This document shows positions 1 through 64,000 of a stretch of 64,000 nt of DNA, piece after piece (the stretch's first letter is position 1; every line of letters starts with the position of its first letter). The notes beneath the pieces are model-generated. The model had not been told where the DNA came from, ran no database searches, and saw only the letters and a program-made list of their open reading frames with translations. The stretch is from the NCBI GenBank assembly GCA_963839725.1, contig CAWIWT010000043.1, positions 1,798-65,797 of the forward strand. The letters are read 5' to 3'. The position numbers were made by a program, and so were the translations under genes. The DNA is from an uncultured Alphaproteobacteria bacterium (GTDB lineage: Bacteria > Pseudomonadota > Alphaproteobacteria > Rhizobiales > Rhizobiaceae).

Positions 1-2214
1 GCGCCGGCCGGCGGCATCGTGGACTACGCCATGGCGATTCTGGCCGCGAGTGAAATGGAGGCCGACGAGCTTGCCGACTTCGCTGCCACCGTCGCCAAGG
101 CCGCGAACATTGGTGTCCGGGCCGTGTTGGCACGGATGGCCAAACAACGCCGGGAGCGGGAACAGGCAGAGCGGAAAGCGGCCATGGCGCCAGGGGCGGA
201 CGGCAGAATTGTTCGGCCGCGTCCGGAACCGGACGGCGAATTGACGCCGATTGTGACATTCCTGGACCAGCTTCTCGCTGCGGATCGGCGAGAGGAGCCG
301 CCCATGCGCGACGCATCGGGCAACCTGGTCGAGGTGCGGGTTCGAGAGCCCTGGGCTCTCCACCTTCTGACTGCGGATGGCACCAATGACACCGCCGACG
401 ATATCGAAGCGATGAAGGCGCCCGCCGAACCGGGTCTGGTGCGGCTCACGCCGATCGGTGTCGAGATGCTCGTCGAACGGTATGTCCGCTGGACCGTGGT
501 TAAGGAGAACAAGCAGTTACTTCGGCGCCCTGCCCAGACCGTACATCGATGCTTTGATGCAGCTTTCGCCGAGTGCCATTCCCGAGGTGCGGGCGATCAA
601 CACGACACCGCTGATCTCAATGTCGGGGAACGTCATCGATGGTGTTGGCCTGGATCGCAACACCGGGCTGGTCCATCGGATCGATCCGCTGCTGCGCGCT
701 TGCCTGCCGGCCGAGACACCGACCGAGCAGGCGGTCCGGGAGGCGGTGACTTTTCTCTTTGATGAGTGGCTGATCGATGTCGCGCTGGATCGGGTCGGCA
801 AGGCCATCGCGATCATGATGGCGATGACACTGATCGAGAGGGCGTTGCTTCCGGAGCGGCCGGCATTTTTCGTGACCGCAGGGCAGCGTGGGGGCGGCAA
901 GACGACGCTGGTCATCATGATCACGCTGGCAGCGCTGGGTCGTCGGGCAGCCGCCGCCGGTTGGTCCGAAAACGCGGAGGAGCGCAGGAAGGCGCTGTTC
1001 TCCTATCTGCGCCAAGGCGTGGCGTGCCTCGCTTGGGACAATATCGCCCGAGGCTCGGCAATCAGTTGTCCGCACATCGAGGCGGCGCTCACAGCAGCCG
1101 AAACGTCGGATCGCGTGCTGGGCGTTTCCCGCGTCGAAACAGTGCCGTCGACCACCGTGCAGATCTTTACCGGCAATTCGATTACGCCACGCGGCGACAT
1201 GGCGAGCCGGTCGCTGATGCTGGCGCTGAACGTCGACCGCCCGGACCCGGAGAACCGCACCTTCGAGCATCCCGATCCGTTGGCCTGGACGCAGGCCAAC
1301 CGGCCCAAGATCGTCCGCGCCCTCTATACAATATTGATAGCCGGGGCTGTGAACCGCCCCCAGCATCAGGAGGCGAAGACCCGGTTCAAGACTTGGTGGA
1401 CCCTGGTGGGATGGCCGATGGAATATGCTGCCGGTTTGGTCGGGACCAGTGTGAACTGCACCGAATTGATGCGCGCAGGGGAGGTCGGGGACGAAGAGGC
1501 GTCGGCCGCATCGGCGGCACTGAGTATCCTTCGAGAAATCTGGGGAGACAGCAGATTTAGCTGCGAAGGACGTGGTTGAGGCCATGACGATCAAGCAACG
1601 AAGCTCGTGGTCATCGCCAACGAGCGCCGATGAAGTCGAAAACGCACGGGCCGAAGCCATCGCCGGCGCCTTGGGTGAACTGATCGGAAAGCGGTTGGAT
1701 CGGCCCACGGCGCATAGCATCGGCAAGCTGTTTCAGAAGCGCCTGGTCGGCCGGCCCGCATGGATCGGAGACGGCCAGATGGTCGCCACGCTGCGCAAGT
1801 TCGAAGGGCATAGCCAGAATACTTATCGCATCGAGATAACGACCCCTGGGCAAAGCTCGGTTTCCGCAGACATTTCCGCCCCGGCCGATCCAGCCCATGA
1901 CATTCCCCACAATCCCCACATTCCCCGAGATGGGGGCGCTGGAGCGGGGAATGTGGGGAAAGAAGGGAATGATTCAGCCACCGCTGGGATCCCTTTCGTG
2001 ATCACCCAAGACATGCGCCGCCGTTTGAACGCACCTCGGCTATGACAGCGAAGCCATCCGCGCCATGACGCCAGAAGATGCTTGGCGGCTGCTTGGAGGT
2101 GCCGACAAGCCGGACGCCCCGTCGAGAAATGGTCCCGCGGACGGTGCGGAGGCAAACCGTCCCGCCAAATCTGCCCCGGAAGAAGCGCCGGCAGGGTGGA
2201 GTGCGCGGCTATGA
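1..2214 (+). pseudogene. Phage/plasmid-type primase-associated P-loop helicase (5' end outside window), broken by three +1 frameshifts near 510, 1560 and 2033
   Basis: ORF pieces 19-762, 458-1579 and 1572-2045 join into one protein. Motifs: Walker A AGQRGGGKTT, Walker B LAWDN, motif-C-like IFTGN. A last frame (LGYDSEAIRAMTPEDAWRLL...GWSARL*) ends at TGA 2212-2214, overlapping the next ATG (ATGA). Confidence 0.7.
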
Positions 2215-4426
2215 GCGCGGTCGACGCTCTGAGGGCGGCCAAGGACGCCGGTGTCAGCGTCACGCTGGACGGCGGCGATCTGGTGTTGCACGCGTCCGCG
2301 GAGCCGCCGCACACTGTGCTCAGCGGGCTATCACGCCACAAGGCGGCCATTGTTGCACTCCTGCGGGGGAACGATTTATGGACCGCGCCAGCAGGCGAGC
2401 CGCGGCCGATCCCAATAAAAGAACTGATCGCCGCGGCTGTGGTCAACGGCACCACATTCTCTCTTTCTGGCGCCCATGTAAGGCTAGGTGGCACGCCCCC
2501 GCCGCCAAACATCCAGCGTGAACTGCGTGCGCGCCGCAAGGAAGTGTGGGACCACCTCGGCGGTGCGGCGCTTGACCAGCCTGCGTTAGAACTGATGGCT
2601 CACCTCGGCGTGGAAGCTGTTTTGGTGACCAACCCCGCGGAGGCTCTCGCTGCTCTTGGCAACGGCCCGCTCGGCGTCGACATCGAGACGGCCCACCGGC
2701 TGCCGCGGCCACCAGCTCGATTTACACGGCGCGGCGATCTCTCCGCTACCCAGCCCAAGTCCGATGATGAAGCAGGCCTAGACCCCCATCACGCCGAAAT
2801 TGCTACGCTGCAACTGTACGCCGGCGGCCAGCAAAGCTTTGTATTTCGAGGGGCGGCCATCACTTCGGAAGTGCGTCGGCGCGTCCTTCAGGGCAATTGC
2901 ATTGTCCACAACGCTGCATTCGAACTCGCCTTTTTTAGGCACCACTGGGGCGCCTTCCCTGTTCAATTCGAATGCACGATGCAGGCAGCGGGCCTGCTAC
3001 TCGGGGTGCACCGCAGGGGCTTGGCGGACACCGCCTACGCCTGCATGGGCGTTAAGGTGCCCAAGGAGCTCCAGCGGTCCGATTGGGGTGCGGAGGAACT
3101 CTCGGCTGGCCAGATAGCATACGCTGCTGCCGACGCCGTCCTCGCCTACCGTCTTTGGCCGCGACTTAGCGAGGGTCTAAGGACAAAACAGCGATATCGC
3201 GCCTACGAACTCCAGCGGAACGTTATTCCGGCGGTCGTAGACATGCAGCTCCGCGGTATGGGCATGGACTTTGACGAACACGCTCGCCAGGTTGAGGAAT
3301 GGGACCGAGAACTGTCACAAGCGCGGCAGACTTTTGCCAACGAGACTCAATCGGCGCCTCCGTCAAAGCCTGACGACATCCGCAAGTGGTTGGAGACTGT
3401 GCTCGATGAGGAGGAGCGGCGCGCGTGGCCAACTACGAAGACCGGCAAGCTCTCCACCGCACGCAGCGATCTAGACCACCTGGCTGACAAGCCAGGTGCG
3501 CGTCCTCTGCTCAACATTCTGGCTAAGGAGAAGCTCAGATCGACCTTCGGCGCCAAACTCCGCAAGACGGTCAACTCCGTCACAGGCCGCTTACACACAC
3601 AGTATAATATTGCAGGTGCGAAGAGTGGCCGGTTCACGTCATCACGTCCTAACCTGCAGCAGTTGCCTGACGAAGCGAGCACCGGAGTTCAAGAAATGTA
3701 TCGTCGCACGCCCCGGCTATCTGCTGATCGCTTGCGACTGGTCAGCCGTGGAACTCCGAGCGGCCGCATGGGTAGCGGGAGACGCAGCACTTGCAGATGA
3801 GCTCAACTCCGGCCGCGATTTTCACCGGCAAACCGCTGCCGCAATGGCGAGCGTACCGATCGAACAGGTGACCGACGATCAGCGCCAGGCGGCAAAGGCA
3901 GTCGCATTCGGTTCAATCTATGGGATGGGAGCCTAAAGGTCTTGTTCATGCCTTGTGGAGCGGATACCAGGTCGAAATCAGCGAAGACGAGGCCCGCCAA
4001 AAGCTTGATCGCTTCTTTGCCAAATATCGGAAACTCAGGCTGTGGTGCCGCAGCCACGCCGAAAAGTGCAGACGCGAGGGCCTGGTCCGCATCGGGTGTG
4101 GGCGCGTTGTTGAAGAACGTTGGGAGCCGGGTGGTCTAAGCTACCCGCAGATGTGTAACCTCCCGATTCAGGGTATTTGCGCCGACGCTCTGATGCGCGC
4201 GATCATCCTTGTGAACGATCGTCTGGAAGAGGCTGGAATTGGCGGCGGCTTGGTTGCCGCAGTGCACGATGAACTATTGATCGAAGTGCCGGAGGGTGAC
4301 GCGGAACGAGCTCGCGACATCCTTGAGCGGAGCATGGTGGACGCTTTCGTAGATACCTTTCCTGGGGCCCAGACCAACGGCCTCGCAGTCGCGAAGATCG
4401 GCCGAACTTGGGCCGACGTGAAATAG
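2211..4426 (+). pseudogene. Family A DNA polymerase with 3'-5' exonuclease domain and no 5'-3' nuclease; two +1 frameshifts near 3670 and 3930
   Basis: Exo motifs GVDIET, HNAAFE and YAAADA; SSRPNLQQLP; motif A DWSAVELR; motif B RQAAKAVAFGSIYG; NLPIQG; motif C VHDELL. These lie across ORFs 2082-3800, 3496-3936 and 3920-4426. ATG 2211 overlaps the helicase stop. Confidence 0.88.
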
Positions 4427-4515
4427 AGCTTTTCGTGGAATGCGCCGGCGGGCATTGTCACGGGAACGGGCTGGCACCCCAACTGCTGTGCCGGTATGAC
4501 GAACCACGCCGACTT

Positions 4516-7299
4516 TCAGATCGCGAGCGCTTCCTCCGCTGCCTTGTCTTCTGTCCAGGCAGCGCCTTCGGCCATGAGGCTGGTGCGCTCTTCCTGGGCC
4601 AATGCCGCAGCGACGAGCGCTGACGCGCGATCGTGCGATGTCTGCTCGTTGAAGTCGCGATGGAATTCCTTGCTCGCCTGGTACCAAGCGTCAAGGTAGC
4701 CGAGCAAGCGCGCGGCGCGCTCGAACTGCCCGCGCTCGGCCGCAATCAGCGCCATGTGGTGCGTCGTCCAGGCGACGTAGTTCGACCGGCCGCCGACGGA
4801 ACGCTCGTCGCGCAAGCTCTCCTTTGCGGCCTGTTCTGCCTCATCGACTTCACCGAGCGCCAACAGGTAGCCCGCGAGATTCGAGCGGGTGAGCATTACT
4901 GCCGGCCGATCCTTGTTGTTCGTGCCAATTTCGACAGCTTCGCGGGCAATCTCCACCGCTTGTTCGGCATGGCCGGCGCCATACTCGCGCTCGGCGAGAT
5001 TGTTGAGGGCGTGGAGCAATCCGGATCGGTCGCCGAGCGCCCGATGCATCGTCGCCGCCTCGCGCAGCAGCTGTGTCCCCACCACAGAATCGCCTGCGTA
5101 CCCCGTGCACACACCTGTCAAGTCGAGGCACTCCCCGAGGTATTTGCTAGGCCCGAGCGGCTCCAGGAGCGCACGCGCCTCGCGCAGCAAGGCTTCTCCC
5201 TCGGCCGTGTCGCCGGGCCGCACAAGCGCTGCGCCGGCGCGCATGAGCGCGACCCCCAAAGCCTGCGGGTCTGAGAGGCCGCGGTAGAGGTCGGCCGCTT
5301 GGAGCGCGGCGGCGGCAGCTACAGGATGGGAGAGGCTGTCGATGTAGAAATTCTTGGCCAACCAGAGCCGTGCTGCAGTGGCCAGCGGGGTCTGTTCATC
5401 GATTTGCGCGAGCGCCGTATCGACCCATCTGATGAGCTCGGGGAAGAGCCACAGCTCCCAGAGCAGCCGCATCGAGCATCCGACCAGGTCGAGGCCGAGC
5501 GCCACATCTCCATCCGGACCGAACGCCCACTCGACAGTCGTGCGGAGATTGTCCAGTTCGGGCGCATAGATTTGGAGCCAAGCGTCGGTGGGGGCGGTCG
5601 GCCAGACTTCCCCGGCCCTGACGTAGAACGCCAGCAAGTGCTCGGCGAGCCGCCGGTGCCAGTCGCCTTCGCCACATTCCACCAGCCTCTCGCCGGCATA
5701 TTGGCGTGTCGACTCGAGCAGACGGTAACGGGTTTCGCTGCCGCTCGAATCGGCGACGACCAAGGATTTATCGACGAGCGATCCCAGCAGGTCGAAGATC
5801 TGCCACGCCTCCAGCGGAGCGCCGGCAGCGACGGCGGTGGCGCCGCCCAGCGTCCAGCCGCCGGCGAAGACCGACAGCCGCCGCAAGAGGGTCTGCTCAC
5901 TTCCCGACAGAAGGTTGTAGCTCCAGTCGATCAGTGCTTTCAGCGTCTGCTGCCGGGGCAGTGCCGTGCGGCTGCCGCCAGTCAAGATGCGGAACCGGTC
6001 GTCGAGGTGCTTCGCTAGCTCCTCCGGCTTCAGCATCTTCAGCCGCGGCGCGGCCAGCTCGATGGCGAGCGCCACGCCGTCGAGCCGTCTACAGATCTCC
6101 GCCACCGCCGGCGCATTGTCTTCAGCAACGGCAAAGCCGGCGACGGCCGCACGTGCGCGCTGGGCGAAAAGACGCACCGCGCCATAGCCTAACGCCGCCT
6201 CTGCCGTAATGCCTTCCAGCCGATCCGGAAACCCGAGGGACGGCATGCGATAGATGGCCTCACCGGTAATCGCCAGCGGCTCGCGGCTCGAGGCCAGCAG
6301 CGACATTTTCGGGCACTTGCGGATGATCGCGTCCGCAAGACTCGCGACTGCCACGACGAGATGTTCGCAATTGTCGAGGATGAGCAGCGCCTGCTTTTCT
6401 CTGAGGAGACTGACGACGGTGTCGAGGGGCTTCTGCCGGGCGCCGATCGGAAAGCCGAACAGCGCTGTGATGTTCTCCGCGATGAGCTGCGGGTCCGTCA
6501 GTGGCGCCAATTCGACCAACCAAACGCCGTCGTCATACCGATCCAGCACCTCCGCCGCGACTTGCAGCGACGTGCGGGTCTTGCCGATCCCGCCCGAGCC
6601 GACGAGCGTGACGAGCCGATTCTTATCCAGGAGCGCCTTGATCTCCGCCATTTCGTTCTCGCGGCCGATGAAGGCGGTGACCTGCTGTGGCAGGTTGTTC
6701 AAGATTGCGGCAAGCGAACGCAGGGTCGGGAATTCGCTTGGGAGGTCCGGTGTGACGAGCTGATGGATTTCCTGAGATTCGGCGAGATCCCTTAGCCGAT
6801 GCGGGCCGAGGCCGACGAGGCTCGACCCGAGTGGCAGCGATCCTCGAGAGAGTTCGGCGGCGACTGCCGAGACGAGCACCTGGCCTCCGTGGCCGGCGGC
6901 AAGCAGCCGCGCAACCCTGTTGAGCGGCTGGCCGAAATAGTCGCTGTCGCGCGCCTCGACCGCGCCCACATCTACTGCCATACGCACCTTCAGCCCGCCG
7001 ATCTCGGCGAAACCGTCCGTCGCGAGTGCGCGCTGCCCGGCTAGCGCCGCAGCAAGCGCGTCTGAGGTGTTCGAAAAGGCCGCGCAAAAGGCGTCACCCA
7101 CCGTCTTGAAGACCTGTCCGCCCGACTGCGAGATCGTCGCACGGAGGATGCTGTCGTGCCTTGCGAGTGCGATTTGCATGGCCGCCGGCGCTCGTTCCCA
7201 GCGATCCGTCGAGCCTTCGATGTCGGTAAAGAGGAATGCCAGTATTCCGCCTCTGACGGGATTGTCCGTGGGAACGGGCGAAATGCCGGCCTCAGGCAT
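4516..7299 (-). CDS. Class III adenylate/guanylate cyclase fused to an NB-ARC/STAND-type ATPase and TPR repeats
   Basis: Cyclase motifs FLFTDIEGST, KTVGDAF and DYFGQPLNRVARL; P-loop GSGGIGKT; Walker B LILDNCEHL; CRRLDGVALAIELAA; helical C-terminal repeats. Start placed at ATG 7299 (MPEAG) rather than 7440. Confidence 0.9.
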   Translation of the reverse strand: MPEAGISPVPTDNPVRGGILAFLFTDIEGSTDRWERAPAAMQIALARHDSILRATISQSGGQVFKTVGDAFCAAFSNTSDALAAALAGQRALATDGFAEIGGLKVRMAVDVGAVEARDSDYFGQPLNRVARLLAAGHGGQVLVSAVAAELSRGSLPLGSSLVGLGPHRLRDLAESQEIHQLVTPDLPSEFPTLRSLAAILNNLPQQVTAFIGRENEMAEIKALLDKNRLVTLVGSGGIGKTRTSLQVAAEVLDRYDDGVWLVELAPLTDPQLIAENITALFGFPIGARQKPLDTVVSLLREKQALLILDNCEHLVVAVASLADAIIRKCPKMSLLASSREPLAITGEAIYRMPSLGFPDRLEGITAEAALGYGAVRLFAQRARAAVAGFAVAEDNAPAVAEICRRLDGVALAIELAAPRLKMLKPEELAKHLDDRFRILTGGSRTALPRQQTLKALIDWSYNLLSGSEQTLLRRLSVFAGGWTLGGATAVAAGAPLEAWQIFDLLGSLVDKSLVVADSSGSETRYRLLESTRQYAGERLVECGEGDWHRRLAEHLLAFYVRAGEVWPTAPTDAWLQIYAPELDNLRTTVEWAFGPDGDVALGLDLVGCSMRLLWELWLFPELIRWVDTALAQIDEQTPLATAARLWLAKNFYIDSLSHPVAAAAALQAADLYRGLSDPQALGVALMRAGAALVRPGDTAEGEALLREARALLEPLGPSKYLGECLDLTGVCTGYAGDSVVGTQLLREAATMHRALGDRSGLLHALNNLAEREYGAGHAEQAVEIAREAVEIGTNNKDRPAVMLTRSNLAGYLLALGEVDEAEQAAKESLRDERSVGGRSNYVAWTTHHMALIAAERGQFERAARLLGYLDAWYQASKEFHRDFNEQTSHDRASALVAAALAQEERTSLMAEGAAWTEDKAAEEALAI

Positions 7300-7315
7300 T
7301 TGCGGAACTAAGCCC

Positions 7316-7600
7316 CTACCGGTCGATGCTGATGAAGCGCGAGGGGTGGACATCCATGACGTTCTCCTCGCATCCCTCGAGTTTCGGCGAGACGATGCTC
7401 TGGTAGCTGAAGAAAAGCAGCGGCATGATGCCGAGATCATCCACCAGCATCTTTTCGGCTTCCGCGAGGACCTTCATGCGCTCTTGCGGATTGCCTCCCG
7501 GCCGCCGCGCAGCGGATTGTCAGGGCGGTAGCCCAGCTCGGTCAGTATCCTCGTCGCTTCGTCCTCGCGCTCGATCTGCGGCATGGCGGCGTCGGATGCG
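7316..7600 (-). pseudogene. Internally deleted 3' remnant of a second oppA-like peptide-binding protein gene
   Basis: Encodes EREDEATRILTELGYRPDNPL joined directly to GGNPQERMKVLAEAEK...DVHPSRFISIDR*, paralogous to the C-terminus of 7847-9000. Confidence 0.75.
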
Positions 7601-7846
7601 CACCTTAGCACATGATAGCGGTCGACGAGGTATTGGTCAGTAGGCCCGTCAAAATGAGTTGGTCCCGTCGCCAACGAACGGCCACTTAGGGTCAAACCCT
7701 CCCGTTTCCCGGGCGACCGCGGACGTTGACTAAGCGCTCATAAGCCGACGTTAGGTTAGGCGGCCCGATCGGAAGCGATGCGCCAACAGCGGTCATGAGG
7801 CGACGCCCTCAAGGACGTTTAGCAAGACATCGGGCGGGGAATTTGA

Positions 7847-9000
7847 CTATCGGCTCACGCTGATGAAGCGCGAGGGGTGGACGTCCAGCGCGTTCTCTTC
7901 CCAGCCTGTGACCCGGGAGGAGACAATGTTGTGGAAGCTGAAGTAGAGCATCGGGATGAAGGCGACGTCGTCGATCATCACCTTCTCGGCCTCAGCCAGG
8001 AGCCGCATGCGCTCTTCCGGATTGTCGCCGGCCGCGGCAGCAGCATCCATCAGCCGCTCGAACTCCGCGCTGTCATAATGTGAGTAGTTGTTTCCGCTCG
8101 CGCGCCGCCCCAGGCCCAAGAACGTCTCGGGGTCCTTGTAATCGGCGATCCAGCCGCCAAGCCCAAGGTCGAAGTCACCGCCGTTTTCCATCATGCCGTA
8201 ATGCGTGCCGACGTCCGTGTTGAGAATGGAGGCCCGGACTCCGAGCTGGCGGAGCCCCTCCTGGATCGCCACGGCATTGCCCTGGTTGTTGTCCGACTCG
8301 TAGATGCGAAGCTCCAGCTTCAGCGGATTGTCGGGTCCATAGCCGAGCCCGGCGAGGATGGCCGCCGCCTCGTCCTCCCGCGCAAGCTGGTCCAGGCCCG
8401 CATAGTCGGCCTCGTAGGGCGTGTAGCCGCCGATGCCGGGCGGCACCATGCTGTAGGCAGGGAACATGCTGCCTCCCCACACTTTTTCGGCAAGGAAGTC
8501 GCGGTCGATCGCCATGGAGATGGCGCGGCGGACCGTCGGGTTGCTCCAGGGTTCCTTGTCGAGCTTGATCGCGAAGTAATAGGTGCCGAGATAGGCGCCG
8601 ACATGCACCTCGTCACCAAATCTCGCGCGGAGGTCCGCGAGCTGCTCGGTCGGCAGGTCGTCGTTGGAATCGAGTTCGCCCGCCTGGAAGCGCTTGATCG
8701 CGGTCGAGCTGTCCGTCGTGGGGTAGAAATTCACAGTATCGAGCCTCACACTGTCGGAGTCATGAAACTTCGGGTTCTTGACAATCCTGACGTGGTCGTT
8801 CGGCACCCATTCCGCGAGGATGAAGGCGCCGTTTGAGACGAGATTGCCGGGCTTCGTCCATTCCGCGCCGAATTCTTCCACATTGGCCCGATGCACGGGA
8901 TAGGCCGCCTGATGCTCCAGCATCTCGAGGAAATACGGCGTCGGCGCGTTGAGCGTGATCTCAAGTGTCTTCGGATCGATGGCGCGCGCGCCTATCTCTG
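7847..9000 (-). pseudogene. oppA: Oligopeptide ABC substrate-binding protein, 3' part (split by IS21)
   Basis: SBP family 5 sequence (IDPKTLEITLNAPTPYFLEML, NGAFIL, GWIADYKDP), resuming right at the IS21 end. Confidence 0.88.
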
Positions 9001-9518
9001 TGTGCAACGACAATTGCGGTGGTGGGTCGGCGACGATTAGGATGACCGGGGCTGGGGAGGCTCAAGCGGGGCGCTTTGGCGAGCTTTCTGGGAGGGGCAG
9101 CCTTGTCGAGGGCGGTGCGCCTTCGGTAGCTTTCGGTGTTGATCTCCAGAATGGTCGCGTGGTGGACGAGGCGATCGATGGCGGCCACGGTCACGGCTGG
9201 ATCGGGGAAGACCTTGTCCCACTCGCTGAACGGCTGATTGCAGGTGATGATGAGGCTCTTGCGCTCGTATCGCTCGGCGATGAGTTCGAAGAGCACGGCG
9301 GTTTCTGCCTGGTCCTTGCGGACGTAGCCGAGGTCGTCGAGGATGAGACAATCGAACTTGTCGAGCTTGGCAAGGCTAGCCGGGAGGAGGAGATCGCGCC
9401 GGGCGGCCTGCAGTTTCTGGACGAGATCGGTGGTTCGAGAGAAGAGCACGCGATAGCCGTGGTCGATGAGGCCGGCGCCGATGGCGGCGGCGACATGGGT
9501 CTTGCCGGTGCCGCTCGG
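9001..9518 (-). pseudogene. istB: IstB ATPase, 3' part (starts inside Walker A)
   Basis: PSGTGKTHVAAAIG, LILDDLGYV, IITCNQPFSEW, AIDRLVHH. Confidence 0.9.
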
Positions 9519-9520
9519 AG

Positions 9521-10006
9521 CAGCGTCATACTGCCCGGCGTCCGGCGTCTGAGGCTCGGATCCTTTATCCCTTTCACCCGCGCGCCGGCGAGACGGTGGT
9601 GGTGGTCGGCTCGAAGCGCCACGCCGGCGCTGAGCATCTCATCATCCGGCAACCTGATCGGACCCTGGCGCTGCTACCGGCATGGATGACCGAGCCGGGT
9701 CGACTGGCTCAGCCCCTTGTTGGACATCCACGGTTTCCAGTCGAAAAGCTGTCTGACCTGCGCGCGCTTGTCGATGCCTTCATGGCCTCATGCGAGGGGG
9801 ATTCGCCCCCGTGCAAGGGAGCCGATGATGCGAAGAGCGCAACACAATCAGAGGGATCTATTCGACCAAGCGACACGGGTGAGGGAGCTTCCGCCCGACC
9901 TGCGGACGAAGCTGACCCCGCTGGTCCAGGTGTTGCTGACAGAGGCGGCGGCCGCTGGGCCGCGCCAGGCCAAGGCGGACGATCTCGGCGAGGAGGACGG
10001 CGATGA
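9521..10006 (+). CDS. Accessory ORF of the recombinase element, DUF5372-like
   Basis: Open from the element end (ILYPFHPRAGETVVVVG...LALLPAWMT) and overlapping the recombinase start. No canonical start codon at the 5' boundary; GTG at 9596. Confidence 0.55.
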   Translation, partial: QRHTARRPASEARILYPFHPRAGETVVVVGSKRHAGAEHLIIRQPDRTLALLPAWMTEPGRLAQPLVGHPRFPVEKLSDLRALVDAFMASCEGDSPPCKGADDAKSATQSEGSIRPSDTGEGASARPADEADPAGPGVADRGGGRWAAPGQGGRSRRGGRR

Positions 10007-10022
10007 CCAAGATCACGCCTGA
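9825..10022 (+). CDS. 65-aa ORF overlapping the recombinase start
   Basis: ATG 9825, MMRRAQHNQRDLFD...DDQDHA*; overlaps ATG 10003. Confidence 0.5.
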   Translation: MMRRAQHNQRDLFDQATRVRELPPDLRTKLTPLVQVLLTEAAAAGPRQAKADDLGEEDGDDQDHA

Positions 10023-11376
10023 ACACCTCGCCCGCGCCGCATTCGTCTATGTTCGTCAGTCAACGAATGATCAGGTTCTCAACAATCACGAGAGTCGGCG
10101 TCGCCAATATGGCTTGGTCGAGCGCGCTCGCGCCCTGGGCTGGTCGACCGTGGAGGTGATCGACGACGACCTCGGCCGCTCCGGCTCCGGCATCGCCCGC
10201 CCTGGCTTTGAGAAGCTGCTCGCCGCGATCTGCGAGGGGCGCGTCGGCGCCGTCGTCTCGACCGAGGCCTCACGGCTTGCCCGCAACGGGCGCGACTGGC
10301 ACACACTGCTCGAGTTCTGCGGCCTGGTCGGCACGCTGATCGTCGACGAGGACGGCGTCTACGATGCGCGGCACCCGAACGATCGTTTGCTGCTTGGCAT
10401 GAAGGGCACGATGAGCGAGATGGAGCTGTCGCTGTTCCGCCAGCGCTCGCTCGAAGCCCTCAAGCAGAAAGCCCGCCGCGGCGAACTCTTCCTCACGGTG
10501 GCGATCGGCTACCTGAAGACCTCGCACAATCGCATTGAGAGAGATCCGGATCGTCGCGTCCAAGAGGCAATCGCGTTGGTCTTTGCCAAGTTCGCCGAGA
10601 TGCAGACCGTTCGGCAAGTCCACCTTTGGATGCGCCAACAGCGCCTGCCGTTGCCGGCGATTGAATACGGCGCAGAGGGGCGCAAGGTGGTCTGGAAACT
10701 CCCGGTCTACAACACCCTGCATCATATGCTGACCAACCCGCTCTATGCCGGGGCCTACGCCTTCGGGCGGACCGGGAGCCGGATCATCATCGAGGCCGGC
10801 CGCAAACGGATCGTGCGCGGCTTCCGCAAGGATCGCAGCGCATGGGAGGTTTTGATCCGCGACCACCATGAGGGCTACATTGGCTGGGCGGAGTTCGAGA
10901 GGAATCAGCGCCTGATCAGCGACAACGCCAACGGCAAGAGCTTCCTGAGCCGCGGTTCAGTCCGGCGCGGTGAGGCGCTGCTGGCTGGCCTGCTGCGCTG
11001 CGGGCACTGCGGCCGCAAGCTCCACGTCGCCTATAGCGGCAAGAACGGAAGCGCGGGCCGCTATCACTGTCGTGGCGGTCATCTCAACCACGGCGCCGAT
11101 TGGTGTATCTCGTTCGGCGGGATGCGGATCGATCGAGCGGTCGGCGCTGAGGTCATCGAACGGCTGCAGCCGCTGGGCATAGAAGCCGCCATCGGTGCTA
11201 TGGAAGCGCGGCGGACCGAGACCGCCGGGAAGCTGCGCCAACTCGAGCTCGCGCTCGAGCAGGCACGCTACGAGGTCCGCCAGGCGCGTCGTCAGTACGA
11301 CGCGGTCGACCCCGACAACCGCCTTGTTGCGCCGACGACATCCTGGAACGAGCGCCTTCGCTCGGCCCGAAGATGA
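10003..11376 (+). CDS. Large serine recombinase (resolvase, recombinase and Zn-ribbon domains), C-terminally truncated
   Basis: YVRQST catalytic Ser motif, EASRLARN, NPLYAGAY, Zn ribbon CGHCG...YHC, coiled coil ending at WNERL where istB sequence resumes. Confidence 0.9.
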   Translation: MTKITPEHLARAAFVYVRQSTNDQVLNNHESRRRQYGLVERARALGWSTVEVIDDDLGRSGSGIARPGFEKLLAAICEGRVGAVVSTEASRLARNGRDWHTLLEFCGLVGTLIVDEDGVYDARHPNDRLLLGMKGTMSEMELSLFRQRSLEALKQKARRGELFLTVAIGYLKTSHNRIERDPDRRVQEAIALVFAKFAEMQTVRQVHLWMRQQRLPLPAIEYGAEGRKVVWKLPVYNTLHHMLTNPLYAGAYAFGRTGSRIIIEAGRKRIVRGFRKDRSAWEVLIRDHHEGYIGWAEFERNQRLISDNANGKSFLSRGSVRRGEALLAGLLRCGHCGRKLHVAYSGKNGSAGRYHCRGGHLNHGADWCISFGGMRIDRAVGAEVIERLQPLGIEAAIGAMEARRTETAGKLRQLELALEQARYEVRQARRQYDAVDPDNRLVAPTTSWNERLRSARR

Positions 11377-11689
11377 GGATATTGGCGCCCGGCTCGATCC
11401 AGGCATTGCCAGTGGCCAGCGCGGCGATATGGGCTTTGCGGATCGAGGGGGCGGCGGCGAAGTCGAAGGTCTCGAGCGTCTTGCCTGGCGGCAGGGCGGA
11501 TTGGGCGAGGTGTCGGGCGATGCGGCGGGTGGCCCGCTCAGCCAGTTCATGCTCGCAGAGGACGGCGAGGAAGCGAGCCGCGCCCCAGCCCTCCTTGTCG
11601 GCGCGTGCCCCGAACTCCTGCCAGAGACGTCCGATGGTCGGCATTCTGAGCTCGGTGAGCATCAGCGGCAACTTGGCGGCGTCGGTCAT
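11359..11689 (-). pseudogene. istB: IstB ATPase, 5' part
   Basis: MTDAAKLPLMLTELRMP...KTLETFDF...ANILIFGPS; ATG overlaps the istA stop (ATGA). Confidence 0.9.
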
Positions 11690-13208
11690 GGCGGGATCTG
11701 CGGATGTGGTGCGGCGGCGATAAGGCGGTCATAAGCCTCGAGGTCGGGAGCCGGGATGGTGATGCGAGGCGGCGCCGTCGGCACCGGAGCGATGGCCAGG
11801 CGGGCTGCTTCCAGATCGGGGATTTGGCTGGCATCGAGGATGGCCTGGAGGTGAGTCGGCGAGCGCATCCAGGCAGCCGTGGGTCGCCGCCAGATGCAGG
11901 AGGCCGACATAGACGCGGCAGGCCTTGCGCGGCTCGAGCTTGTGGTCGAGCGCCTCCCAGGCCCGGCGGAAGACAGCCCTGGGGAAGAGATCCTCGCGGA
12001 ACACGGAGTGACGGAAGGCCTGCGGCTTCTTGACGAGGGTGCCGATCAGGTGGCGCCAATCGACCTGACGGACGGCCTTGTCGCCGGCGCGGCGATATCG
12101 GCGCGGCAGGGTGAGGACCGGCGTGGTGCCGAGGTAGCAGACGAGCCGGTCGTCATAGATGTGGACCTTCAGCCTGGTGCCGATGAGGCGGGAGGGCACG
12201 CTGTAGAGGACGCCGCGCGCCATGATCGTGCCGAAGCGGGTGACGCCGACGGTGGCCAGGGAGAAGTCGGTGGTGCGATGCCGCGGTAGAGGCTGCAAGG
12301 CCTTGAGCTCGATGGCGACAGCTGCGGCGCGCCGCGCATTCTTGCGAGCGACGGTCTCGGCCAGGAAGGCCTGATAGGCGGCGAGGTCGGCAAAGTCGCC
12401 CGACCCGCGCAGCTCCAGGGCTTCCCTGATGGAACGCTTGAGGTGACCATGCGCGGCCTCGACGGCGCCGTTCTCATGCGCCACGCCGGCATTGTTGCGG
12501 GTCGGCTCCAGACCATAGTGGCGGCAGAAGGCGGCATAGCCCTTGGCCTCGTCATCGCGGTCGGCGAGGTTGCGATAGGCGGCCGAGAGCCGGTCGGTGC
12601 GGTGCTCGCGCGGCACGCCGCCGAGCTGCCAAAGCGCCTCCTGCAAGCCCTCGGTCAGGGCGGTGTAGCTCTCCCCGCCCTGAACGACACGGACATGCTC
12701 CCAGCCCGAGAAGGCGAGCCAGAAGTGGTAGAGCATGTGCTTGAACGGCCTGCCGGCAAGCGTCACCAAGAAGCCATCGGGATGGGTGAAGTCGGACAGC
12801 GCCTGGCGACCGGGCGGATGCTCTTGCCGGAAGATCAGCTCGCGCTCGGGACCCTCGGTCGCCCGCCAATGGGCGACGTGGCGCTGGAGAGTGCGCAGCA
12901 GCCGGTCCGGATAACGGCCGGGATGCAGCCGCTGCAGTTCTTCAAGCAGGGTCGTGGCGCGAATGCCCGGCGCCCGCTCCAGGATCGGCACGATCTCGGC
13001 GCGCCACACGTCCTGGAAGGGATCGACCCGGGTCCGGTACCTGTCGGGGGAGCCGCTGGCTCGCCAGTATGCGGCGCCCCTTCTCGATGCGCCGTGCCGT
13101 GCTCTCGCTGAAGCCGGCTCGTGCCGACGCGATCGCTTGGCTTGACCCCTCCTTGCGCTCGTCCATGAACCGCCTGACCTGGCGGTCGGTGATGTGCCCT
13201 CCCGGCAT
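11686..13208 (-). pseudogene. istA: IS21 transposase IstA, two +1 frameshifts near 13040 and 11860
   Basis: N-terminal HTH, QALSDFTH, HRTDRLSAA and ENGAVE DDE segments, across ORFs 12942-13262, 11729-13009 and 11686-11910. Confidence 0.88.
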
Positions 13209-13303
13209 CCGATCCCCCCGTGCGGGAGGAGGTCGAAATCGGGCAGCTCCCCGACCGGTCATCCTAATCGTCGTCAGGCGCTCACCTTAATCGTCGTCGC
13301 GCA

Positions 13304-13734
13304 TCGGGTTTCGCCTCCCCCGAGTTGACCGCTTCGGCATTCTTGATGACATAAAGCATCGAGGCATATTCCGCCCCGGTCTCGGGATTCTCCAGCCGCC
13401 CGAGAGCGTAGACGAAGTCCTCGGCTGTCACTGGATCGCCGTTCGACCACACGGCGTCCTCACGGAGCTTGAAGGTGTAGACCGTGCCGTCGTCGGAGAC
13501 CGTCCAGCTCTCCGCCGCACCGGGGATTAGCTCGCCGCGCGCATCGGGCATCACCAGCCCTTCGAAGAGGTCGCGCAGGATGTGAGCCTCGTTAACCGTC
13601 GATGTCTTGTGCGGATCGAGCGATTCCGGCTCCGACATGTTGCCGCGATTGTAGACCATCTCCGCGAATGCGCTGCCGGCAACGAGCAGAGTTAGTGCTA
13701 GCGCGATTGCGAGTTTCGCCGCCCTTCGTCGCAT
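13304..13734 (-). pseudogene. oppA: Oligopeptide ABC substrate-binding protein, 5' part with signal peptide
   Basis: RBS-like GGAG then MRRRAAKLAIALAL...AFA signal; EPESLDPH, LFEGLV, YTFKLREDAVWSNGDPVTAEDF; stops at the IS21 end. Confidence 0.88.
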
Positions 13735-13736
13735 GT

Positions 13737-14062
13737 TCAGCTCCTGTTCCTTGCATATACGTCCGCTTCCACCCGACGAAGAAGCGGCAGGAAGCGCGGA
13801 TGGTCGCGGATCGGGTCGAGGTCCGTGTCGCGACTGATCCAATCGAGCGTGCCGGGCTTGGCCCGCATGACCCAACGCTCGAGAAGATCGAGGGCCTTTT
13901 CCTTCTCCCCGACGAGCACGTAGTCGCACGCGACGTTATAAATCGTCAGCGCGTCGTCCGGCGCGATCGTCAACGCGCGCGTCATCCACTCCAGAGCGCG
14001 CTCCCGATCGCCAAGGCGGGCGAGAGCGCCGGCGCCGAGTGTAGCCGCGAGCGGCACATCTG
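13737..14062 (-). pseudogene. C-terminal TPR remnant of a cyclase-type protein
   Basis: ALEWMTRALTIAPDD..IYNVACDY...DTDLDPIRDHPRF; no N-terminus. Confidence 0.6.
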
Positions 14063-14140
14063 TCATGAGAGGGATCCCTGAGCGGTGGCTGAAATCATTC
14101 CCTTCTTTCCCCGAATCCCCCGCTCCAGCACCCCATCTCG
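14063..14140 (-). repeat. Inverted ~77-bp copy of 1926-2001
   Basis: Reverse complement aligns with about 10 differences, including shared GGGGAAAGAAGGGAATGATT and CAGCCACCGCT. Confidence 0.85.
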
Positions 14141-14158
14141 CGCCGCGCCTCCCCTTGC

Positions 14159-14554
14159 ATGCCGCTAATCCGTCTGTTAGACACTGAACCACATGGTTCA
14201 GTATATCCAGCCCGCCTCGATGCCTCGTTCGCCGCGCTCTCGGACGCCACCCGACGCGGCGTTCTGGAGCAGCTCGGACGTGCAGACGCTTCGATCACGG
14301 AGCTTGCCGAGAAGTTCCACATGACCCTCACGGGCATGAAGAAGCACGTCGGCGTGTTGGAGCAGGCGGGGCTCGTCACCACGGAGAAGGTCGGGCGCGT
14401 GCGGACCTGCAAGCTCGGCCTACGCCGACTGGAGGAAGAGGCGGCATGGATCGAGAGGTACCGCCAGCTCTGGGACGCACGCTTCGACGAGTTGGACAAG
14501 GTTGTCGAGGAATTGAAACGGAAGGAGAAACTCGATGGACGAGAGAAGAGATAG
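14159..14554 (+). CDS. ArsR/SmtB-family transcriptional regulator
   Basis: FAALSDATRRGVLEQL, ELAEKFHMTLTGMKKHVGVLEQAGLV. The likely true start ATG 14193 (MVQY) is out of frame by one base at a C run. Confidence 0.85.
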   Translation: MPLIRLLDTEPHGSVYPARLDASFAALSDATRRGVLEQLGRADASITELAEKFHMTLTGMKKHVGVLEQAGLVTTEKVGRVRTCKLGLRRLEEEAAWIERYRQLWDARFDELDKVVEELKRKEKLDGREKR

Positions 14555-15053
14555 TGAGCCCACCCCCATGAAGAACCACACGACGGTGGAACGGAAGTCA
14601 GAGCGTGAGCTGGTCGTTACGCGAACCTTCAACGGCCCGGCGCGCATCGTGTTCGAGGCTTGGACCAAGCCTGAGCTGTTCATGCGGTGGTGGGCACCGA
14701 AGTCGATGGGCGTGCCCCTGCTGTCCTGCGAGATGGATGTTCGTACCGGGGGCAAATACCGTCTCGAGTTCGGACAGGATGCCTCAAACTCCTGGGCATT
14801 CTTCGGCAAGTACATCGAAGTGATACCGCACTCGCGCCTCGTCTGGACCAATGAAGAAGATGAGGACGGCGCCGTGACCACGGTGACATTCGAGGAAAAG
14901 GGTGACAAGACGCTGCTGGTCCTGCACGAACTCTATCCCTCGAAGGAAGCTCTCGACGACGCCATCGCCGGGATGGAGGGTGGGATGCCCGAGCAGTTCG
15001 AGCAGCTGGACGAGCTTCTCGTCACCCTGGGCGCGAGCGTGGGAGGGTCATGA
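14535..15053 (+). CDS. SRPBCC/AHSA1-domain protein
   Basis: ELVVTRTFNGPARIVFEAWTKPELFMRWW, MDVRTGGKYR; overlaps arsR, a common pairing. Confidence 0.88.
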   Translation: MDERRDSEPTPMKNHTTVERKSERELVVTRTFNGPARIVFEAWTKPELFMRWWAPKSMGVPLLSCEMDVRTGGKYRLEFGQDASNSWAFFGKYIEVIPHSRLVWTNEEDEDGAVTTVTFEEKGDKTLLVLHELYPSKEALDDAIAGMEGGMPEQFEQLDELLVTLGASVGGS

Positions 15054-15339
15054 CGTCGTCGATCTCGCGGTCGGCCGCCTGGCTCTTTACTACGCGGAAG
15101 AGAACCCCGACGAGGTCGTCGTCGTCCTCGACGAAAAGACCGAGGCTCTGATCCGCGAGCTCGAAGCCCGGCATGGCCACCTTCGACACGCCATACTACG
15201 CTGCAACTTGATGGTGGATCGGCGGGATTTAACGCATACGCCGAAATAATCTGCTGGCACTCAGACATGTCATAGGCACGGTCCGCTCTTGGAGATCGGC
15301 GAACGCAGCTTTGACGACCGAGATGCGGCTGCAAAGTTG

Positions 15340-15545
15340 ACATGGCATACGCGCTGCAGCCCGCCCACGCCGGGTCCGGATTCTTGGACGGCGCATCGCA
15401 CCTGTCGGCACCGACACGGCGCGAGGTGGAACTCGCGCAGGCTCGCGGCTGGGACCAGACTATCCGGCTGGCGTGTCAGACATCCGCGAACGGGGACGTC
15501 ACGCTGGAACGGATCGTGCTCAGCGAGGCGACAGCGAGCCATCGT
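15340..15545 (+). pseudogene. Degraded 2Fe-2S ferredoxin-domain fragment
   Basis: GWDQTIRLACQTSANGDV matches the ferredoxin RLACQ motif; upstream Cys motifs are disrupted. Confidence 0.35.
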
Positions 15546-16225
15546 CGCTCGAAGTCGCGTAGTCCGAGCACACGCCGCTCGCGCGAAAAGCAAACGCACG
15601 CATCGACTACCACTTCGACAGACTCGCATTCAAGAGCCCCATCCTTCCGGCAAATGCGCGCGGGCGTGCTTTTCGTTAACCCGGAGCCCCTCACAGTTCC
15701 GTCCAATGATAGAGAAGGCCGATGACCACGATCTCCAGGATAAGCAGAATGGCGCAGATAGCGCCACCTGCTGCGTAGCCTCGCCAAAATTGTAAAATGT
15801 CCTCTTCGCGCTCAAGAGCTTCCGCCAACCTGCCGCAGGGGCGAGTGGTGTTGCCGGCTGCGGCAGGCTAAACCACGGCTGCGGAACCGTGCAGCGTGCC
15901 GGAAGCCACCTGACACGCTGCAAATTAACCGGGTTGATCGGCGGTTGGTTCCGCATACATGAGCGGCGTAAAAAGTCAGCACCTTAGAAGTATCCCGCGT
16001 TTGCAGCCACCCATATGGCGTTTGCCCTCCAGCGTTGTGAACCGCGTTTTTCAATCCCCTCAGCAGGAGCATGACCAATGATCTCATACGTCAAGAAACC
16101 CGAACCGCCGATCCGATATTGATTTCTTAGCCAAGCCCTTGCCGACGCCGCCACCCTCTGATCCCCTGCCAAACGGCTCAATGCGATGCTGATTCGCTTT
16201 TTCATGGGAATCTAGAGGACTAACA

Positions 16226-17410
16226 ATGACCACTAGAGACAGGCCGGCAATCTTGGAGATGAGGCCGAAAATAACCGTCATAGGGGTGGGTGGCGGTGGC
16301 GGAAACGCCGTCAACAACATGATCGCCGAAAAACTGCAAGGCGCCGAGTTTATCGTCGCTAATACGGATGCCCAGGCGCTCGCTATGTCGAACGCGCCAC
16401 GGCTGATTCAGTTGGGTGCCAGGGTCACGGAAGGCTTAGGCGCCGGGTCACTTCCCCACATCGGCCGTGATGCCGCAGAGGAATGGATCGACGAAATCAT
16501 GGATCACCTTTCGGGGACTCACATGTGCTTCGTAACTGCAGGTATGGGAGGTGGAACGGGAACTGGAGCTGCCCCCATCATAGCTCAGGCCGCTCGCAAC
16601 GCGGGAATACTCACAGTGGCTGTCGTTACCAAGCCCTTCGTCTTCGAAGGGAAGCAGAGGATGCAATCCGCCGAGGAAGGCATAGAACGTCTTCGCGAAT
16701 GTGCGGATACCGTAATCGTCATTCCCAACCAGAACCTGTTCAGAATCGCGGATGCCAGGACGACGTTCGCCGAGGCGTTCGCCATGGCGGATCGTGTCCT
16801 CTATTCGGGCGTCGGCTGCATCACCGATCTCATTGTAAAAGAAGGGCTGATCAATCTCGACTTTGCCGACGTGAAGTCGGTGATGCGCGACATGGGACGC
16901 GCAATGATGGGAACCGGCGAGGCCATGGGCGTAGGCCGAGCCATTAAGGCGGCGGAAGCTGCCATCGCAAACCCGCTTCTCGACGAATCTTCCATGATTG
17001 GAGCCAAGGGAGTGCTTGTGTCGATCTCGGGCGGGATGGACATGACTCTGTTTGAGATCGACGAGGCAGCCACTCGCATTCGTGATGAGGTTGATGACGA
17101 TGCCGACATTATCGTCGGCGCCATTTTCGATCAGGCGCTTGAAGGCAAATTCAGGGTGTCCGTCGTCGCGACGGGACTGCGACATGCAGTGGCAGCGAGA
17201 ATCACAGAGGCACACAGGTTGATCTGGTGGGGGGCGACTTCTAAGCTGAGACAAAGGGAAACAATGCAACAGAACAAACTCTATCTCGTCATCGGCGCGC
17301 TTGTGGTCGTTGTCATTGGCCTTGGGATCTACGTCCTGCGAGAGGAGACCAAGCCGGAAGGTGTTGAGTTGCGCATCGACAATTCCGGCATATCGCTTGA
17401 GCAAAAGTGA
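16226..17410 (+). CDS. ftsZ: Short FtsZ paralogue (FtsZ2-like), reading through in frame into a 48-aa membrane protein
   Basis: [15 protein letters not shown], tubulin signature [29 protein letters not shown]. No long linker or conserved C-terminal peptide. Confidence 0.9.
17264..17410 (+). CDS. Small single-pass membrane protein
   Basis: Own RBS-like AAGGGA before ATG 17264; hydrophobic [20 protein letters not shown]. Confidence 0.6.
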
Positions 17411-17437
17411 GAAACACATCCTGTTCGCTGGCGCCCT

Positions 17438-17462
17438 GGAACGCTTATCGCTCGTCCGCATT
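17438..17462 (+). promoter_or_regulatory. Candidate general-stress ECF sigma (EcfG/RpoE2-type) promoter
   Basis: GGAAC-N16-CATT. Confidence 0.3.
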
Positions 17463-17629
17463 TAGGCCTATCGACGGCAAAACCCGCCAAATTGTCCAAA
17501 TTATCGTGATCATAATTGGCATTGTTTCGCTGCTGAAATACCTCGCCGTTTTCTAGGCGAGCCGAACCCGCGCAGGACCGCATCGTCTGATCGGCCAAGC
17601 GTTGAACTGCATCAACGGGAGCGTCACTC

Positions 17630-17938
17630 ATGAACGTCGCCAATCTCCAACTGGAAGGGCTGATGATGGCGTTGGCGTCGATCAACGGCCTGCTTGTTCA
17701 AAAGGGTGTTTTATCGATCGAGGAAATTGACGTAGCGCTGCATAAAGCGGAGTCGTCGATCGCAAGCGACGATCGTGTCAACGAAGACATGTCGCCGGCC
17801 AATCGTGATGCGGTTTGTTTTCCGCTGCGCCTGCTGCGTATGGCTAACAAGTCCGACGCCGAAAACGGTACGCCATCCTTCCCGGATCTGGCCAGGATGG
17901 TTGGAAGAACAAAAGCGCCATACAACGATCAGAGGTGA
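17630..17938 (+). CDS. Hypothetical protein
   Basis: RBS-like GGGAG, 102-aa ORF with plausible composition. Confidence 0.65.
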   Translation: MNVANLQLEGLMMALASINGLLVQKGVLSIEEIDVALHKAESSIASDDRVNEDMSPANRDAVCFPLRLLRMANKSDAENGTPSFPDLARMVGRTKAPYNDQR

Positions 17939-17950
17939 GGAAACCAGAAA

Positions 17951-18133
17951 ATGGCCGACGACAAGACCAAGATCGCGGAGGATCGCAAACTGATTGCAGC
18001 GGAGGAGCCATATGAAGTGAGCGCCTTCGCCAAGAAATACGGCATCCCCCCAAGCGAAGCCAAAACCATAATCAAGCGCTACGGCCCCGCTCGGAAGAAG
18101 CTCGACGCCTATATGGCATCTCGTCAGGCCTGA
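17951..18133 (+). CDS. Small DUF3606-like protein
   Basis: MADDKTK..DR..I...EPYEV..FAKKYGI; GAGG RBS. Confidence 0.65.
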   Translation: MADDKTKIAEDRKLIAAEEPYEVSAFAKKYGIPPSEAKTIIKRYGPARKKLDAYMASRQA

Positions 18134-18172
18134 GGCGCTCGACAATTCAGCACAAACGCGGAAGCAGGTCGC

Positions 18173-19735
18173 GTGACAGCGATCGATTTGCCTCAAGACA
18201 CCTCTGACCTTGATGAGAACGCGCTGCTGGACATCGTCCAACGGCAGACGATCCGGTATTTTTGGGAAGGAGCGCATCCTGTTTGCGGGCTCGCACGCGA
18301 TCGACATCTGACAACTGGCAACTCGGGGAAGAACCATCTGGTTGCGATCGGCGGGTCTGGCTTCGGCATCATGGCGATCGTCGTCGCGGTAGAGCGAGGA
18401 TGGATCCCACGTTCCGCCGCGTTGAGCCGCCTCGATCAAATGCTCGCCATGCTGGAAACCGCGCCGCGCTACCACGGCATGTTTTCGCATTTCATCGACG
18501 GCCGAACCGGTGCGACGATTCCCTTCCGAAGAAAAGACGATGGCGCTGATGTAGTCGAAACAACGTTTCTGTTTCAGGGGTTGATCTGCGCCCGCCAATA
18601 TTTCGCTCGGAACACCCCGCTGGAAGCCCGGCTTCGGAGCCGCATCGAGGTGCTGCTGGCTGAAGCAGAGTGGACCTGGTTCACACGCGGCCGTCGAAGT
18701 CTCTATTGGCATTGGAGCCCCAACCATGGCTGGGCGATGAATCTTCCGATCGAGGGATGGAATGAATGCCTGCTCTGTTTCGTATTGGCGGCGGGTTCAG
18801 AGCACCACGCGATTGATCCTGAAATCTATCACGAAGGTTTTGCGCGAGGCATCGAATTCCGCAACTTCAGCGGCCCATTGTTCTTTTCGCACTTTTCCTT
18901 CTGCGGGCTTGATCCGAATGGCCTCAGCGATAACCACGCGGACTACTGGGAACAGAATGTTGGCCACACGCGAGCGAATTACTGGCACTGCGTCCACAAT
19001 CCACATGGTCATGTCGGATACGGCCCGGACTGCTGGGGGTTGACCGCCAGCCACGGACCCAGCGGCTATGTCGCGCATTCACCGGAAAGAGACATCGGAG
19101 TCATCACACCGTCTGCTGCGCTGTCGAGCTTCCCTTACGCGCCTGTTGAAGCGTTGGACGCATTGCGCGGGTTTCTAACAAAGCCGCGCAGGCGAATCTG
19201 GGGTCGCTTCGGCTTCGTCGATTCATTTTGCGAAACGCGTGACTGGTATTCCCGAACCTATCTGGCGATCAATCAAGGGCCGATCGTCACAATGATCGAG
19301 AACCATCGCTCCGGACTTTTGTGGCGGCTGTTTATGAACGCGCCCGAGGTACGAACAGGCTTGGCGAGACTGGGTTTACTAGCCCGTACGGAGGAACCGG
19401 GCGAATGGAAACAGCTGATTGCTAGGTCGGTTCCTAATTGGACCAACTCCGGACTGCCACTGCGATCCCTCAACTATTGTGCAGCAACGAAATTGCTGCA
19501 GCTTCGTTTAGCACGATGCCGTCCATTCCGGACGTCACAACAAGGACGGCTTCGTGCGAAAAATATCAGATACTGTCGCCGACTTGCTGCGTTGCGCGCG
19601 CACCAACCACCGTCGCCAATGGCGGTCATGTGGTCCCGCTGGCCCGGACCGACATTCTTGGTGAGCAGTCGCCCTTGGCGCAGTGTCCTGCAGACATGCC
19701 GTCCTCCTCTGCCGGACGCCTCTTCATGGCGCTAA
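18173..19735 (+). CDS. Putative glucoamylase/DUF3131 (GH144-like) glycoside hydrolase, probably degenerate
   Basis: GGSGFGIMA, GADVVETTFL, GPLFFSHFSF, WGLTAS, YLAINQGP..MIENHRSGLLW. The C-terminus after about 19380 looks like read-through. Confidence 0.7.
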   Translation: MTAIDLPQDTSDLDENALLDIVQRQTIRYFWEGAHPVCGLARDRHLTTGNSGKNHLVAIGGSGFGIMAIVVAVERGWIPRSAALSRLDQMLAMLETAPRYHGMFSHFIDGRTGATIPFRRKDDGADVVETTFLFQGLICARQYFARNTPLEARLRSRIEVLLAEAEWTWFTRGRRSLYWHWSPNHGWAMNLPIEGWNECLLCFVLAAGSEHHAIDPEIYHEGFARGIEFRNFSGPLFFSHFSFCGLDPNGLSDNHADYWEQNVGHTRANYWHCVHNPHGHVGYGPDCWGLTASHGPSGYVAHSPERDIGVITPSAALSSFPYAPVEALDALRGFLTKPRRRIWGRFGFVDSFCETRDWYSRTYLAINQGPIVTMIENHRSGLLWRLFMNAPEVRTGLARLGLLARTEEPGEWKQLIARSVPNWTNSGLPLRSLNYCAATKLLQLRLARCRPFRTSQQGRLRAKNIRYCRRLAALRAHQPPSPMAVMWSRWPGPTFLVSSRPWRSVLQTCRPPLPDASSWR

Positions 19736-20192
19736 CTCCCGCTCTGTTGCCGAGGCAACGCACGCTCCCCGCTCGCGAGCGCTCCGCTCACGGCGATTTT
19801 GCTTATCATTTGTACGAAGCACTTATTATTTTGCTCCTACACGCCATTCTCGTGAGATTGCCTTCCTTGAATCGAACGCGGCACCAACTTATCGCGACGG
19901 AATACAGGACGGAACAAACTGCCGTTGGCGATATTAACGTATGCCGCTACACGGGATCGATGCGACATCCCCAATGTTGCGGTCGAGTTGGGGGAGAGCC
20001 GCGCAGCCAACACACCCCGGTTAGTGCGGCTTTTTCTTACTAGGCGCGGGCTCATCCATTGAGAACAAAATATATTTGGCATGCAAGGTCCGGCACGGAT
20101 CGGTGCTATGGTGGCTCATCGTCCATAAATTCCACGGGAAACGACGACTGAGGGCGAAGAACACGCTCTGCCCAACGGGATAGGAGCGTTCC

Positions 20193-20501
20193 ATGCCAAT
20201 CACCACCCTTTCTGCCGAATACGGCATATACAGGCCCGAAGACCTCGCGTTTCTCAAGAGCATATTTGACGAGGTTCAACGGTCGCAAAAACTTCTGGAA
20301 CCGTGGCAGGGAACAGCGCTGGCCCGCCAGATTCTCTACGCTTACAGGACAGGCGTCAGGGATCGCGACCTGTTGCTGAGGACGCTGAACGGCAACTACA
20401 CAAAGCCTCGTCGCACTATCGCTCGCGCGCAGTTGCACAAGTCCAGGCATTTTCAGTTTCCCGAAGGCGAGGCTGGGATCATCAATAGCAGCCAAATGTG
20501 A
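20193..20501 (+). CDS. Hypothetical protein
   Basis: GGAG RBS, 102-aa ORF. Confidence 0.5.
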   Translation: MPITTLSAEYGIYRPEDLAFLKSIFDEVQRSQKLLEPWQGTALARQILYAYRTGVRDRDLLLRTLNGNYTKPRRTIARAQLHKSRHFQFPEGEAGIINSSQM

Positions 20502-20677
20502 GGCTCGCCGGACTCCGCCTCGAAGCCGGGTGCACAACGAACCTTGGCCGATCGTGGCATGTAAAGCTGGTGGAATTCAGTGGTGGAGCGCGCAAATAAC
20601 GTAGCGGGCGAGAACAGGTGTCAGTCTGTTTTCGAACCTGCGTCACGTCAGCAAATTCGAAGATATGAGGTATAACA

Positions 20678-21034
20678 GTGACGAGAACAGCGTTTGTCGG
20701 AGGCTTTCTCTGTTCCTTGTTTCTCAGTACAGCTGTTGTCCGCTCTGAAACAAGCCACGAGTGCTATCAGCGAAATGCAGCTGAATACGGACGAAAGACA
20801 TGCCTTGCGCCTGACCAGCTGGTTGAGACTGTTTTTTCCGCTTGCGCAGAATTGAAGGCATTCAACGACGATGCAATTCGTGCACGGCGACGCGCCGAGT
20901 ACAAGTACCTCAGCTACGAAAAAACGCCCCAAATAGTCGAGCAGGTGGAGAGCAAAGTTCGGGCCGAGTATGTGCGCGATATCCAGCGCTGGATTGTTGA
21001 ATCCAGAATTGCCGCATCTATGTGTTTGAACTGA
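20678..21034 (+). CDS. Hypothetical secreted protein
   Basis: Signal-like N-terminus, four Cys, GAGG upstream. Confidence 0.5.
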   Translation: MTRTAFVGGFLCSLFLSTAVVRSETSHECYQRNAAEYGRKTCLAPDQLVETVFSACAELKAFNDDAIRARRRAEYKYLSYEKTPQIVEQVESKVRAEYVRDIQRWIVESRIAASMCLN

Positions 21035-21247
21035 CCACACCTTTTTGCCGGGAACGAAGGCAAGATCTGCGCGATAGGAGGGTGCCGGCTCCTAAAAGCA
21101 GAACGCTCGTGACGAGGTAGAACGCCGACCACAGACGACTGTCCCGGCGGGAGCCGTGACCGAGGCCGGGATATTTCGATGGCAACGCTATGTGACGCCT
21201 ATGTCTTAGGTTCGCAAGAACCTTCGAGAGCCAACAAGCGAATTCAG

Positions 21248-21361
21248 TCAATATGTGATGCTGTTCAGAACCAGGTAGAGGATGCTGCCGGTGACCACGA
21301 AAAGCAGAAGCATCAGGAGCCAGGCGGTCGGCTCTGTTGATAGGCGATCGAGATATCTCAT
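21248..21361 (-). CDS. 37-aa small membrane protein (not in ORF track)
   Basis: GAGG then MRYLDRLSTEPTAWLLMLLLFVVTGSILYLVLNSITY*. Confidence 0.4.
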   Translation of the reverse strand: MRYLDRLSTEPTAWLLMLLLFVVTGSILYLVLNSITY

Positions 21362-21421
21362 GGGTAAGTCCTCTTCATCGCAGAAAGGAACGCAGATGAG
21401 CCGCTGCCTTGGAGCAGCCGC

Positions 21422-21577
21422 TTATTCTCTGCCTTCTGACGGTCGCGGGCCGCGCGCCGCCTCGGTATCCGATTGCCGATGCATTTCAGCCGTAGCCTTT
21501 CGGATCTGTTCAAAGCGGTTGTCTTCGACGTCCTTAGCCGAAGGCTGAATTTCGGCTTTCTTCCCATAATTGATCAT
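21422..21577 (-). CDS. 51-aa small protein (not in ORF track)
   Basis: AAGGAG 7 nt before ATG; MINYGKKAEIQPSAKDVEDNRFEQIRKA... Confidence 0.4.
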   Translation of the reverse strand: MINYGKKAEIQPSAKDVEDNRFEQIRKATAEMHRQSDTEAARGPRPSEGRE

Positions 21578-21627
21578 TCATGTGCTCCTTGTTGTGAACC
21601 AATGAATCATGAGGAATGCCATCGGCA

Positions 21628-22020
21628 TCAGGTGGCCAAGGCAACCGCGCAGCTCTCGGCCGCGTTCGTATCAGAGGATTTCTGCCCTGGCATGGTCGCC
21701 CAGCCGCCTGCCTCGATGAACTGGCGCTTCTTGTAGCTATCGGCCAGAGCCAGGAATTCGACGCGTTTAGCCGCGGCGTCAGGAGCCGTATTGAAGCGGT
21801 CGACGCAGATCAAAGACGCAAGTTCGCTATGCGCTGTCTTTCCAGCGGCTGCGGCAATATTGCTCGAAGTGCCCCCGGTGACCCAGCCGCCCCAGCTGAA
21901 CCCGACAAACATTGTGGCTGCTGCTGTGCCAACGCAGGCCCAGATGAGCAGGGACTTTGTTGGCTGATAGTTTTCCCATCGTCTCGACAGAGACGGCTTG
22001 CTGCTCGCTTGAACGGTCAT
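21628..22020 (-). CDS. Hypothetical membrane-anchored protein
   Basis: AGGAAGGA RBS; TM segment LLIWACVG...VGFSWGGWVTGG. Confidence 0.65.
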   Translation of the reverse strand: MTVQASSKPSLSRRWENYQPTKSLLIWACVGTAAATMFVGFSWGGWVTGGTSSNIAAAAGKTAHSELASLICVDRFNTAPDAAAKRVEFLALADSYKKRQFIEAGGWATMPGQKSSDTNAAESCAVALAT

Positions 22021-22079
22021 TGCAATAGTCCTTCCTGGTTGATGCCGGGATCGGCAATGCGTTTTGTTGGTGGAGAGGC

Positions 22080-24078
<1,999 letters not shown>

Positions 24079-24132
24079 TGGGTTCTTTCTGCGGCCGGCG
24101 CATAGGGCGGCCACACCACCTGTGTACACCCG

Positions 24133-24159
24133 TTGGCACTCGAATGATAGGAGTGCCAA
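24133..24159. promoter_or_regulatory. CIRCE element (HrcA operator)
   Basis: TTGGCACTC-N9-GAGTGCCAA, a perfect inverted repeat 55 bp upstream of groES. Confidence 0.92.
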
Positions 24160-24797
24160 AAGATATTTATCTCTACAAAAAAATATTCAAAAGGTATGAT
24201 ATCGTTTGATAGTGATAAAAAGCCTGATCAATATTACGGACGCTGAAAAATTGATTTCTTGTGCTGCAAGTCACCATTTGCTATTTTGTATCAGTATATT
24301 TGGCATAGAAATGAGAAGGAGCACATTTCTGGCCAAAAGCAGAGAAATTATTACGGGAAGGGCCGAACCGTGCTTTCTTGAGACACAGCATAAGAGAGGC
24401 GACGGTCGAGTATCAGACCGAGGCGAAGGTAAGGGCCCTAAAACGGGTTGCGGGAGTTGCGAGGCAGAGCGCGCCGCCGAGGCATGGATGCCTGTGGAAC
24501 CCAAAAAGAAGCGGGTGTCGCGCACCAGTTGGGAGCAGAGGCTCTCTGCACCGCCTACGTAAGATGATCCGGTCCGTCTGAAGTGGATGTAGGCCTGGGT
24601 CGCGTCAAACGAGGGTCAGCCTAGACGTTCGTCGCGCTCAGCTGCTCAAATCTGTACGCTGGTTCATCGAAAGATCGAAAACTTCGTAAGTCCACACGCG
24701 GAATGACCTCAGCACATTGGCCCGAATGAATTGATGAGCGGGATATCAGCTTCGGTTCGGGAAAAGTCAGCGCCAACGTTGAACATACCTCAAGCTG

Positions 24798-25100
24798 TTA
24801 GAACCGCGTAGCGAACGTCTGTTGCAGGGTCGCGGCCTTGCGTCTCTTCGCATTGTGCGCGTTCAGAATTATCATTCTGGCAGTTGCATCTGTTTTGCTT
24901 AGCCCGGCCATGGGTCGGCTTCCCATATCTGCCGGTGCCCCGGTGAAGACATGATAGACCGTCCATGAGCCGTCCGGCTCTATGCGCCGGCCGTAGTGAT
25001 GATTCATATCGCAGCAATCTAAAGCTCCGCCTTCATTCTCCCAAATGCTGATATCAACGGCATCGCGATTTTCGCGGCATTTGTGGTTGTTGTCGTTCAT
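24798..25100 (-). CDS. Hypothetical protein
   Basis: 100-aa ORF (WENEGG, WTVYHVFTG). Confidence 0.55.
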   Translation of the reverse strand: MNDNNHKCRENRDAVDISIWENEGGALDCCDMNHHYGRRIEPDGSWTVYHVFTGAPADMGSRPMAGLSKTDATARMIILNAHNAKRRKAATLQQTFATRF

Positions 25101-25373
25101 GGCGGCGTACCTTTTGGACGGGATAGTCGAAACAGCTATGCAGCAGAGTTGGACTGACGCCGGCGAAGCTCGCTCTAGAAGCGCGACCCCATGGACGGTT
25201 GGCCGTCAGTCATGAGTGACGTCTGGAATTACCAGGTGATGCCGAAAAGCGCTGCGGTTGGCGAAAGATATCTGAGGAGGTGGGCGATGGATCGAAGTGA
25301 GAGCCTTCAAGACTTCCTCGACACCGCTTTTGTCGCTTCCGACCGGTTCGCGGACGACATCCGGTCGAAGCGT

Positions 25374-26456
25374 TCATCGCTCGATCACGAGATCGCTCAA
25401 TGGTTTCGAACAGCAAGGAAGGAAGAAGCCGGCATCAATCTCCCGTTGCCTGATACCGCCATCGTGTTTCATGTCGACGGCACCGCTCACCAGCTTGGAT
25501 TTGCACGTTCCACAGATTCCGTTGGCACAGGACGAAGGAACTCTGACGCCGGACCTCTTGGCACAGGACAGCACGGTTTGGTCGGCCCGTACGTCGATGG
25601 ATTTCCCTTGCTTGGAGAACTCCACGCTGAAGGATTTCGCTACATTGACCTCGGCAAAGGGAGCGGCAATCGCGCCGACCACGCCGGAGTCGAAGCTCTC
25701 CTCCCAATAGTCGCCGTCGGGAACACCCAGCTGGGCACTGAGTTTTCTGACCGCCAACATGAATGGCGCTGGGCCGCAGCACATAACGACGCGCTCGGCG
25801 ATGTCCGGCACGGCCAAAGATAGGAACTCCCGCGAAATCCTGCCCGAAAGTCCCGGCCAGCACCTCTCCGACCCGATATCCTCCGGTAGGAGGTGCAACC
25901 TGAAGCCCTTGAGACGGTTCGCCAAATTCGCCAACTCGTGGCGGAAAATCAGGTCCCGCGGGCTTCTTCCGGCATGCAGGAAGACAACGTCCACGGGCTC
26001 GGCGGCATCCGCCAACTCACGGGCCATCGACATCACCGGTGTGATGCCCGAACCTCCGGAAAGGAGGAGGTACTTCTTGGCGACAGGCCTCACGAACTTG
26101 CCGAGCGGGCCGGACGCTCGCACCTTCATATCCGACTTCAGATTGTCGTGGAGCCAATTCGAGACCTTGCCGCCCGGAACCCGCTTGACTGTAATCGTGA
26201 TGGCATTGGCTCGAAGCGGCGAGGACGAAACGCTGTAACAGCGGCCGTCCTCTTCGTTGTCGATTCCGAGTTCGAACATGAAATACTGGCCCGCGCTGAA
26301 CGCGAACTTCTTCCGGTTGGGGGACACGAAGGTAAAACTCTTCACGTCGTGTGTCTCGTCGTGGACATCGACGCAGAGAAGAGTGTCGTCGATTTCGGGA
26401 TTCCAGAGATCGTTGGCAGCCGGCTGCCCGGGTTCGATCAGCAACTCAGTAGCCAT
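25374..26456 (-). CDS. FAD/NAD-binding reductase with C-terminal 2Fe-2S ferredoxin (Rieske oxygenase reductase, GbcB-like)
   Basis: RCYSVSS, SGGSGITP, CCGPAPFM, SCANGICGTC, LPCC. Confidence 0.88.
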   Translation of the reverse strand: MATELLIEPGQPAANDLWNPEIDDTLLCVDVHDETHDVKSFTFVSPNRKKFAFSAGQYFMFELGIDNEEDGRCYSVSSSPLRANAITITVKRVPGGKVSNWLHDNLKSDMKVRASGPLGKFVRPVAKKYLLLSGGSGITPVMSMARELADAAEPVDVVFLHAGRSPRDLIFRHELANLANRLKGFRLHLLPEDIGSERCWPGLSGRISREFLSLAVPDIAERVVMCCGPAPFMLAVRKLSAQLGVPDGDYWEESFDSGVVGAIAAPFAEVNVAKSFSVEFSKQGKSIDVRADQTVLSCAKRSGVRVPSSCANGICGTCKSKLVSGAVDMKHDGGIRQREIDAGFFLPCCSKPLSDLVIER

Positions 26457-26880
26457 GGGCGCGCATCCTTTCGATGTACCAAGTAGCGAAGTCGTCGAGC
26501 GCGCCTTCGCTGAACTTCGAGTAGAGGCCAGGTTCGTAAACGGGGTCTTGGATACCAGCGTGTGAACGGGCCACAAGGTCCGCGTCCTGGTTCGTTGTCT
26601 CGATCCAGACATGCGTGAGCTTGTCTAGGACGTAGTCGACGCCTTCGACCGCATCCTTGTGGACGATCCATTTGGTGCGAACGAGCGTTCTGTCGGCGGC
26701 CAGCGGGATAACGATCGAAGTCACGGCGTGGTCGCCCATGAAGTGGTTCCACGAATTGTGGCCCCAAAGATGCATGTCACCGAGGTCTTTGCGGGTCATT
26801 TGGCCAAGAAGCTTCGACGAAGCCGCGGTGGCGTCTTCCGTTTGCAATTCGCCTTCGCCCGCGAGGATCAGGCGCTGACT
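26446..26880 (-). pseudogene. C-terminal fragment of a Rieske oxygenase alpha subunit (betaine demethylase-like)
   Basis: HNSWNHFMGDHAV, VRTKWIVHKDAVEGVDY, VWIETTNQD; Rieske domain missing. Confidence 0.75.
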
Positions 26881-26923
26881 GCGGAAAGCTTACGCCTTCA
26901 TGCTCGATGGCGGAACCTTTCGA

Positions 26924-27150
26924 TCACCTTGGCGTCGTCAATGGCGCGCTCGGAAATGCAAGTTTCTCGGCTGCTTCGGCAATGGTGATGGCCGGAGTAA
27001 AAGTTTCATTTGCAACTTTTACATCTGGTTCGGAGATCGGCTTTCCGCGTTTCAGATTCGCCAGCTTCGCCCCGGCAAATGCCAATTGCTCGCGGCTCCT
27101 GTGCCGCCGACGCATGTTCAGCGCGATCACCGTGTCGATTGGATCGATGC
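26924..27150 (-). pseudogene. Phage-like ParB-associated protein fragment
   Basis: VIALNMRRRH..REQLAFAGAKLANL...TIAEAAEKL resembles the C-terminal part of phage ParB-like proteins. Confidence 0.4.
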
Positions 27151-27216
27151 CGGGAGGTGCGAAGGTCACGGGCTCTGTGCACACGGTCGGGAATGCGTTT
27201 GGCCCGGCCTGGCGGC

Positions 27217-27400
27217 CTGGACGATTTGCCTGGACGATCTGCCTGGCGCCGGTCGGACGATCTACCTGGCGAGGCAGGATGATCTACATGGTGCCGGCCG
27301 ACCATATGACCGCGTCGATCGACCATGACGAGGCAGGACGATCCACATGGTGCCGGCCCCGGCGCCGGCAGGACGATCTGCAGGCAGGACGATCTACATA
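27217..27400. repeat. Cluster of seven GGA(C/T)GAT(C/T)(T/C) motifs including a 29-bp direct repeat
   Basis: Copies start at 27219, 27232, 27255, 27277, 27336, 27371 and 27387. GAGGCAGGAyGATCyACATGGTGCCGGCC occurs at 27271 and 27330. Confidence 0.8.
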
Positions 27401-27722
27401 CCCGCTACGTTCCCGCCATCATGGGATGGGTTCGCCTCGTCCGGCGGGTCTAGCCATTCCATGCTGAGGGATTCGAGATTTGGTTCCAGTACGACGGGGA
27501 CGAACGCGAGGAAATGCGGCGTCTTTCGATGCGCGTCCAACGACGCCTGATCTTTGAAATCTTCGACAGATGCGAAGGTGTCACTCCCGTCAACATTGAC
27601 ATAGAAATCGAAGCTTACGCATCCGGGTCGAGTTTGCTGGCCGCAATATGCGCCTTTCCCGCGGCGATAGTTTCCTCCAGCTTTCCGGGCTTTACCTTCA
27701 CGGTCCACATCATCTTGCGCAT
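27394..27722 (-). pseudogene. Antibiotic-biosynthesis-monooxygenase (ABM)-family protein with one frameshift near 27620
   Basis: VKVKPGKLEE...PGCVSFDFY...EDFKDQASLDAHRKTPHF. Confidence 0.65.
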
Positions 27723-27983
27723 TTGGGTTATCCTCCGCGACCCTCGCATGAGAAGCTTCGCCCCAGCCCGTGCGAAAGGCAAACCGGTCGACGGGGGGCT
27801 GAGGCTCATGCAGGCAGGTCCGCTCTTCGAGCAAACCAAGTCGTTGCGGTAGGTAGCCGACCCGAGCGGACCATCGGGCACCAAACGTCAGAATTTCACC
27901 ACTCTCATGATTGCTGACAATGGCCTTTGGCGTAGAAATTGGTCCGCTGATCGGATCGGCGGTCGAGGCGCATTGTACGACGG

Positions 27984-28880
27984 ATATGAGGTGCAAGAGG
28001 CGGGACTTGAACGTCGGTCAACAATCTCTCATCCGCGGGTCGGGCCGCATGACCTTGTTTCGTTTGGGGCTGCCTCTGTCTAGGTGCCGAGCGTCAAGGC
28101 TCATAGTGGTGACGAGGGCTCCCCGGCATTGTCCCGCCTCCAGCGCCGCATATCGCGCCGAGGCTGATGTTTGGGTTTTGCGATCTCCTCTGCTGGCTGT
28201 CTGTCAAATAGCGGTCACGCCGCCTTTGGCGCGGATTGAATCGTGCAGGCGATCGACCAGATGAAGCCCACCATCTCGCGTGCGATGGCGGCAATGACGA
28301 CGTTGGCGTTCTTGCCGCGCGCGCTCAGCCGACGATATCGAGTGCACAGCCGAACTTGCGCTTTCCAGCCGATGTCGCGAATGACTTTTGGCAGCGCCTC
28401 GATCCGGTCGACCTTGTGCCGGCCGATGCGCGGCCTCATCCTGTAAGCCCAGGCGCCTTCGACCAGCGCGCGCCGGGCATGGGTGTTGCCGGTCTTGGTG
28501 ATGCCGCCGCGCCAGACGGTCTCGCCACTCGATTGCTCGCCAGGGATCAGGCCAAAATAGGCCATGAGCTGGCGTGGATTGGAGAACCGTGTGAAGTCGC
28601 CGACCTCCGCGACCAGCACCACGGCATTGATCAGCGCGATCCCGCGCATTGCCGGCAAGGCGTCAACGACCGGGCGCTGGTTCCATTGCGGGAGCAGGCT
28701 GAGTATCTGTTCCTCGACCTGCTGCAGCCGCCGTTCCGCATCCATGACGGCTTCGACGTAGTCCTGAAAAGCGATCTGCTGCGCATCTGGTATGTTCCAT
28801 GAGGCCCGTCTCCTATGCATGAGGCTCGGTGCCGGATAGCCGGCCTAACCCTCGTACCCTTGCATATCGGACGACAGGCC
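27984..28880 (-). mobile_element. Internally deleted IS110-family element with flanking non-coding regions (ends approximate)
   Basis: GGAG RBS and ATG 28800 (MEHT) jump out of frame into AQQIAFQDY. The C-terminal domain is retained (FSNPRQLMAYFGLIP..QSSG, ITKTGN..ARRALVEGAW); the DEDD domain is absent. About 230 nt of 3' non-coding region. Confidence 0.7.
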
Positions 28881-29400
28881 ACCCGCAGGCCCAGCAATCA
28901 TAGGAACTAGTTGGCGTCGGTCGGATCGTCCATTCGCGAGGCGCGCAGTTCAAGCGACCGGATTTCCCGGCCATGGCGCGTCATGAAATTGGCAGCCAAT
29001 TGGCGCCTAGAACCAAGGAATTGGCAGGCAAAAGCAAGCTTCCCTTGTTTAAATCAGCATATGAAGCAGACCAACGAAAGGGCACGCAGATCGCCACGCT
29101 GAACGCCAACCTCGCGCTCACCTATGCGGATTTCCTGGTAATCTAGCCAGCTAGTTCGGGAAGACCGCACAATTCCCGTCGCGCTGAACCGAGCCCCCGC
29201 TCTCAACAGCGCGGCGGGCTTTTGCACTCGAACACAACGCTGCCGCAGGTGAGAGTGGGTCACGAACCTGCGGCAGGCTTCCATAGCGGGGGGACCACCA
29301 TGGAGCGCGCAGGAACTGGTGCGGGCCAGATCCTGACACGCCACGAGTTAAACCTATTAGCCGCGCAACTAGTTCCATTTTAGCGTAAATTGTCTGCGTA

Positions 29401-30185
29401 ATGGGCGATAGGCTTAGGTTCAGTGAACCGATGATGCCGACATTGGTGGACAAGCCACCTTCCGGCAACGGTGATTGGCTGACCGAAGTGAAGTTCGACG
29501 GTTGGCGCTGCCAGATCGTGATTGACGCCAGCGGCGTTCGCGTTTTCACCAGGCGAGGCTTTGATTGGACCGATAAGCTGAAGATCATTGCCGAGGCGGC
29601 CGCTGCGGAGATCCGGGTGACATCCGCCATCATCGACGGCGAGCTCGTCTACCCGCAGAGTCCGGCTTCTCGGATTTCCACGCCCTACAGGCGGTGGTTC
29701 GATCACAGTCGGACACACTGCTCTTCATGGCGTTTGACCTGCTCCATCACGATAGCGACTATTTACGTGCAGAGACGGTAGAGGACCGCCGGGAGCGTCT
29801 TTATGCTCTTATCCGTCCCGGAGGCCGCATTCAGTATTCGGACAGCCTACAGGGCACCCCTGGGGACCTGTTTGCTTCGGTCGAGCGAATGGGGCTCGAG
29901 GGCATCGTCTGCAAGCGCCGCGGATCTGTATACGCCAGTGGCCCATCGACCAACTGGCTGAAGGTGAAGACCTTCATGGAAAGCGAACTGGAGATCCTCG
30001 GGGTCCAGCGCACTCCCGGGAAGCCGACGATGGCGCTGATGGGTGAGATCGGCACCCGCCAATATGTCGGCTCCGCCTTCGTCACCTTCGGGCGCCCCGC
30101 AAGCGATCTGTTCAAGGGGATGGTCGAGGCGAACCTCGGGCCACCACCGCGCGACTTCAAGCGCAACTCGAAGGAAGCGGTGCAG
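29401..30185 (+). pseudogene. ATP-dependent DNA ligase (LigD-type ligase domain), frameshifted and truncated
   Basis: EVKFDGWR, IIDGEL, MAFDLL, GLEGIVCKR, WLKVK. Confidence 0.85.
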
Positions 30186-30458
30186 CTCATGAACCGCATC
30201 CTGAAGCATCGCCAAAATCCGCAGACCGCCGCCGATGCGCCGCGCTGGCGCGTGCGCGCGGGACGAGAGGTTGTGGTGGAGCCGGGTATGGGCGGGCGAT
30301 TGATCGCGGCTCTCGAGCGCAAGGGGCACAAAATCACCATCGAACGACCGGACGTCTCGTTCGCATTTGGCGGTGCGCAGATCGTCATGCGGATGGACGA
30401 GGAGGGATATGTCGCCGGATCCGACGGCCGCAAGGATGGGATGGCTATTGCGCTATGA
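30180..30458 (+). pseudogene. C-terminal fragment of gamma-glutamyltransferase, fused in frame to the ligase remnant
   Basis: QNPQTAADAPRW, FGGAQIV, AGSDGRKDG. Confidence 0.75.
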
Positions 30459-31133
30459 AGACCGGCCGCCAGATTGTCGGCCTCCTTCTCTCCCGCTTCC
30501 AGTTGTCGCATCACATCGGACGCTGAAAGCACAGCGCGGAGACGAGCCGTTGCGATCCGAAGCGCCTTCGCGACAAAAAGGCGTTTTTCGTCAGCCCTGT
30601 GAGCGCGGCGACCTGAACACGCGGATGCGGCATCGGTGATCGATGCCATTTGCCAGGCCGCGTTGGAGCGTTTGTCGCGCTCCAGCCGACGACCGCCAGC
30701 CTCGGCTGGCGATCGCGTGAACCGGTCCGGCCGCCAGCCGAAGGATGCGATCAATTGACATCCGCCTACGAAGATCGCTCTGGCGACCTGCAGGCAACCA
30801 GCGGCCGGACCAAGCTGTCCGATCCGATGGACTGAGGTCCACAAGTGATCCTGTTCGCGCCAAATTAGCAATCTTTGGAGGTCACCCCGGCAATGCCCAC
30901 TAGGGGTCAGACTTTCGCGTTGGTCGACGGCCGGGATGCGCCAACCGCTGCCGTTCGCTTGTGGCGGAAGGAACGGCCACTCGTTGATGCAGAGGGTCGT
31001 TCGCCGCCGGAGGCGATATGAGGTGATCTGCACCCTATTCAGACGTCCCGGAGATTAGTTCTTGTCGTCGAGAAAATACAAAGAACGACGCATGCGTGCT
31101 GGGTTTGATCTTGGGGGCCTTCTGAAAGTGCAT

Positions 31134-34100
31134 CTATCTAAATTGATCGAGTAGTTCCTTTGCTTCGACGAGATCACGAGTATCGAGACCTTCGGTGAAC
31201 CAGGCGTAGACGGGGGCGAGCAGGTCACACGCCTCTCCGTCGCTCCCGTGGTTGTGGTACAGCCGCGCGAGACTAAGAGCCGCCCGCAACTCCAGCGATT
31301 TCGTACCTTCATCGCGGGCCATCGTTACGGCCCGTCTGAACCAGCTTTCGGCGGTATCGTCATTCGGATTTTGCTGCAGCAGGAGTTCACCCTTGGTGCG
31401 GAACAACTCCGGGAGTTGATACTTCGAGCCTGGACTCGGCAATGCTCAAGCCCTTATCCAGCAGGTCAAGTCCCTCGCTCGCCTCATCACACTCGCCGCA
31501 GGCCCGCGCCAGGACGCACAGGTAATATGGCATACTCACTTTGACGCCAGTCGCGCCGATGACTGCAATAGCCTCGCGCATCTCCGGGATGCCTTCGGCT
31601 GCTCGTCCCTCTTCGGCAAGCAGCCAGCCGAGATAGAATCTACCTTGCGAGATCAACATGGGCAGGGCGAATTCCTTGGCCCGCGCGGTCCACTTCTCTA
31701 ACCATTGGCGTCCCGCCCCGGGTTCGCGCCGCATCAGGTAGGCGTTGGTGTGGTTCTGTTGCGCCAGCACCAGCGTGATGGGATGAGACACCCGCTCGGC
31801 TAATGCCGTGGCCTCTCGGCTACGGTCGAGCGCCTGGTCGGCATAGCCGCGGAGCCAAAGAATCGATGCGGAGTATATCCTGCAGCACACGCCGGGGTCG
31901 TGCCCTGAGTAGGTGTAAGTCAGAGCATGATGCCGGTCAGGGTCATAGGTCGCAATGCCGAAGTTCAAATGGGTTTCAGCAGCGGCATAGTCTCCTAAAT
32001 AATACTTGGTGGCCCAGAGCTGATGATGCGCTTCAAGGAGATGACTCGGGTCGCCAGAGGCATGGGCGAGTTCCAAGCATTGATGGCTAAGCGCCTCAGC
32101 GGCGCGAAGATTGCCAGAAAGCATATGGTACGAGGCTGCGCCTTCGATCGCCACGAACAGCTGATTTTTGTCGCCCAGTTTCTCGGAAAGCGCTCGCGCC
32201 TTGGAAAATGCCTCCAGTACTTCCGGGGCGCTCCAGCCCCTGACGGCTTTCATGGCCACGCCCACGGCGTTCTGCAGTTGAAGCTCTTGGCGGAGGCGGC
32301 CCTCTGTGTCCGGCAGGGATGCAGAGAGCTCGAGACCTGCGCCGAGGTGAGCAACAGCCTCTCGATTCGCCGACCGCTTCAGGGCTTGCTGGCCTGCCTT
32401 CAGCCAATATGGAATAGCCTGCTCGGCGTTGCCGGCGGCGGAATAATGGTGCGCCAGCGTCTCAGGCTCGGCCTCGGCGATCTCGCGGAACTGCGCTTCC
32501 AGCTCTGACGCGATGACGGCGTGCAGCTGCTGTCGCCTGCTCTTGAGGAGGGTCTGATAGGCGGTGTCCTGCACGAGCGCATGCTTGAACGTATAGGTAG
32601 CCTCGGGCGGGATACCACGTCGAAATACGAGTTCGGACTTTTCAAGTTGCTGCAGGATGCCCTCGAGCCGGGTATCGTCGTAGCCTGTCACGGCAGCCAA
32701 TAGCCGATGGTGAAAGACGCGGCCGATGCAGGCACCGATCTGCGCCGCTTCCTTGACTGAAGCGAGCCGGTCGAGGCGGGCCATCAGCAAATCCTGCAGC
32801 GTCGACGGTATCGCGAGGAAGGGGAATGCGCCCGACAGGACATAGCGGTTGCCTTCATCGGTGAGGTAGCCGAACTCGAGAACGGTCTTGGTGAGTTCTT
32901 CGACGAATAGGGGCACTCCCTCCGTCCTGCCCAGGATCTGATTTCTGATATCGGCTGGCAGCTCCCTGCCGCCGGTCACGCGGTCGATGATCGCCGATCC
33001 TTGATCACGATCGAGGCGGCTGAGCGACAACGCTGTGACGTACGAGAACAGAGTCCACCGCGGCTGGAACTCGGGGCGGAAGGTGATGACAAGAAGCACA
33101 GGTAGATTTTGCAGACCGTCAATCAGCATGTCGAGCCATTGACTGGTCGTCGGATCAATCCAATGGGCATCCTCGATGATCATCACGACGGGCTGTCGCG
33201 CCGCGATTCCTTCGAGCAGTTGGATCAGGGCAGTCAGCGTGCGTGACTTCTGCGCCGGCGGCGGCAGCGTCAGGGGCGCGTAGCGGCCAAGGCTGTTGAT
33301 CGACAACAGTTCGGCGAACAATGGTCCAAGTTCATCGATTTCGGAGGCGGCCTGGCGCAACAGAGCCTGGAGCTTGTCGAGCTTCGTCTCCGAACTGTCG
33401 CTGCGATCCAGTCCCGCAGCGCGCTCGAGGTGCTTGACCACCGGGTAGAGCGCGCTGTTCATGTGGTAGGGAGAACAGAAATAGCGCAGCCGGGCGTGCG
33501 GCTCGGCGCTCAATCGCTCTTCCAGCGCAGCAGTCAGCCGCGACTTGCCGATGCCCGGTTCGCCAGACAGCATGACCGCCTGGCCTTTCCCTGCCCGAGC
33601 CTGCTGCCAACGCTGAAGCAAAAGGTCGAGCTCCTCGGATCGCCCTACCAGCGGCGTCGTGACGCCATGCCGCGCATCGAAGCGCCCGTCCGTATCGGCC
33701 TCGCCGATGATACGCCAAGCGGGAATGGGAGTTGCGAAGCCCTTAAGATGCTGGGGGCCGAGATCGATCATGTCAAACAATCCGACGACCAGCCGGTGTG
33801 TGCCACCAGCAATCACTACGGTGTGCGGCTCAGCCAAGGCTTGCAAGCGTGCCGCAAGGTTGGGCGTCTCGCCAATGACGGACTCTTCCTGCGCTGATCC
33901 TTCGCCAATCAGGTCGCCGACCACGACAAGACCGGTGGCAACGCCGATACGGGCTGCAAGGGGTTCGCCCGCTGGCGTTGTCAGGCTAGCGATCGCCGCC
34001 GCTGTCGCCAGGCTGGAGCGCACCGCCCGTTCGGCGTCGTCTTCGTGTGCTCTGGGCCAACCGAAATAGGCGAGCACGCCATCGCCCATGAGCTTGGCAA

Positions 34101-34488
34101 CATAACCCTCGTATCGCGCAATCTCCGCCGACACTGCACTCTGGTAGGCACGGAAGACGTCGCGCATTTCTTCCGGATCAAGCCGCTGTGACAGCTCGGT
34201 CGAACCCACGAGGTCGATGAAAACCACGGTCAGCTGCCGCCGCTCGGCCTCGCGTACAGGCGGCGCAGACCCCTGAGCGGAAGCGGAACTCATGGGCGAC
34301 ATGGTATCGTCGTCCAGCGCGGCAATCGCCGCCAGAATCTTGCGACGCGGGCCGACGGGTAGACCCAGCTCCCTCAGATCATCTTCTGTGAGATGCCGAA
34401 GCGCATCGAAATCAACTTCGTTCGCAGTGAACGCCTCTGTGTACTTGTCCAACCCGAGGCGGGCCAGCCAAGAGGCGATGTCCGGCAT
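31134..34488 (-). CDS. SAM + class III cyclase + AAA/STAND ATPase + TPR protein; +1 frameshift near 31430
   Basis: SAM WLARLGLDKY..F..NEVD..L..LTEDDLRELG; VFIDLVGST, GDGVLAYFG; GEPGIGKS; IEDAHWID. The TPR tail continues in ORF 31134-31442. Confidence 0.9.
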
Positions 34489-35284
34489 GAGATTACCTCG
34501 CTGGTCGGAAATCTATCACGACCGTCGCGAGCCGGACAGCAACTCCGCAAATTCATGATTTCGCTTTCGGCGCAAACACATCCCAAGGTGGCTTGGGTGA
34601 ATGTCGGCTCGCAAACGCTTTCCGGACCTTCAAGAACGCGAGACTGAACGGCAGTCTCGGGTCACAGAGCGACGCTTCCTGCTAGCGTCGCTCTGCCTAT
34701 TCTCACAGGTCGACCTGTTCAGAGATCGCCAAAGCGTCGTCCACTTCGATGCCGAGATAGCGGACGGTGCTCTCAAGCTTCGTATGACCCAGAAGCAGTT
34801 GCATCGCGCGAATGTTTCCCGTCTTCTTGTATATCTGCGCGGCTTTCGTCCTCATCGAATGAGTTCCGTATCGCTTCGGATCGAGCCCGATGCTGGAAAC
34901 CCATTTGTCGACAATCCTTCCGTACTGCCTGGTCGACAAATGCGATTTCGCCCTCACGCGACTTGGGAACAGATAGTCTCCTTCGGCGAGACCGCGACGA
35001 GCTATCCAGGCACCGACGGCAGCTCGGGTCTGCTCCGTGATCTCAAATTGCACCGGCCGCCCGGTCTTGTGATCACCGCCCGATCCCGCACAATGCCCGA
35101 TAGCGCAACGTCGCCGACACTGATGGTGACCAAGTCACAGCCTCTCAGCTTGCTGTCGATGGCGAGATTGAAGAGCGCCAAATCCCGCAGCGTGCCTGAC
35201 ACCTGCAGTCGTGTTCGAATGCTCCAGACCTCGCGTCGTTTGAGAGGAGGCTTCTGACCAATTGTATGGCCTCGGTTCCAGCTA

Positions 35285-36333
35285 GAGCGGGATGAGATTT
35301 GATTGAATCGCTGGGATTCCCATTGGTCTGCAAATCTAATTCAAGATGCTGGCTGGTGTTGGAGGCTGGCATGGATGAGCAAACCCTATTCGGACGATCT
35401 TCGTGGGCGCGTTGTCAGCAGTGTGATTGAAAATGGGCTGTCGCGGCGGCAGGCGGCTGAGCGCTACGATCTTGGGATCAGCACGGTGATCCGTTGGGTT
35501 GCGCGCTTTGAAGAGACCGGCAGCTTCAGCCCCGGCAAGATCGGCGGCTACAAGCCGCGTGCGATCTCGGGCAGGCATCGCGACTGGCTGGTGGAACGCT
35601 GCCGCGCCTCGGCCTTCACCTTGCGCGGCCTGGTGGCCGAATTGGCTGGACGCGGGTTGAAGGTGGACTATCGGTCGGTATGGGCGTTCGTCCACGAGGA
35701 GAAACTGTCTTACAAAAAAAGACGCTGGTCGCGGCCGAGCGCAAACGGCCCGATGTCGCGCGTCGACGCGATCAGTGGATGAAGTATCGCGATCTGATCG
35801 ACCCTTCGCGCCTGATCTTCATTGACGAGACATGGACCAAGACGAATATGACGCCGCTCTTCGGCTGGGCGCCCATCGGTGAGCGGCTTCCCGGCGAGGC
35901 GCCCCACGGCCATTGGCAGACCATGACCCTCGTGGCCGCACTCAGGCACGATCGTGTCGATGCGCCATGGCTTCTCGACTGTCCCATCAACGGCGAGCGC
36001 TTCCAGCTCTATGTCGACGACGTTCTCGTCCCGACACTCAAGCCTGGTGACATCGTCGTCATGGACAACCTCGGCTCGCACAAGGGCAAGGCCGTTCGAC
36101 GCTCCATACGCGCCGCTGGCGCAAGGCTCTTCTTCCTGCCCAAATACTCGCCCGACCTGAACCCCATCGAACAGCTCTTCGCCAAGATCAAGCATTGGCT
36201 CCGAGACGCCGCGCAACGCTCCGTCGAGACCGTCTGCCGCGCACTGGGCGATATCCTGCGCGACATCAGCACCGCCGAATGCTCAAACTACTTCAGAAAT
36301 GCCGGATATACCCAACCTAATCTCATCCCGCTC
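35285..36333 (+). mobile_element. IS630-family insertion sequence
   Basis: Perfect terminal inverted repeat GAGCGGGATGAGATT / AATCTCATCCCGCTC, each flanked by TA (35283-35284, 36334-36335) within CTAG. Confidence 0.93.
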
Positions 36334-36336
36334 TAG
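35375..36336 (+). CDS. IS630 transposase, orfA/orfB joined by a probable programmed -1 frameshift
   Basis: MSKPYSDDLR HTH; A7 run after TCTTAC near 35715; IFIDETW, MDNLGSHK, YSPDLNPIEQ; the stop uses the TA target. Confidence 0.88.
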
Positions 36337-36772
36337 GCATGGTTCTTACTCCATGCCGCCCTCCGCAGCCGCAGCGCTCGACGTGAGCAGGGCGCCAAGG
36401 TATCAATGACTGGATAACCTAGTAGCCGCCCCTCGGTCGCTACGAAACTGAGGCGATCAACTGGCGCAATCGCGCCATGTCGAGACCTTTGCAATCACCT
36501 TCGCAGAGGTCGCGTTTCGACCCCTTCTCGGACAGTCGCTTCAGAGCGCCAGCAGGCTGTTGAGGCGCCAAATGCGCTTCCATGACAGACTCAGCCGTAT
36601 TTCACCCGCTCTGCGCCGCCAGTAATATTCGCTGATTAGCGCAATGTGCTGACAGCGAGCGGCGAAAAATGCACAAATGATCGGCCGTGACACCTGCCAA
36701 GCCTGTTGCTCACTCATAGCGCTCTCCTGGCCGCCTGAGCGTTCGCGCCAAAGCCTGCCGCTGCGACACTCA

Positions 36773-37212
36773 TCAGCCCGGACCATGCAGCCGAGGCGAT
36801 CCAACCAAACCCGAGATAGCGGCGGCCGCGATGAACAAATCTGGCGGTGGGCGAAGCGCCAGCAGCGCCAGCCCGATCGAGGCCAACGTAAACTGCGTCA
36901 GCAGACTTTTCGTCGCATGATCCGGTTCCGTCGGACGCATTACGCGAGACGCGAGACGGATTCCAGCTGCGGTGAAATCGATGAAACGGTCACTGGTCAG
37001 CGCTACTCCCAAGCGATCAAGAGATATGTCCATCGCAGAAGGGGCAGAAGTTGGTCCATTTTGGATGCGACATTTGCAACGAGATCCGGAGACGCCGGAA
37101 CGATCAGTCCATGTTGCGCCGCCAGAAACATGCCAAACGTCACCGTTCCCACAGCCGCGCCCTGAATGAACGCTGCGGCCAGACCGGCTTGAAACAGCAG
37201 CAACCGTGACAT
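36773..37212 (-). pseudogene. Possible small membrane protein (two overlapping hydrophobic ORFs)
   Basis: Hydrophobic ORFs directly after hyfI; no recognised motif. Confidence 0.3.
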
Positions 37213-37218
37213 TCGCCC

Positions 37219-37755
37219 TCAGAGAGCGCGCATCGGCGAGTTGACCCTCTCAAGCAGCGCGAGCAACCCTTTTAGAATCTCGATCGGCGACGGCGGGCAA
37301 CCTGGAATATGCAGATCGACGGGCACGACGTCCGACACGCCGCCCACCACCGCGTAGCTCCCCGCGAAACATCCGCCGTTGCGCGCGCAATCGCCGATAG
37401 CCACCACCCATTTTGGATTGGGCGTTGCATCGTAGGTTCGCTTCAGCGCTTCGCGCATGTTTTTGGTGACCGGGCCTGTGACAAGCAGCACATCGGCATG
37501 GCGCGGCGACGCCACGAAGCGGATGCCGAAACGCTCGATGTCATAGAACGCGTTGTTGAGCGCGTGTATTTCAAGTTCGCAGCCATTGCAGGAACCGGCG
37601 TCAACCGCCCGGATCGACAGGCTTCGCCCCAGCCGCCGCTTGTAAGCCGCGCCATCAAGCGCGCGAGCGAGTTCCTGCATCGCGGCATCGCTTGCCGGAG
37701 GCTTTCGCTCGGTGACGGGCGGCCGTATCAGGTTTGTGAAGAGAAGCTTGCGCAT
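37219..37755 (-). CDS. hyfI: Group 4 hydrogenase-related small Fe-S subunit (NuoB-like)
   Basis: GSCNGCELE, ASPRHADVLLVTG, GDCA, IPGCPP. Confidence 0.9.
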   Translation of the reverse strand: MRKLLFTNLIRPPVTERKPPASDAAMQELARALDGAAYKRRLGRSLSIRAVDAGSCNGCELEIHALNNAFYDIERFGIRFVASPRHADVLLVTGPVTKNMREALKRTYDATPNPKWVVAIGDCARNGGCFAGSYAVVGGVSDVVPVDLHIPGCPPSPIEILKGLLALLERVNSPMRAL

Positions 37756-37767
37756 GACGGCGTGCCT

Positions 37768-39282
37768 TCAGAGGTCGTGACCGGAATAGGAGCAATTGAA
37801 CGACTTGTTGCAGAGCGGAAAGTCGGCGACGATGTTTCCCTCGATCGCAGCTTCGAGCAGCGGCCACTGAAACCACGACGGATCGCGCAGGTGGCACCGT
37901 TCGATCCGGCCGCCTTCGCCGATGCGCAGCCAGGCCAGAATGTCGCCCCGGAACCCTTCGACGAGCGCCATGCCTTCCCGCGTTTCATTTGCTGGCGCAA
38001 CCTCGACGCGGACCGGACCGTCGGGCAGCCGTTGCAGGATTTGTTCGATCAGAGACAGGCTCTGCTCGACCTCACGGATGCGAATCCAGACACGGGCGTT
38101 CACATCGCCCTCCTGGAGGCGAGGCACATCGAAGGCGAGTTCATCATACGGTGGATAGCCGGGAGCCCGCCGCGCGTCGAAATCCCGTCCGGAGGCGCGG
38201 CCGACATAGCCGCCAGCTCCATACTGCCGGGCGAGTTCTGCCTTGAGCCGTCCGGTCGCGACGGTTCTGTCCTGCAGCGAGGCCGTGTTGTCGTAGAGTT
38301 CGACTAGGGCGGGAAAGCGCTGCCTGGTCTCGGCGATCAGGGATTGGACCGCGGACGCCCCCTCACCGTTCAGATCGCTTGCCACGCCTCCCGGCACGAT
38401 GCGGTCGCGCATCAAACGGTGGCCAAAGGCCGCATCGCCCGCGCGCAACACACGTTCGCGCAGCACGCCGCAATGCGTATGCATGAGAGCGAAGGCGGCG
38501 TCGTTGCAGATGGCGCCGATGTCACCGAGATGGTTGGCGAGACGCTCGAGTTCGGCCATGAGCGCGCGCAGCCAGACCGCGCGAGACGGAACACCGACGT
38601 TCAGCGCCGCCTCGACCGCTCGGGCGAAGGCGAGAGAATAGGCTACGGTGCTGTCGCCGGAGGTTCGGCCCGCCAGTAAGGCCGCACGCGCGACGGGCGA
38701 CCCAGCCATCAGGCCCTCTATGCCCTTATGCACATATCCGAGGCGCTCCTCCAGCCGAACAACCGTTTCGCCGCTGGCGGTGAAGCGAAAATGCCCCGGC
38801 TCGATGATGCCGGCATGCACAGGCCCGACCGGGATCTGGTGCAGGCTCTCGCCTTCGGCGGGCAGGAATGGGTAGGGAGGCGCGGTCGCCGCTGGCATCT
38901 CGACGCGCGCTCCGAGCGGATGGCTAACGCCCCATTGGCCATGATCAAGCCAGGGGCGGATGTCCGGCAACCCTTCCGGCACAAGCCCAAACAGGTCCGC
39001 CGCCGCGCGCTCAAGGCGCAATGCGGGCGGATGCAACCGGCCGACGGATGGATAGCGGCCATCCGGGCATTCCAGACTGACAACGCCGAGATCTTGCGCC
39101 TCGCCGAGAAGCGCCATGTGGACGGCCTCCGGTTCACCCCAGAGACCAAGTAGACTGCAGCGGCCTCCGGCCAGCTGTTCAGCTACGAGGTTCCAACCCT
39201 TCTGGGTTACGATGGCGCGCGTCCAAGGGAAGTGATGGTTGACGCGACGGCCAGCCTGAATGATCTCAGTCAGAGCGAGCAC
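37768..39282 (-). CDS. hyfG: Hydrogenase-related large subunit with fused NuoC-like domain, lacking Ni-binding CxxC motifs
   Basis: GPVHAGIIEPGHFRF, RLGYVHKGIE; RTSGDS replaces RxCGxC; ends DFPLCNKSFNCSYSGHDL. Start GTG 39282 after AAGGAG. Confidence 0.88.
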   Translation of the reverse strand: MLALTEIIQAGRRVNHHFPWTRAIVTQKGWNLVAEQLAGGRCSLLGLWGEPEAVHMALLGEAQDLGVVSLECPDGRYPSVGRLHPPALRLERAAADLFGLVPEGLPDIRPWLDHGQWGVSHPLGARVEMPAATAPPYPFLPAEGESLHQIPVGPVHAGIIEPGHFRFTASGETVVRLEERLGYVHKGIEGLMAGSPVARAALLAGRTSGDSTVAYSLAFARAVEAALNVGVPSRAVWLRALMAELERLANHLGDIGAICNDAAFALMHTHCGVLRERVLRAGDAAFGHRLMRDRIVPGGVASDLNGEGASAVQSLIAETRQRFPALVELYDNTASLQDRTVATGRLKAELARQYGAGGYVGRASGRDFDARRAPGYPPYDELAFDVPRLQEGDVNARVWIRIREVEQSLSLIEQILQRLPDGPVRVEVAPANETREGMALVEGFRGDILAWLRIGEGGRIERCHLRDPSWFQWPLLEAAIEGNIVADFPLCNKSFNCSYSGHDL

Positions 39283-39317
39283 GCTCCTTTTCTTCATCCG
39301 CTTCATGCCAGTCCGCT

Positions 39318-40769
39318 TCATCCCAGGATGTCCGCGACGTGCTGGAACCACGCCACCAGAGGTGGCGGCAGGTAGACGCCGGCCGCAAACACCAGTGCCA
39401 GGTGGGAATACATAGGCACGTAGGATGCCTCAGCCGGCGCGGTGCTTCCGCGTGGCTCGCCGAAGGCGACGCCGGTCAATCGAAGCAGCAGGGCGCCGAA
39501 GGCGAGCAGAAGCCCGAACACCAGCGGGATCGCCAGAAGCGGTTGTCTTGCAAATGTCGAACTCACGACCAGGAATTCGCTCATGAAAATGCCAAGCGGC
39601 GGGAGGCCGGCGATGGCGACGACGCCGATGACAAGTGCCCAGCCCAGCCCGGGTTGGGTTTCCGTCAACCCCCTTATGTCGGCGATCTTCTGTGTACCCT
39701 TGACCTGCGCGATGTGGCCGACCGCGAAAAAAATCGCCGACTTGGTCAGGCTGTGCATCACCATGTGCAGCAGACCGGCGAAGTTGGCGAGCGGGCCACC
39801 CATGCCGAAAGCAAACACGATGATGCCCATGTGCTCGATCGAGGAGTATGCGAACAGGCGTTTGATGTCGCGGCGGCGGTAGAGCATGAAGGCCGCGAAA
39901 ATGAGGGAGGTGAGCCCCATCGTGATCATCAGCGGCCCCGGCGCGATCGCGTCCGGGCTTGCGGCGAGCAAGAGCTTGAAGCGCAGCACCGCATAGAGCG
40001 CGACATTGAGCAGCAGGCCCGACAGCACCGCGGAGATCGGCGTCGGGCCTTCGGCATGCGCGTCGGGCAGCCAGGCATGCAGGGGCGCAAGGCCGACCTT
40101 CGTCCCGTAACCGAGCAGCAGGAAGACGAAGGCGACGTTGAGCAAGGCCGGGTCGAAACGCGCCGCCTGCTCGATCAGCACCGTCCAGACCATCGCATTC
40201 GTGCCCTCGCCGACGATCGGCTGGGCGGTCATGTAGACGAGGATGGTGCCGAAGAGTGCAAGCGCGATGCCGACGCTTCCCAGAATGAAATATTTCCAGG
40301 CCGCCTCCAGTGCTTCATGCGTGCGATAGATACCGACCATGAGCACGGTGGTCAGCGTGGCGAGTTCGACCGCCACCCACATCAGGCCTATGTTGTTCGA
40401 CACGAATGCGAGGTTCATGCCGAACATCATGACCTGGTACATCGCGTGATAGAATCGCAGGTTGAGCGCGGTCAAGCGGCCGGTCTCCAGCTCATGCGCG
40501 ATGTAGGAAGCGCTGAACACGCTGGTCGTGAAACCGACGAATGTGTTGAGCACGATGAACACGATGTTGAGGTCATCGACCAGCAGATACTGCCCTGGTT
40601 GTGGCCGCTCGGTGATGAACAGCGAGAGGGCGGCGAGCAAGGTCAGAAAACTTGCGGCCACGTTCAGGCGCGCTGTCACCCGGTAGTTCGGCAATGCTGC
40701 CAGGAGAGCGGCAGCACCGATCGGTATCAGCAAAATGGCAGCAACGGCATCGAAGGAGAACGCGGTCAT
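39318..40769 (-). CDS. hyfF: Antiporter-like membrane subunit
   Basis: LEAAWKY, GYGTKVGLAPLHAWLPDAHAEGP, KRLFAYSSIEH. Confidence 0.9.
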   Translation of the reverse strand: MTAFSFDAVAAILLIPIGAAALLAALPNYRVTARLNVAASFLTLLAALSLFITERPQPGQYLLVDDLNIVFIVLNTFVGFTTSVFSASYIAHELETGRLTALNLRFYHAMYQVMMFGMNLAFVSNNIGLMWVAVELATLTTVLMVGIYRTHEALEAAWKYFILGSVGIALALFGTILVYMTAQPIVGEGTNAMVWTVLIEQAARFDPALLNVAFVFLLLGYGTKVGLAPLHAWLPDAHAEGPTPISAVLSGLLLNVALYAVLRFKLLLAASPDAIAPGPLMITMGLTSLIFAAFMLYRRRDIKRLFAYSSIEHMGIIVFAFGMGGPLANFAGLLHMVMHSLTKSAIFFAVGHIAQVKGTQKIADIRGLTETQPGLGWALVIGVVAIAGLPPLGIFMSEFLVVSSTFARQPLLAIPLVFGLLLAFGALLLRLTGVAFGEPRGSTAPAEASYVPMYSHLALVFAAGVYLPPPLVAWFQHVADILG

Positions 40770-41428
40770 CGGCATTCGCCCCGGTAGTCGTCGAGCGCGC
40801 CGAGATCCACGGAATCGAACCTCTCGCGGATGCGGAACAGAAAGACGCCGATGACGATAAAAGCGATCAGGATCGAAAAGGCGACGCTGATCTCGACGAC
40901 CAGTGGCATCCCCTTGGCTCCCGTCGCCGCGAGGACCAACCCGTTCTCCAGCGACATGAACCCGACAACCTGGCTGACGGCGTTCCGGCGGGTGACCATC
41001 ACCAGCAGCCCCAACAATATTATCGACAGCGCGAAGGCCAGATCCTCGCGTGTCAGCGGATCGGCATCGTGAGTGACCCGCAGCATCAGAACCATGGACA
41101 GCGTCACCAGACCTATTCCGGCCAGCATGGTCGGGCCGATGCCAACAGCGGTCTCGATGTCGCGATGGATACCGAGCCTCTGAATGATGCGATGAAGCCC
41201 GACAGGAATGACGATCGCCTTGAAAACCAGAGCAATCACCGCCGTCACGTAGAGATGGTGGGCGTCCTGAATGTAGGCCTGCCAAGCCACGGAGAGCGCC
41301 AGCACGACCGCATGAAGCGCAAAGACGTTGATCAGCGCGAAAAGCCGATCCTGATACAGCATCATGAAACTGACCAGCACCAGGCCGCCGGCCAGCAAAT
41401 GAGCGACATCGAAGGTGAGGCCGTCCAT
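40766..41428 (-). CDS. hyfE: Membrane subunit
   Basis: Multi-TM, GFMSLENG; ATGA overlap with hyfF. Confidence 0.88.
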   Translation of the reverse strand: MDGLTFDVAHLLAGGLVLVSFMMLYQDRLFALINVFALHAVVLALSVAWQAYIQDAHHLYVTAVIALVFKAIVIPVGLHRIIQRLGIHRDIETAVGIGPTMLAGIGLVTLSMVLMLRVTHDADPLTREDLAFALSIILLGLLVMVTRRNAVSQVVGFMSLENGLVLAATGAKGMPLVVEISVAFSILIAFIVIGVFLFRIRERFDSVDLGALDDYRGECR

Positions 41429-42384
41429 CAGAGGCTCCGCGAGACGAACAGCAGCAGCGTACCGAGCAGCGCCAGCATCAGTGCTGCCCCGAGGAAATCC
41501 GGAACGCGGAAGACGCGCATCTTGGCGATGGCGGTCTCGAACAGCGCGAGAAGAATACCGCAGGCGGCGAGCTTGCCGAGATAGGTGACGAGGCCCAGGA
41601 CAAAGGAACCCGGCCCCGCCCCGGCTGCCGCCAGCCCCCAGGGCAGGAACACGCAGGAAACCAGCGAGACGTAGAGCAGCAGCTTCAGGAAGGTGGCGAA
41701 CTCGATCATCGCCAGGTGGCGACCGGAATATTCCAGGATCATCGCCTCGTGAACCATGGTGAGTTCCAGGTGGGTCGCCGGATTATCCACTGGTATGCGG
41801 CCGTTTTCGGCGATCGCCACCATAACGAGCGCAATGAGCGCCATCCCGAGCGATACCCGCAGGCCGACTTCCGACGAGCTCATGAAAGCGGCAACCGTGG
41901 AAAGTTGAGTCGCCCCGGCGACGAGCGCGAGGCTGAACACGATCAACAGCATGGCGGGTTCGGCCAGCGAGGCGATCATTACCTCACGGCTGGATCCTAT
42001 GCCACCGAAGCTCGTGCCGACATCCATCCCCGCCAGCGCCAGGAAGAATCGCGCGCTTCCGAGCAGCGCGACAATGGCTATGAGGTCGGCCGTCCAACTG
42101 AATTTGAGACCCGCAGCGAATGTCGGAATGAGCGCCGCACCAACCCAGGTCGCGGCGAAGATCAGATAGGGCGTGACGCGAAACAGCCAGGATGCGTTGT
42201 CGGCGAGCACGACCTCCTTGCGCATGAGCCGCAGGAGGTCGCGATACGGCTGGATCAGGGAAGGCCCCTGGCGCCGCAGCAGCCTCGCCTTCACCTTGCG
42301 TACGAAGCCGGTCAAGAGCGGCGCCAGCAAGAGCACCAGCAGCATCTGTGCGCCCTGGGTAACCAGATCGAGGATCAGGGCCAT
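41428..42384 (-). CDS. hyfC: NuoH-like membrane subunit
   Basis: RRQGPSLIQPYRDL, ENGRIPVDNP..HLELTMVHEAM..EYSG. Confidence 0.88.
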   Translation of the reverse strand: MALILDLVTQGAQMLLVLLLAPLLTGFVRKVKARLLRRQGPSLIQPYRDLLRLMRKEVVLADNASWLFRVTPYLIFAATWVGAALIPTFAAGLKFSWTADLIAIVALLGSARFFLALAGMDVGTSFGGIGSSREVMIASLAEPAMLLIVFSLALVAGATQLSTVAAFMSSSEVGLRVSLGMALIALVMVAIAENGRIPVDNPATHLELTMVHEAMILEYSGRHLAMIEFATFLKLLLYVSLVSCVFLPWGLAAAGAGPGSFVLGLVTYLGKLAACGILLALFETAIAKMRVFRVPDFLGAALMLALLGTLLLFVSRSL

Positions 42385-44393
42385 AGTGCGAGCACCAGAA
42401 GCAAAGCGACAAGAAAGAGAAAGACGAGGGTCAGGTAACGGCGGATCGTCAGGAATTGCAGATGGTTCAGCCTCTCCGTGGCAAAATCGACGGCTCCGGC
42501 AATCGGCTGGTAGAATGTCTCCCAGATCGGATCGTGCATTTCGACATGCAGGCGCGCCGCGTCCGTCGCGCCGGGCGGCGGCATCTCCACCTTTTCCACA
42601 GCACGGAATGCGAACGTGCCGAAGACGCGGCGAATGGGCTGCGCGAAGCTGACGGCGGTATATTGCGCGGATGAAACCACATCCGGAAAACCGCAGCCCC
42701 AGGCGGGACCCCGCCGCAATGCCCGCGAGGCGAAGCGGTGAATGACGAACGCCGCGAGCGATGCCGAGATCGCGATGAACATGAACACCAGCAGGCCGTT
42801 GTATGAACTGCGGCTTTCGGCGATCGGCACGATCGACAGCCAGGGTACGGCCGCCTGCACCGGCATGCGGCTGCCGAGAAGTGAGATCGTCACCGGCGAC
42901 AGGCCGTCGATTACGAGACCCGGCAGGATGCCGGCAAGTAGGCAAAGCGTCGCGAGAATGAACATCGCCACCAGCGAATAGCGATCGACCTCATGTGTCT
43001 GCTCCACCGCCGCAGTGCGTGGCCGACCGAGGAACATGATCCCGAATGCCTTGACGAAGCAGGCCGCCGCCAGCGCCGCCGAAAGCGCCAGCAGGCCGCC
43101 GATAGCGGGCACCATGACCTTGAGCCCCCATTGCGGCAGGTCGGGGCTTTGCAGAATGGCCTGGAAGGCGAGCCATTCGGAAACGAACCCGTTGAAGGGC
43201 GGGAGCGCCGAGATCGCGACGCAGCCGACGAGAAAGACGAAGCTGGTGAAGGGCATGCGGTGGACGAGACCGCCAAGCTTCTCCATGTTGCGCTCGCCGG
43301 TCGCCGTCAGGACGGCCCCCGCGCCGAAAAACAGCAGGCTCTTGAAAAAGGAGTGATTGAGGACGTGGAACAGCGCGGCGGTCAACGCCAATGCCGCGGC
43401 CAGTCCCATCGCGTTGGCCTGAAAGGCGAGCGCGAGACCAAGGCTGACGAAAATGACGCCGATGTTTTCGATCGTGCTGTAGGCGAGGAGACGCTTGATG
43501 TCCTTTTCCATCAAGGCGTAGAGGATTCCCAAAACAGCCGTGAGGCCGCCGAGGAAAAGCACGACGACGCCCGACCACCATGCCGGCGGGCCGGCAAGGT
43601 CGAAGATCACTCGGATGAAACCGTAGACGGCGACCTTGGTCATGACGCCGCTCATAAGGGCCGAAACATGGCTCGGTGCTGCCGGATGAGCGAGCGGTAG
43701 CCAGACATGCAGGGGGACGAGACCGGCCTTGGAACCCGCGCCAAGCAGCATGAGAGCCAGGACGGCGGTGGCGACGAGCGGGACGGGCTCGGCGGCGCGC
43801 ATTGCGTCGAACGTATAGTTTCCGCCTGGTCCGGCCAGCAGGCCGAAAGCCAGCAGCAGTGCCAGCGTGCCGAAGCTCGCCATCACCAGATAAATGTAGC
43901 CCGCCCTCGTATTGTCCTGTTCGCGATGGTGGGCCATGACGAGCGCCCATGAGGCAAGCGACATGAATTCCCAGGAAAGCAGGAACGTGAACGCGTCGTC
44001 GGCCAGCACGACGAGATTCATTCCCGCGAGGAAGGTGGGGAAGAATGGCAGCACCCTGTGTGGCGCGGGTTCGTGATCGCCATATCCAAGGCCGTAGAGG
44101 CTGGCCACGGCGCCGCCGAGATTGACGACTACAAGAAAAAACGTCGACAGCGCATCCAGGCGGAAATGAGCGCCGATCCACGGTAGTCCGAGCGGCAGTG
44201 TGACCGCCGATATGGAAGCCGGGTCGGCTGCAAGGCGGCTCACGACGGCCAAGAACATAACGGTCGAAATGCCGAGGGTAGAGTGATAGATCAGAGGCGT
44301 CGCCGCCCCGCGCCAGCTGACGGCAACCGCAATGACCGCGGTTCCCAAGAGTGTGGCGACACCCCACAACAGGATCGCGACACCCGAAATCAC
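42375..44393 (-). CDS. hyfB: Antiporter-like membrane subunit
   Basis: FLLSWEFMSL, KAGLVPLHVWLPLAHPAAPSHVS, KRLLAYSTIEN. Confidence 0.9.
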   Translation of the reverse strand: MISGVAILLWGVATLLGTAVIAVAVSWRGAATPLIYHSTLGISTVMFLAVVSRLAADPASISAVTLPLGLPWIGAHFRLDALSTFFLVVVNLGGAVASLYGLGYGDHEPAPHRVLPFFPTFLAGMNLVVLADDAFTFLLSWEFMSLASWALVMAHHREQDNTRAGYIYLVMASFGTLALLLAFGLLAGPGGNYTFDAMRAAEPVPLVATAVLALMLLGAGSKAGLVPLHVWLPLAHPAAPSHVSALMSGVMTKVAVYGFIRVIFDLAGPPAWWSGVVVLFLGGLTAVLGILYALMEKDIKRLLAYSTIENIGVIFVSLGLALAFQANAMGLAAALALTAALFHVLNHSFFKSLLFFGAGAVLTATGERNMEKLGGLVHRMPFTSFVFLVGCVAISALPPFNGFVSEWLAFQAILQSPDLPQWGLKVMVPAIGGLLALSAALAAACFVKAFGIMFLGRPRTAAVEQTHEVDRYSLVAMFILATLCLLAGILPGLVIDGLSPVTISLLGSRMPVQAAVPWLSIVPIAESRSSYNGLLVFMFIAISASLAAFVIHRFASRALRRGPAWGCGFPDVVSSAQYTAVSFAQPIRRVFGTFAFRAVEKVEMPPPGATDAARLHVEMHDPIWETFYQPIAGAVDFATERLNHLQFLTIRRYLTLVFLFLVALLLVLALWP

Positions 44394-44752
44394 GCCGCCG
44401 TCCTCCCGCTGACCTCGGCCTCTGCATTGTCGTCGCCAAGAATCCTGGCGGGGTCGAAGCCCGCCTTCAGTCGCACGCCACGCCCGCCGGTGACGCTGGC
44501 CGCGCCCTCCGTGATCAATTCGATACCGGCAACATCAAGCGCTCCAATCAACTTCATAAGGGAGTCGACGTTGCCTCGGATGATCGCCTCGCTGGCCTCC
44601 ATGCGCTGGATGGTCGGCAACGAAAGGCCGGACAACTCGGCGAGCCTGCGCTGGTCGATGCCGAGCAGCGCCCTTGCGGCGCGCAATTGGGGAGCTGTTA
44701 TCAAAGGTCGCCGTTGTCCGCTTTGAGACGTAAGGTCTTCTCGCTGCAGCAT
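44390..44752 (-). CDS. XRE-family HTH regulator heading the hyf-like operon
   Basis: QLRAARALLGIDQRRLAELSGLSLPTIQRME; overlaps the hyfB start. Confidence 0.85.
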   Translation of the reverse strand: MLQREDLTSQSGQRRPLITAPQLRAARALLGIDQRRLAELSGLSLPTIQRMEASEAIIRGNVDSLMKLIGALDVAGIELITEGAASVTGGRGVRLKAGFDPARILGDDNAEAEVSGRTAA

Positions 44753-45390
44753 ATGTTGAAATGTGCCATCGTCAACTACTGATGTGTGGGCCATCGCTAT
44801 CGTGCGGCGTCCAAGCCGTTGCGATCTAAAAAGGCGACAGTGGCAAACCGCCAGCACCGAGCAAGGTGCATTTGAGACTGACGTCAATTGACAAAACCGA
44901 ACGTTGCTCGGGACACAGTGGGGCTTTTTCAAAGACAAACGAGAAATGGCAGGCCAATGATCTTCCGCGACTAGTGAATGACTGCCGCGGATTGGAGTTG
45001 CCCTTCACATACTTAAAGGTCCGCAACCGGTTCAGCTCCCGACCTCTGGTATCGTCATTGCGAAGGTCAGTAACGGGACCCCAAAGCAGACGGTTGCCAG
45101 GCCTCTCGGAAGGTTCGGAAAGGGCGCACGACCACTGAGGAGATCGGTCCGCCAAATTCCCGTTTTCTCCGCCTCGACAGCCTGCTGCCCCAGGAACAGT
45201 CAGCGAGATCTCGCTGTCGCGGGTTACTTCGCGTGCCTCGGCCGTGACGTGCTGCGCTGCGCGGGGTACTATCGAATTAAAGGGTGCAGGCATCATGCGC
45301 CGGCGCCGAATTCAGCGGCCATCGAGCGGCAATTGATCAAGCTCGGCGAGGACACCAAAGCGCAATTCGTCCAGACTCGGAGGGGACCAT

Positions 45391-46491
45391 ATGAACTGCT
45401 GGAGGACGATTCTTTGCCTGTACATTGTCGTGCCCGGGCCCACTTCGGCCGGTGATGCGTGGTTGGACGACTTTTCGACGTCAGAACTAGATCGCGGCCT
45501 GTGGTGTCCCTGCCAGATAAATATGAACAGGGCCCCGGTTGAGTTTCTGCACGATCCCGATGATGCGGCCAATCAATATGCACGGATCACGGTCGACATC
45601 AATTCGCTCGGCGGCAATGTGTGCCGCAAGGCGGCGCCGGACGACGAATGTGGAAAACCCATCTCGGCATTCTCACTATCTCCTGACCGGCCTCGTGCAG
45701 TCGAAGAACCGGATGCGCCGAAGCTCCTTGCGCCAAGTTTCATCGATGAACCAAGAATGGCTCGGGTGGCGGCCATCGACACAAATGGAGACCCCTACTG
45801 TGACAGCGCAATTATCGAAAAGGCGATAGCAGCGGGCGAGGAAGGACGATGCATCCAGCGACAGGAACTGCGCTTTCAATCACAGTACACCCATCCCGCC
45901 GACGAGCCATTCACTTACAAGCTACGTTTCCGCATGCCGGCATTTATTCAGGACACGAAGAACTCGGTCCGTTGGGTGACCGCGCAGTGGAAACAAGAGC
46001 CTATCAGCCCCGCCTACAACGACCCCAGTCCGGTGTTGGCCCAACGCTTCGACGACGGCGTGCTGCATGTGACCGTTCAAGACGAAGATTGCCGGTGCCG
46101 AGTGGCGTCTGCACCGATGCCTGACGGCTCAATCTGGCCTGCCAGATCCGAGGTTGCACATGACTGCATATCAACTCGGTTAGGCGATCCTGAGAACACA
46201 GCGTGCACACCGCACCTTTCTCTCGAATACGGTGCGGATCCCGTTCTGCCCTCTGCGCGCGGAGCGTGGGTGGACATGCAATACAGGGTGCAGATGAGTC
46301 GGTCGAAGACCGCAGCAATCGAGATCTATGCTAATGGCCGATTCATCGTGAGGGTCACCGGAAAGATCGGCTATGAACCGGCGCCCGGCAAGATATCGCT
46401 GACCAAATTCAAGATCGGCCACTATCGCGATTACCTGCCTTCTGTCGATACCATGGACATCGACCGGGTTGAGGTTGAGCGGTCCGACTAG
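45391..46491 (+). CDS. Secreted polysaccharide-lyase-like (beta-jelly-roll) protein
   Basis: Signal-like N-terminus; QRQELR, YKLRFRMP, VTAQWKQ, FKIGHYR. Confidence 0.55.
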   Translation: MNCWRTILCLYIVVPGPTSAGDAWLDDFSTSELDRGLWCPCQINMNRAPVEFLHDPDDAANQYARITVDINSLGGNVCRKAAPDDECGKPISAFSLSPDRPRAVEEPDAPKLLAPSFIDEPRMARVAAIDTNGDPYCDSAIIEKAIAAGEEGRCIQRQELRFQSQYTHPADEPFTYKLRFRMPAFIQDTKNSVRWVTAQWKQEPISPAYNDPSPVLAQRFDDGVLHVTVQDEDCRCRVASAPMPDGSIWPARSEVAHDCISTRLGDPENTACTPHLSLEYGADPVLPSARGAWVDMQYRVQMSRSKTAAIEIYANGRFIVRVTGKIGYEPAPGKISLTKFKIGHYRDYLPSVDTMDIDRVEVERSD

Positions 46492-46878
46492 CCTGCCGGC
46501 TCTTGGCCCTCAACGCCTGAGGAAGGCTTTCGAAAGAGAGGCATACGGTAAAGATATTCGTGCGCCCTGGTCACTGAGCCGTACTATTCGTCCATGGCGG
46601 ACCGGAAGGATGCCCGTCGCGTCTGCTTTTGCGCTTTCGGACAGGCACTTTGAAGGGCTGCAAGGCGGCGCATTGCAGCCGCGCGTGAGTTCGTGTTTTG
46701 CAGCGTCAACTTGCAGTTTAATCGCGCATAGCTCCTTCCCACCACCTCGCTAGCTCACTGGATCGAAGTACGAGGGGCTGAATTGGATTGCATTTGTCTT
46801 GATGGCTTCGAATGCCATTGGATCCGAAGTTTATATAATTTCTTGTCGCATCAGCCCGAGCAGCACTAAAAGGGTTGC

Positions 46879-47637
46879 ATGAGTTCCATTGCGCTCGGCT
46901 TCGTTGCATTTGGCTGCCTATTTTCAGCGGCTCTCGTTGGCGTATTCGCACAATACCGGCTGCCGGACGAGCATTTAGCTTCAGAGTCAAAGGATGCCAT
47001 AAAACTTGCGACAGCTGTGATTGGAACGCTGTCAGCGCTCGCGCTGGGCTTGCTGATCTCGTCCGCAAAATCCGCGCATGAGACAGCAGAGGGCGAGGTC
47101 AGGACCGCAGCGGCACACCTTGTGTTGATTGATCGAGTGCTTGCTCGCTATGGAGCCGAGACGGGCCCCGCTCGTCAGATAGTTCGCGAACTTGTTAGCC
47201 AGCGTCTCCAGCAAAGCTGGGGCGACACGGGAAATGTCGCACCTCCCGAAGTTGCGTTCGGTGAGGGTGGGATCGAGCAGATGCAAGAGTTTCTGCGCAC
47301 CTTGACGCCTGCTACGGAAAGCCAAAAATTATTGAGAGGCCAGGCGCTGGAGCTCAGTAACAAGATCGCGGAAGACAACTGGGCAATGATGGAAGCTGAA
47401 GATGAAGGCCTCCCGGCAGCGTTTCTAATAATATTGATACTTTGGCTGAGCCTGCTGTTTGCAACTTTTGGGCTGCTAGCGCCGCGAAATGTGACAGTTG
47501 TGGGGGTCCTGTGCTTGTCCTCCTTGTCAGTTGCAGCAGCGATCTATTTGATCGCGGATATGTCCCACCCCTACCTAGGCCTCATTACAATCTCAGACGT
47601 GCCGTTGAAAACGGCACTGAACGTTATCGGCAAATAG
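46879..47637 (+). CDS. Membrane protein, DUF4239-like
   Basis: Four TM segments, LSALALGLLISSA, DMSHPYLG. Confidence 0.6.
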   Translation: MSSIALGFVAFGCLFSAALVGVFAQYRLPDEHLASESKDAIKLATAVIGTLSALALGLLISSAKSAHETAEGEVRTAAAHLVLIDRVLARYGAETGPARQIVRELVSQRLQQSWGDTGNVAPPEVAFGEGGIEQMQEFLRTLTPATESQKLLRGQALELSNKIAEDNWAMMEAEDEGLPAAFLIILILWLSLLFATFGLLAPRNVTVVGVLCLSSLSVAAAIYLIADMSHPYLGLITISDVPLKTALNVIGK

Positions 47638-47936
47638 TCCAGGTCATTCCGCAACTTCAAGGTCGGTACTATGCAGGCTCGTTGAGCGAAGTGTCCCGCA
47701 TGTTCGTCGTATCAAATCTTAGGCGGCAGCGATGTCCGCTTCGGGCTCGCGCATCTCATCGCTTGTATGACCGCTATGCGGCGCAAAGCTGCCCACCACT
47801 TCGCGGCGGGCGCAAGTCAGCTACCGGGCCGCAAGCAGACTAGCAGCTTATGGCAATCAAGAGGTGAGAGCGGACGTTCTGACGATAAAGCATCGGCTCC
47901 GTTCCTTGGAGCAAAGGGAACTGGCTAACAAGTTTG

Positions 47937-49364
47937 TCACCTACTCACTGGCTTTGATGCTGGCGCGATATTTTGGTTAAAGCGGAAGACATTGTCGGGA
48001 TCGTACTTCGCCTTGATGGCGGCCAACCGTTCGAAATTATCGCCGTAGGTTTGCCGCACCAGTCTCTCACCATCGTCTCCCATTCCAGGAAAGCTGAGAT
48101 AGATGCGGCCATCCTGGGAGTGGGGCATCATTCGTTGCCAGAAGTTCCGAGTCCAGGTGATGTTCGCTTCATCATCGCCGGCATCGCGCCAGATGGAATC
48201 GATGGAAAACATGTAGGGCATCGATCTGTCGCCGAAGGCTGTGTCTGAAGCACCGACACGAGCCGTTGCGCCACCGAAATTCCAGATCGAAGACAGGGTG
48301 TTGGGCGACGGCGGGCTGGCGTTACCCTCGAGGATCAAGTCGATTACGTTGTCGCCAAGGCCACTGAGATAGTGACTTTTCCAGTAACAGCGGAACCCAC
48401 CGAAGGGGATGAGCGTGTCGAACAACTTCTGTACCGCGCAATAGTCTATCTGATCCGAGAAGTCGGCCACGAGGTCTCCCTGCTCGCGCAATGGCTGCAG
48501 GAGGGCTTCACCCTCGGCGGCATCCCCGGCATACACCGCAGCAATCGTGTAAACACGCTTTCCCCATGCGGAAGTTGGGAATGCTGCGTCATGCGGAACG
48601 GTTGAAAATTCCACCAGCGAGCCCACGCGGTCGTTCTTGTCGGCAAGAAAGTCGCGCCAGAAGCGGATCGGTCCGCTCCCCGCTTCAATGGGATAGATCG
48701 GCGCACAGAACATCACTTTTGGACCGACCGGGTGTAAGGCGAATTCAAACGACGTCACCACCCCGAAGTTGCCGCCACCGCCTTTCAGTGCCCACAACAG
48801 GTCGGCGTTTTCATTCGCGCTGGCATGTACGATGCTGCCGTTGGCGACAACGACGTCGGCGGAGACAAGATTGTCGATGCAAAGACCATGACGGCTTCGG
48901 AGCCAGCCGATACCGCCGCTGAGCGTCAGTCCGGCAACCCCCGTATCCGAAATCAATCCACCGGGCGTCGCAAGTCCGAAGGCCTGTGTCTCGTGGTCTA
49001 CATCGCCCCATGTTGCACCGCCGCCAACCCAGGCTGATCCCCGCTGAGCGTCAACCCGCACATCATGCATACGAGAGAGATCAATCATGACGCTGCCGGC
49101 GCCGACAGCGTGTCCAGCGACATTGTGGCCGCCACCACGGATCGATACCGCCAAACCGTGATCGCGAGCAAAGTTTACGGCCGTGGCAACGTCGGCCGCT
49201 CCGCTGGCCCGAACAATGACAGCGGGGCGCCTGTCTATCATAGCGTTCCAGACAGCACGGGCGGCATCATATTCCGTATCACCGGATACAATGACCTTTC
49301 CTCGAACCGAACTGCGCAAGCGCTGCAAAGCGGCTTCGGGAACTTGCCGCAAGGAACCGTCCAT
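47937..49364 (-). CDS. FAD-linked oxidase (VAO/berberine-bridge type)
   Basis: RGGGHNVAG, TGVAGLTLSGGIG, GGGGNFGVVT, KAKYDPDNVF. Confidence 0.9.
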   Translation of the reverse strand: MDGSLRQVPEAALQRLRSSVRGKVIVSGDTEYDAARAVWNAMIDRRPAVIVRASGAADVATAVNFARDHGLAVSIRGGGHNVAGHAVGAGSVMIDLSRMHDVRVDAQRGSAWVGGGATWGDVDHETQAFGLATPGGLISDTGVAGLTLSGGIGWLRSRHGLCIDNLVSADVVVANGSIVHASANENADLLWALKGGGGNFGVVTSFEFALHPVGPKVMFCAPIYPIEAGSGPIRFWRDFLADKNDRVGSLVEFSTVPHDAAFPTSAWGKRVYTIAAVYAGDAAEGEALLQPLREQGDLVADFSDQIDYCAVQKLFDTLIPFGGFRCYWKSHYLSGLGDNVIDLILEGNASPPSPNTLSSIWNFGGATARVGASDTAFGDRSMPYMFSIDSIWRDAGDDEANITWTRNFWQRMMPHSQDGRIYLSFPGMGDDGERLVRQTYGDNFERLAAIKAKYDPDNVFRFNQNIAPASKPVSR

Positions 49365-49488
49365 TATCTGCCTCCGCTGATCCGGCGAACTTGCCGCTTG
49401 CAAAGATTAGCTTGAAGGTACAACTCTGCCAGAGACGGATTGCAGCAAAACAGGGCAAATGTGACAGCGCCAGACCGGAAGGCTCCAA

Positions 49489-50514
49489 ATGTCAGTGATC
49501 AGAGCCAAGCCCATCGTTGCGCTTCTCGCGGCAGCCGAAACATCGGCGTCGGTTCTGTATGGACTCTACGACGTGCTTTTTTCGGTCGGAATAGCCTATC
49601 CTGACATGACTACCGGCGAGACAGGCGACGCGCTGCTCGATGTGAAAATTGTAGCCGCCGAGAAGGCGCCTTTCCGGTGCTTCGGCAATATCCTCGTAGA
49701 GCCGCACGCTGCCATTGGAGAAGTCGATCGGGTCGATGTTGCCGTTGTCTGTGACATGTACACACCAACCGACACCGTTCCGAACGGCCGTTACCTGCGC
49801 GAGATCAGTTGGCTCAAGCGCATGCATGCGAGCGGGTCGCTCGTTGGGTCGGTTTGCACAGGTTCCTTGATGCTGGCGGATGCCGGACTTCTGGACGGCC
49901 GCGAATGTGCGGCGCATTGGGCCTATCGAGATCTCATTCGCGAACACTATGCCAAGGTAAAGTTCAACGAACGATCGATCCTCAACCTTACGGCAGAAGC
50001 CGAGGGCATAGTTACCGCAGGCGGCGTCACTGCCTGGCAGGACCTTGCCCTTCACCTCATTGCTCGACTTTGCGGCAAGGGACACGCGATAAAGACTGCC
50101 AAAGTCCATCTTTTGGCGGGACACGAAGACGGACAATTGCCTTTCTCGGCAATGAATCGGCAAATCCAGAAAGGCGACGCGCTTATCGGCCGATGCCAAG
50201 AGTGGATTGCCGACAACTACTCGAGTTTGAATCCTGTCGCGGCAATGGCGAAACAATCAGGTCTCCAACAACGGACATTCGGTCGTCGTTTCCGGTCGGC
50301 TACTGGGTATCTGCCCATCGAGTACGTTCACGCGCTTCGTATCGAGGAAGCCAAGCAGATGTTCGAAACAGAAAGCGTGGCTATTGAAGAGGTCGGGTAC
50401 AAGGTCGGGTACGAGGATCCGAGCTTTTTCAGGCGCCTTTTTAAGCGAAAGACAGGGCTAACACCGGCCGCCTACCGGCGGAAATTTCCGGCGTTTCAGA
50501 GGCCGCATATGTGA
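49489..50514 (+). CDS. GlxA-family (DJ-1 + AraC) regulator, divergent from the oxidase
   Basis: SVCTGSLMLADAGLLDG, HW, C-terminal HTH VGYEDPSFFRRLFKR. Confidence 0.88.
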   Translation: MSVIRAKPIVALLAAAETSASVLYGLYDVLFSVGIAYPDMTTGETGDALLDVKIVAAEKAPFRCFGNILVEPHAAIGEVDRVDVAVVCDMYTPTDTVPNGRYLREISWLKRMHASGSLVGSVCTGSLMLADAGLLDGRECAAHWAYRDLIREHYAKVKFNERSILNLTAEAEGIVTAGGVTAWQDLALHLIARLCGKGHAIKTAKVHLLAGHEDGQLPFSAMNRQIQKGDALIGRCQEWIADNYSSLNPVAAMAKQSGLQQRTFGRRFRSATGYLPIEYVHALRIEEAKQMFETESVAIEEVGYKVGYEDPSFFRRLFKRKTGLTPAAYRRKFPAFQRPHM

Positions 50515-51059
50515 AATTGATTGAGCATCGGAGGGATTGGCTTCAACTCAACTTTTTCGTAGCGGATCAGTCTCCAACGTCGGCTTATGGCGCGCAACGT
50601 CTGCTTTTGGGCAGTGGCAAAGGCGCATTGAACGGCCGATTTGCGGCCTCGTTCGCTTGTGAGAGAGTGAGCGACCGCTATCGGCGGATAAGTTGAAAAA
50701 GTCGTTGTTGCTGTCGGTTTGAAGTCCTGATTCAGTGTTTCCGTGATCTGGAGGGCATGCCGATGATAGTGAGCGGACAGTGATGCGGGGAACGCTGTTC
50801 TGCGAGTTCAGCATCGAGGGTCATGTGCCTGCCGACCATCCGCTTCGTCGACCTGTCCGGTCTGCGCTCCCATCTGCGGCCATTCTATAGCGAGATCGGC
50901 AGGCCTTCGATCGATCCGGAACTGATGATCCGGATGCTGATCGTAGGCTACTGCTTCGGCATCCGCTCGGAGCGGCGGCTGTGCGAACAGGTCCATCTCA
51001 ATCTCGCCTATCGTTGGTTTCTTTAGGCGGGCATGTGTCAACCTCTTTCTCTGTCGGGG

Positions 51060-51225
51060 TAGAACGAAGCGGCCGGACGAGTTCAGGCTTCTTTGCGTGC
51101 TCGGCACCGACGGTGCCGGCGGACAGGATGGGTTGAGAAGGATCGAACGGCCTAGCTCTGCCTCGCGATCGGACGGCGAATGCCGAACCGTCGCAACCAG
51201 CGATACGGGCTCGTCCGACCCTCGC
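51060..51225 (-). ncRNA. Predicted bridge/seek RNA of the IS1111-type element (boundaries approximate)
   Basis: Closing stem CGGACGAG/CTCGTCCG encloses two internal loops whose strands match the target and donor junctions (see findings). Confidence 0.75.
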
Positions 51226-51295
51226 ACCCTCCCGGGCGCTCCGCTCCGCCGCGACGGCGGAACCTAAAGGTTCGATTGCTACATCGCGCTGGTCG

Positions 51296-52351
51296 CTACG
51301 CTGCGACTGCGGTGGTCGATCCGGCAGCACCTGACCAGCGGAATTCGGTGCCATCGGTCCACATTCGATGCATGATGACGGCGAGCCTGCGGGCGAGAGC
51401 CACCTTCGCGACTTTCACGTTGCCTCGCTTCGCCAGCCGCATGGCCCATGACCTCAGAGAGGACCAGGAACCGTGATGGAAAAGAACGTGAGCTGCCTGG
51501 TAAAGGGCGGTGCGGACCATCTCATCACCACAGCGGCTGATGCGGCCGTCGAAGTCTGTCTGTCCGGAGCTGTAGCGCTTCGGCGTCAAGCCGAAGTGCG
51601 CTCCGACATCTCTTGATCTGGAAAATCGCTCAGGTGCGTCGACGCCGGTACGATAGGTCAGCGCCACAACTACTCCGACGCCGGGTATCGTCATCAGCCG
51701 ACGACAAACTGGATCGCGCCGCGCCAGCTGTCGGCACATACGATCGAGGCACTCAAATGCTTCGATCATCGTCTGGCGAACGCGCAGCATAGGCTCTGTG
51801 ATCGCTGATAGGATCGGGTGATCCGCTACGAGCTCCAGGACGCGCTCCTCGAACGCCCGGCGCGTGACGATTCCGATCCGAAGCCCGAACACCTTCAGCG
51901 ACCCACGCACGGCGTTCTCGATGTCGTGCGCCTTATTCAAGAGTTGCTGGCGATTGACCAGCGCCATGCGAACTTGCTGCGCTTCCTCGCTCTTGATGTG
52001 GACCTGCCTAAACCATCCAAGTCGGAGAAGGTGAGCGATACCTCGCGCGTCGTTGCGGTCAGTCTTGTTCCTCATCGCGCTGAGACCTGCCTTCACATGC
52101 CGACATTCGAGACAGATTGCTGGATATCCAGCTTCTCGCAGCGCGCTATAAATCCATGCCGACGTTGGGCCAGCTTCCAAGCCGACGCGCTTGAAAGGTT
52201 GACCGAACCTCCTCAGCAGATCCGTGATAACCGTCGGCTCGGCTTCTACCTTCCGTTCGAGCAAGACGTCTCCGGTGTCATTGACGATGCAGACGTTCAC
52301 CGTATCCAGTGACACATCCAGGCCAGCAAAATAGTCCATCATCCTCTCCAT
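51296..52351 (-). CDS. IS110-family DEDD recombinase/transposase, intact
   Basis: GLDVS, GLEAG, KTDRNDA (DEDD); FGLTPKRYSSG (Tnp-domain serine); ISRCGD. Confidence 0.95.
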   Translation of the reverse strand: MERMMDYFAGLDVSLDTVNVCIVNDTGDVLLERKVEAEPTVITDLLRRFGQPFKRVGLEAGPTSAWIYSALREAGYPAICLECRHVKAGLSAMRNKTDRNDARGIAHLLRLGWFRQVHIKSEEAQQVRMALVNRQQLLNKAHDIENAVRGSLKVFGLRIGIVTRRAFEERVLELVADHPILSAITEPMLRVRQTMIEAFECLDRMCRQLARRDPVCRRLMTIPGVGVVVALTYRTGVDAPERFSRSRDVGAHFGLTPKRYSSGQTDFDGRISRCGDEMVRTALYQAAHVLFHHGSWSSLRSWAMRLAKRGNVKVAKVALARRLAVIMHRMWTDGTEFRWSGAAGSTTAVAA

Positions 52352-53066
52352 GGCAGATGTTGCGGTTCAAGTCGCACAGTGCAGTCTCGCCCCAGCGCGA
52401 CCGCCCGCCTACTCCATTCTGCCGGCACGGGCTGGAAGGCGATGTGCCTGACCACTCGACCTTCTCGAAGAATCGGCATGGCCGCTTCCGCGATGGCGAT
52501 CTACTGCGCGAGCTCGCTGCTGTCCGAACGCGCCCGCCCGCAAGATCTTGCACTCCGTCCACGAAGGTGCGCGTGACATGGCCCGCGATATCGCCACCAC
52601 CGACGCCTACGTCACTTTCCGACGGGAGCGAAAGAAGGTCGAGATGCTGTTTGCGCATCTCAAGCGCATCCTGAAGCTCGGCCGCCTGCGACTACGAAGA
52701 CCTAACAGCGCCCGAGACGAGTTCCATCTGGCAGCCACAGCTCAAACCTCCGCAAATTCGCAAAAATCATTCCGGTCCCAATAGCGAACCCGGCATGAGA
52801 AGGGCCGCGCATCGACGCGCCCAAAATCGCCGACCCAATCCCGCAACCACGCGCGCCGGCTATTTCGGCTGTGTGGGACTTGGCAACTGCCTCTCGCGCG
52901 TCCTGAGTCATCTCTGTGGCGCTGAGGGCCATTCTAGGCGTGGACAGCAGCGCGAAGCTTGTTCGAACTGAACTCTATCGAAGGCTGAGCCAATTGTGTT
53001 TGCCGACCGGACCGAAAAAGTGTTCAAGTTGGTTGGCGGGGGCGATTAAATCGTCGTGGAGAAAAA

Positions 53067-53384
53067 ATGCCTTCAGTCGCCGTACTTGAGCGCAATGATT
53101 CGCCTATCGATCGTTCGCTATTTGAGCGCGTTCGCGAGAGTGGACAGGCCGCGGCCACAATAGCGGAGAGGCTTCCGGCAATCCTAGCAGACCCAGCTTT
53201 GTCGATTGACGCGCTTTACAAGCTCATCGTCGGCATTGACACGCGCCGCACCGAAAGCGAACGGATCGTGCAGGAAGCAGAAAATGCCGAAAATCCGCGC
53301 CTACTGTCGCTAGCCCAGCAGATCGAAAGGTTGTGGGCTACCCTTGCTTCGAAGGTCACGGCACGAGTTCAACGAAATCATTGA
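53067..53384 (+). CDS. Hypothetical helical protein
   Basis: GGAG RBS, 105-aa ORF. Confidence 0.5.
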   Translation: MPSVAVLERNDSPIDRSLFERVRESGQAAATIAERLPAILADPALSIDALYKLIVGIDTRRTESERIVQEAENAENPRLLSLAQQIERLWATLASKVTARVQRNH

Positions 53385-53850
53385 GCACCCCCGCAGCGCC
53401 AACTCGTCGCCGTCCTCAATAGATATCCTTGCGGGCACGGATCGATGTTGTTGCTCCGACAACGCCGGTCCGATCTCTATGCGACAGTGATCGGGGCCCC
53501 TTCATTGTCACCGTTCACAGCTCGGACGGCAAGACGACCGGCAAGATCCGGCGTTGCGAAGGCGAAGTCGAGCTGTCGGGACGCCTTGGCACGCAGAAGC
53601 CACGGCGATAGGTCGGCACGTTAACGCTGCCTTCAGGCAGTTCTGCCGGCCATCGACAGGGCCGCAGGCACACCAGGCCCGCTTCCTTGAGCATATCCTC
53701 TCCGCCCCCTTGACCGGCAGATCGACCTCCTTCGGAGCTACGGCTCAAAGGGGTAGCGATTGCCCGAGTCCGTGATTTCGCTTAACGTTGACCAAACGAT
53801 AAAGCAGGGCAGGATAACCCTGAACCTGTGGCAACCAGAGGGGGTTAAGA

Positions 53851-54888
53851 ATGCCTAAGAATAAGCTCATTACCGCATTTTCCGATTTGTCGCGCAGGGA
53901 GATGCTGAGGGCCGCCGGCGTGGGTGCAGCGCTCGTTGCTGCATCGGCCCTTCCGACCAGACTTCTCGCTCAGGAGAAGCTGAAGGTGGCCGCCATATAT
54001 ACGGTGCCCGTCGAGCAGCAATGGGTGAGCCGGATCCACAAGGCCGCCAACGCGGCCAAGGAACGCGGCGAGATCGAGTATGTCTATTCCGAAAAGGTAT
54101 CCAATACCGACTATGAGCGCGTGATGCGCGAATATTGCGAAGCGGGTCACAAGCTAATCGTGGGCGAGGTATTCGGCGTGGAGGATGCAGCCCGCACTGT
54201 CGCTAAGGACTACCCGGAGACGGCTTTCCTGATGGGCTCGAGCTTCAAGCCTGATCCGGGCGTGGGCAATTTTTCCGTGTTCGACAACTACATCCAGGAT
54301 GCGTCCTATCTTTCGGGCATCATCGCGGGCGCGATGACCAAGTCGAAGAAAATCGGCATGGTCGGAGGCTATCCTATCCCGGAGGTCAACCGGCTGATGA
54401 ATGCGTTCGTGGCGGGCGTGAAGGAAACTGCGCCCGACACCAAATTCCAGGTTGCCTTCATCGGATCCTGGTTCGACCCGCCGAAGGCCAAGGAGACGGC
54501 GTTCGCCCAGATCGACGGCGGCGCGGACCTGCTTTATGCAGAGCGCTTCGGGGTTTCGGACGCGGCCAAGGAGAAGGGCGTGCTTGCCGTCGGCAACGTC
54601 ATTGACACGCAGGCGGACTATCCCGAAACCGTCGTCGCCTCGGCGCTCTGGCACTTCGAGCCGACGCTCGACAAGGCGATCGCCGAGGTCAAGGCAGGGA
54701 CCTTCAAGGCGGAGGACTATGGCATCTACTCATTTATGAAGGCGGGCGGCTGCTCGCTGGCGGCGCTAGGAACATTCGAGGGCAAAGTGCCGGCCGAGAT
54801 CGTCGCGAAGGTCGCCGAGAAGGAAAAGGCCATCAAGGACGGTTCCTTCACGGTCGAGATCAACGACGCAGAGCCGAAATCGAGTTAA
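53851..54888 (+). CDS. BMP-family ABC substrate-binding protein with Tat signal (nucleoside/purine type)
   Basis: SRREMLR twin-Arg; GMVGGYPIPEV, FIGSWFDP..KE. Confidence 0.88.
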   Translation: MPKNKLITAFSDLSRREMLRAAGVGAALVAASALPTRLLAQEKLKVAAIYTVPVEQQWVSRIHKAANAAKERGEIEYVYSEKVSNTDYERVMREYCEAGHKLIVGEVFGVEDAARTVAKDYPETAFLMGSSFKPDPGVGNFSVFDNYIQDASYLSGIIAGAMTKSKKIGMVGGYPIPEVNRLMNAFVAGVKETAPDTKFQVAFIGSWFDPPKAKETAFAQIDGGADLLYAERFGVSDAAKEKGVLAVGNVIDTQADYPETVVASALWHFEPTLDKAIAEVKAGTFKAEDYGIYSFMKAGGCSLAALGTFEGKVPAEIVAKVAEKEKAIKDGSFTVEINDAEPKSS

Positions 54889-54894
54889 CGCCAA

Positions 54895-54995
54895 TTCCCT
54901 CTCCCGTTTGCGGGCATCGCGTTGGATTATTCCCCTCACGGCCTCGCTGCGCTCGGCACCTCTCCCCTATTTGGCTGGGAAGAGGAAAGGGGCGC
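54895..54995. repeat. REP/RIME-like intergenic palindromic element
   Basis: CCCTCTCCCG..GCGGG and CCTCTCCCC...GGGAAGAGG imperfect stems; a similar tract lies at 56625-56800. Confidence 0.4.
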
Positions 54996-55049
54996 GAGGG
55001 CCGCTGCCAAAGGGAAATCGCCGGGATCCGACATGGTGCATAGTCCAAG

Positions 55050-56606
55050 ATGACCTCATTTGAACAACAGGAAGCCGCTCCCGTTCTTCGCCTCACCGGC
55101 ATCACTAAGCGTTTTGGCGCATTGGTCGCCAATGATGCGATCTCGTTCACGTTGAACCGGGGTGAAGTTGTCGCACTCCTTGGCGAAAACGGCGCAGGCA
55201 AGACGACACTGATGAACATCCTCTTCGGCCACTATGTAGCCGACGAGGGGATTGTCGAGGCGTTCGGCCAGCCGTTGACGCCGGGCGATCCGAAGGCAGC
55301 CCTCGACGCCAGCATCGGCATGGTGCATCAGCACTTCACCCTTGCCGACGGCTTGACCGTCCTGGAGAACATTACCCTCGGCACAGAGAGCCTGTGGCGC
55401 CTGAAGCTCAATTATGCAATGGCCCGCCAACGTATCAGCAAACTGTCGGAAGACTTCGGCCTTGCCGTCCACCCGGACGCGCTGGTTGGCTCGCTCTCCG
55501 TCGGTGAGCGCCAGCGCGTCGAAATCCTGAAAGCACTCTACCGCGATGCGCGCATCCTCATCCTCGACGAGCCGACCGCAGTGCTTACGCCGACGGAGAC
55601 GCAAGCGCTGTTTCGCACGCTTAGGATGCTGGTCAGCAACGGGCTTTCCATCATTTTCATTTCGCACAAGCTCAACGAAGTGCTGGCCGTCAGTGACCGG
55701 GTTCTGGTCCTGCGAGCTGGCAAGCTCGTGGGGGAGCGCGTGACTGCAGGGGCGACCCTGCGGGAATTGGCAGCGTTGATGGTGGGGCAGAACGTTCTCC
55801 AAGTCACCATGGGGATTGCCTCGCCGGGCCGGATCATTTTCGAACTTAATAATATGTCCACAGACGGCGGCGGTCTCCACCATGTCTCCCTTGAGATGCG
55901 CGTGGGCGAGATCACGGGGGTAGCCGGAGTGTCCGGTAATGGCCAGGCAGCGCTGGCAGGTCTACTGGCCGGCACGCTCCTGCCGGCGTCGGGCGAGATG
56001 CTGGTGGATGGCGAGCCTGTCCGTGACTGGTCGCCTCGGCAGGCGCTTGCGCGGCGTATCGCGCGTATCCCCGAAGACCGGCACGCCGTCGGCACGATCG
56101 GCGACATGAGCATAACGGAAAACGTGATCCTCGAACGGTATCGCGCCAAGCCATTCAGCCGGGCGGGCTTCCTAAATTGGAGCGCAGCCCGCCGCTTCGC
56201 CGGGGAACTGGTGGAGGAGTACGACGTGAAGTGCCCGTCTCCCGACGCCCGCATCCGCCTCCTTTCGGGCGGCAACATGCAGAAGCTCATCCTGGCGCGC
56301 GCCCTCGATCCGGAGCCGGTCATCGTGCTCGCCAACCAGCCTACCCGCGGACTTGACGTTGGCGCGGTGGCGTTCGTGCATCAGCGCCTTTTCGAGGTGC
56401 GCAGCAGCGGCGCGGCCATCCTTCTTATTTCCGAAGACCTCGACGAAATCTTCGCGCTTTCCGACCGGCTGTACGTGATGTCGAAGGGACGCTTGTCGAC
56501 GCCGTCCGCGCGCGGCGAGCGAACGGTCCACGAGGTCGGCGAGTTGATGGCGGGGCATGGGATGGATGCGGCGTCTCCCGGCTCGCAGGAATTCGTTCCG
56601 GCATGA
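55050..56606 (+). CDS. ABC ATP-binding protein with two nucleotide-binding domains
   Basis: GENGAGKT, LSVGERQ, ILDEPT; LSGGNMQK. Confidence 0.92.
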   Translation: MTSFEQQEAAPVLRLTGITKRFGALVANDAISFTLNRGEVVALLGENGAGKTTLMNILFGHYVADEGIVEAFGQPLTPGDPKAALDASIGMVHQHFTLADGLTVLENITLGTESLWRLKLNYAMARQRISKLSEDFGLAVHPDALVGSLSVGERQRVEILKALYRDARILILDEPTAVLTPTETQALFRTLRMLVSNGLSIIFISHKLNEVLAVSDRVLVLRAGKLVGERVTAGATLRELAALMVGQNVLQVTMGIASPGRIIFELNNMSTDGGGLHHVSLEMRVGEITGVAGVSGNGQAALAGLLAGTLLPASGEMLVDGEPVRDWSPRQALARRIARIPEDRHAVGTIGDMSITENVILERYRAKPFSRAGFLNWSAARRFAGELVEEYDVKCPSPDARIRLLSGGNMQKLILARALDPEPVIVLANQPTRGLDVGAVAFVHQRLFEVRSSGAAILLISEDLDEIFALSDRLYVMSKGRLSTPSARGERTVHEVGELMAGHGMDAASPGSQEFVPA

Positions 56607-56810
56607 TCGGGTTCGGACCCTGCGCCGACCCATCCCCTCTCCTTGGTGGGGAGGATCGACGAGCGAGCTTTGCGCGGCAAAAATCGAGAGGCGGGGTGGC
56701 GGCTGTTCAGGACAGAGTGTTGCGTTTTCCACCCTGCCCTTTGCGCCAACCTGCCCAAAAGGGGGAGGGAGGAGCGGGGCGCAACAAGAGGGAAGGCGGG
56801 GCGTTGCGAC

Positions 56811-57860
56811 ATGCGGCTTGAGCCGAAGCCCACACTGTCCCTTGCGGCGACAGTCTTATATCCCCTGGCAGCCATCGCAGCGACGCTTGGCTTCGCGTCG
56901 CTCCTGGTGCTCGCCGCGGGTGCATCGCCTTTGTCGGTGTTCTATCTGGTGGCCAGGGGAGCGGCCGGTTCACAATTCGCACTTCTCGAAACGCTAACGC
57001 GCGCGACGCCGCTGATATTCACCGGCCTTGCCGTGGGGGTGGCGTTCCGCGCGAAGCTCTGGAATATCGGCGCCGAAGCCCAGCTCTATATCGGAGCGGT
57101 GGTGACCGTGGTGCTCGGCACCGGCCTCCTGCCGCTTCACGCCGGGTTGCTCATCCCGATCATCATGGTGGCCGCGATGGCGGCTGGGGCGTTGCTGCTT
57201 CTTGGGCCAGCGATCCTGAAGACGCGTTTCGGCGTCGACGAGGTGGTTACGACGCTGCTTCTAAATTTCATCGTGCTGCTGTTCGTCTCAATGCTTCTCG
57301 AGGGCCCGCTGAAGGATCCGATGGGGCTCGGTTGGCCGCAATCGCCGAAGGTGGTGGCCGACGCGCAGCTTCCCCGCCTGATCCAGGCCAAGCGACTGCA
57401 TTTCGGCTTCGTCATGGCTTTGGCCGCCGCACTCCTGACCTGGGTGATCATCAAGAAGACCGCGCTCGGCTATGAAATGCGCGCAGTCGGGCACAATCCG
57501 GAGGCGGCGCGGTTTGCCGGCATTCCGGTCAATCGAGTCATCGTGAAGACCGCACTTCTGTCCGGCGGGTTGGCCGCGCTTGCAGGGTTTTCGGAAGTGT
57601 CCGGCCTAAAGGGCAACCTCACACTCGATCTGTCGCCGGGCTTCGGCTACTCCGGCATTGTCGTCGCGATGCTGGCAATGCTCAATCCGCTTGGCGTCAT
57701 CCCGTCCGCGATATTCGTAGCCGGCATCTTCGTAGGGGCGGACGCGATGAGCCGTTCGGCAGGCGTACCGAGCTACATTGCGGATGTGGTGGTGGCGACG
57801 GCGCTGCTCACCATGGTCGTGGCGATACTGCTGACGCGGTTCCAGGTAAGGTGGAAGTGA
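56811..57860 (+). CDS. ABC permease 1
   Basis: WNIGAEAQ, GYEMRAVGHNPEAARFAGI. Confidence 0.88.
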   Translation: MRLEPKPTLSLAATVLYPLAAIAATLGFASLLVLAAGASPLSVFYLVARGAAGSQFALLETLTRATPLIFTGLAVGVAFRAKLWNIGAEAQLYIGAVVTVVLGTGLLPLHAGLLIPIIMVAAMAAGALLLLGPAILKTRFGVDEVVTTLLLNFIVLLFVSMLLEGPLKDPMGLGWPQSPKVVADAQLPRLIQAKRLHFGFVMALAAALLTWVIIKKTALGYEMRAVGHNPEAARFAGIPVNRVIVKTALLSGGLAALAGFSEVSGLKGNLTLDLSPGFGYSGIVVAMLAMLNPLGVIPSAIFVAGIFVGADAMSRSAGVPSYIADVVVATALLTMVVAILLTRFQVRWK

Positions 57861-58804
57861 TGGATCACGCCGTCGAGATCCTTTTCACCGCCTCGTTCTG
57901 GGTCGCCGCAATCCGCATCGCGTCGCCGCTGATCTTTGCGACGCTGGGCGAATTGATCTGCGAACGCGCGGGGGTGCTGAACCTCGGCATCGAAGGCATC
58001 ATGACCGTGGGCGCGTTCGCCGGTTGGTTCACCGTCTATACCGGCGGCGATCTGTGGACCGGTGTTCTGGTCGCCGCACTCGCTGGCGCGCTGTTCGGCC
58101 TGCTGCACGCCGCACTCACGGTCCCGCTCGGCCTTTCGCAACATGTAGTCGGCATCGGAGTAACGCTGCTCGCGACGAGCCTGACCTATTATACCTACCG
58201 GCTGGCGCTGCCGGAAGTCACGTCGCCGCCGAAGATCGAGCCGTTTCAGCCCCTGCCCATCCCTGGCATTTCCGATATTCCAGTCCTTGGACCGGCATTG
58301 TTCAGCCAGACGCCGCTCACCTATATGGCCTTCACTTTGGTCGCGGTGGTCGCCTGGGCGCTGTACCGTACGCCACTCGGCCTCGCAGTGAGGGCGGTCG
58401 GCGAGAGCCCAGCCGCCGTTGAGGCGCAAGGCATTAGTGTCACCGCGATCCGCTTGGGCGCGGTCATGGTCGGCAGCGCGCTGATGGCCGTTGGCGGGGC
58501 GTTCCTCACACTCTCCGCCTTCAACTCCTTCTTCTTCGGAATGATCAACGGTCGTGGCTGGATCTGCATCGCGCTAGTGGTTTTCGGCTCGTGGCGACCA
58601 GGCAAGGCGCTGTTGGGGGCGATCCTTTTTGCGGCATTCGACGCTTATCAGATCCGCCTGCAGCAGCTTTCGGGCGGTGTCGTTCCCTATCAGGTCTTCC
58701 TGATGATGCCCTATGCGCTGTCCATTCTCGCGCTGATCCTGGTCGCGCGCCGCGCCACCTATCCAAGAGCGCTGATGATACCCTATCAGAAAGGCGAACG
58801 ATGA
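57851..58804 (+). CDS. ABC permease 2
   Basis: ERAGVLNLGIEG, GRGWICIALV. Confidence 0.9.
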   Translation: MEVMDHAVEILFTASFWVAAIRIASPLIFATLGELICERAGVLNLGIEGIMTVGAFAGWFTVYTGGDLWTGVLVAALAGALFGLLHAALTVPLGLSQHVVGIGVTLLATSLTYYTYRLALPEVTSPPKIEPFQPLPIPGISDIPVLGPALFSQTPLTYMAFTLVAVVAWALYRTPLGLAVRAVGESPAAVEAQGISVTAIRLGAVMVGSALMAVGGAFLTLSAFNSFFFGMINGRGWICIALVVFGSWRPGKALLGAILFAAFDAYQIRLQQLSGGVVPYQVFLMMPYALSILALILVARRATYPRALMIPYQKGER

Positions 58805-59443
58805 GTTTGACTCCCGCTGCATCGGGCGCGGCTGCCAGCGCGCGTGCCGGCAGGTGCGACTACCCGGACACGCGGATGAACTCAAGCTTCTCGGAGGCAG
58901 GGTGTCAGCTTCGTCGAGGACCCGAAAATTGCCCGGCCCGCCTTTTAGGACATCGTTCCAACCTTGCGCGAAGTTAGGCGGTATCTCGACAAACGCTGCG
59001 ATATAGGCTTTCAATCGCTGAGCCAGTGTGAAGGCTGCCGCCTGTCCGTGGAGCTCGCGTGGTTGTCGCCAAGGCGAGCCGCGACGTGCATTCCGGCAAT
59101 TTCGGCGGCGTTGTGCCGAATACCGGGGGTTCGGTCGCAAGTTCTCGGCGACGGCGTCAGGGAATCAGGCCGATCAGTCGCCAAGATCTTGGTCGCCTGC
59201 GCGCCCCGCTTGCGGACGGACCATGTCAGCGTCGAAGTGATGGCAGAATGGAATGGACCGGACCAGGCCACTGGGTGATGGAAGAGAATGCGGATGCCAC
59301 CATTGGACCTCGTCCTCGACTTCCCCTCGAAGTGAAAGAACAAAGCATTATCGCGAACGGCGCGGTTCTCTCCTGTTCTGTCCGCGACGGCGGGCTCGTC
59401 TCGCCGTCGCGTCACCTGGCGACTTAGACGCTCGTCCGCAGCC

Positions 59444-59686
59444 TCAGGCTACCTTCGCTTCCGCCCGTTTGGCCTTGGTTGCCTCGCCCCACCAAATCAG
59501 TTGGTCAAGCATGTCCTTGGCCGAAGGCAGAATCGCCTCCTCAATGGCCGAAATCGGCTGGTTACCCATGGCGGGATGAACCTTGTAGAACTCCGAACCG
59601 CCGATGTGAACTGCCGAACGCACGTTGACCATATGCAGTTCGGTGGCGGTAGTGCGCGCATGCTCGATTGAGCGGGCAGCGCCGAC
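59444..59686 (-). pseudogene. C-terminal fragment of an NADPH-dependent FMN reductase
   Basis: VGAARSIEH, LDQLIWWGEATK. Confidence 0.6.
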
Positions 59687-60050
59687 CTTGATGCGGTCGT
59701 GAACATTTGGCGGGCCAGTGACGAGACCGAAAGTCAACATATTGCCGCCGACATGACGCTGTTTTTCGGGATTGCGGCTGGTTAGCGTGAACGATGACGG
59801 TGCTGTTTTCAGCGCCTCCATGACCAAAGTTTCGTCGATGCGGATCGTTTGACTTTCGCGGTCGACTTTGCCCCTGCTTTCTCGAACAGCGAGATCACAC
59901 GCTTGCTCATCACCCGGATGCCGAGTTCGGAAAGAATTCGCATGGAGGAGCGATGCAGAGCCTCCATACGCTCCTCATCTAGCAGCTGCATTGGTGCTTG
60001 TTTACATTCTGCCAGGGGAGTTGGTTGATCCCGCCAACTTTCCGCGCAGC
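59687..60050 (-). pseudogene. N-terminal fragment of an MttB-family (trimethylamine/betaine) methyltransferase
   Basis: LHRSSMRILSELGI, ALKTAPSSFTLTSRNP, GPPNVHD; frameshifted. Confidence 0.65.
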
Positions 60051-61225
60051 CATCTTTGAACGACGGCCACTACAGCGCCTGTCTGCCGTCATCTTAAATG
60101 CCTCTTGTGCCAAGGCTGACGCATTTGCAAAGTAAATCCTGTATTCATGTCACGCTCGCGGCTCTGCCGACGGGTCATAGAGCAGGAACTGCCAGATCGG
60201 AGTACCGGCTGGCCTCGGCTATAAGTCCCAGAATGTGGTCGCAAATTGCGGCAGCACGCGGCTCACCGAGCACTGGCGGCGCGAAATCCATATATTCGTT
60301 GACAGTATAGTCCGCAGAACACGGCTCAAGGTGCCAGCTCAATCGCCCGAGATAAACCCATCATGTTTATAAGATTGTTCCAAGCTCTGAAGATTAATTC
60401 CCGACATGACTGCAGTTCTCCACCGTCTCTAGCCTTTGTGACCGGATGCCATGGCACCCTTCCCTGACGATTTACGTATAGGGTATTCTCACAGAGTGCC
60501 ATGTTCGTGTATCCCGAAAAATCTATGCGGAATTCCGCAGCCGGCCCGAAAACCGATTGCGCCTCAGCGTAAAAGCGCGCCGAACTTGGACCCCTCTGTC
60601 GAGCAGGCTCTATCGTGTCGATTGGCGTCACAAATTGGCATTGGCCAAAGAGACGCGAATTGGACCGCTCATGCCTCTCGTCGACTCCGGAAAATGCAGC
60701 GGAAACAGAGGCCTGAACGTTCCGTGGCCTGGGTCACGGTTCGGTGCGTTTTTGCATTGGGGAGGTTTCAGGGATGGTGAGGGCGATACTGGCATGGGTG
60801 GAGAGGCGGCGTGCGGTCCGTCGCCGATGGCGGGAAGACGCCCAGCACCTCGTCCGGCGGTACGGCCCGAGGACTGCCTACGATGAGGCCCAACGGCTTG
60901 CCGCAAGATCCCGCGCGATCAAAGACGGCCAGTTGCTGTTGCTGTACCGGCCTGCGCCTCCGGGCTGGGTCTCATAAACTTCCCGTCAGGTTCCGACGGG
61001 ATCGTCAGGAAGGTTCCTCTCATCGAAAACGACTGCAGCGGCCGAAGGAGATCAGGCAAGACGACTGCCCCAGATTAGACTTTTCCCCAGAATGGCCGAA
61101 TGCCCGCGGCACTCCTGAACCTAGGCGGCCCCCCTGCAACTCGTAAAAGAGCTCGGTCGTCACGGCTTTCACAAAATTGTAGTCTTGCAGGCGGCTCCTG
61201 ACTTGGTAGGCATCCTATTGAAGCC

Positions 61226-62209
61226 ATGAACACTCGACAGCGCGCCGTCGCTAAGCACATGGCAAACGAAGCTCCCGTTAGGTTTGCATTGCTGGTTTTC
61301 GCCGGATTTCCCATGATGGCGTTCAGTTCGGTCATCGAACCGCTCCGCGCGGCGAACGTGCTGGCAAAAAAACGATGCTATAGCTGGGTAATTGTTGGCG
61401 CCACCGACGGACAGGTTGAAGCCTCGAACGGCGTTGTCATCCAGCCCGGCTTTTTCGTTGAAGATGCGCCGAAGGTTGATCGCATTGTTGTTTGCTCAGG
61501 AGGTGATGCCGACCATGTCGTCGCCGACAATGCCGTTAGTTGGATCCGCAAGAGCCTTCGCAGCGGTGCCCACATCGGCGCGGTCGCCGACGCCGCGTTC
61601 TTTCTCGCCAGGGCTGGTCTTCTCGACGGGCATGCCTGCACCTTGCACTGGACCAGTCAGGCGGCATTCATCGAGGCGTTTCCGGAGATCGAACTGCGGC
61701 GTGACCTCTATGTCATCGACCGGAGACGTTTCACCTCGGCAGGCGGCGTCGGCAGTTTGGACATGATGCTGGAGATCATCACCAAGGACTACGGCGCGGA
61801 GCTTGCAGCCGGCGTCGCGGAATGGTTCGTCCATAGCCCGCTGCGATCGAGCGTCGATCGCAAACTGATGCCGTTGAGACTGCGCACTGGCGTCCAGGAC
61901 GAACTCGTACTGTCGGCAATGGCGATCATGGAGGATGCCGTGGAAGAGCGGCTGAGTATGTCGGAACTGGCGATGAGGCTGGGCGTGTCTTCTGACAAGC
62001 TTGAACGAGGCTTTCGCTCTGAACTCCATGTTTCGCCGAACGGATACTACCGCCGCCTGCGGCTGAAGCGTGCCGCCGACCTCCTTGCTCATTCCACGCT
62101 CGCGGTGCGCGATGTGGCGCTGGCCTGCGGCTTTGCCAGCATGTCGAGCTTTGCCCGGGCTTTCAGGGAAGAGCATGGCCACCCGCCGAAGCTGGCCCGC
62201 AGACATTAA
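61226..62209 (+). CDS. GlxA-family AraC regulator
   Basis: FSSVIEPLRAAN, LARAGLLDG..TLHW, ACGFASMSSFARAF. Confidence 0.9.
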   Translation: MNTRQRAVAKHMANEAPVRFALLVFAGFPMMAFSSVIEPLRAANVLAKKRCYSWVIVGATDGQVEASNGVVIQPGFFVEDAPKVDRIVVCSGGDADHVVADNAVSWIRKSLRSGAHIGAVADAAFFLARAGLLDGHACTLHWTSQAAFIEAFPEIELRRDLYVIDRRRFTSAGGVGSLDMMLEIITKDYGAELAAGVAEWFVHSPLRSSVDRKLMPLRLRTGVQDELVLSAMAIMEDAVEERLSMSELAMRLGVSSDKLERGFRSELHVSPNGYYRRLRLKRAADLLAHSTLAVRDVALACGFASMSSFARAFREEHGHPPKLARRH

Positions 62210-62297
62210 ATGGTTGCGGTACCTCGCACGACATGTGCGGTATTCCGCACAATCTTTTTGCCCCCGCTACTTCATGTTCGAGGCCTAGGAGGCGCCG

Positions 62298-63602
62298 ATG
62301 AGCATTGTTGTTTTCGATCCCGATAGCACCGAGGACGTGGATTTTGCGGATCGCATGCGCCACCCGGCCGCGGCGGACCCGGCCGGTGGCATGTGGCTTT
62401 CCGATACAGAGCCTTCGTTCGTTGACGTGGATGCCTTGAGGAGGGGTCGTCTGAAGAGACTGCGCGCCTGGATGTGCGAGGCCGGCTACGGCGCCGTCGT
62501 TCTTTTCGACCCATACAATCAGCGCTATGCGACTGGCTCGCGCAACATGCACGGCTATTTCCTGCGCAACTCGACCCGGTACTTTTTCATCCCGACGGAG
62601 GGGCCGATTGTCCTGTTCGAGTACCCGCAGAGCTACCATGTCTCGATGGTGCTCGACACCATCGACGAGGCGCGCCCGTCGAAGCTCGTCTGGTCGTCGG
62701 TGTCTGGCCGCGACGACGAGACGGCAGGCCCCTTTGCCGAGGAGATCACTGATCTCCTGAAGGCTCATGGCGGCGGCTCGATGAAAATCGGGCTCGATCG
62801 CTGCAGCCACCTGCAGGCGCTCGCGCTGGAAGAGCGTGGTTGTTTGGTCAAGGACTGCCAGGGCGAGATTCTCGCCGTGCGTGCGGTCAAAACTCCCGAG
62901 GAGGTCAAATGCCTGCAGGTCTCGATGGCCGGCGCCGAAGCCGCTGTTGCAGCGGTACGACAGGCGATTAGGCCCGGTGTTTCGGAAAACGACCTCTTCG
63001 CGATCATGTATCACGAGGTGATCCGCCAAGGCGGCGAGTTCATCGAAACGCGCCTGTTGACGTCCGGCCAGCGCACGAACCCATGGTTCAATGAGGCAAG
63101 CGGCCGCAAGCTCAGACCCGGCGAACTCGTCGCGCTCGATACCGACACGATCGGCTGTTATGGCTACTATTCTGATTTTTCCCGAACGTTCCGATGCGGT
63201 CCCGGAAGGCCGACAGACTATCAGAAGTCACTCTACCGAATGGCCCACGAGCAGGTTCAGCACAACATGTCAATCGTGAAGCCCGGCATGGCGTTTCGCG
63301 AGATCGCAGAAAAGGCCTGGAAGATTCCGGAGCGGTTCGTCGACCAGCGCTATACGTCGGTGATGCACGGAGTCGGCATGCATGGCGAGACGCCATTCAT
63401 CGCGCACGCCATGGACTACAAAACCTACGGGCGCGATGGCCACATCGTGCCCGGCATGGTGATCAGCGTCGAGAGCTATATCGGCGAGAAAGGCGGACGT
63501 GAGGGTGTCAAACTGGAGGATGAGATCCTGATCACCGAAACCGGCACGGAACTGCTGTCCCGCTTTCCCTATGAAGACGACTTCCTTGACGGACAGATCT
63601 GA
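62298..63602 (+). CDS. M24 (Xaa-Pro peptidase/creatinase-like) metallopeptidase
   Basis: ALDTD, YYSDFSRT, HGVGM, ISVESY, KLED metal ligands. Confidence 0.88.
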   Translation: MSIVVFDPDSTEDVDFADRMRHPAAADPAGGMWLSDTEPSFVDVDALRRGRLKRLRAWMCEAGYGAVVLFDPYNQRYATGSRNMHGYFLRNSTRYFFIPTEGPIVLFEYPQSYHVSMVLDTIDEARPSKLVWSSVSGRDDETAGPFAEEITDLLKAHGGGSMKIGLDRCSHLQALALEERGCLVKDCQGEILAVRAVKTPEEVKCLQVSMAGAEAAVAAVRQAIRPGVSENDLFAIMYHEVIRQGGEFIETRLLTSGQRTNPWFNEASGRKLRPGELVALDTDTIGCYGYYSDFSRTFRCGPGRPTDYQKSLYRMAHEQVQHNMSIVKPGMAFREIAEKAWKIPERFVDQRYTSVMHGVGMHGETPFIAHAMDYKTYGRDGHIVPGMVISVESYIGEKGGREGVKLEDEILITETGTELLSRFPYEDDFLDGQI

Positions 63603-64000
63603 TGAAGCGGCCGCTCGCGATTGAAAAAAGCAAGGCGGCGGCGCTCTTCATCGACCTGCAGGAGGAGCATCGCCAGGACCGGCGCTATATTGTGGCGGGC
63701 TTCGACACGATCCTCGCCAACGTGCGAAAGCTTCAGCACGCAGCGCGGACGAACGGCATTCCCGTCATCCATTCTGCTTACATCGTCGACTCCGCGGCGC
63801 AAAACCTGCGGCCATTTCATCCGGTCATGGCCGATGGCACATCGGCCTTCAGTGACAAGAGTAGCCCGTTTTCCGAACTCTGCCCGGAAGTAGGTCCAGT
63901 CGGGGACGAAACCGTTCTCGTCAAAACCGAGGCGAGCGCATTCGGCAACGATTTTCTCGCCCGCAGACTCAGCGCTAGCGGCGTCGAGTGGTTGTTCATC
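63602..64000 (+). CDS. Isochorismatase/cysteine-hydrolase family protein (runs off the window end)
   Basis: ALFIDLQ catalytic Asp, VLVKTEASAF catalytic Lys; overlaps the peptidase stop. Confidence 0.82.
   Translation, partial: MKRPLAIEKSKAAALFIDLQEEHRQDRRYIVAGFDTILANVRKLQHAARTNGIPVIHSAYIVDSAAQNLRPFHPVMADGTSAFSDKSSPFSELCPEVGPVGDETVLVKTEASAFGNDFLARRLSASGVEWLFI

Follow-up and report, generated by a model that had tools for sequence, protein, structure and literature searches.

The window, the whole 64,000-nucleotide stretch of DNA analyzed here, contains an IS21-family element whose istB gene is split by an insert carrying part of a large serine recombinase (LSR) gene on the opposite strand. 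The features of this locus are as follows.

9001..13303, minus strand: host IS21-family element (49-nt terminal inverted repeats; Pfam matches for IstA and IstB)
8961..9513, minus strand: 3' part of istB, from the third base of the Ser110 codon through GTGKTHVAAA... to the stop
9514..9515, plus strand: left CT core, the antisense of AG, bases 1 and 2 of the Ser codon AGC (third Walker A codon; family pattern)
9516..11360, plus strand: remnant of a serine-recombinase element (from the unit defined by 8 copies in one genome and the end of homology to full-length relatives)
9516..9535, plus strand: left attachment arm (P'), CGGAGCA GCGTCATACTGCC (conserved arm profile)
9518..10006, plus strand: body of a DUF5372 gene, 162 codons (Pfam DUF5372, 6.7e-08, residues 16-87)
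9825/9828..10022, plus strand: conserved 64/65-aa ORF, M(M)RRAQHNQRDLF...DQDHA, with its own SD (AAGGGAG), overlapping the DUF5372 tail in another frame
10003..11358, plus strand: LSR, codons 1-452 of about 689 (Pfam; alignment to P0002)
11329..11343, plus strand: local scar in the coiled-coil motif (comparison with relatives)
11351..11360, plus strand: deletion joint, AGCGCCTTCG, adjoining the CT core and similar to a true right end over the inner 10 bp (AGCGGGMTCG)
11361..11362, plus strand: right CT core
11363..11689, minus strand: 5' part of istB, codons 1-109, ending ...NILIFGP
11729..13262, minus strand: istA, apparently frameshifted (ORF list; the 426-aa part matches Pfam rve and Mu-transpos_C_2)

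The host element was assigned to the IS21 family from its istA-istB gene order within terminal inverted repeats and its Pfam matches (rve, Mu-transpos_C_2, and IstB_IS21). The 49-nt repeats at 9001-9049 and 13255-13303 showed 76% complementarity. Insert included, the element spans 4303 bp; its own length is about 2.46 kb. It sits within a gene for a family-5 solute-binding protein, since the flanking ORFs (7847-9013 and 13282-13929) both correspond to SBP_bac_5. A target duplication was searched for at both ends of the IS21, and none was seen. The istA gene was found in two frames, with an N-terminal 106-aa ORF (12942-13262) and a 426-aa ORF containing rve (11729-13009).

A preliminary description of this DNA had placed the insert in the Walker A codons of istB, which the sequence bore out. 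On the minus strand, istB reads from 11689 to 11363 and resumes from 9513 to 8961, so that the motif is broken as GPS/GTGKT and the Ser110 codon as AG/C. The plus-strand heptamer CGCTCGG is present at both edges of the insert (9512-9518 and 11359-11365). When one heptamer and the intervening 1840 bp were removed in silico, an 882-nt open frame was obtained, encoding a 293-aa protein with an intact GPSGTGKT and a Pfam IstB_IS21 match of 9.5e-69. The proposal that excision restores the reading frame therefore holds arithmetically, but the copy found here is a 3'-truncated, non-autonomous remnant.

All three genes previously reported in the insert, a DUF5372 frame, a 64/65-aa ORF, and a recombinase, were found again, although the DUF5372 frame has no start and the recombinase ORF is only partial. 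The latter extends from 10003 to 11376 (457 aa) and corresponds to just the first two thirds of the 689-aa protein in relatives; past codon 452, it runs into antisense istB, where a stop (11374-11376) is reached after 5 codons. A Resolvase domain (Pfam, 1e-26) covers residues 13-161 and includes the motif VYVRQSTNDQ with the expected Ser20, as in a serine-recombinase catalytic domain. It is followed by Recombinase (187-308) and Zn_ribbon_recom (326-380) domains and by a coiled coil that is cut at codon 452, leaving only its first half. Full-length relatives have all of these domains: Resolvase, Recombinase, Zn-ribbon, and a complete coiled coil. The alignment with one of them, the 689-aa protein P0002, showed 90% identity over residues 1-458 only, and the C-terminal region with HTH_17 (P0002 residues 618-661) is missing from the window protein. 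Just upstream of the break, at 11329-11343, the AAELE[QRH]R of relatives is replaced by APTTS, the DNA being 6 nt shorter. No stop interrupts the recombinase ORF over 452 codons that are 90% identical to intact relatives, which means that the truncation happened recently or that some unseen reason keeps the fragment in place.

We next examined related elements. About 545 relatives were detected; 80 loci with full-length recombinase relatives were fetched, and the restored IstB was used as a tblastn query against them. Full-length homologues include one from Bradyrhizobium betae pBbPL7HG1, and Bradyrhizobium sp. RDM12 is an example of a strain with several intact copies. A unit of 2594 bp was defined from 8 copies in one genome (L007:4512-7105). 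By comparison with this ~2594-bp unit, the window remnant retains about 1845 bp, with the true left end kept and the right ~750 bp missing; homology to full-length relatives stops at 11357-11364, inside their recombinase gene.

The preliminary description had also proposed that the Walker A codons of istB serve as the attB site of the recombinase. Rather than lying at unrelated sites, nearly all of the ~60 loci with sufficient flank had IstB residues ~108-111 onward adjoining the left end of the element and residues 1-~109 adjoining the right end. Joining the flanks restored an in-frame G-x-x-G-x-G-K-[TS] in about 50 of the 58 loci with both junctions. The restored motifs came from very different IstB subfamilies (GGTGTGKT, GPPGGGKS, GNSGTGKT, GATGLGKS, and others), and the attB positions that are conserved are those at which the codons for K, G, G, and G are constrained. 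One genome carried three empty sites in the same IS21 type alongside filled ones. With diverse IstB genes interrupted at the third codon and empty sites found, this proposal is upheld at the level of the family. Literature searches retrieved no publication describing these istB-targeting serine recombinases, and this family of mini-elements is apparently undescribed.

The 7-bp repeat had been regarded as the core shared by both junctions. The repeat is real at both, but across the family, only 2 nt are common to the two junctions, centered between palindromic arms of ~19 bp, and the flank-element pattern is ..cttgccggtgcc-g-NN-CGAAGCAG. In the window, the heptamer is composed of 2 bp (CG), the 2-bp crossover core (CT), and 3 bp (CGG). 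The outer CG and CGG are present twice because attP (..TCG NN CGA/G..) and attB (..gccg NN cggccc..) are alike beside the core. The repeat is neither a chance microhomology nor a crossover core of 7 bp, but breaks down into a core and an attP/attB likeness. The core dinucleotide varied among copies (GT, GG, CT, GA, GC, and CA). It was identical at both junctions in 40 of the 58 loci and differed in the remaining 18, which points to mismatch-tolerant recombination or to later exchanges between copies. The orientation of the elements was strongly biased (56:2), the recombinase gene being normally antisense to istB. A crossover at the palindromic CG beside NN was also considered and rejected, since NN lies at the attP dyad and the 56:2 bias is strong. 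In the multicopy genome that has the empty sites, a donor with a GG core was found in a target with a native CT core, in both orientations. The junction dinucleotides came partly from the donor and partly from the target, as a polarity-setting central dinucleotide of 2 bp would predict. From their sequences, the junctions appear to reflect a conservative crossover at this dinucleotide, which lies at the attP dyad, with no target duplication.

The left junction in the window is the canonical left end of the family, ..cttgccggtgcc g NN CGRAGCAG CGTCAT.., whereas the right junction falls inside the relatives' recombinase gene. The left arm (P') supplies half of attP, an imperfect palindrome made when the ends are joined; its partner arm in the right end of relatives is GGCATTATGAAGC...TCG. 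The insertion in the third Walker A codon, the left end CGRAGCAG-CGTCAYAMTGCC, and a layout identical to that of more than 50 relatives identify the window copy as a family member. On the other hand, its right end, with the P arm and the SD and ATG of DUF5372, is absent, and its gene set is incomplete: besides the DUF5372 body and the small ORF, it retains 452 of ~689 recombinase codons, with HTH_17 lost. The window copy is therefore a member of the family by descent, but it is not intact. The right junction was read from the assembly, and a circle junction was seen in none of the genomes.

Searches of the host genome yielded neither another copy of the element, intact or otherwise, nor another copy of this IS21. 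With no intact copy present, the insert is an immobile relic: the partial recombinase and the loss of the right attachment arm and of the ribosome-binding site and ATG of DUF5372 mean that the remnant cannot move by itself. Among 40 related genomes searched, none had this IS21 with the insert, and only an uninterrupted distant istB was found, in a genome of the same order. Metagenome contigs scanned with an exact pattern spanning the scar and junction region, in search of a progenitor or twin, gave no match.

In the window, the frame of the DUF5372 gene contains no ATG, GTG, or TTG from the upstream stop (9467) to 9596, which is itself already inside the domain. In relatives, an SD and an ATG are found in the right end of the element, and in 57 of 58 loci, joining the ends brings them into frame with the gene. 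Judged from sequence, the gene is startless when integrated, its ribosome-binding site and ATG being carried by the right end that has been deleted in the window. At its 3' end, the TGA stop and the recombinase ATG are merged in the sequence ATGA (10003-10006), an overlap kept in 48 of 54 unique sequences, which suggests that the two genes may be translationally coupled. In an AlphaFold2 model of the protein (mean pLDDT, 81), an SH3/Tudor/KOW-like beta-barrel precedes a helix; the best match of this model in the PDB, at an E value of 0.03, was too weak to indicate a function. The small ORF had no Pfam match. Its counterparts, found in most of 55 unique relatives, are 57-65 aa long, have an SD and a Q+DLFE motif, and end 17 nt beyond the recombinase ATG. 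A comparison of amino acid conservation in the two overlapping frames upstream of the recombinase favored neither, and the conservation of starts, stops, and SD sequences showed that both are maintained.

Taken together, the insert is very probably a 3'-truncated copy of a small (~2.6-kb), cargo-less LSR element that targets the Walker A codons of IstB and was later deleted in part. The intact element has three genes, for DUF5372, the 60-65-aa ORF, and a 689-aa LSR with a C-terminal HTH_17. We infer the following course of events. The element would leave as a circle, and the joining of its ends would create attP, in which ~19-bp arms flank the central dinucleotide as an imperfect palindrome. 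The LSR would then recombine attP conservatively with attB, the DNA encoding the IstB Walker A, with the crossover at bases 1 and 2 of the codon for the third residue of G-x-x-G-x-G-K-T. In the window, integration would have occurred into Ser110 (core CT) of the istB gene of an IS21 copy, and a later deletion would have removed about 750 bp, beginning at recombinase codon ~452 and including the right end. As the deletion ends exactly at the crossover point, the istB flank was left untouched.

Within this explanation, the recombinase itself may have made the deletion, with a pseudo half-site in its own gene, AGCGCCTTCG, taking the place of the right end; we regard this as possible, although we lean slightly against it. 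The event could have been an in situ deletion against attR, or a 1.85-kb mini-circle could have formed and integrated with the help of an intact copy. The joint is conservative to the base (..TCG-CT-cggccc), as in a canonical attR, and a random deletion would rarely stop at the crossover point. Of the 10 bp before the core, 9 fit the degenerate consensus of the inner half-site, a level of agreement whose background rate is about 1 per 650 nt. However, the outer 10-14 bp of the arm (GGCATTATGA) do not match. Relatives at this position read on as ...CGCCT(T/G)CT(C/T)GCC, and with CTT/CTG-CTC in the closest ones, the final CG may come from the true right end through a microhomology of 2-4 nt (TC or TCGC). 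Given these sequences, neither a single clean microhomology nor a perfect pseudo-site fits unambiguously. No closer relative showing the ancestral sequence was found in the homologue search and the metagenome scan.

The right junction might instead be an assembly artifact, a full-length element having collapsed in what is a 46-contig draft genome. This is very unlikely: the missing C-terminal 230 aa are encoded nowhere in the 97.6%-complete assembly, a collapse requires a long shared repeat while only 7 bp are common, and the nearby 6-nt scar suggests a decaying copy. A further reading, that the 1.85-kb insert is complete in itself, a minimal element that has a 7-bp core and can excise from and reenter istB, would agree with the direct repeat around it, the frame restored upon its removal, and a recombinase ORF that includes the catalytic, recombinase, and Zn-ribbon domains. 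We consider it highly improbable, since relatives have 689 aa and a unit of 2594 bp, homology breaks off partway through the coiled-coil motif (codon 452), attP has lost its right arm and DUF5372 its SD and ATG, and only 2 bp are duplicated across the family. Finally, entry of a fragment by illegitimate or microhomology-mediated recombination, which likewise leaves a short direct repeat at both junctions, with the Walker A position a coincidence, is scarcely credible when the left junction is base-for-base canonical and more than 50 independent relatives occupy the same codon of diverse IstB genes, with empty sites known.

The truncated element and its relatives were then compared with known systems. 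In clostridia, Tn4451/Tn4453 (TnpX) and Tn5397 (TndX) are transposons moved by an LSR as the sole transposase. Their movement involves a circular intermediate and conservative insertion at a 2-bp core with no target duplication, and in Tn4451, the joining of the ends creates an expression signal. These elements are 6-20 kb long, carry cargo (catP, tetM, and mob genes), and use loose GA-centered targets. The istB element resembles them in its putative mobility by an LSR through a circle, a 2-bp core, and a signal made by the joined ends. In contrast, it has no cargo, and its target is the coding sequence of a protein motif in another mobile element; Tn4451 and Tn5397, for their part, have no DUF5372 gene and no HTH_17 tail. 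TnpX gave only a weak match to the recombinase, confined to the N-terminal domain (E=9e-4), which does not place the latter in the Tn4451/TnpX type. The resemblance is one of mode of action, not of membership.

The large serine integrases of phages and ICEs (phiC31, Bxb1, A118, and SPbeta SprA/YokA) share the architecture of Resolvase, Recombinase, Zn-ribbon, and coiled coil, and SprA/YokA was the best solved-structure match to the recombinase (E=4.5e-6). They also have a palindrome-like attP, attP x attB recombination at a central dinucleotide, and insertion within genes that is reversible in principle. However, the istB element is only 2.6 kb long, has no phage or ICE cargo, and has an extra C-terminal region of ~230 aa with HTH_17. 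Its attB is the multicopy, sequence-variable IstB Walker A with a varying core, whereas the phage or ICE attB is one chromosomal locus.

Signals assembled only at a circle junction include the promoters formed there in IS911, IS30, and IS21 tandems; in SSV1 and Mx8, the integrase gene itself contains attP. As in these cases, integration parts a gene from its own piece or signals, so that the circular or integrated state would set expression. Unlike in these cases, it is a separate accessory gene (DUF5372) that loses its SD and ATG, in a serine-recombinase element. The IS607 family also comprises IS-sized elements moved by a serine recombinase via a circle (PMC4058570). Its TnpA is a small serine recombinase with the DNA-binding domain first and minimal target specificity (PMC4058570), whereas the istB element has a canonical large serine recombinase and a highly specific target.

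These observations can be drawn together in one reading, which we find plausible but hold tentatively, at somewhat less than even confidence. The family may be a generalist, "motif-homing" element that reads the DNA image of the IstB P-loop, in which mismatched cores are tolerated and polarity relaxes as a result. DUF5372, complete only in the circle and coupled to the recombinase in translation, would sense the state of the element, and the window copy would be the product of the enzyme acting on a pseudo half-site in its own gene.

In current annotation, such units appear as a "recombinase family protein" and a "hypothetical protein" beside a broken "ATP-binding protein." The window copy is a record of the decay of such elements. 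If the family works as proposed, it would be a serine-integrase transposon with a landing pad fixed by protein-coding constraint. Its target could hardly mutate away without killing IstB function, and its spread would follow that of IS21-type elements. It would provide a clean case of hyperparasitism between mobile elements, every insertion inactivating IS21 transposition. The recombinases would also form a natural LSR set accepting many attB variants and several core dinucleotides, relevant to DNA reading, polarity setting, and integration tools.

The istB gene of the IS21-family element starts at 11689 on the minus strand and reads ...NAWIEPGANILIFGPS, followed by foreign sequence. It resumes after the insert as ...GTGKTHVAAAIGAGL, with a stop at 8961. 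The heptamer CGCTCGG (plus strand) was found at both 9512-9518 and 11359-11365. When 11689..11359 was joined to 9511..8961, an 882-nt frame was obtained, encoding a 293-aa protein that matched Pfam IstB_IS21 (9.5e-69) with GPSGTGKT intact. The split gene, the heptamer at both junctions, the frame restored on joining and three ORFs in the insert had all been reported in the preliminary description and were confirmed.

Features of the insert and its host (NN, the 2-bp crossover core)
9001-13303: IS21-family element with the split istB, bounded by 49-nt terminal inverted repeats
In the insert, plus strand: DUF5372 frame (Pfam)
9825/9828-10022, plus strand: 64/65-aa ORF (ORF listing)
10003-11376, plus strand: recombinase ORF with the domains Resolvase, Recombinase and Zn_ribbon_recom (Pfam)
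9514-9515 and 11361-11362, plus strand: NN, CT in the window, antisense of AG in the Ser codon AGC

The target site was examined across the family. One genome per prokaryotic species was scanned, giving 545 loci encoding relatives of the recombinase, of which 80 were kept. They were mostly from Alphaproteobacteria, including Bradyrhizobium, Mesorhizobium, Microvirga, Paracoccus, Hyphomicrobium, Reyranella and Inquilinus; 394 plasmid records with related sequence were chiefly rhizobial. Eight copies in one metagenome-assembled genome defined a unit of 2594 bp, in which the recombinase gene is preceded by 489 bp and followed by 38 bp. According to tblastn of the restored window IstB, whose Walker A motif begins at residue 108, against the loci, IstB residues ~108-111 to ~240 adjoined the left end of the element and residues 1 to ~109 the right end, and IstB halves flanked the element at essentially all loci with sufficient flank. 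Junctions were resolved to the base at 58 loci. The left flank was almost always ..cttgccNgtNcc-N (antisense of G-x-G-K), after which came NN and the element terminus CGRAGCAG-CGTCAYAMTGCC; the right end, ..GGTGRGCATTATGAAGCGGGMTCG, preceded NN and the antisense of Walker A codons 1-2. The same NN was present at both junctions at 40/58 loci, and joining the flanks over one NN gave an in-frame Walker A motif in ~50. The restored IstB proteins were highly divergent (..LVGGTGTGKTHLAI, ..LFGPPGGGKSHLSA, ..AVGNSGTGKTHIAL, ..ITGATGLGKSWIAC), and the information profile of 48 unique targets peaked at the constrained codon positions 1 and 2 of K, G, G and G. Furthermore, three empty copies of one IS21 type, ggttcc-GCT-gttgcc, shared a genome (G041) with occupied copies. 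The IstB-flanked junctions, the restored Walker A motif and the empty sites therefore support, at the family level, the earlier proposal that attB is a conserved ATPase motif of another IS, and the refuting check put forward with that proposal, whether homologues integrate at unrelated sites, came out negative across the family loci. A diverged copy, L008 (7105-7110), had an extra base at the right junction (..GATCG-GG-tccacc; expected GT-ccacc), so that istB would not regain its frame on excision of this copy.

The element ends are imperfect inverted repeats (~14/19 positions matching) ending ..TCG-NN-CGA.., with NN on the dyad. Serine recombinases make a 2-bp staggered cut at the dyad. Judged from the sequence, the crossover core is 2 bp. 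The proposed 7-bp core stands as a repeat at both junctions but not as a core length: it decomposes as CG + CT + CGG, and its outer bases coincide because attP, the joined ends (TCG NN CGG in this lineage), and this attB (gccg NN cggccc) have them in common. A comparable 6-bp repeat was found at L077, inserted in another GPSG target.

G041, an alphaproteobacterial metagenome-assembled genome with at least 14 element copies (L007-L016, L099-L108, L117-L120, L133-L134), allowed the junctions of two IS21 types to be compared. In type A, the element had GG at both junctions. No type A copy was empty (4/4 occupied), and in one the occupant of that site belonged to a second element lineage (L119). 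The native core of type B was CT, as read from three empty sites.

Occupants of type B in G041 (left/right dinucleotides)
L011: usual orientation, CT/CT
L016: usual orientation at the B flank, GG/GG, other flank type A
L009, L012, L133: opposite orientation, left GG, right AG
L134: opposite orientation, GG/GG

Both L013 and L016 had hybrid A/B flanks, with GG beside the B flanks. Homologous exchange inside the element body was ruled out as the source of this pattern, being unable to yield GG beside B flanks. Recombination of a GG donor with a non-matching target would instead create a 2-bp heteroduplex, which after replication could give the junctions of G041. In its reversed orientation, type B presents AG, which agrees with GG at 1/2 positions. 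These junction sequences suggest a core dinucleotide that sets polarity, as it does for other large serine recombinases, and a higher tolerance of core mismatches than that of phiC31 or Bxb1. Relative to istB, the element was antisense at 56 of the 58 loci and sense at 2.

The DUF5372 frame of an integrated element lacks a start codon; the window copy is open from 9470 onward, and ATG, GTG and TTG are all absent from it up to 9596. The right end of the relatives carries AGGTGA-N6-ATG, and at 57/58 loci this ATG is in frame with the DUF5372 body across NN, so the gene is complete only with the ends joined. The N terminus encoded by the joined ends is conserved, MKR(A/D)R-x-xQRHxAGCPAFEVRIxYPFHP. 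The window copy has lost the right end, and this start switch is thus destroyed. The frame is open for ~160 codons, and in 48/54 unique sequences its end falls on the start of the recombinase gene (ATGA in 40, TGATG in 8), which suggests translational coupling of the two genes. A conserved ORF of 57-65 aa, which has an SD of its own and encodes a Q+DLFE motif, lies across the DUF5372 tail in a different reading frame; ~180 nt (9825-10006 in the window) are dual-coding for the tail and the 64-aa ORF, both kept across ~50 divergent relatives. The DUF5372 domain is predicted to fold as an SH3/Tudor-like barrel with an added helix, and no significant relative was found among known structures. RefSeq labels the complete copy found on Bradyrhizobium betae pBbPL7HG1 only as "hypothetical protein" and "recombinase family protein"; beside it are istA and a truncated "ATP-binding protein," and the DUF5372 ORF is uncalled. 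The DUF5372 ORF of the complete element L098 (NZ_CP044544.1, 144527-147442) is unannotated in RefSeq, presumably because it has no start codon when integrated, and the split IstB there carries the name "ATP-binding protein."

Among 5.8 billion proteins searched, thousands were relatives of the recombinase. The best relatives (84-92% identity) were nearly all 689 aa long, with an extra C-terminal HTH_17 domain, and their alignment with the window protein covered residues 1-458 only. DNA homology to the full-length relatives ends at 11357-11364 (codon ~452), inside a conserved coiled-coil motif, DPDNRLVAAELExRWNERL/LAVRALEDERD; just upstream, at 11329-11343, is a scar 6 nt shorter, with APTTS replacing AAELEQR. 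The window's own genome (97.6% complete) contained neither another element copy nor any sequence coding for the absent C-terminal third, and the insertion was absent from all 40 related genomes examined. The window copy is truncated and immobile. The DUF5372 frame, small ORF and recombinase of the claimed minimal element are present, but the recombinase is incomplete and DUF5372 decapitated. Outside the window, this genome carries another, distantly related large serine recombinase gene (L084, G000:C21:4200-5996), probably a pseudogene; it has 39% identity to the full-length relative P0002 across residues 3-593, reading through 4 in-frame TGA codons.

The right joint in the window reads ..GAGCGCCTTCG-CT-cggcccgaag, with the istB flank and core intact to the base. 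Since a random deletion seldom ends exactly at the crossover point, involvement of the recombinase is favored, and the 10 bp preceding the core resemble a genuine inner half-site (AGCGCCTTCG vs AGCGGGMTCG, 9/10 degenerate-consensus positions), a match expected about once per 650 nt. We nevertheless regard a joint made by the recombinase as a tentative explanation, somewhat on the doubtful side. It could have arisen at a pseudo-site in the recombinase's own gene, by cleavage at attR (the right-hand junction) that was aborted and followed by end joining, or by integration of a defective mini-circle with the help of an intact copy. An argument against a clean pseudo-site event is the lack of a match between the outer arm and the genuine right end. 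The closest relatives also have CT(T/G)-CTC at the joint position, so the terminal CG may derive from the true right end via 2-4-nt microhomology. No closer relative showing the ancestry of the joint was found in the 5.8-billion-protein search or a metagenome contig scan. At a hypothetical joint of 10003-11358 to 9519-10006, the expected look of a defective mini-circle, the recombinase frame runs in frame into the DUF5372 frame, probably a coincidence (prior 1 in 3).

The host IS21 interrupts a family-5 solute-binding-protein gene and itself contains the split istB, which indicates nesting of the recombinase element in IS21 and of IS21 in the binding-protein gene. Its istA appears frameshifted, with a 106-aa N-terminal ORF (12942-13262) and a 426-aa rve ORF (11729-13009) in different frames of the minus strand, so this IS21 was probably dead independently of the istB insertion. 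The two ORFs overlap by 68 nt (12942-13009). IS21 elements usually generate 4-8-bp target duplications; none was visible at the ends (8980-9000 and 13304-13325; ..ctatctctg/TGTGCAACG vs GTCGCGCA/tcgggtttcg). The binding-protein fragments on either side overlap by ~8 Pfam model positions. Short ORFs at 7316-7695 (minus strand) resemble the C terminus of the neighboring solute-binding-protein gene (..AEAEKMLVDDLGIMPLLFFSYQSIVSPKLEGCEENVMDVHPSRFISIDR) and look like a duplicated gene fragment. No second copy of the host IS21 was found in the 97.6% complete genome.

Among known systems, Tn4451/TnpX and Tn5397/TndX use a large serine recombinase as a transposase via a circle, as this element would, and phage serine integrases likewise recombine attP with attB at a central dinucleotide. 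The element does not belong to the TnpX group by sequence, and it differs from all of these systems in being so sized and free of cargo, in having a split accessory gene, and in aiming at a motif-defined multicopy target that lies within another mobile element. The transposase of IS607 elements is a small serine recombinase whose domain order is reversed and whose target specificity is low (PMC4058570). In the literature searched, we found no paper on DUF5372 or on a serine recombinase targeting istB. The istB-targeting elements appear to form a variant of serine-recombinase transposons that has not been described before; the window holds a decayed member of this family, and the resulting survey provides strong comparative evidence for the target rule.

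What the first reader, a model, noticed from the sequence alone, without database searches (positions are those of the whole stretch)
51023..51295. Decodable bridge/seek RNA: two guide loops match the insertion target and the element's own junction
Seen in sequence (element strand, minus): an 8-bp stem CGGACGAG/CTCGTCCG (51210-51217 with 51074-51081) encloses two internal loops. Loop 1: TATCGCTGGTT (51195-51205), then a hairpin GCGA-CGG...CCG..TCGC, then GGCAGAGC (51155-51162). The rebuilt empty site is TATCGTTGG-TTCT-GCC; the first segment matches its top strand at 10/11 and the second matches its bottom strand GGCAGAAC at 7/8. Loop 2: CCCATCCT (51125-51132), then a perfect hairpin CGGCACC-GTC-GGTGCCG (51102-51118), then AAAGAA (51089-51094). 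The joined element ends read CTCCA-TTCT-TTAGG; CCATCCT matches CCATTCT at 6/7 and AAAGAA matches the bottom strand exactly. Established: IS110/IS1111 recombinases use a non-coding RNA with target- and donor-binding loops, located 3' of the gene in IS1111-type elements. Inference: this is a complete, apparently intact programmable recombinase system whose guides can be read directly.
Basis: partly seen in the sequence, partly recalled or inferred. Interest (0 to 1): 0.88.

Follow-up and report, generated by a model that had tools for sequence, protein, structure and literature searches.

The report
IS1111-type bridge RNA, mostly decoded correctly
This is an ordinary member of the known RNA-guided IS110/IS1111 insertion sequences: the non-coding tail after its recombinase gene encodes a bridge (seek) RNA, whose guides aim the element at a conserved codon motif in the transposase gene of another mobile element (IS1182).

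Summary
The quoted sequences sit at the stated coordinates. The element (about 51020-52418, minus strand) is an IS110-family, IS1111-group insertion sequence nested in a decayed IS1182 transposase gene. NCBIfam already names its protein "IS110 family RNA-guided transposase".

About 20 homologues from other Alphaproteobacteria occupy the same site. More distant homologues with other targets show that both target guides co-vary with their flanks (permutation p ≤1e-5 and 5e-5). The 3' donor guide tracks the right-end tail in 19 of 19 elements.

Three details are wrong:
- The 8-bp closing stem is not conserved (74% paired, no compensatory change). A 15-bp stem closes the target loop, and an outer stem places the donor guides in a multiloop.
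- The crossover core is a dinucleotide (donor AG, target AA), not TTCT.
- "Intact" is unproven. This copy lacks one base at its left junction, is single-copy, and leaves 11 matching sites unoccupied.

The window's matches alone are weak (10/11 is reached by 13% of shuffles). Verdict: new member of a known kind, moderate-to-low interest.

The parts
52419..52425 (-). Left target half (CCGGCAG) in the interrupted IS1182 transposase gene.
   Evidence: Flank alignment with 15 uninterrupted paralogues. The TBL 3' guide GGCAG matches it.
52412..52418 (-). Left end of the element: one A left over from the core, then ATGGAG. All homologues read AG-ATGGAG, so this copy is one base short.
52403..52411 (-). 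Left subterminal inverted repeat, TAGGCGGGC.
   Evidence: Exact reverse complement of 51024-51032. Found in the same place in homologues.
51296..52351 (-). IS110-family DEDD recombinase gene. The ORF is 351 aa, and the likely start is the ATG at 52339 (347 aa). Catalytic D12, E59, D98, D101 and S262 are present.
   Evidence: Pfam PF01548 + PF02371. NCBIfam NF033542 at 241 bits. Alignment to the IS621 and ISCro4 structures. Motif positions.
51245..51261 (-). 5' hairpin, UCCGCC-GUCGC-GGCGGA.
   Evidence: Helix 1, 97% paired in 15 homologues.
51227..51239 (-). Outer stem, 5' strand (GCGCCCGGGAGGG).
   Evidence: Helix 2: 95% paired, 4 compensatory pairs. Recovered across subfamilies.
51208..51223 (-). 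Stem closing the target-binding loop, 5' strand.
   Evidence: Helix 3: 97% paired, 5 compensatory pairs. Present in the window's minimum-energy fold.
51195..51205 (-). Target-binding loop, 5' guide UAUCGCUGG-UU. It has the same sense as the + strand target TATCG(C/T)TGG-TT.
   Evidence: 10/11 to the occupied site and 11/11 to the paralogue consensus. Covaries with flanks in 19 elements, p ≤1e-5.
51165..51194 (-). Hairpin inside the target-binding loop.
   Evidence: Helix 4: 8 pairs with compensatory change.
51155..51162 (-). Target-binding loop, 3' guide GGCAG-AG-C. It matches the left target plus the donor-type core AG, and pairs with the target core through one G:T wobble.
   Evidence: Covariation p = 5e-5.
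51138..51152 (-). Stem closing the target-binding loop, 3' strand.
   Evidence: helix 3.
51125..51132 (-). Donor 5' guide region CCCAUCCU. The CCAU-C part matches the reverse complement of the left end ATGG plus the first core base.
   Evidence: Invariant in the close family. The 3-6 nt next to the core change together with the left end across subfamilies. This is the weakest of the four guides.
51099..51120 (-). Hairpin between the donor guides.
   Evidence: Helix 5: 96% paired, 5 compensatory pairs.
51086..51094 (-). Donor 3' guide AAAGA-AG-CC: right-end tail, then core AG, then two bases matching the first target bases (CC), like a handshake guide.
   Evidence: The A/G at the first tail position tracks the right-end tail AAGA/GAGA in 19 of 19 elements.
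51069..51081 (-). Outer stem, 3' strand.
   Evidence: helix 2.
51036..51041 (-). TTGACA in the right end, conserved in all homologues. It is a likely -35 box of a promoter completed only in the circular form.
   Evidence: Alignment. The junction promoter is known for IS621 (PMC11208158). For this element it is an inference.
51024..51032 (-). Right subterminal inverted repeat, GCCCGCCTA.
51018..51023 (-). Right-end tail AAGA (51023-51020) and target-type core AA (51019-51018).
   Evidence: The family anatomy is repeat + (A/G)AGA + core.
51009..51017 (-). Right target half, CCAACGATA (+ strand TATCGTTGG, codons Y-R-W of the IS1182 transposase).
   Evidence: The host IS is identified by NCBIfam NF033551 at 427 bits.

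Best explanation
The element at about 51020-52418 (minus strand) is an IS1111-group member of the IS110 family. Its recombinase gene is followed by about 270 nt of non-coding DNA that encodes a bridge (seek) RNA.

The fold, shown by covariation, has these parts:
- a 5' hairpin;
- an outer stem;
- a long arm whose internal loop carries the two target guides on either side of a hairpin;
- inside the multiloop, a single-stranded donor 5' guide, a second hairpin and the donor 3' guide.

The guides, shown by matches and covariation:
- The 5' target guide UAUCGCUGG-UU pairs with one strand of TATCGCTGG-TT.
- The 3' target guide GGCAG-AG pairs with the other strand of TT-CTGCC, using one G:T wobble.
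- Together they aim the element at the Y-R-W-F-C codons of IS1182-family transposase genes.
- The donor 3' guide AAAGA-AG-CC reads the right end plus the core, then two bases of the incoming target.
- The donor 5' guide CCAU-C reads the first bases of the left end.

Read on the window's + strand, this is the same logic as IS621: left guide 5', right guide 3', a YT core, and handshake bases.

Inferred, not shown:
- The RNA is made, probably from the recombinase transcript or from a promoter completed at the circle junction (TTGACA in the right end).
- The RNA binds the recombinase.
- This particular copy can still move.
For: Protein:
- Pfam DEDD_Tnp_IS110 + Transposase_20.
- NF033542 'IS110 family RNA-guided transposase', 241 bits against a cut-off of 140.
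- The catalytic D, E, D, D and S residues align with IS621 and ISCro4.

Anatomy:
- 9-bp subterminal inverted repeats.
- The long non-coding region is 3' of the gene.

Site specificity:
- About 20 homologues (70-94% aa) lie at the same site in the same host IS.
- Elements that are 96-98% identical sit in flanks only 65-81% identical, so these are independent insertions.

Guide-to-flank covariation:
- In 19 elements with different targets, guide 1 matches 6.16/8 for cognate flanks against 4.63 for non-cognate, p ≤1e-5.
- Guide 2 matches 6.16 against 5.41, p = 5e-5.
- Individual cases reach 10/10 + 10/10 (L094) and 13/13 (L091).
- The donor 3' guide tracks the right-end tail in 19 of 19 elements.

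Fold:
- 94.7% of cells are paired, 23 pairs show compensatory change, and 0 of 500 shuffles reach this.
- The same helices are recovered across subfamilies at about 50% aa identity.

Literature:
- Durrant 2024 (PMC11208160) predicted 3' bridge RNAs in 93% of IS1111 elements, often with the donor nucleotides in a multiloop.
- Siddiquee 2024 (PMC11187229) showed seekRNAs from the 3' non-coding region.
Against: - There are no expression or binding data.
- No Rfam family matches.
- The window's own matches are weak statistically.
- The 5' donor guide pairs with only 3-6 nt, and its second core position is mismatched in every subfamily.
- This copy lacks one base at the left junction.
- Its guide has a C:A mismatch with the site it occupies.
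- It is the only copy in a genome that holds 11 better, unoccupied sites.
Confidence: 0.85

Rival explanations
1. The RNA can be decoded, but this copy is a stranded relic. The missing base at the left junction, or another defect, prevents excision, so the system here is not functional even though the family is.
For: - The left junction reads GGCAGA-ATGGAG, against GGCAGAG-ATGGAG in all 20+ homologues, including the 94% identical Bosea vaviloviae copy.
- It is a single copy in the genome, with 11 unoccupied TATCGCTGGTTCTG sites.
- The host IS copy around it is itself decayed, with an internal deletion of about 730 bp.
Against: - The recombinase ORF is full length with all catalytic residues.
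- The RNA region differs from its closest relative mostly in hairpin positions that stay paired.
- Recent work on IS621 reports that excision needs donor arms only and tolerates flank mismatches (bioRxiv 10.64898/2026.08.31.748434), so one missing base may not be fatal.
- A low copy number can also mean recent arrival.
Confidence: 0.3
2. Only the target-binding arm is a functional RNA: a short seekRNA of roughly 90-110 nt. The element's own ends are recognised by the protein through the subterminal inverted repeats, so the 'donor loop' is not a guide.
For: - Siddiquee 2024 (PMC11187229) found that the predominant RNA bound to IS1111 transposases is 82-96 nt and holds only the two target-matching segments.
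- The 5' donor guide here is short, with a constant core mismatch.
- The subterminal repeats are conserved.
Against: - The donor 3' guide matches the right-end tail plus core at 7/7 and tracks the AAGA/GAGA change in 19 of 19 elements, with switches inside two separate subfamilies.
- The outer stem and the donor hairpin keep pairing through many compensatory changes across subfamilies. This is not expected of DNA that is not part of a structured RNA.
- Four aberrant junctions in homologues carry AG at the core position, and three of them continue with CC, which matches the donor 3' guide.
Confidence: 0.15
3. The matches are chance. The conserved non-coding region is only a 3' UTR, a terminator or a protein-binding end sequence.
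For: - In this window alone, a 10/11 match is reached by 13% of shuffles.
- The donor matches are only 6-7 nt.
- There is no Rfam hit.
Against: - Cognate-versus-non-cognate covariation of both target guides.
- The guides sit at a fixed position next to the same hairpin in every subfamily.
- Structural covariation.
Confidence: 0.02

Closest known systems
IS1111-group elements with a 3' seekRNA or bridge RNA: ISEc11, ISPa11, ISKpn4, ISPst6 (Siddiquee et al. 2024, PMC11187229); the predicted IS1111 bridge RNAs of Durrant et al. 2024 (PMC11208160)
   Same: - DEDD recombinase of 330-350 aa with the GL-P----SG motif.
- Subterminal inverted repeats.
- A long non-coding region downstream of the gene.
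- Two short segments matching opposite strands of the target and overlapping at the crossover.
- Donor nucleotides in a multiloop.
   Different: - The target is different: the Y-R-W-F-C codons of IS1182-family transposase genes, rather than REP elements, attC sites or Tn21 ends.
- The donor core (AG) and the target core (AA) differ, bridged by a G:T wobble.
- Nothing has been tested experimentally for this element.
IS621 bridge RNA (Durrant 2024; Hiraizumi 2024, PMC11208158)
   Same: - Each loop has a 5' guide for one strand and a 3' guide for the other, overlapping a dinucleotide core whose second base is T (read on the window's + strand).
- Bases after the 3' guide match the partner DNA, like handshake guides.
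- There is a -35 box in the end that would be completed at the circle junction.
   Different: - The RNA lies 3' of the gene and, relative to the gene, in the mirrored orientation.
- The donor guides are in a multiloop, not an internal loop.
- The subterminal repeats are long (9 bp).
- The recombinase aligns with IS621 over only part of its length, with a best match to residues 189-337 at E = 5e-13.
[quoted passage not shown]
   Same: An IS1111-type element whose natural target lies inside another mobile element.
   Different: Here the target is a coding motif inside the other element's transposase gene, so each insertion inactivates that gene. A second IS110-family lineage in the same genome does sit at the IS1182 end.

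Membership tests
IS110 family, IS1111 group | DEDD (RuvC-like) N-terminal domain plus the PF02371 C-terminal domain with a catalytic Ser in the GL-P----S/TG motif. | tested here: met
   - PF01548 at E = 2.8e-18 and PF02371 at E = 1.6e-20.
- NF033542 at 241 bits against a cut-off of 140.
- D12, E59, D98, D101 and GLTPKRYSSG with S262, aligned to IS621 and ISCro4.
IS110 family, IS1111 group | Subterminal inverted repeats of 7-17 bp. | tested here: met
   TAGGCGGGC (52411-52403) and GCCCGCCTA (51032-51024). They lie 6 nt and 4 nt inside the core positions. Homologues have them in the same place.
IS110 family, IS1111 group | The longer non-coding region lies downstream of the recombinase gene. | tested here: met
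   About 276 nt lie 3' of the stop codon (51295-51020), against about 67-79 nt 5' of the start.
IS110 family, IS1111 group | Sequence-specific insertion without a conventional target duplication. | tested here: met
   - The same site is used in more than 20 homologues.
- Independent insertions are shown by element identity of 96-98% against flank identity of 65-81%.
- Only the core dinucleotide flanks both ends.
Bridge RNA / seekRNA | A target-binding loop with two guides complementary to opposite strands of the target, overlapping at the core. | tested here: met
   UAUCGCUGG-UU and GGCAG-AG lie on either side of a hairpin inside a stem-closed loop.
Bridge RNA / seekRNA | The guides co-vary with the flanking target among homologues. 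| tested here: met
   In 19 elements with distinct targets, permutation p ≤1e-5 for guide 1 and 5e-5 for guide 2.
Bridge RNA / seekRNA | A donor-binding part with guides complementary to the joined element ends. | tested here: inconclusive
   - The 3' guide AAAGA-AG matches the right end plus core at 7/7 and tracks the tail in 19 of 19 elements.
- The 5' guide pairs with only 3-6 nt, and its second core position is always mismatched.
Bridge RNA / seekRNA | A conserved secondary structure supported by compensatory changes. | tested here: met
   - Five helices, 94.7% paired, 23 pairs with compensatory change, 0 of 500 shuffles reach this.
- The helices are recovered across subfamilies.
Bridge RNA / seekRNA | The RNA is transcribed and bound by the recombinase, and reprogramming the guides redirects insertion. 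| not testable with these tools
The rest needs bench work.
Rfam families | A match to a curated covariance model. | tested here: not met
   Nothing relevant matched, even at E ≤1. The only hit is a sub-threshold skipping-rope match inside the coding region. No model in this Rfam copy matched the non-coding region.

The most novel reading that the evidence does not exclude
In this lineage the donor core (AG) differs from the target core (AA), so each insertion records which strand's core was inherited.

All 16 canonical insertions I could read carry the donor core at the left junction and the target core at the right junction. These insertions include at least 8 that sit in clearly diverged flanks. 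The reverse arrangement never appears.

A two-strand exchange staggered across the core should leave heteroduplex DNA and give both arrangements after replication. The one-sided outcome would be natural evidence that IS1111-type elements fix the information of one strand only. That would fit single-strand transfer or copy-and-paste, as recently argued for IS621 and CazIS110.

The lineage is also a dedicated 'IS that kills another IS' by cutting into its transposase gene.
Probability: 0.25. Interest if true: 0.55.

Novelty: new member of a known kind. Interest (0 to 1): 0.35.

Why it matters
It adds a well-documented natural example to the RNA-guided IS110/IS1111 recombinases. The fold is supported by covariation, all four guide segments are located, and a set of homologues with varied targets is available.

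Three features may interest specialists:
- The target is a conserved codon motif inside another insertion sequence's transposase gene, so the element acts as a parasite, or natural antagonist, of IS1182.
- The donor and target cores differ and are bridged by a wobble pair.
- The junctions always inherit the cores in one arrangement, which bears on the cut-and-paste versus copy-and-paste debate.

None of this changes the known picture of how these systems work.

Tried and rejected
- **Rfam scan of 50500-53000 at E ≤1:** no bridge-RNA family. The only hit is a chance-level skipping-rope match in the coding region.
- **Promoter and terminator scan of 50900-52600:** nothing found. The integrated copy shows no obvious own promoter for the RNA.
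- **Unrestricted best-match test of guides against flanks over the whole non-coding region:** the signal is present but noisy (p = 3e-4 and 6e-3, and lost for guide 2 when wobble is allowed). It was replaced by a position-restricted test.
tested and rejected as the conserved structure.
- **A 4-nt TTCT core or duplication:** rejected, because the left junction has one base too many for it and the paralogues fix the empty site.
- **The 3-nt shorter spacer between TTGACA and the right repeat as a defect:** rejected. The closest relative, on the Bosea vaviloviae plasmid, shares it.
- **All same-site copies descending from one ancient nested insertion:** rejected for several pairs, where the elements are far more alike than their flanks.
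- **A long-distance handshake match for the target loop:** the base after GGCAG-AG (C) does not match the left end (A) in this lineage, unlike the betaproteobacterial subfamily, where CAT matches.

Full report
**What is there**

On the minus strand, an ORF at 52351-51296 encodes a 351-aa protein with Pfam DEDD_Tnp_IS110 and Transposase_20 domains. It matches NCBIfam NF033542, "IS110 family RNA-guided transposase", at 241 bits against a cut-off of 140. Alignment with the solved IS621 and ISCro4 recombinases places the catalytic residues at D12, E59, D98, D101 and S262, inside GLTPKRYSSG.

The gene is flanked by 9-bp subterminal inverted repeats: TAGGCGGGC at 52411-52403 and GCCCGCCTA at 51032-51024. 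About 276 nt of non-coding DNA follow it. This is the anatomy of the IS1111 group as described by Siddiquee et al. (PMC11187229) and Durrant et al. (PMC11208160).

**Host and empty site**

The element interrupts a DUF772 transposase gene. An intact paralogue scores 427 bits on NF033551, the IS1182-family transposase model. The joined flanks align without a gap to 15 uninterrupted paralogues in the same genome.

Most paralogues read TATCGCTGGTT. Guide 1 is thus a perfect 11-mer for the family of targets, and has one C:A mismatch with the copy it actually occupies.

**The observation**

Every quoted string is at the stated coordinates. Taken alone, the matches are weak:
- 13% of dinucleotide shuffles of the non-coding region reach 10/11 against the 42-nt empty site.
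- 0.4% reach 11/11 against the consensus site.
- The donor matches (6/6 and 6/7) are too short to carry weight alone.

**Homologues**

A scan of one genome per species returned 80 loci. About 20 of them (70-83% aa) come from alphaproteobacterial MAGs, Mesorhizobium, Roseovarius, Poseidonocella and an Amaricoccus plasmid. A 93.8% identical copy lies on a Bosea vaviloviae plasmid. All of these are inserted at exactly the same place in the same IS family.

In element orientation the junctions read:
- left: GGCAG-AG-ATGGAG[TAGGCGGGC]
- right: [GCCCGCCTA]AAGA-AA-CCAGCGATA

Elements that are 96-98% identical sit in flanks that are only 65-81% identical. These are therefore independent insertions, not one inherited nesting.

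Across 53 loci with recognisable repeats, the family plan is:
- left end = core AG + 6 nt + repeat
- right end = repeat + (A/G)AGA + core

**Guide-target covariation**

More distant relatives (about 50% aa, mostly betaproteobacterial) insert into varied REP-like sites. In them:
- the segment just 5' of the first hairpin equals the reverse complement of core plus right flank;
- the segment just 3' of it equals left flank plus core plus the first 1-3 bases of the left end.

L094 matches 10/10 and 10/10, L091 matches 13/13, and L101, L112 and L117 match 10/10.

A position-restricted test of cognate against non-cognate flanks on 19 elements with distinct targets gives:

| Guide | Cognate (of 8) | Non-cognate | Permutation p |
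|---|---|---|---|
| Guide 1 | 6.16 | 4.63 | ≤1e-5 |
| Guide 2 | 6.16 | 5.41 | 5e-5 |

The best match falls at a constant offset.

**Donor guides**

- 3' guide: the segment after the second hairpin reads (A/G)AGA-AG-C. It follows the right-end tail (AAGA or GAGA) in 19 of 19 elements, with switches inside two separate subfamilies. In the window it is AAAGA-AG-CC: right-end tail, donor core, then two bases that match the first target bases. This is the position of the handshake guide in IS621 (PMC11208158).
- 5' guide: this is weaker. Only the 3-6 nt next to the core follow the left end (CCAT/ATGG here, ATG/CAT in the beta group, CAG/CTG in L078, CCCCAT/ATGGGG in L083). The second core position is mismatched in all of them.

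His 'joined ends' string is off by one base.

**Core**

The target core is AA, fixed by the Phe codon. The donor core is AG. The target 5' guide ends in UU, which matches the target core. Both 3' guides carry AG, which matches the donor core and wobbles on the target.

Read on the window's + strand, this is the IS621 scheme with a YT core. TTCT is not a 4-nt core, because the + strand left junction TGG-T-TTCT-TTAGG has one base too many for that model.

**Fold**

Across 15 homologues it is 74% paired, has no compensatory change, and two positions are unpaired in 12-13 sequences.
- RNAalifold and pair counting support five helices instead: a 5' hairpin, an outer stem (51239-51227 with 51081-51069), a 15-bp stem closing the target loop (51223-51208 with 51152-51138), and the two hairpins. 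Of these cells, 94.7% are paired, 23 pairs show compensatory change, and 0 of 500 shuffles reach this.
- The same helices reappear in an alignment spanning three subfamilies.
- The donor guides therefore lie in a multiloop, as Durrant et al. noted for many IS1111 elements.

**Is this copy intact?**

The gene and the RNA region look intact. Against that:
- The left junction reads GGCAGA-ATGGAG, one base short of every homologue, including the closest one.
- The element is single-copy.
- 11 TATCGCTGGTTCTG sites stand unoccupied in the same genome.

Whether the missing base blocks excision cannot be told from sequence.

**Comparison and verdict**

This works like the published IS1111 seekRNA and bridge RNA systems, and it passes the membership tests that sequence can address. 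RNA expression, binding and programmability remain untested. It is a new member of a known kind.

The closing stem, the 4-nt core, the circle-junction string and the word 'intact' need correction.

**Side observations**

- In all 16 canonical insertions the left junction carries the donor core and the right junction the target core, never the reverse.
- Several homologues carry truncated tandem copies or off-site junctions with AG at the core position, mostly followed by CC. This resembles the half-match recombination recently described for IS621 (bioRxiv 10.64898/2026.08.31.748434).
- A second IS110-family lineage in the same genome sits at the end of the same IS1182 family.

Noticed in passing
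L049-L073 and L129, both junctions; window 52417-52419 and 51018-51019: In all 16 canonical same-site insertions the left junction has the donor-type core AG and the right junction has the target-type core AA. The opposite arrangement never appears. A crossover staggered across the core should give both after replication, so the pattern hints at inheritance from one strand only.
   Followed up: partly
window 52417-52419: The window's left junction lacks the G of the core: GGCAGA-ATGGAG against GGCAGAG-ATGGAG in every homologue. It could be a post-insertion deletion, an imprecise event or an assembly error. Reads could not be checked.
   Followed up: partly
L054, L055, L084 (about 2830-3048), L062 (about 2848-2956), L053 (about 2834-3409), L056 right flank: Aberrant right junctions. 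A complete element is followed directly by a truncated second copy that starts in its own guide-1 region, in the donor hairpin or in the recombinase gene. L056 instead joins an unrelated site. All four junction types read CCTAAAGA-AG, and three of them continue with CC, which matches the donor 3' guide AAAGAAGCC. This resembles the 'half-match' recombination reported for IS621.
   Followed up: partly
own genome C19:20695-21699, C35:389592-390596, C35:19955-20959, C7:362879-363883, C16:313697-314701, C20:9558-10562; window 50680-50705: A second IS110-family lineage (42% aa to this one, at least 6 near-identical copies) is inserted at GACTTTTTCA-AC-AA(A/T)ATCGGCGC. Four of the six copies lie at the end of an IS1182-family copy. 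Its 3' non-coding region holds matching guides (GCCGATACT-GT and TTTCA-AC). An unoccupied version of that site lies in the window at 50692-50703. The IS1182 family here is hit by two different RNA-guided IS lineages.
   Followed up: partly
own genome C19:51639-52655, C46:233725-234741, C20:6872-7886, C4:19409-20425: A third IS110-family lineage (about 50% aa). Some copies are frameshifted, and several lie next to IS1182 copies. Its target was not worked out. In all, tblastn matches to the recombinase occur on about 25 contigs of this 5.9-Mb genome.
   Followed up: no
window about 52514/52515: The IS1182 copy that hosts the element has lost about 730 bp of its transposase gene compared with its paralogues, so it was or became defective independently of the insertion.
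   Followed up: partly
window 51036-51041: TTGACA lies in the right end, 4-7 nt before the subterminal repeat, in all homologues. It is placed to act as a -35 box for a promoter completed by the left end in the circular form. The window and the Bosea vaviloviae copy share a spacer 3 nt shorter than the rest of the family.
   Followed up: partly
window 52337-52351: The ORF starts ATG GAG AGG ATG ATG. Homologues, and the annotated Bosea protein, start at the third ATG (52339), which is preceded by GGAGAGG. The real protein is probably 347 aa.
   Followed up: partly

What the first reader, a model, noticed from the sequence alone, without database searches (positions are those of the whole stretch)
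51008..52430. An IS apparently programmed to attack the conserved Y-R-W-F-C codons of IS1182 transposases
Seen: the insertion splits the IS1182 frame exactly at ...LAYRWF | CRHGLEGDVPDHSTFS. The guide TATCGCTGGTT reads TAT CGC TGG TT (Y-R-W-F with a CGC codon), while this particular target has CGT. Inference: the guide matches the family consensus rather than this copy, so the element may be a specialised parasite that uses another IS family as a renewable safe landing site. The left junction has one more T than a clean recombination predicts (TGGTTTCT versus TGGTTCT).
Basis: partly seen in the sequence, partly recalled or inferred. Interest (0 to 1): 0.65.

Follow-up and report, generated by a model that had tools for sequence, protein, structure and literature searches.

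The report
RNA-guided jumping gene that targets IS1182
A small RNA-guided jumping gene (IS1111 type) carries a guide RNA matching the Tyr-Arg-Trp-Phe-Cys codons of another jumping gene's transposase (IS1182), and its relatives in 17 other assemblies sit at that same codon, so it is a real "parasite of a parasite", built on an already known mechanism.

Summary
A 1,399-bp IS110-family element of the IS1111 type lies at 51020-52418 on the minus strand. It splits a decayed IS1182 transposase gene exactly at AYRWF|C. Its 3' non-coding region encodes a bridge/seek RNA with compensatory base-pair support.

The target loop holds (U)AUCGCUGGUU and GGCAGAG. Together these read about 16 contiguous bases of the IS1182 Y-R-W-F-C codons.

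- 23 relatives from 17 assemblies sit at the same codon, in the same antisense orientation.
- Near-identical elements lie in IS1182 copies whose flanks are only 65-90% identical, so the insertions are independent.
- About a third of IS1182 copies are occupied in two genomes.
- One relative sits in a non-IS1182 intergenic site that carries the same 16-mer.
- More distant relatives keep the RNA scaffold but carry different guides, each matching its own flank.

The "extra T" is not an error. Every relative has TGGTT|TCTTTAGG. The real oddity is one missing base at the other junction (52418/52419).

This copy is single in its genome although 11 perfect empty IS1182 targets exist there, so it may be crippled.

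IS1111-type elements that target other mobile elements are already known, so this is a new member of a known kind.

The parts
50683..51019 (+). Left part of the decayed IS1182 copy. It holds the left-end repeat (GTTGAAAAAGTCG at 50692-50704), a degenerate leader and start, and the N-terminal DUF772 coding remnant 50823-51019 ending ...NLAYRWF.
   Evidence: The same left-end motif stands in 16 other IS1182 copies of the genome.
51009..51019 (+). Left target half TATCGTTGGTT (Tyr-Arg-Trp-Ph.). It matches the A-guide at 10 of 11 bases, with C/T at the Arg wobble. The last TT is the inferred target core.
51020..52418 (-). The inserted IS1111-type (IS110 family) element, 1,399 bp, antisense to IS1182.
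   Evidence: Boundaries come from 23 relatives and from empty IS1182 sites, which read TGGTT|CTGCC.
51020..51032 (-). End distal to the transposase gene (RE): 4-nt terminal extension AAGA (51023-51020) and subterminal inverted repeat GCCCGCCTA (51032-51024).
   Evidence: These columns are invariant in 22 aligned copies.
51036..51041 (-). Conserved TTGACA hexamer near the RE end. It is a candidate -35 box of a promoter completed only in the circular form, as shown for ISEc11. No convincing -10 was found.
   Evidence: PMC11187229.
51069..51239 (-). Bridge/seek RNA scaffold. An outer stem (51239-51224 with about 51084-51069) encloses the target-loop arm and a multiloop that holds the donor-binding segments.
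   Evidence: 97.3% of cells are paired; 16 pairs carry compensatory changes against 6.4 +/- 1.7 in shuffles (0 of 500); slid controls give 31-50% paired.
51195..51205 (-). A-guide (left target guide) UAUCGCUGGUU, on the 5' side of the target loop. It has the same sequence as the IS1182 sense strand, so it pairs with the antisense strand.
   Evidence: It is (C/U)AUCG(C/U)UGGUU in all but one of the tabulated relatives (L069 has CAUCCUUGGUU).
51155..51162 (-). B-guide (right target guide) GGCAGAGC, on the 3' side of the target loop. Its reverse complement CTCTGCC matches the donor core CT plus the right target half CTGCC. It can pair with the empty target TTCTGCC through one G-T wobble.
   Evidence: It covaries with the target: CTTTGCC in L055, L056, L063 and L085, and CTTTGCG in L064.
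51126..51132 (-). 5' donor-binding segment CCCAUCC. CCAUC equals the element's transposase-proximal end CCATC.
   Evidence: The match is short (5 nt), so this assignment is an inference.
51088..51094 (-). 3' donor-binding segment AAAGAAG. It is the reverse complement of CTTCTTT, which is the predicted circle junction ...CAT-CT|TCTTT...
   Evidence: It is invariant in 22 copies. The pairing is an inference.
51296..52351 (-). Transposase gene, 351 aa and intact. It has a DEDD/RuvC-like N-terminal domain plus the Transposase_20 domain, and carries the motif GLTPKRYSSG (GL-P----SG).
   Evidence: 82-83% aa identity over residues 2-351 to the best relatives.
52403..52418 (-). Transposase-proximal end (LE): subterminal inverted repeat TAGGCGGGC (52411-52403) and terminal extension AATGGAG (52418-52412). 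Every relative that could be read at this end has AGATGGxG here (AGATGGAG in most), so this copy lacks one base at the very end.
52419..52784 (+). Right part of the decayed IS1182 copy. It holds the right target half CTGCCGG (52419-52425), the frame CRHGLEGDVPDHSTFS..., and then, after an internal deletion of about residues 142-375, a C-terminal DDE fragment (52548-52784).

Best explanation
The insert is an IS1111-type member of the IS110 family of RNA-guided insertion sequences.

How it works: the transposase gene and the 275-nt region downstream of it are probably transcribed together. That region folds into a bridge/seek RNA. Its target loop carries two guides. The A-guide (U)AUCGCUGGUU pairs with the antisense strand of IS1182 DNA. 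The B-guide GGCAGAG pairs with the sense strand. Together they read ATCGCTGG-TT-CTGCC, the Tyr-Arg-Trp-Phe-Cys codons of the DUF772 domain of IS1182 transposases. A second pair of segments (CCAUC and AAAGAAG) in a multiloop matches the element's own joined ends, CTCCAT-CT-TCTTTAGG. The recombinase then inserts the circular element in one orientation, without target duplication, and this breaks the IS1182 transposase gene.

Why IS1182: selection on the IS1182 protein keeps these codons, and IS1182 keeps copying itself. The site is therefore repeated, dispensable to the host and renewed. The clade is a specialised hyperparasite of IS1182 in Alphaproteobacteria.

Shown here: family membership, the RNA structure, guide-to-flank complementarity and covariation, and site fidelity in 23 relatives with evidence of independent insertion.

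Inferred: the exchange register (target core TT, donor core CT, each junction keeping the core of its left partner); the donor-loop assignment; co-transcription of the RNA with the transposase; and that this copy, which lacks one terminal base and sits in a mismatched, decayed target, is now poorly mobile or immobile.
For: Family: NF033542 1.7e-71, PF01548 and PF02371. The long non-coding region lies downstream of the transposase gene, there are 9-bp subterminal inverted repeats, and the GL-P----SG motif is present.

RNA: across 22 aligned copies, 47 pairs are 97.3% paired. 16 pairs carry compensatory changes against 6.4 in shuffles (0 of 500). Slid controls give 31-50% paired.

Guides: the A-guide matches the left flank at 10 of 10 bases in 13 of the 24 other copies tabulated and with 1-2 mismatches in 10 more; L057, whose flanks are unrelated, has 4. 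The B-guide covaries with the Phe codon (TTC/TTT) and, in L064, with two target changes.

Site fidelity: 23 relatives from 17 assemblies have the junctions TGGTT|TCTTTAGG and CTCCATCT|CTG inside IS1182, all antisense.

Independent insertions: elements 96-99% identical lie in flanks 65-90% identical. Empty and occupied IS1182 copies share genomes.

Sequence is what is recognised, not IS1182 context: L065 lies in an intergenic non-IS1182 site that has TATCGCTGGTTCTGCA.

Natural reprogramming: relatives at 50-57% aa identity keep the scaffold, but their loop-1 segment differs and equals the reverse complement of their own right flank. These are CCTTTGTGCTT, TAGGGCCTT, AATGCACC and TATCTTGCC.

Mechanistic precedent: seekRNA and bridge RNA in IS1111-type elements, including donor-binding bases in a multiloop (PMC11187229, PMC11208160).
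Against: Nothing was tested experimentally.

The 5' donor segment matches only 5 nt.

The sum of the terminal extensions (8+4, or 7+5) is 2 nt more than the 7+3 described for IS1111 elements.

A target core (TT) that differs from the donor core (CT) is disfavoured in IS621 experiments.

The guide does not covary with the Arg wobble base: CGC and CGU guides both sit at CGC and CGT targets.

This copy has not spread to any of the 11 perfect empty targets in its own genome.

Rfam has no matching family.

Some hosts are MAG bins, so taxon labels are uncertain and some loci may be redundant.
Confidence: 0.85

Rival explanations
1. There is no targeting. One ancestral IS1182::IS110 composite was copied, by IS1182 transposition in trans or by horizontal transfer, so the shared position is inherited and not chosen each time.
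For: Some pairs have both element and flanks nearly identical, for example L055/L085 and L050/L052. Element identity and flank identity correlate weakly (r = 0.44). Several hosts are plasmids or island-like regions rich in insertion sequences.
Against: Elements 96-99% identical lie in IS1182 copies with 65-90% flank identity (L050/L053, L050/L054, L068/L070). Empty sites of the same sequence occur in the same genomes. L065 carries the element at a non-IS1182 site with the same 16-mer. The guide is complementary to the flanks, covaries with them, and is reprogrammed in distant relatives.
Confidence: 0.04
2. The transposase protein, or an interaction with the IS1182 machinery, recognises the site. 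The RNA match would then be incidental.
For: The Arg wobble base does not covary with the guide, and 1-2 mismatches are common. Protein contacts with the subterminal repeats are likely in IS1111 elements.
Against: The two conserved loop segments together read about 16 contiguous target bases. The B-guide shows compensatory changes. Four distant lineages with the same scaffold have loop-1 sequences equal to their own flanks. The seekRNA was shown to be essential and programmable in IS1111 elements (PMC11187229).
Confidence: 0.05
3. The window's copy is a dead relic and not an element presently 'attacking' IS1182. It was inserted long ago into a copy that has since decayed, and it lost mobility through the missing terminal base and the flank mismatch.
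For: It is a single copy although 11 perfect empty targets exist in the genome. One base is missing at the transposase-proximal junction compared with all relatives. The flank differs from the guide (CGT against CGC). The host IS1182 has lost residues about 142-375. In ISEc11, changes to the flanking target bases abolish circle formation (PMC11187229).
Against: The transposase frame and all guide and scaffold positions are intact. A single copy could equally mean recent arrival or a low transposition rate. The missing base could be an assembly error, and reads could not be checked. This rival concerns only this copy and is compatible with the best explanation for the clade.
Confidence: 0.5
4. 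The extra T at the left junction is a sequencing or assembly error, or the scar of an imprecise event.
For: It lies in a T run (TTT), where homopolymer errors occur.
Against: The same TGGTT|TCTTTAGG junction occurs in all 23 relatives from 17 assemblies made with different technologies. Removing TCTTTAGG...CTCCATCT restores the IS1182 frame exactly.
Confidence: 0.01

Closest known systems
IS1383 of Pseudomonas putida H, which integrates specifically into the inverted repeats of IS1384 (Muller, Lauf & Herrmann 2001, as cited in PMC11208160)
   Same: It is an IS110/IS1111-family element whose specific target lies in another insertion sequence, so the host element serves as the landing site.
   Different: Its target is the non-coding terminal repeat of one IS in one strain. 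Here the target is a protein-coding motif of the transposase, conserved across an IS family and across orders of Alphaproteobacteria, and insertion destroys the host's transposase gene.
[quoted passage not shown]
   Same: They have subterminal inverted repeats with short asymmetric terminal extensions. They insert in one orientation at one position without target duplication. Their target belongs to another mobile element family.
   Different: Their target is a transposase-binding DNA repeat, not codons. Their extensions are 7 and 3 bp, against 8+4 (or 7+5) here.
ISEc11, ISKpn4 and ISPa11 with their seekRNA (Siddiquee et al. 2024, PMC11187229)
   Same: The non-coding region lies downstream of the transposase gene. 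Two short RNA segments are complementary to the two target strands, with the top-strand complement first. The GL-P----S(t)G motif is present. A -35 box sits near the right end.
   Different: They have different targets (a short linear site, attC, REP). The RNA here has not been observed experimentally.
IS621 bridge RNA (Durrant et al. 2024, PMC11208160; Hiraizumi et al. 2024, PMC11208158)
   Same: It uses four guides: left and right, for target and for donor. The left guides pair with the bottom strand and the right guides with the top strand, overlapping at a 2-nt core. The donor core is CT.
   Different: The IS621 RNA is encoded upstream, in the left end. Its two loops are separate stem-loops. 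Target and donor share the same CT core. Here the RNA is downstream, the donor segments lie in a multiloop, and the target core appears to be TT against a donor CT.

Membership tests
IS110 family (RNA-guided DEDD transposases) | A single ORF with an N-terminal DEDD/RuvC-like domain (PF01548) and a C-terminal Transposase_20 domain (PF02371). | tested here: met
   PF01548 2.8e-18, PF02371 1.6e-20. NF033542 241 bits against a cut-off of 140.
IS1111 group | The long non-coding region lies downstream of the transposase gene. | tested here: met
   275 nt downstream (51295-51021) against 67 nt upstream (52418-52352).
IS1111 group | Subterminal inverted repeats (7-17 bp). | tested here: met
   TAGGCGGGC (52411-52403) and GCCCGCCTA (51032-51024), 9 bp and perfect, conserved in relatives.
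IS1111 group | Asymmetric terminal extensions of 7 bp (left) and 3 bp (right), occasionally 6 and 3. | tested here: not met
   Relatives have 8+4 (or 7+5, given one ambiguous base). The window copy has 7+4. The sum is 1-2 nt larger than described (PMC11187229). The asymmetry is as described, but the lengths differ.
IS1111 group | The GL-P----S(t)G motif in the C-terminal domain. | tested here: met
   GLTPKRYSSG in the translated ORF.
IS1111 group | Insertion at one specific sequence, in one orientation, without target duplication. | tested here: met
   23 relatives have the same junctions and orientation. An empty site plus the element reproduces an occupied site exactly.
seekRNA / bridge RNA systems | A structured non-coding RNA with compensatory support. 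| tested here: met
   16 compensatory pairs against 6.4 in shuffles, 0 of 500.
seekRNA / bridge RNA systems | Loop segments are complementary to both strands of the target, and they change when the target changes. | tested here: met
seekRNA / bridge RNA systems | In the IS1111 type, the top-strand complement comes before the bottom-strand complement. | tested here: met
   [quoted passage not shown] The B-guide (51162-51155) equals the top strand of the left flank, so it is complementary to the bottom strand (PMC11187229).
seekRNA / bridge RNA systems | The RNA is made, binds the transposase and is required for transposition. | not testable with these tools
No assay was possible.
IS621-like bridge recombination | Target and donor share an identical core dinucleotide. 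| tested here: not met
   The junctions imply target TGG-TT-CTG and donor CAT-CT-TCT. All relatives keep TT at the left junction and CT at the right. The register is inferred, not measured.
Host element: IS1182 family | A transposase with an N-terminal DUF772 domain and a C-terminal DDE domain that matches the NCBIfam IS1182 model. | tested here: met
   for the window remnant (it scores below the cut-off because it is truncated). The intact 471-aa copy at G000 C7 was used as query and matches both flanks of the relatives.

The most novel reading that the evidence does not exclude
This clade is an undescribed lineage of IS1111-type elements specialised as hyperparasites of IS1182. It uses a protein-constrained codon string as its address.

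It also recombines a target core (TT) with a non-identical donor core (CT) as a matter of course. Every junction keeps the core of its left partner, and the RNA G opposite core position 1 can pair with either C or T. That would be natural evidence that exchange in this branch is decided by one strand, or is not staggered. It would also mean that core identity is not a general rule of bridge recombination.
Probability: 0.35. Interest if true: 0.6.

Novelty: new member of a known kind. Interest (0 to 1): 0.45.

Why it matters
It is a clean natural case in which an RNA-guided insertion sequence uses the coding sequence of another IS family's transposase as its address. The target is kept constant by selection on the victim's protein, is multiplied by the victim itself, and costs the host cell nothing.

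In two genomes about a third of IS1182 copies are knocked out this way, so such elements may limit IS1182 load.

The clade supplies 23 natural insertion events with guide and target variants: a wobble-position mismatch that is tolerated, compensatory changes in the right guide, and one off-family hit. It also shows an apparent TT/CT core mismatch. These are free data on mismatch tolerance and exchange register for people engineering IS1111-type recombinases.

For annotation, these composite loci should be read as one IS nested in another, and not as two broken genes.

Tried and rejected
Rfam (evalue mode): only a sub-threshold skipping-rope hit inside the coding region. No bridge RNA family matched.

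Promoter and terminator scan: nothing in the integrated state. A junction promoter could not be confirmed, because only the TTGACA -35-like box is conserved.

Neither the missing base at 52418/52419 nor expression of the RNA could be checked.

A TT core shared by target and donor: it fits only the window copy and is rejected by the 23 relatives, which have CAT-CT-CTG.

RNAalifold paired the two target guides with each other. I treated this as an artefact of their overlapping complementarity and removed those pairs before counting.

Frameshifts close to the target site in uninterrupted IS1182 copies (G000 C35 and C4, G061 C30) were considered as excision footprints. They lie at different positions on either side of the site, so I read them as ordinary decay.

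Literature: no paper in the library links IS1111/IS110 elements to IS1182 as a target. The guide and end sequences are absent from the supplements of the seekRNA paper, and the supplements of the bridge RNA paper gave only unrelated chance matches to the short search strings. ISfinder itself could not be consulted, so named members of this clade may exist.

Relatives of the second element (see Noticed in passing) were checked for IS1182 flanks. None of 80 has them, so IS1182 targeting by that lineage is local.
Full report
WHAT IS THERE

The + strand carries a decayed IS1182 copy. Its left-end motif GTTGAAAAAGTCG is at 50692. Its DUF772 frame 50823-51019 ends ...NLAYRWF. The frame resumes at 52419 with CRHGLEGDVPDHSTFSKNRHGRF, and a C-terminal DDE fragment follows at 52548-52784. 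The joined protein hits DUF772 (3.4e-26) and the NCBIfam IS1182 model (3.2e-31). Residues about 142-375 are deleted.

Between the two halves lies a 1,399-bp element at 51020-52418 on the minus strand. It encodes an intact 351-aa IS110-family 'RNA-guided transposase' at 52351..51296 (NF033542 1.7e-71; PF01548 + PF02371). The long non-coding region (275 nt) lies downstream of the gene. There are 9-bp subterminal inverted repeats (TAGGCGGGC and GCCCGCCTA). The protein carries GLTPKRYSSG. These are the hallmarks of the IS1111 group (PMC11187229).

A scan of one genome per species found 251 relatives, of which the best 80 were kept. I searched them with tblastn, using an intact IS1182 transposase from the window's own genome as query. 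In essentially all relatives above about 64% aa identity, the IS1182 N-terminus (residues 1 to about 103) lies downstream of the element and the rest lies upstream, on the opposite strand.

At base level, 22 of these loci plus a Bosea vaviloviae plasmid copy (85% nt identity) read, in IS1182 sense:

...GCN TAY CGN TGG TT | TCTTTAGG(C/T)GGGCAT ... element ... GCCCGCCTACTCCATCT | CTG YNN

. They come from 17 assemblies. These include Roseovarius, Poseidonocella, an Amaricoccus plasmid, and MAGs labelled Methyloceanibacter, Rhodomicrobium and Stellaceae.

Relatives at 57% identity or less are not in IS1182.

INDEPENDENT INSERTIONS, NOT ONE INHERITED COMPOSITE

- Elements 96-99% identical sit in IS1182 copies whose 250-bp flanks are only 65-90% identical, for example L050/L053, L050/L054 and L068/L070.
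- In two MAGs with four element copies each, about 7 uninterrupted and 4-5 interrupted IS1182 copies coexist. The uninterrupted ones read TATCGCTGGTT|CTG....
- L065 carries the element in an intergenic, non-IS1182 site that happens to contain TATCGCTGGTTCTGCA. So the nucleotide string is what is recognised, not IS1182 as such.
- L057 has unrelated flanks on both sides and is unexplained. It may be a rearrangement.

THE RNA

An alignment of 22 distinct 3' regions gives a consensus fold. After I removed a spurious guide-to-guide pairing, it keeps 47 pairs in 5 helices. Of the cells, 97.3% are paired. 16 pairs carry compensatory changes against 6.4 +/- 1.7 in shuffles (0 of 500). Slid controls give 31-50% paired.

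An outer stem encloses two things:
(i) an arm whose internal loop carries the A-guide (C/U)AUCG(C/U)UGGUU on its 5' side (window 51205-51195) and the B-guide GGCA(G/A)AGC on its 3' side (51162-51155), around a variable, covarying hairpin;
(ii) a multiloop with the invariant segments CCCAUCC (51132-51126) and AAAGAAG (51094-51088), around a second covarying hairpin.

The A-guide equals the IS1182 sense strand ATCGCTGGTT. The reverse complement of the B-guide, CTCTGCC, equals CT plus the right half CTGCC. It covaries with the target: CTTTGCC where the Phe codon is TTT (L055, L056, L063, L085), and CTTTGCG in L064, where the target reads TTTGCG.

AAAGAAG is the reverse complement of CTTCTTT, which is the predicted joint of the element's two ends (CAT-CT|TCTTT). 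CCAUC equals the other end, CCATC.

This is the four-guide logic of bridge RNAs. The donor segments sit in a multiloop, as noted for many IS1111 elements (PMC11208160). The guide order is the one reported for IS1111 seekRNAs (PMC11187229).

Rfam has no matching model.

NATURAL REPROGRAMMING

A profile of the scaffold also finds relatives at 50-57% aa identity. In four such lineages the loop-1 5' segment is different, and each equals the reverse complement of its own right flank:
- L075: CCTTTGTGCTT
- L077: TAGGGCCTT
- L080: AATGCACC
- L086-L091: TATCTTGCC
. This is the strongest comparative evidence that loop 1 sets the target.

THE 'EXTRA T'

Empty IS1182 sites read TGGTTCTGCC. Occupied sites are that sequence plus TCTTTAGG...CTCCATCT, with no duplication. 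The T is therefore the first base of the element in every copy.

The register that fits all 23 relatives is target TGG-TT-CTG and donor CAT-CT-TCT. The left junction keeps TT and the right junction keeps CT. The RNA G opposite core position 1, in both right-hand guides, can pair with C (donor) or wobble with T (target). This register is my inference.

A second IS1111-type element in the same genome shows the plain case, with a CT core in both target and donor. That supports reading CT as the donor core of this sub-lineage.

A core that differs between target and donor is disfavoured in IS621 (PMC11208160). If real, it suggests that one strand decides the outcome. That is in line with recent single-strand and copy-and-paste proposals (bioRxiv 10.64898/2026.08.31.748434).

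WHAT IS ODD ABOUT THIS COPY

- The transposase-proximal junction reads CTCCAT-T-CTGCC instead of CTCCAT-CT-CTGCC. The element's last-but-one base is missing.
- The left flank has CGT where the guide has CGC. The same C/T disagreement occurs in both directions among relatives. So either it is tolerated or it arises after insertion.
- The element is single-copy in a genome with 11 exact, empty ATCGCTGGTTCTG sites, all in IS1182.
- The host IS1182 copy is deeply decayed.

Flanking target bases are needed for circle formation in ISEc11 (PMC11187229). I therefore think it about even that this copy is now immobile. The reads that could confirm the missing base were not available.

COMPARISON WITH WHAT IS KNOWN

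IS1111-type elements that live in other mobile elements are known: IS1383 in the inverted repeats of IS1384, IS4321/IS5075 in the Tn21-family repeats, and others in attC and REP sites. RNA guidance was shown in 2024 (PMC11187229, PMC11208160).

I found no report of an IS1111/IS110 element aimed at IS1182 or at a transposase coding motif. ISfinder could not be searched.

The mechanism is the known one. The new points are the target class (codons held by protein selection, shared across orders) and the possible core mismatch. I file it as a new member of a known kind.

Noticed in passing
G000 contigs C19 (about 51530-52960), C20 (about 6570-8000), C4 (about 19105-20550), C18 (about 145240-146680), C46 (about 233420-234855); outside the window: There is a second IS1111-type element in the genome. 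Its transposase has 345 aa and is 49% identical to the one in the finding. In 4 of its 5 copies it sits in the 5' leader of IS1182, between the left-end repeat and the ATG, antisense to IS1182. Its RNA has the same scaffold, with guides GAAUCAGAU and UUGAAGCCCU that match that leader site, and a CT core in both target and donor. None of 80 relatives in other genomes lies in IS1182. So two lineages in this one genome are aimed at two different IS1182 sites.
   Followed up: partly
L055, L056, L085 (about 2818-3028), L063 (about 2822-2936), L054 (about 2822-3389): Some relatives carry a tandem partial duplication of the 3' non-coding region. This gives two right ends, with the repeat starting just before the A-guide or at the donor hairpin. 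It resembles the tandem non-coding expansions described in bioRxiv 10.64898/2026.08.14.744561.
   Followed up: no
L057 (CAWGBF010000008.1): This element copy is 99.9% identical to L054, but both flanks are unrelated to IS1182 and to the guides. The transposase-proximal junction also lacks the usual TCT. It may be a rearrangement or an off-target event.
   Followed up: no
G000 C35:391005, C4:20838; G061 C30:24464-24740: Three uninterrupted IS1182 copies have a small frameshifting indel within about 12 nt of the insertion point. The positions differ and lie on either side of it. I read this as ordinary decay, but excision scars or resistance mutations are not excluded.
   Followed up: partly
That would be a second 'parasite of a parasite' in this IS-rich region. 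I did not examine it.
   Followed up: no
window 51245-51261 (minus strand): An invariant hairpin, UCCGCC-loop-GGCGGA, lies between the transposase stop codon and the RNA scaffold in all 22 aligned copies. Its role is unknown; it could be a processing site, a terminator-like element or a protein-binding site.
   Followed up: no
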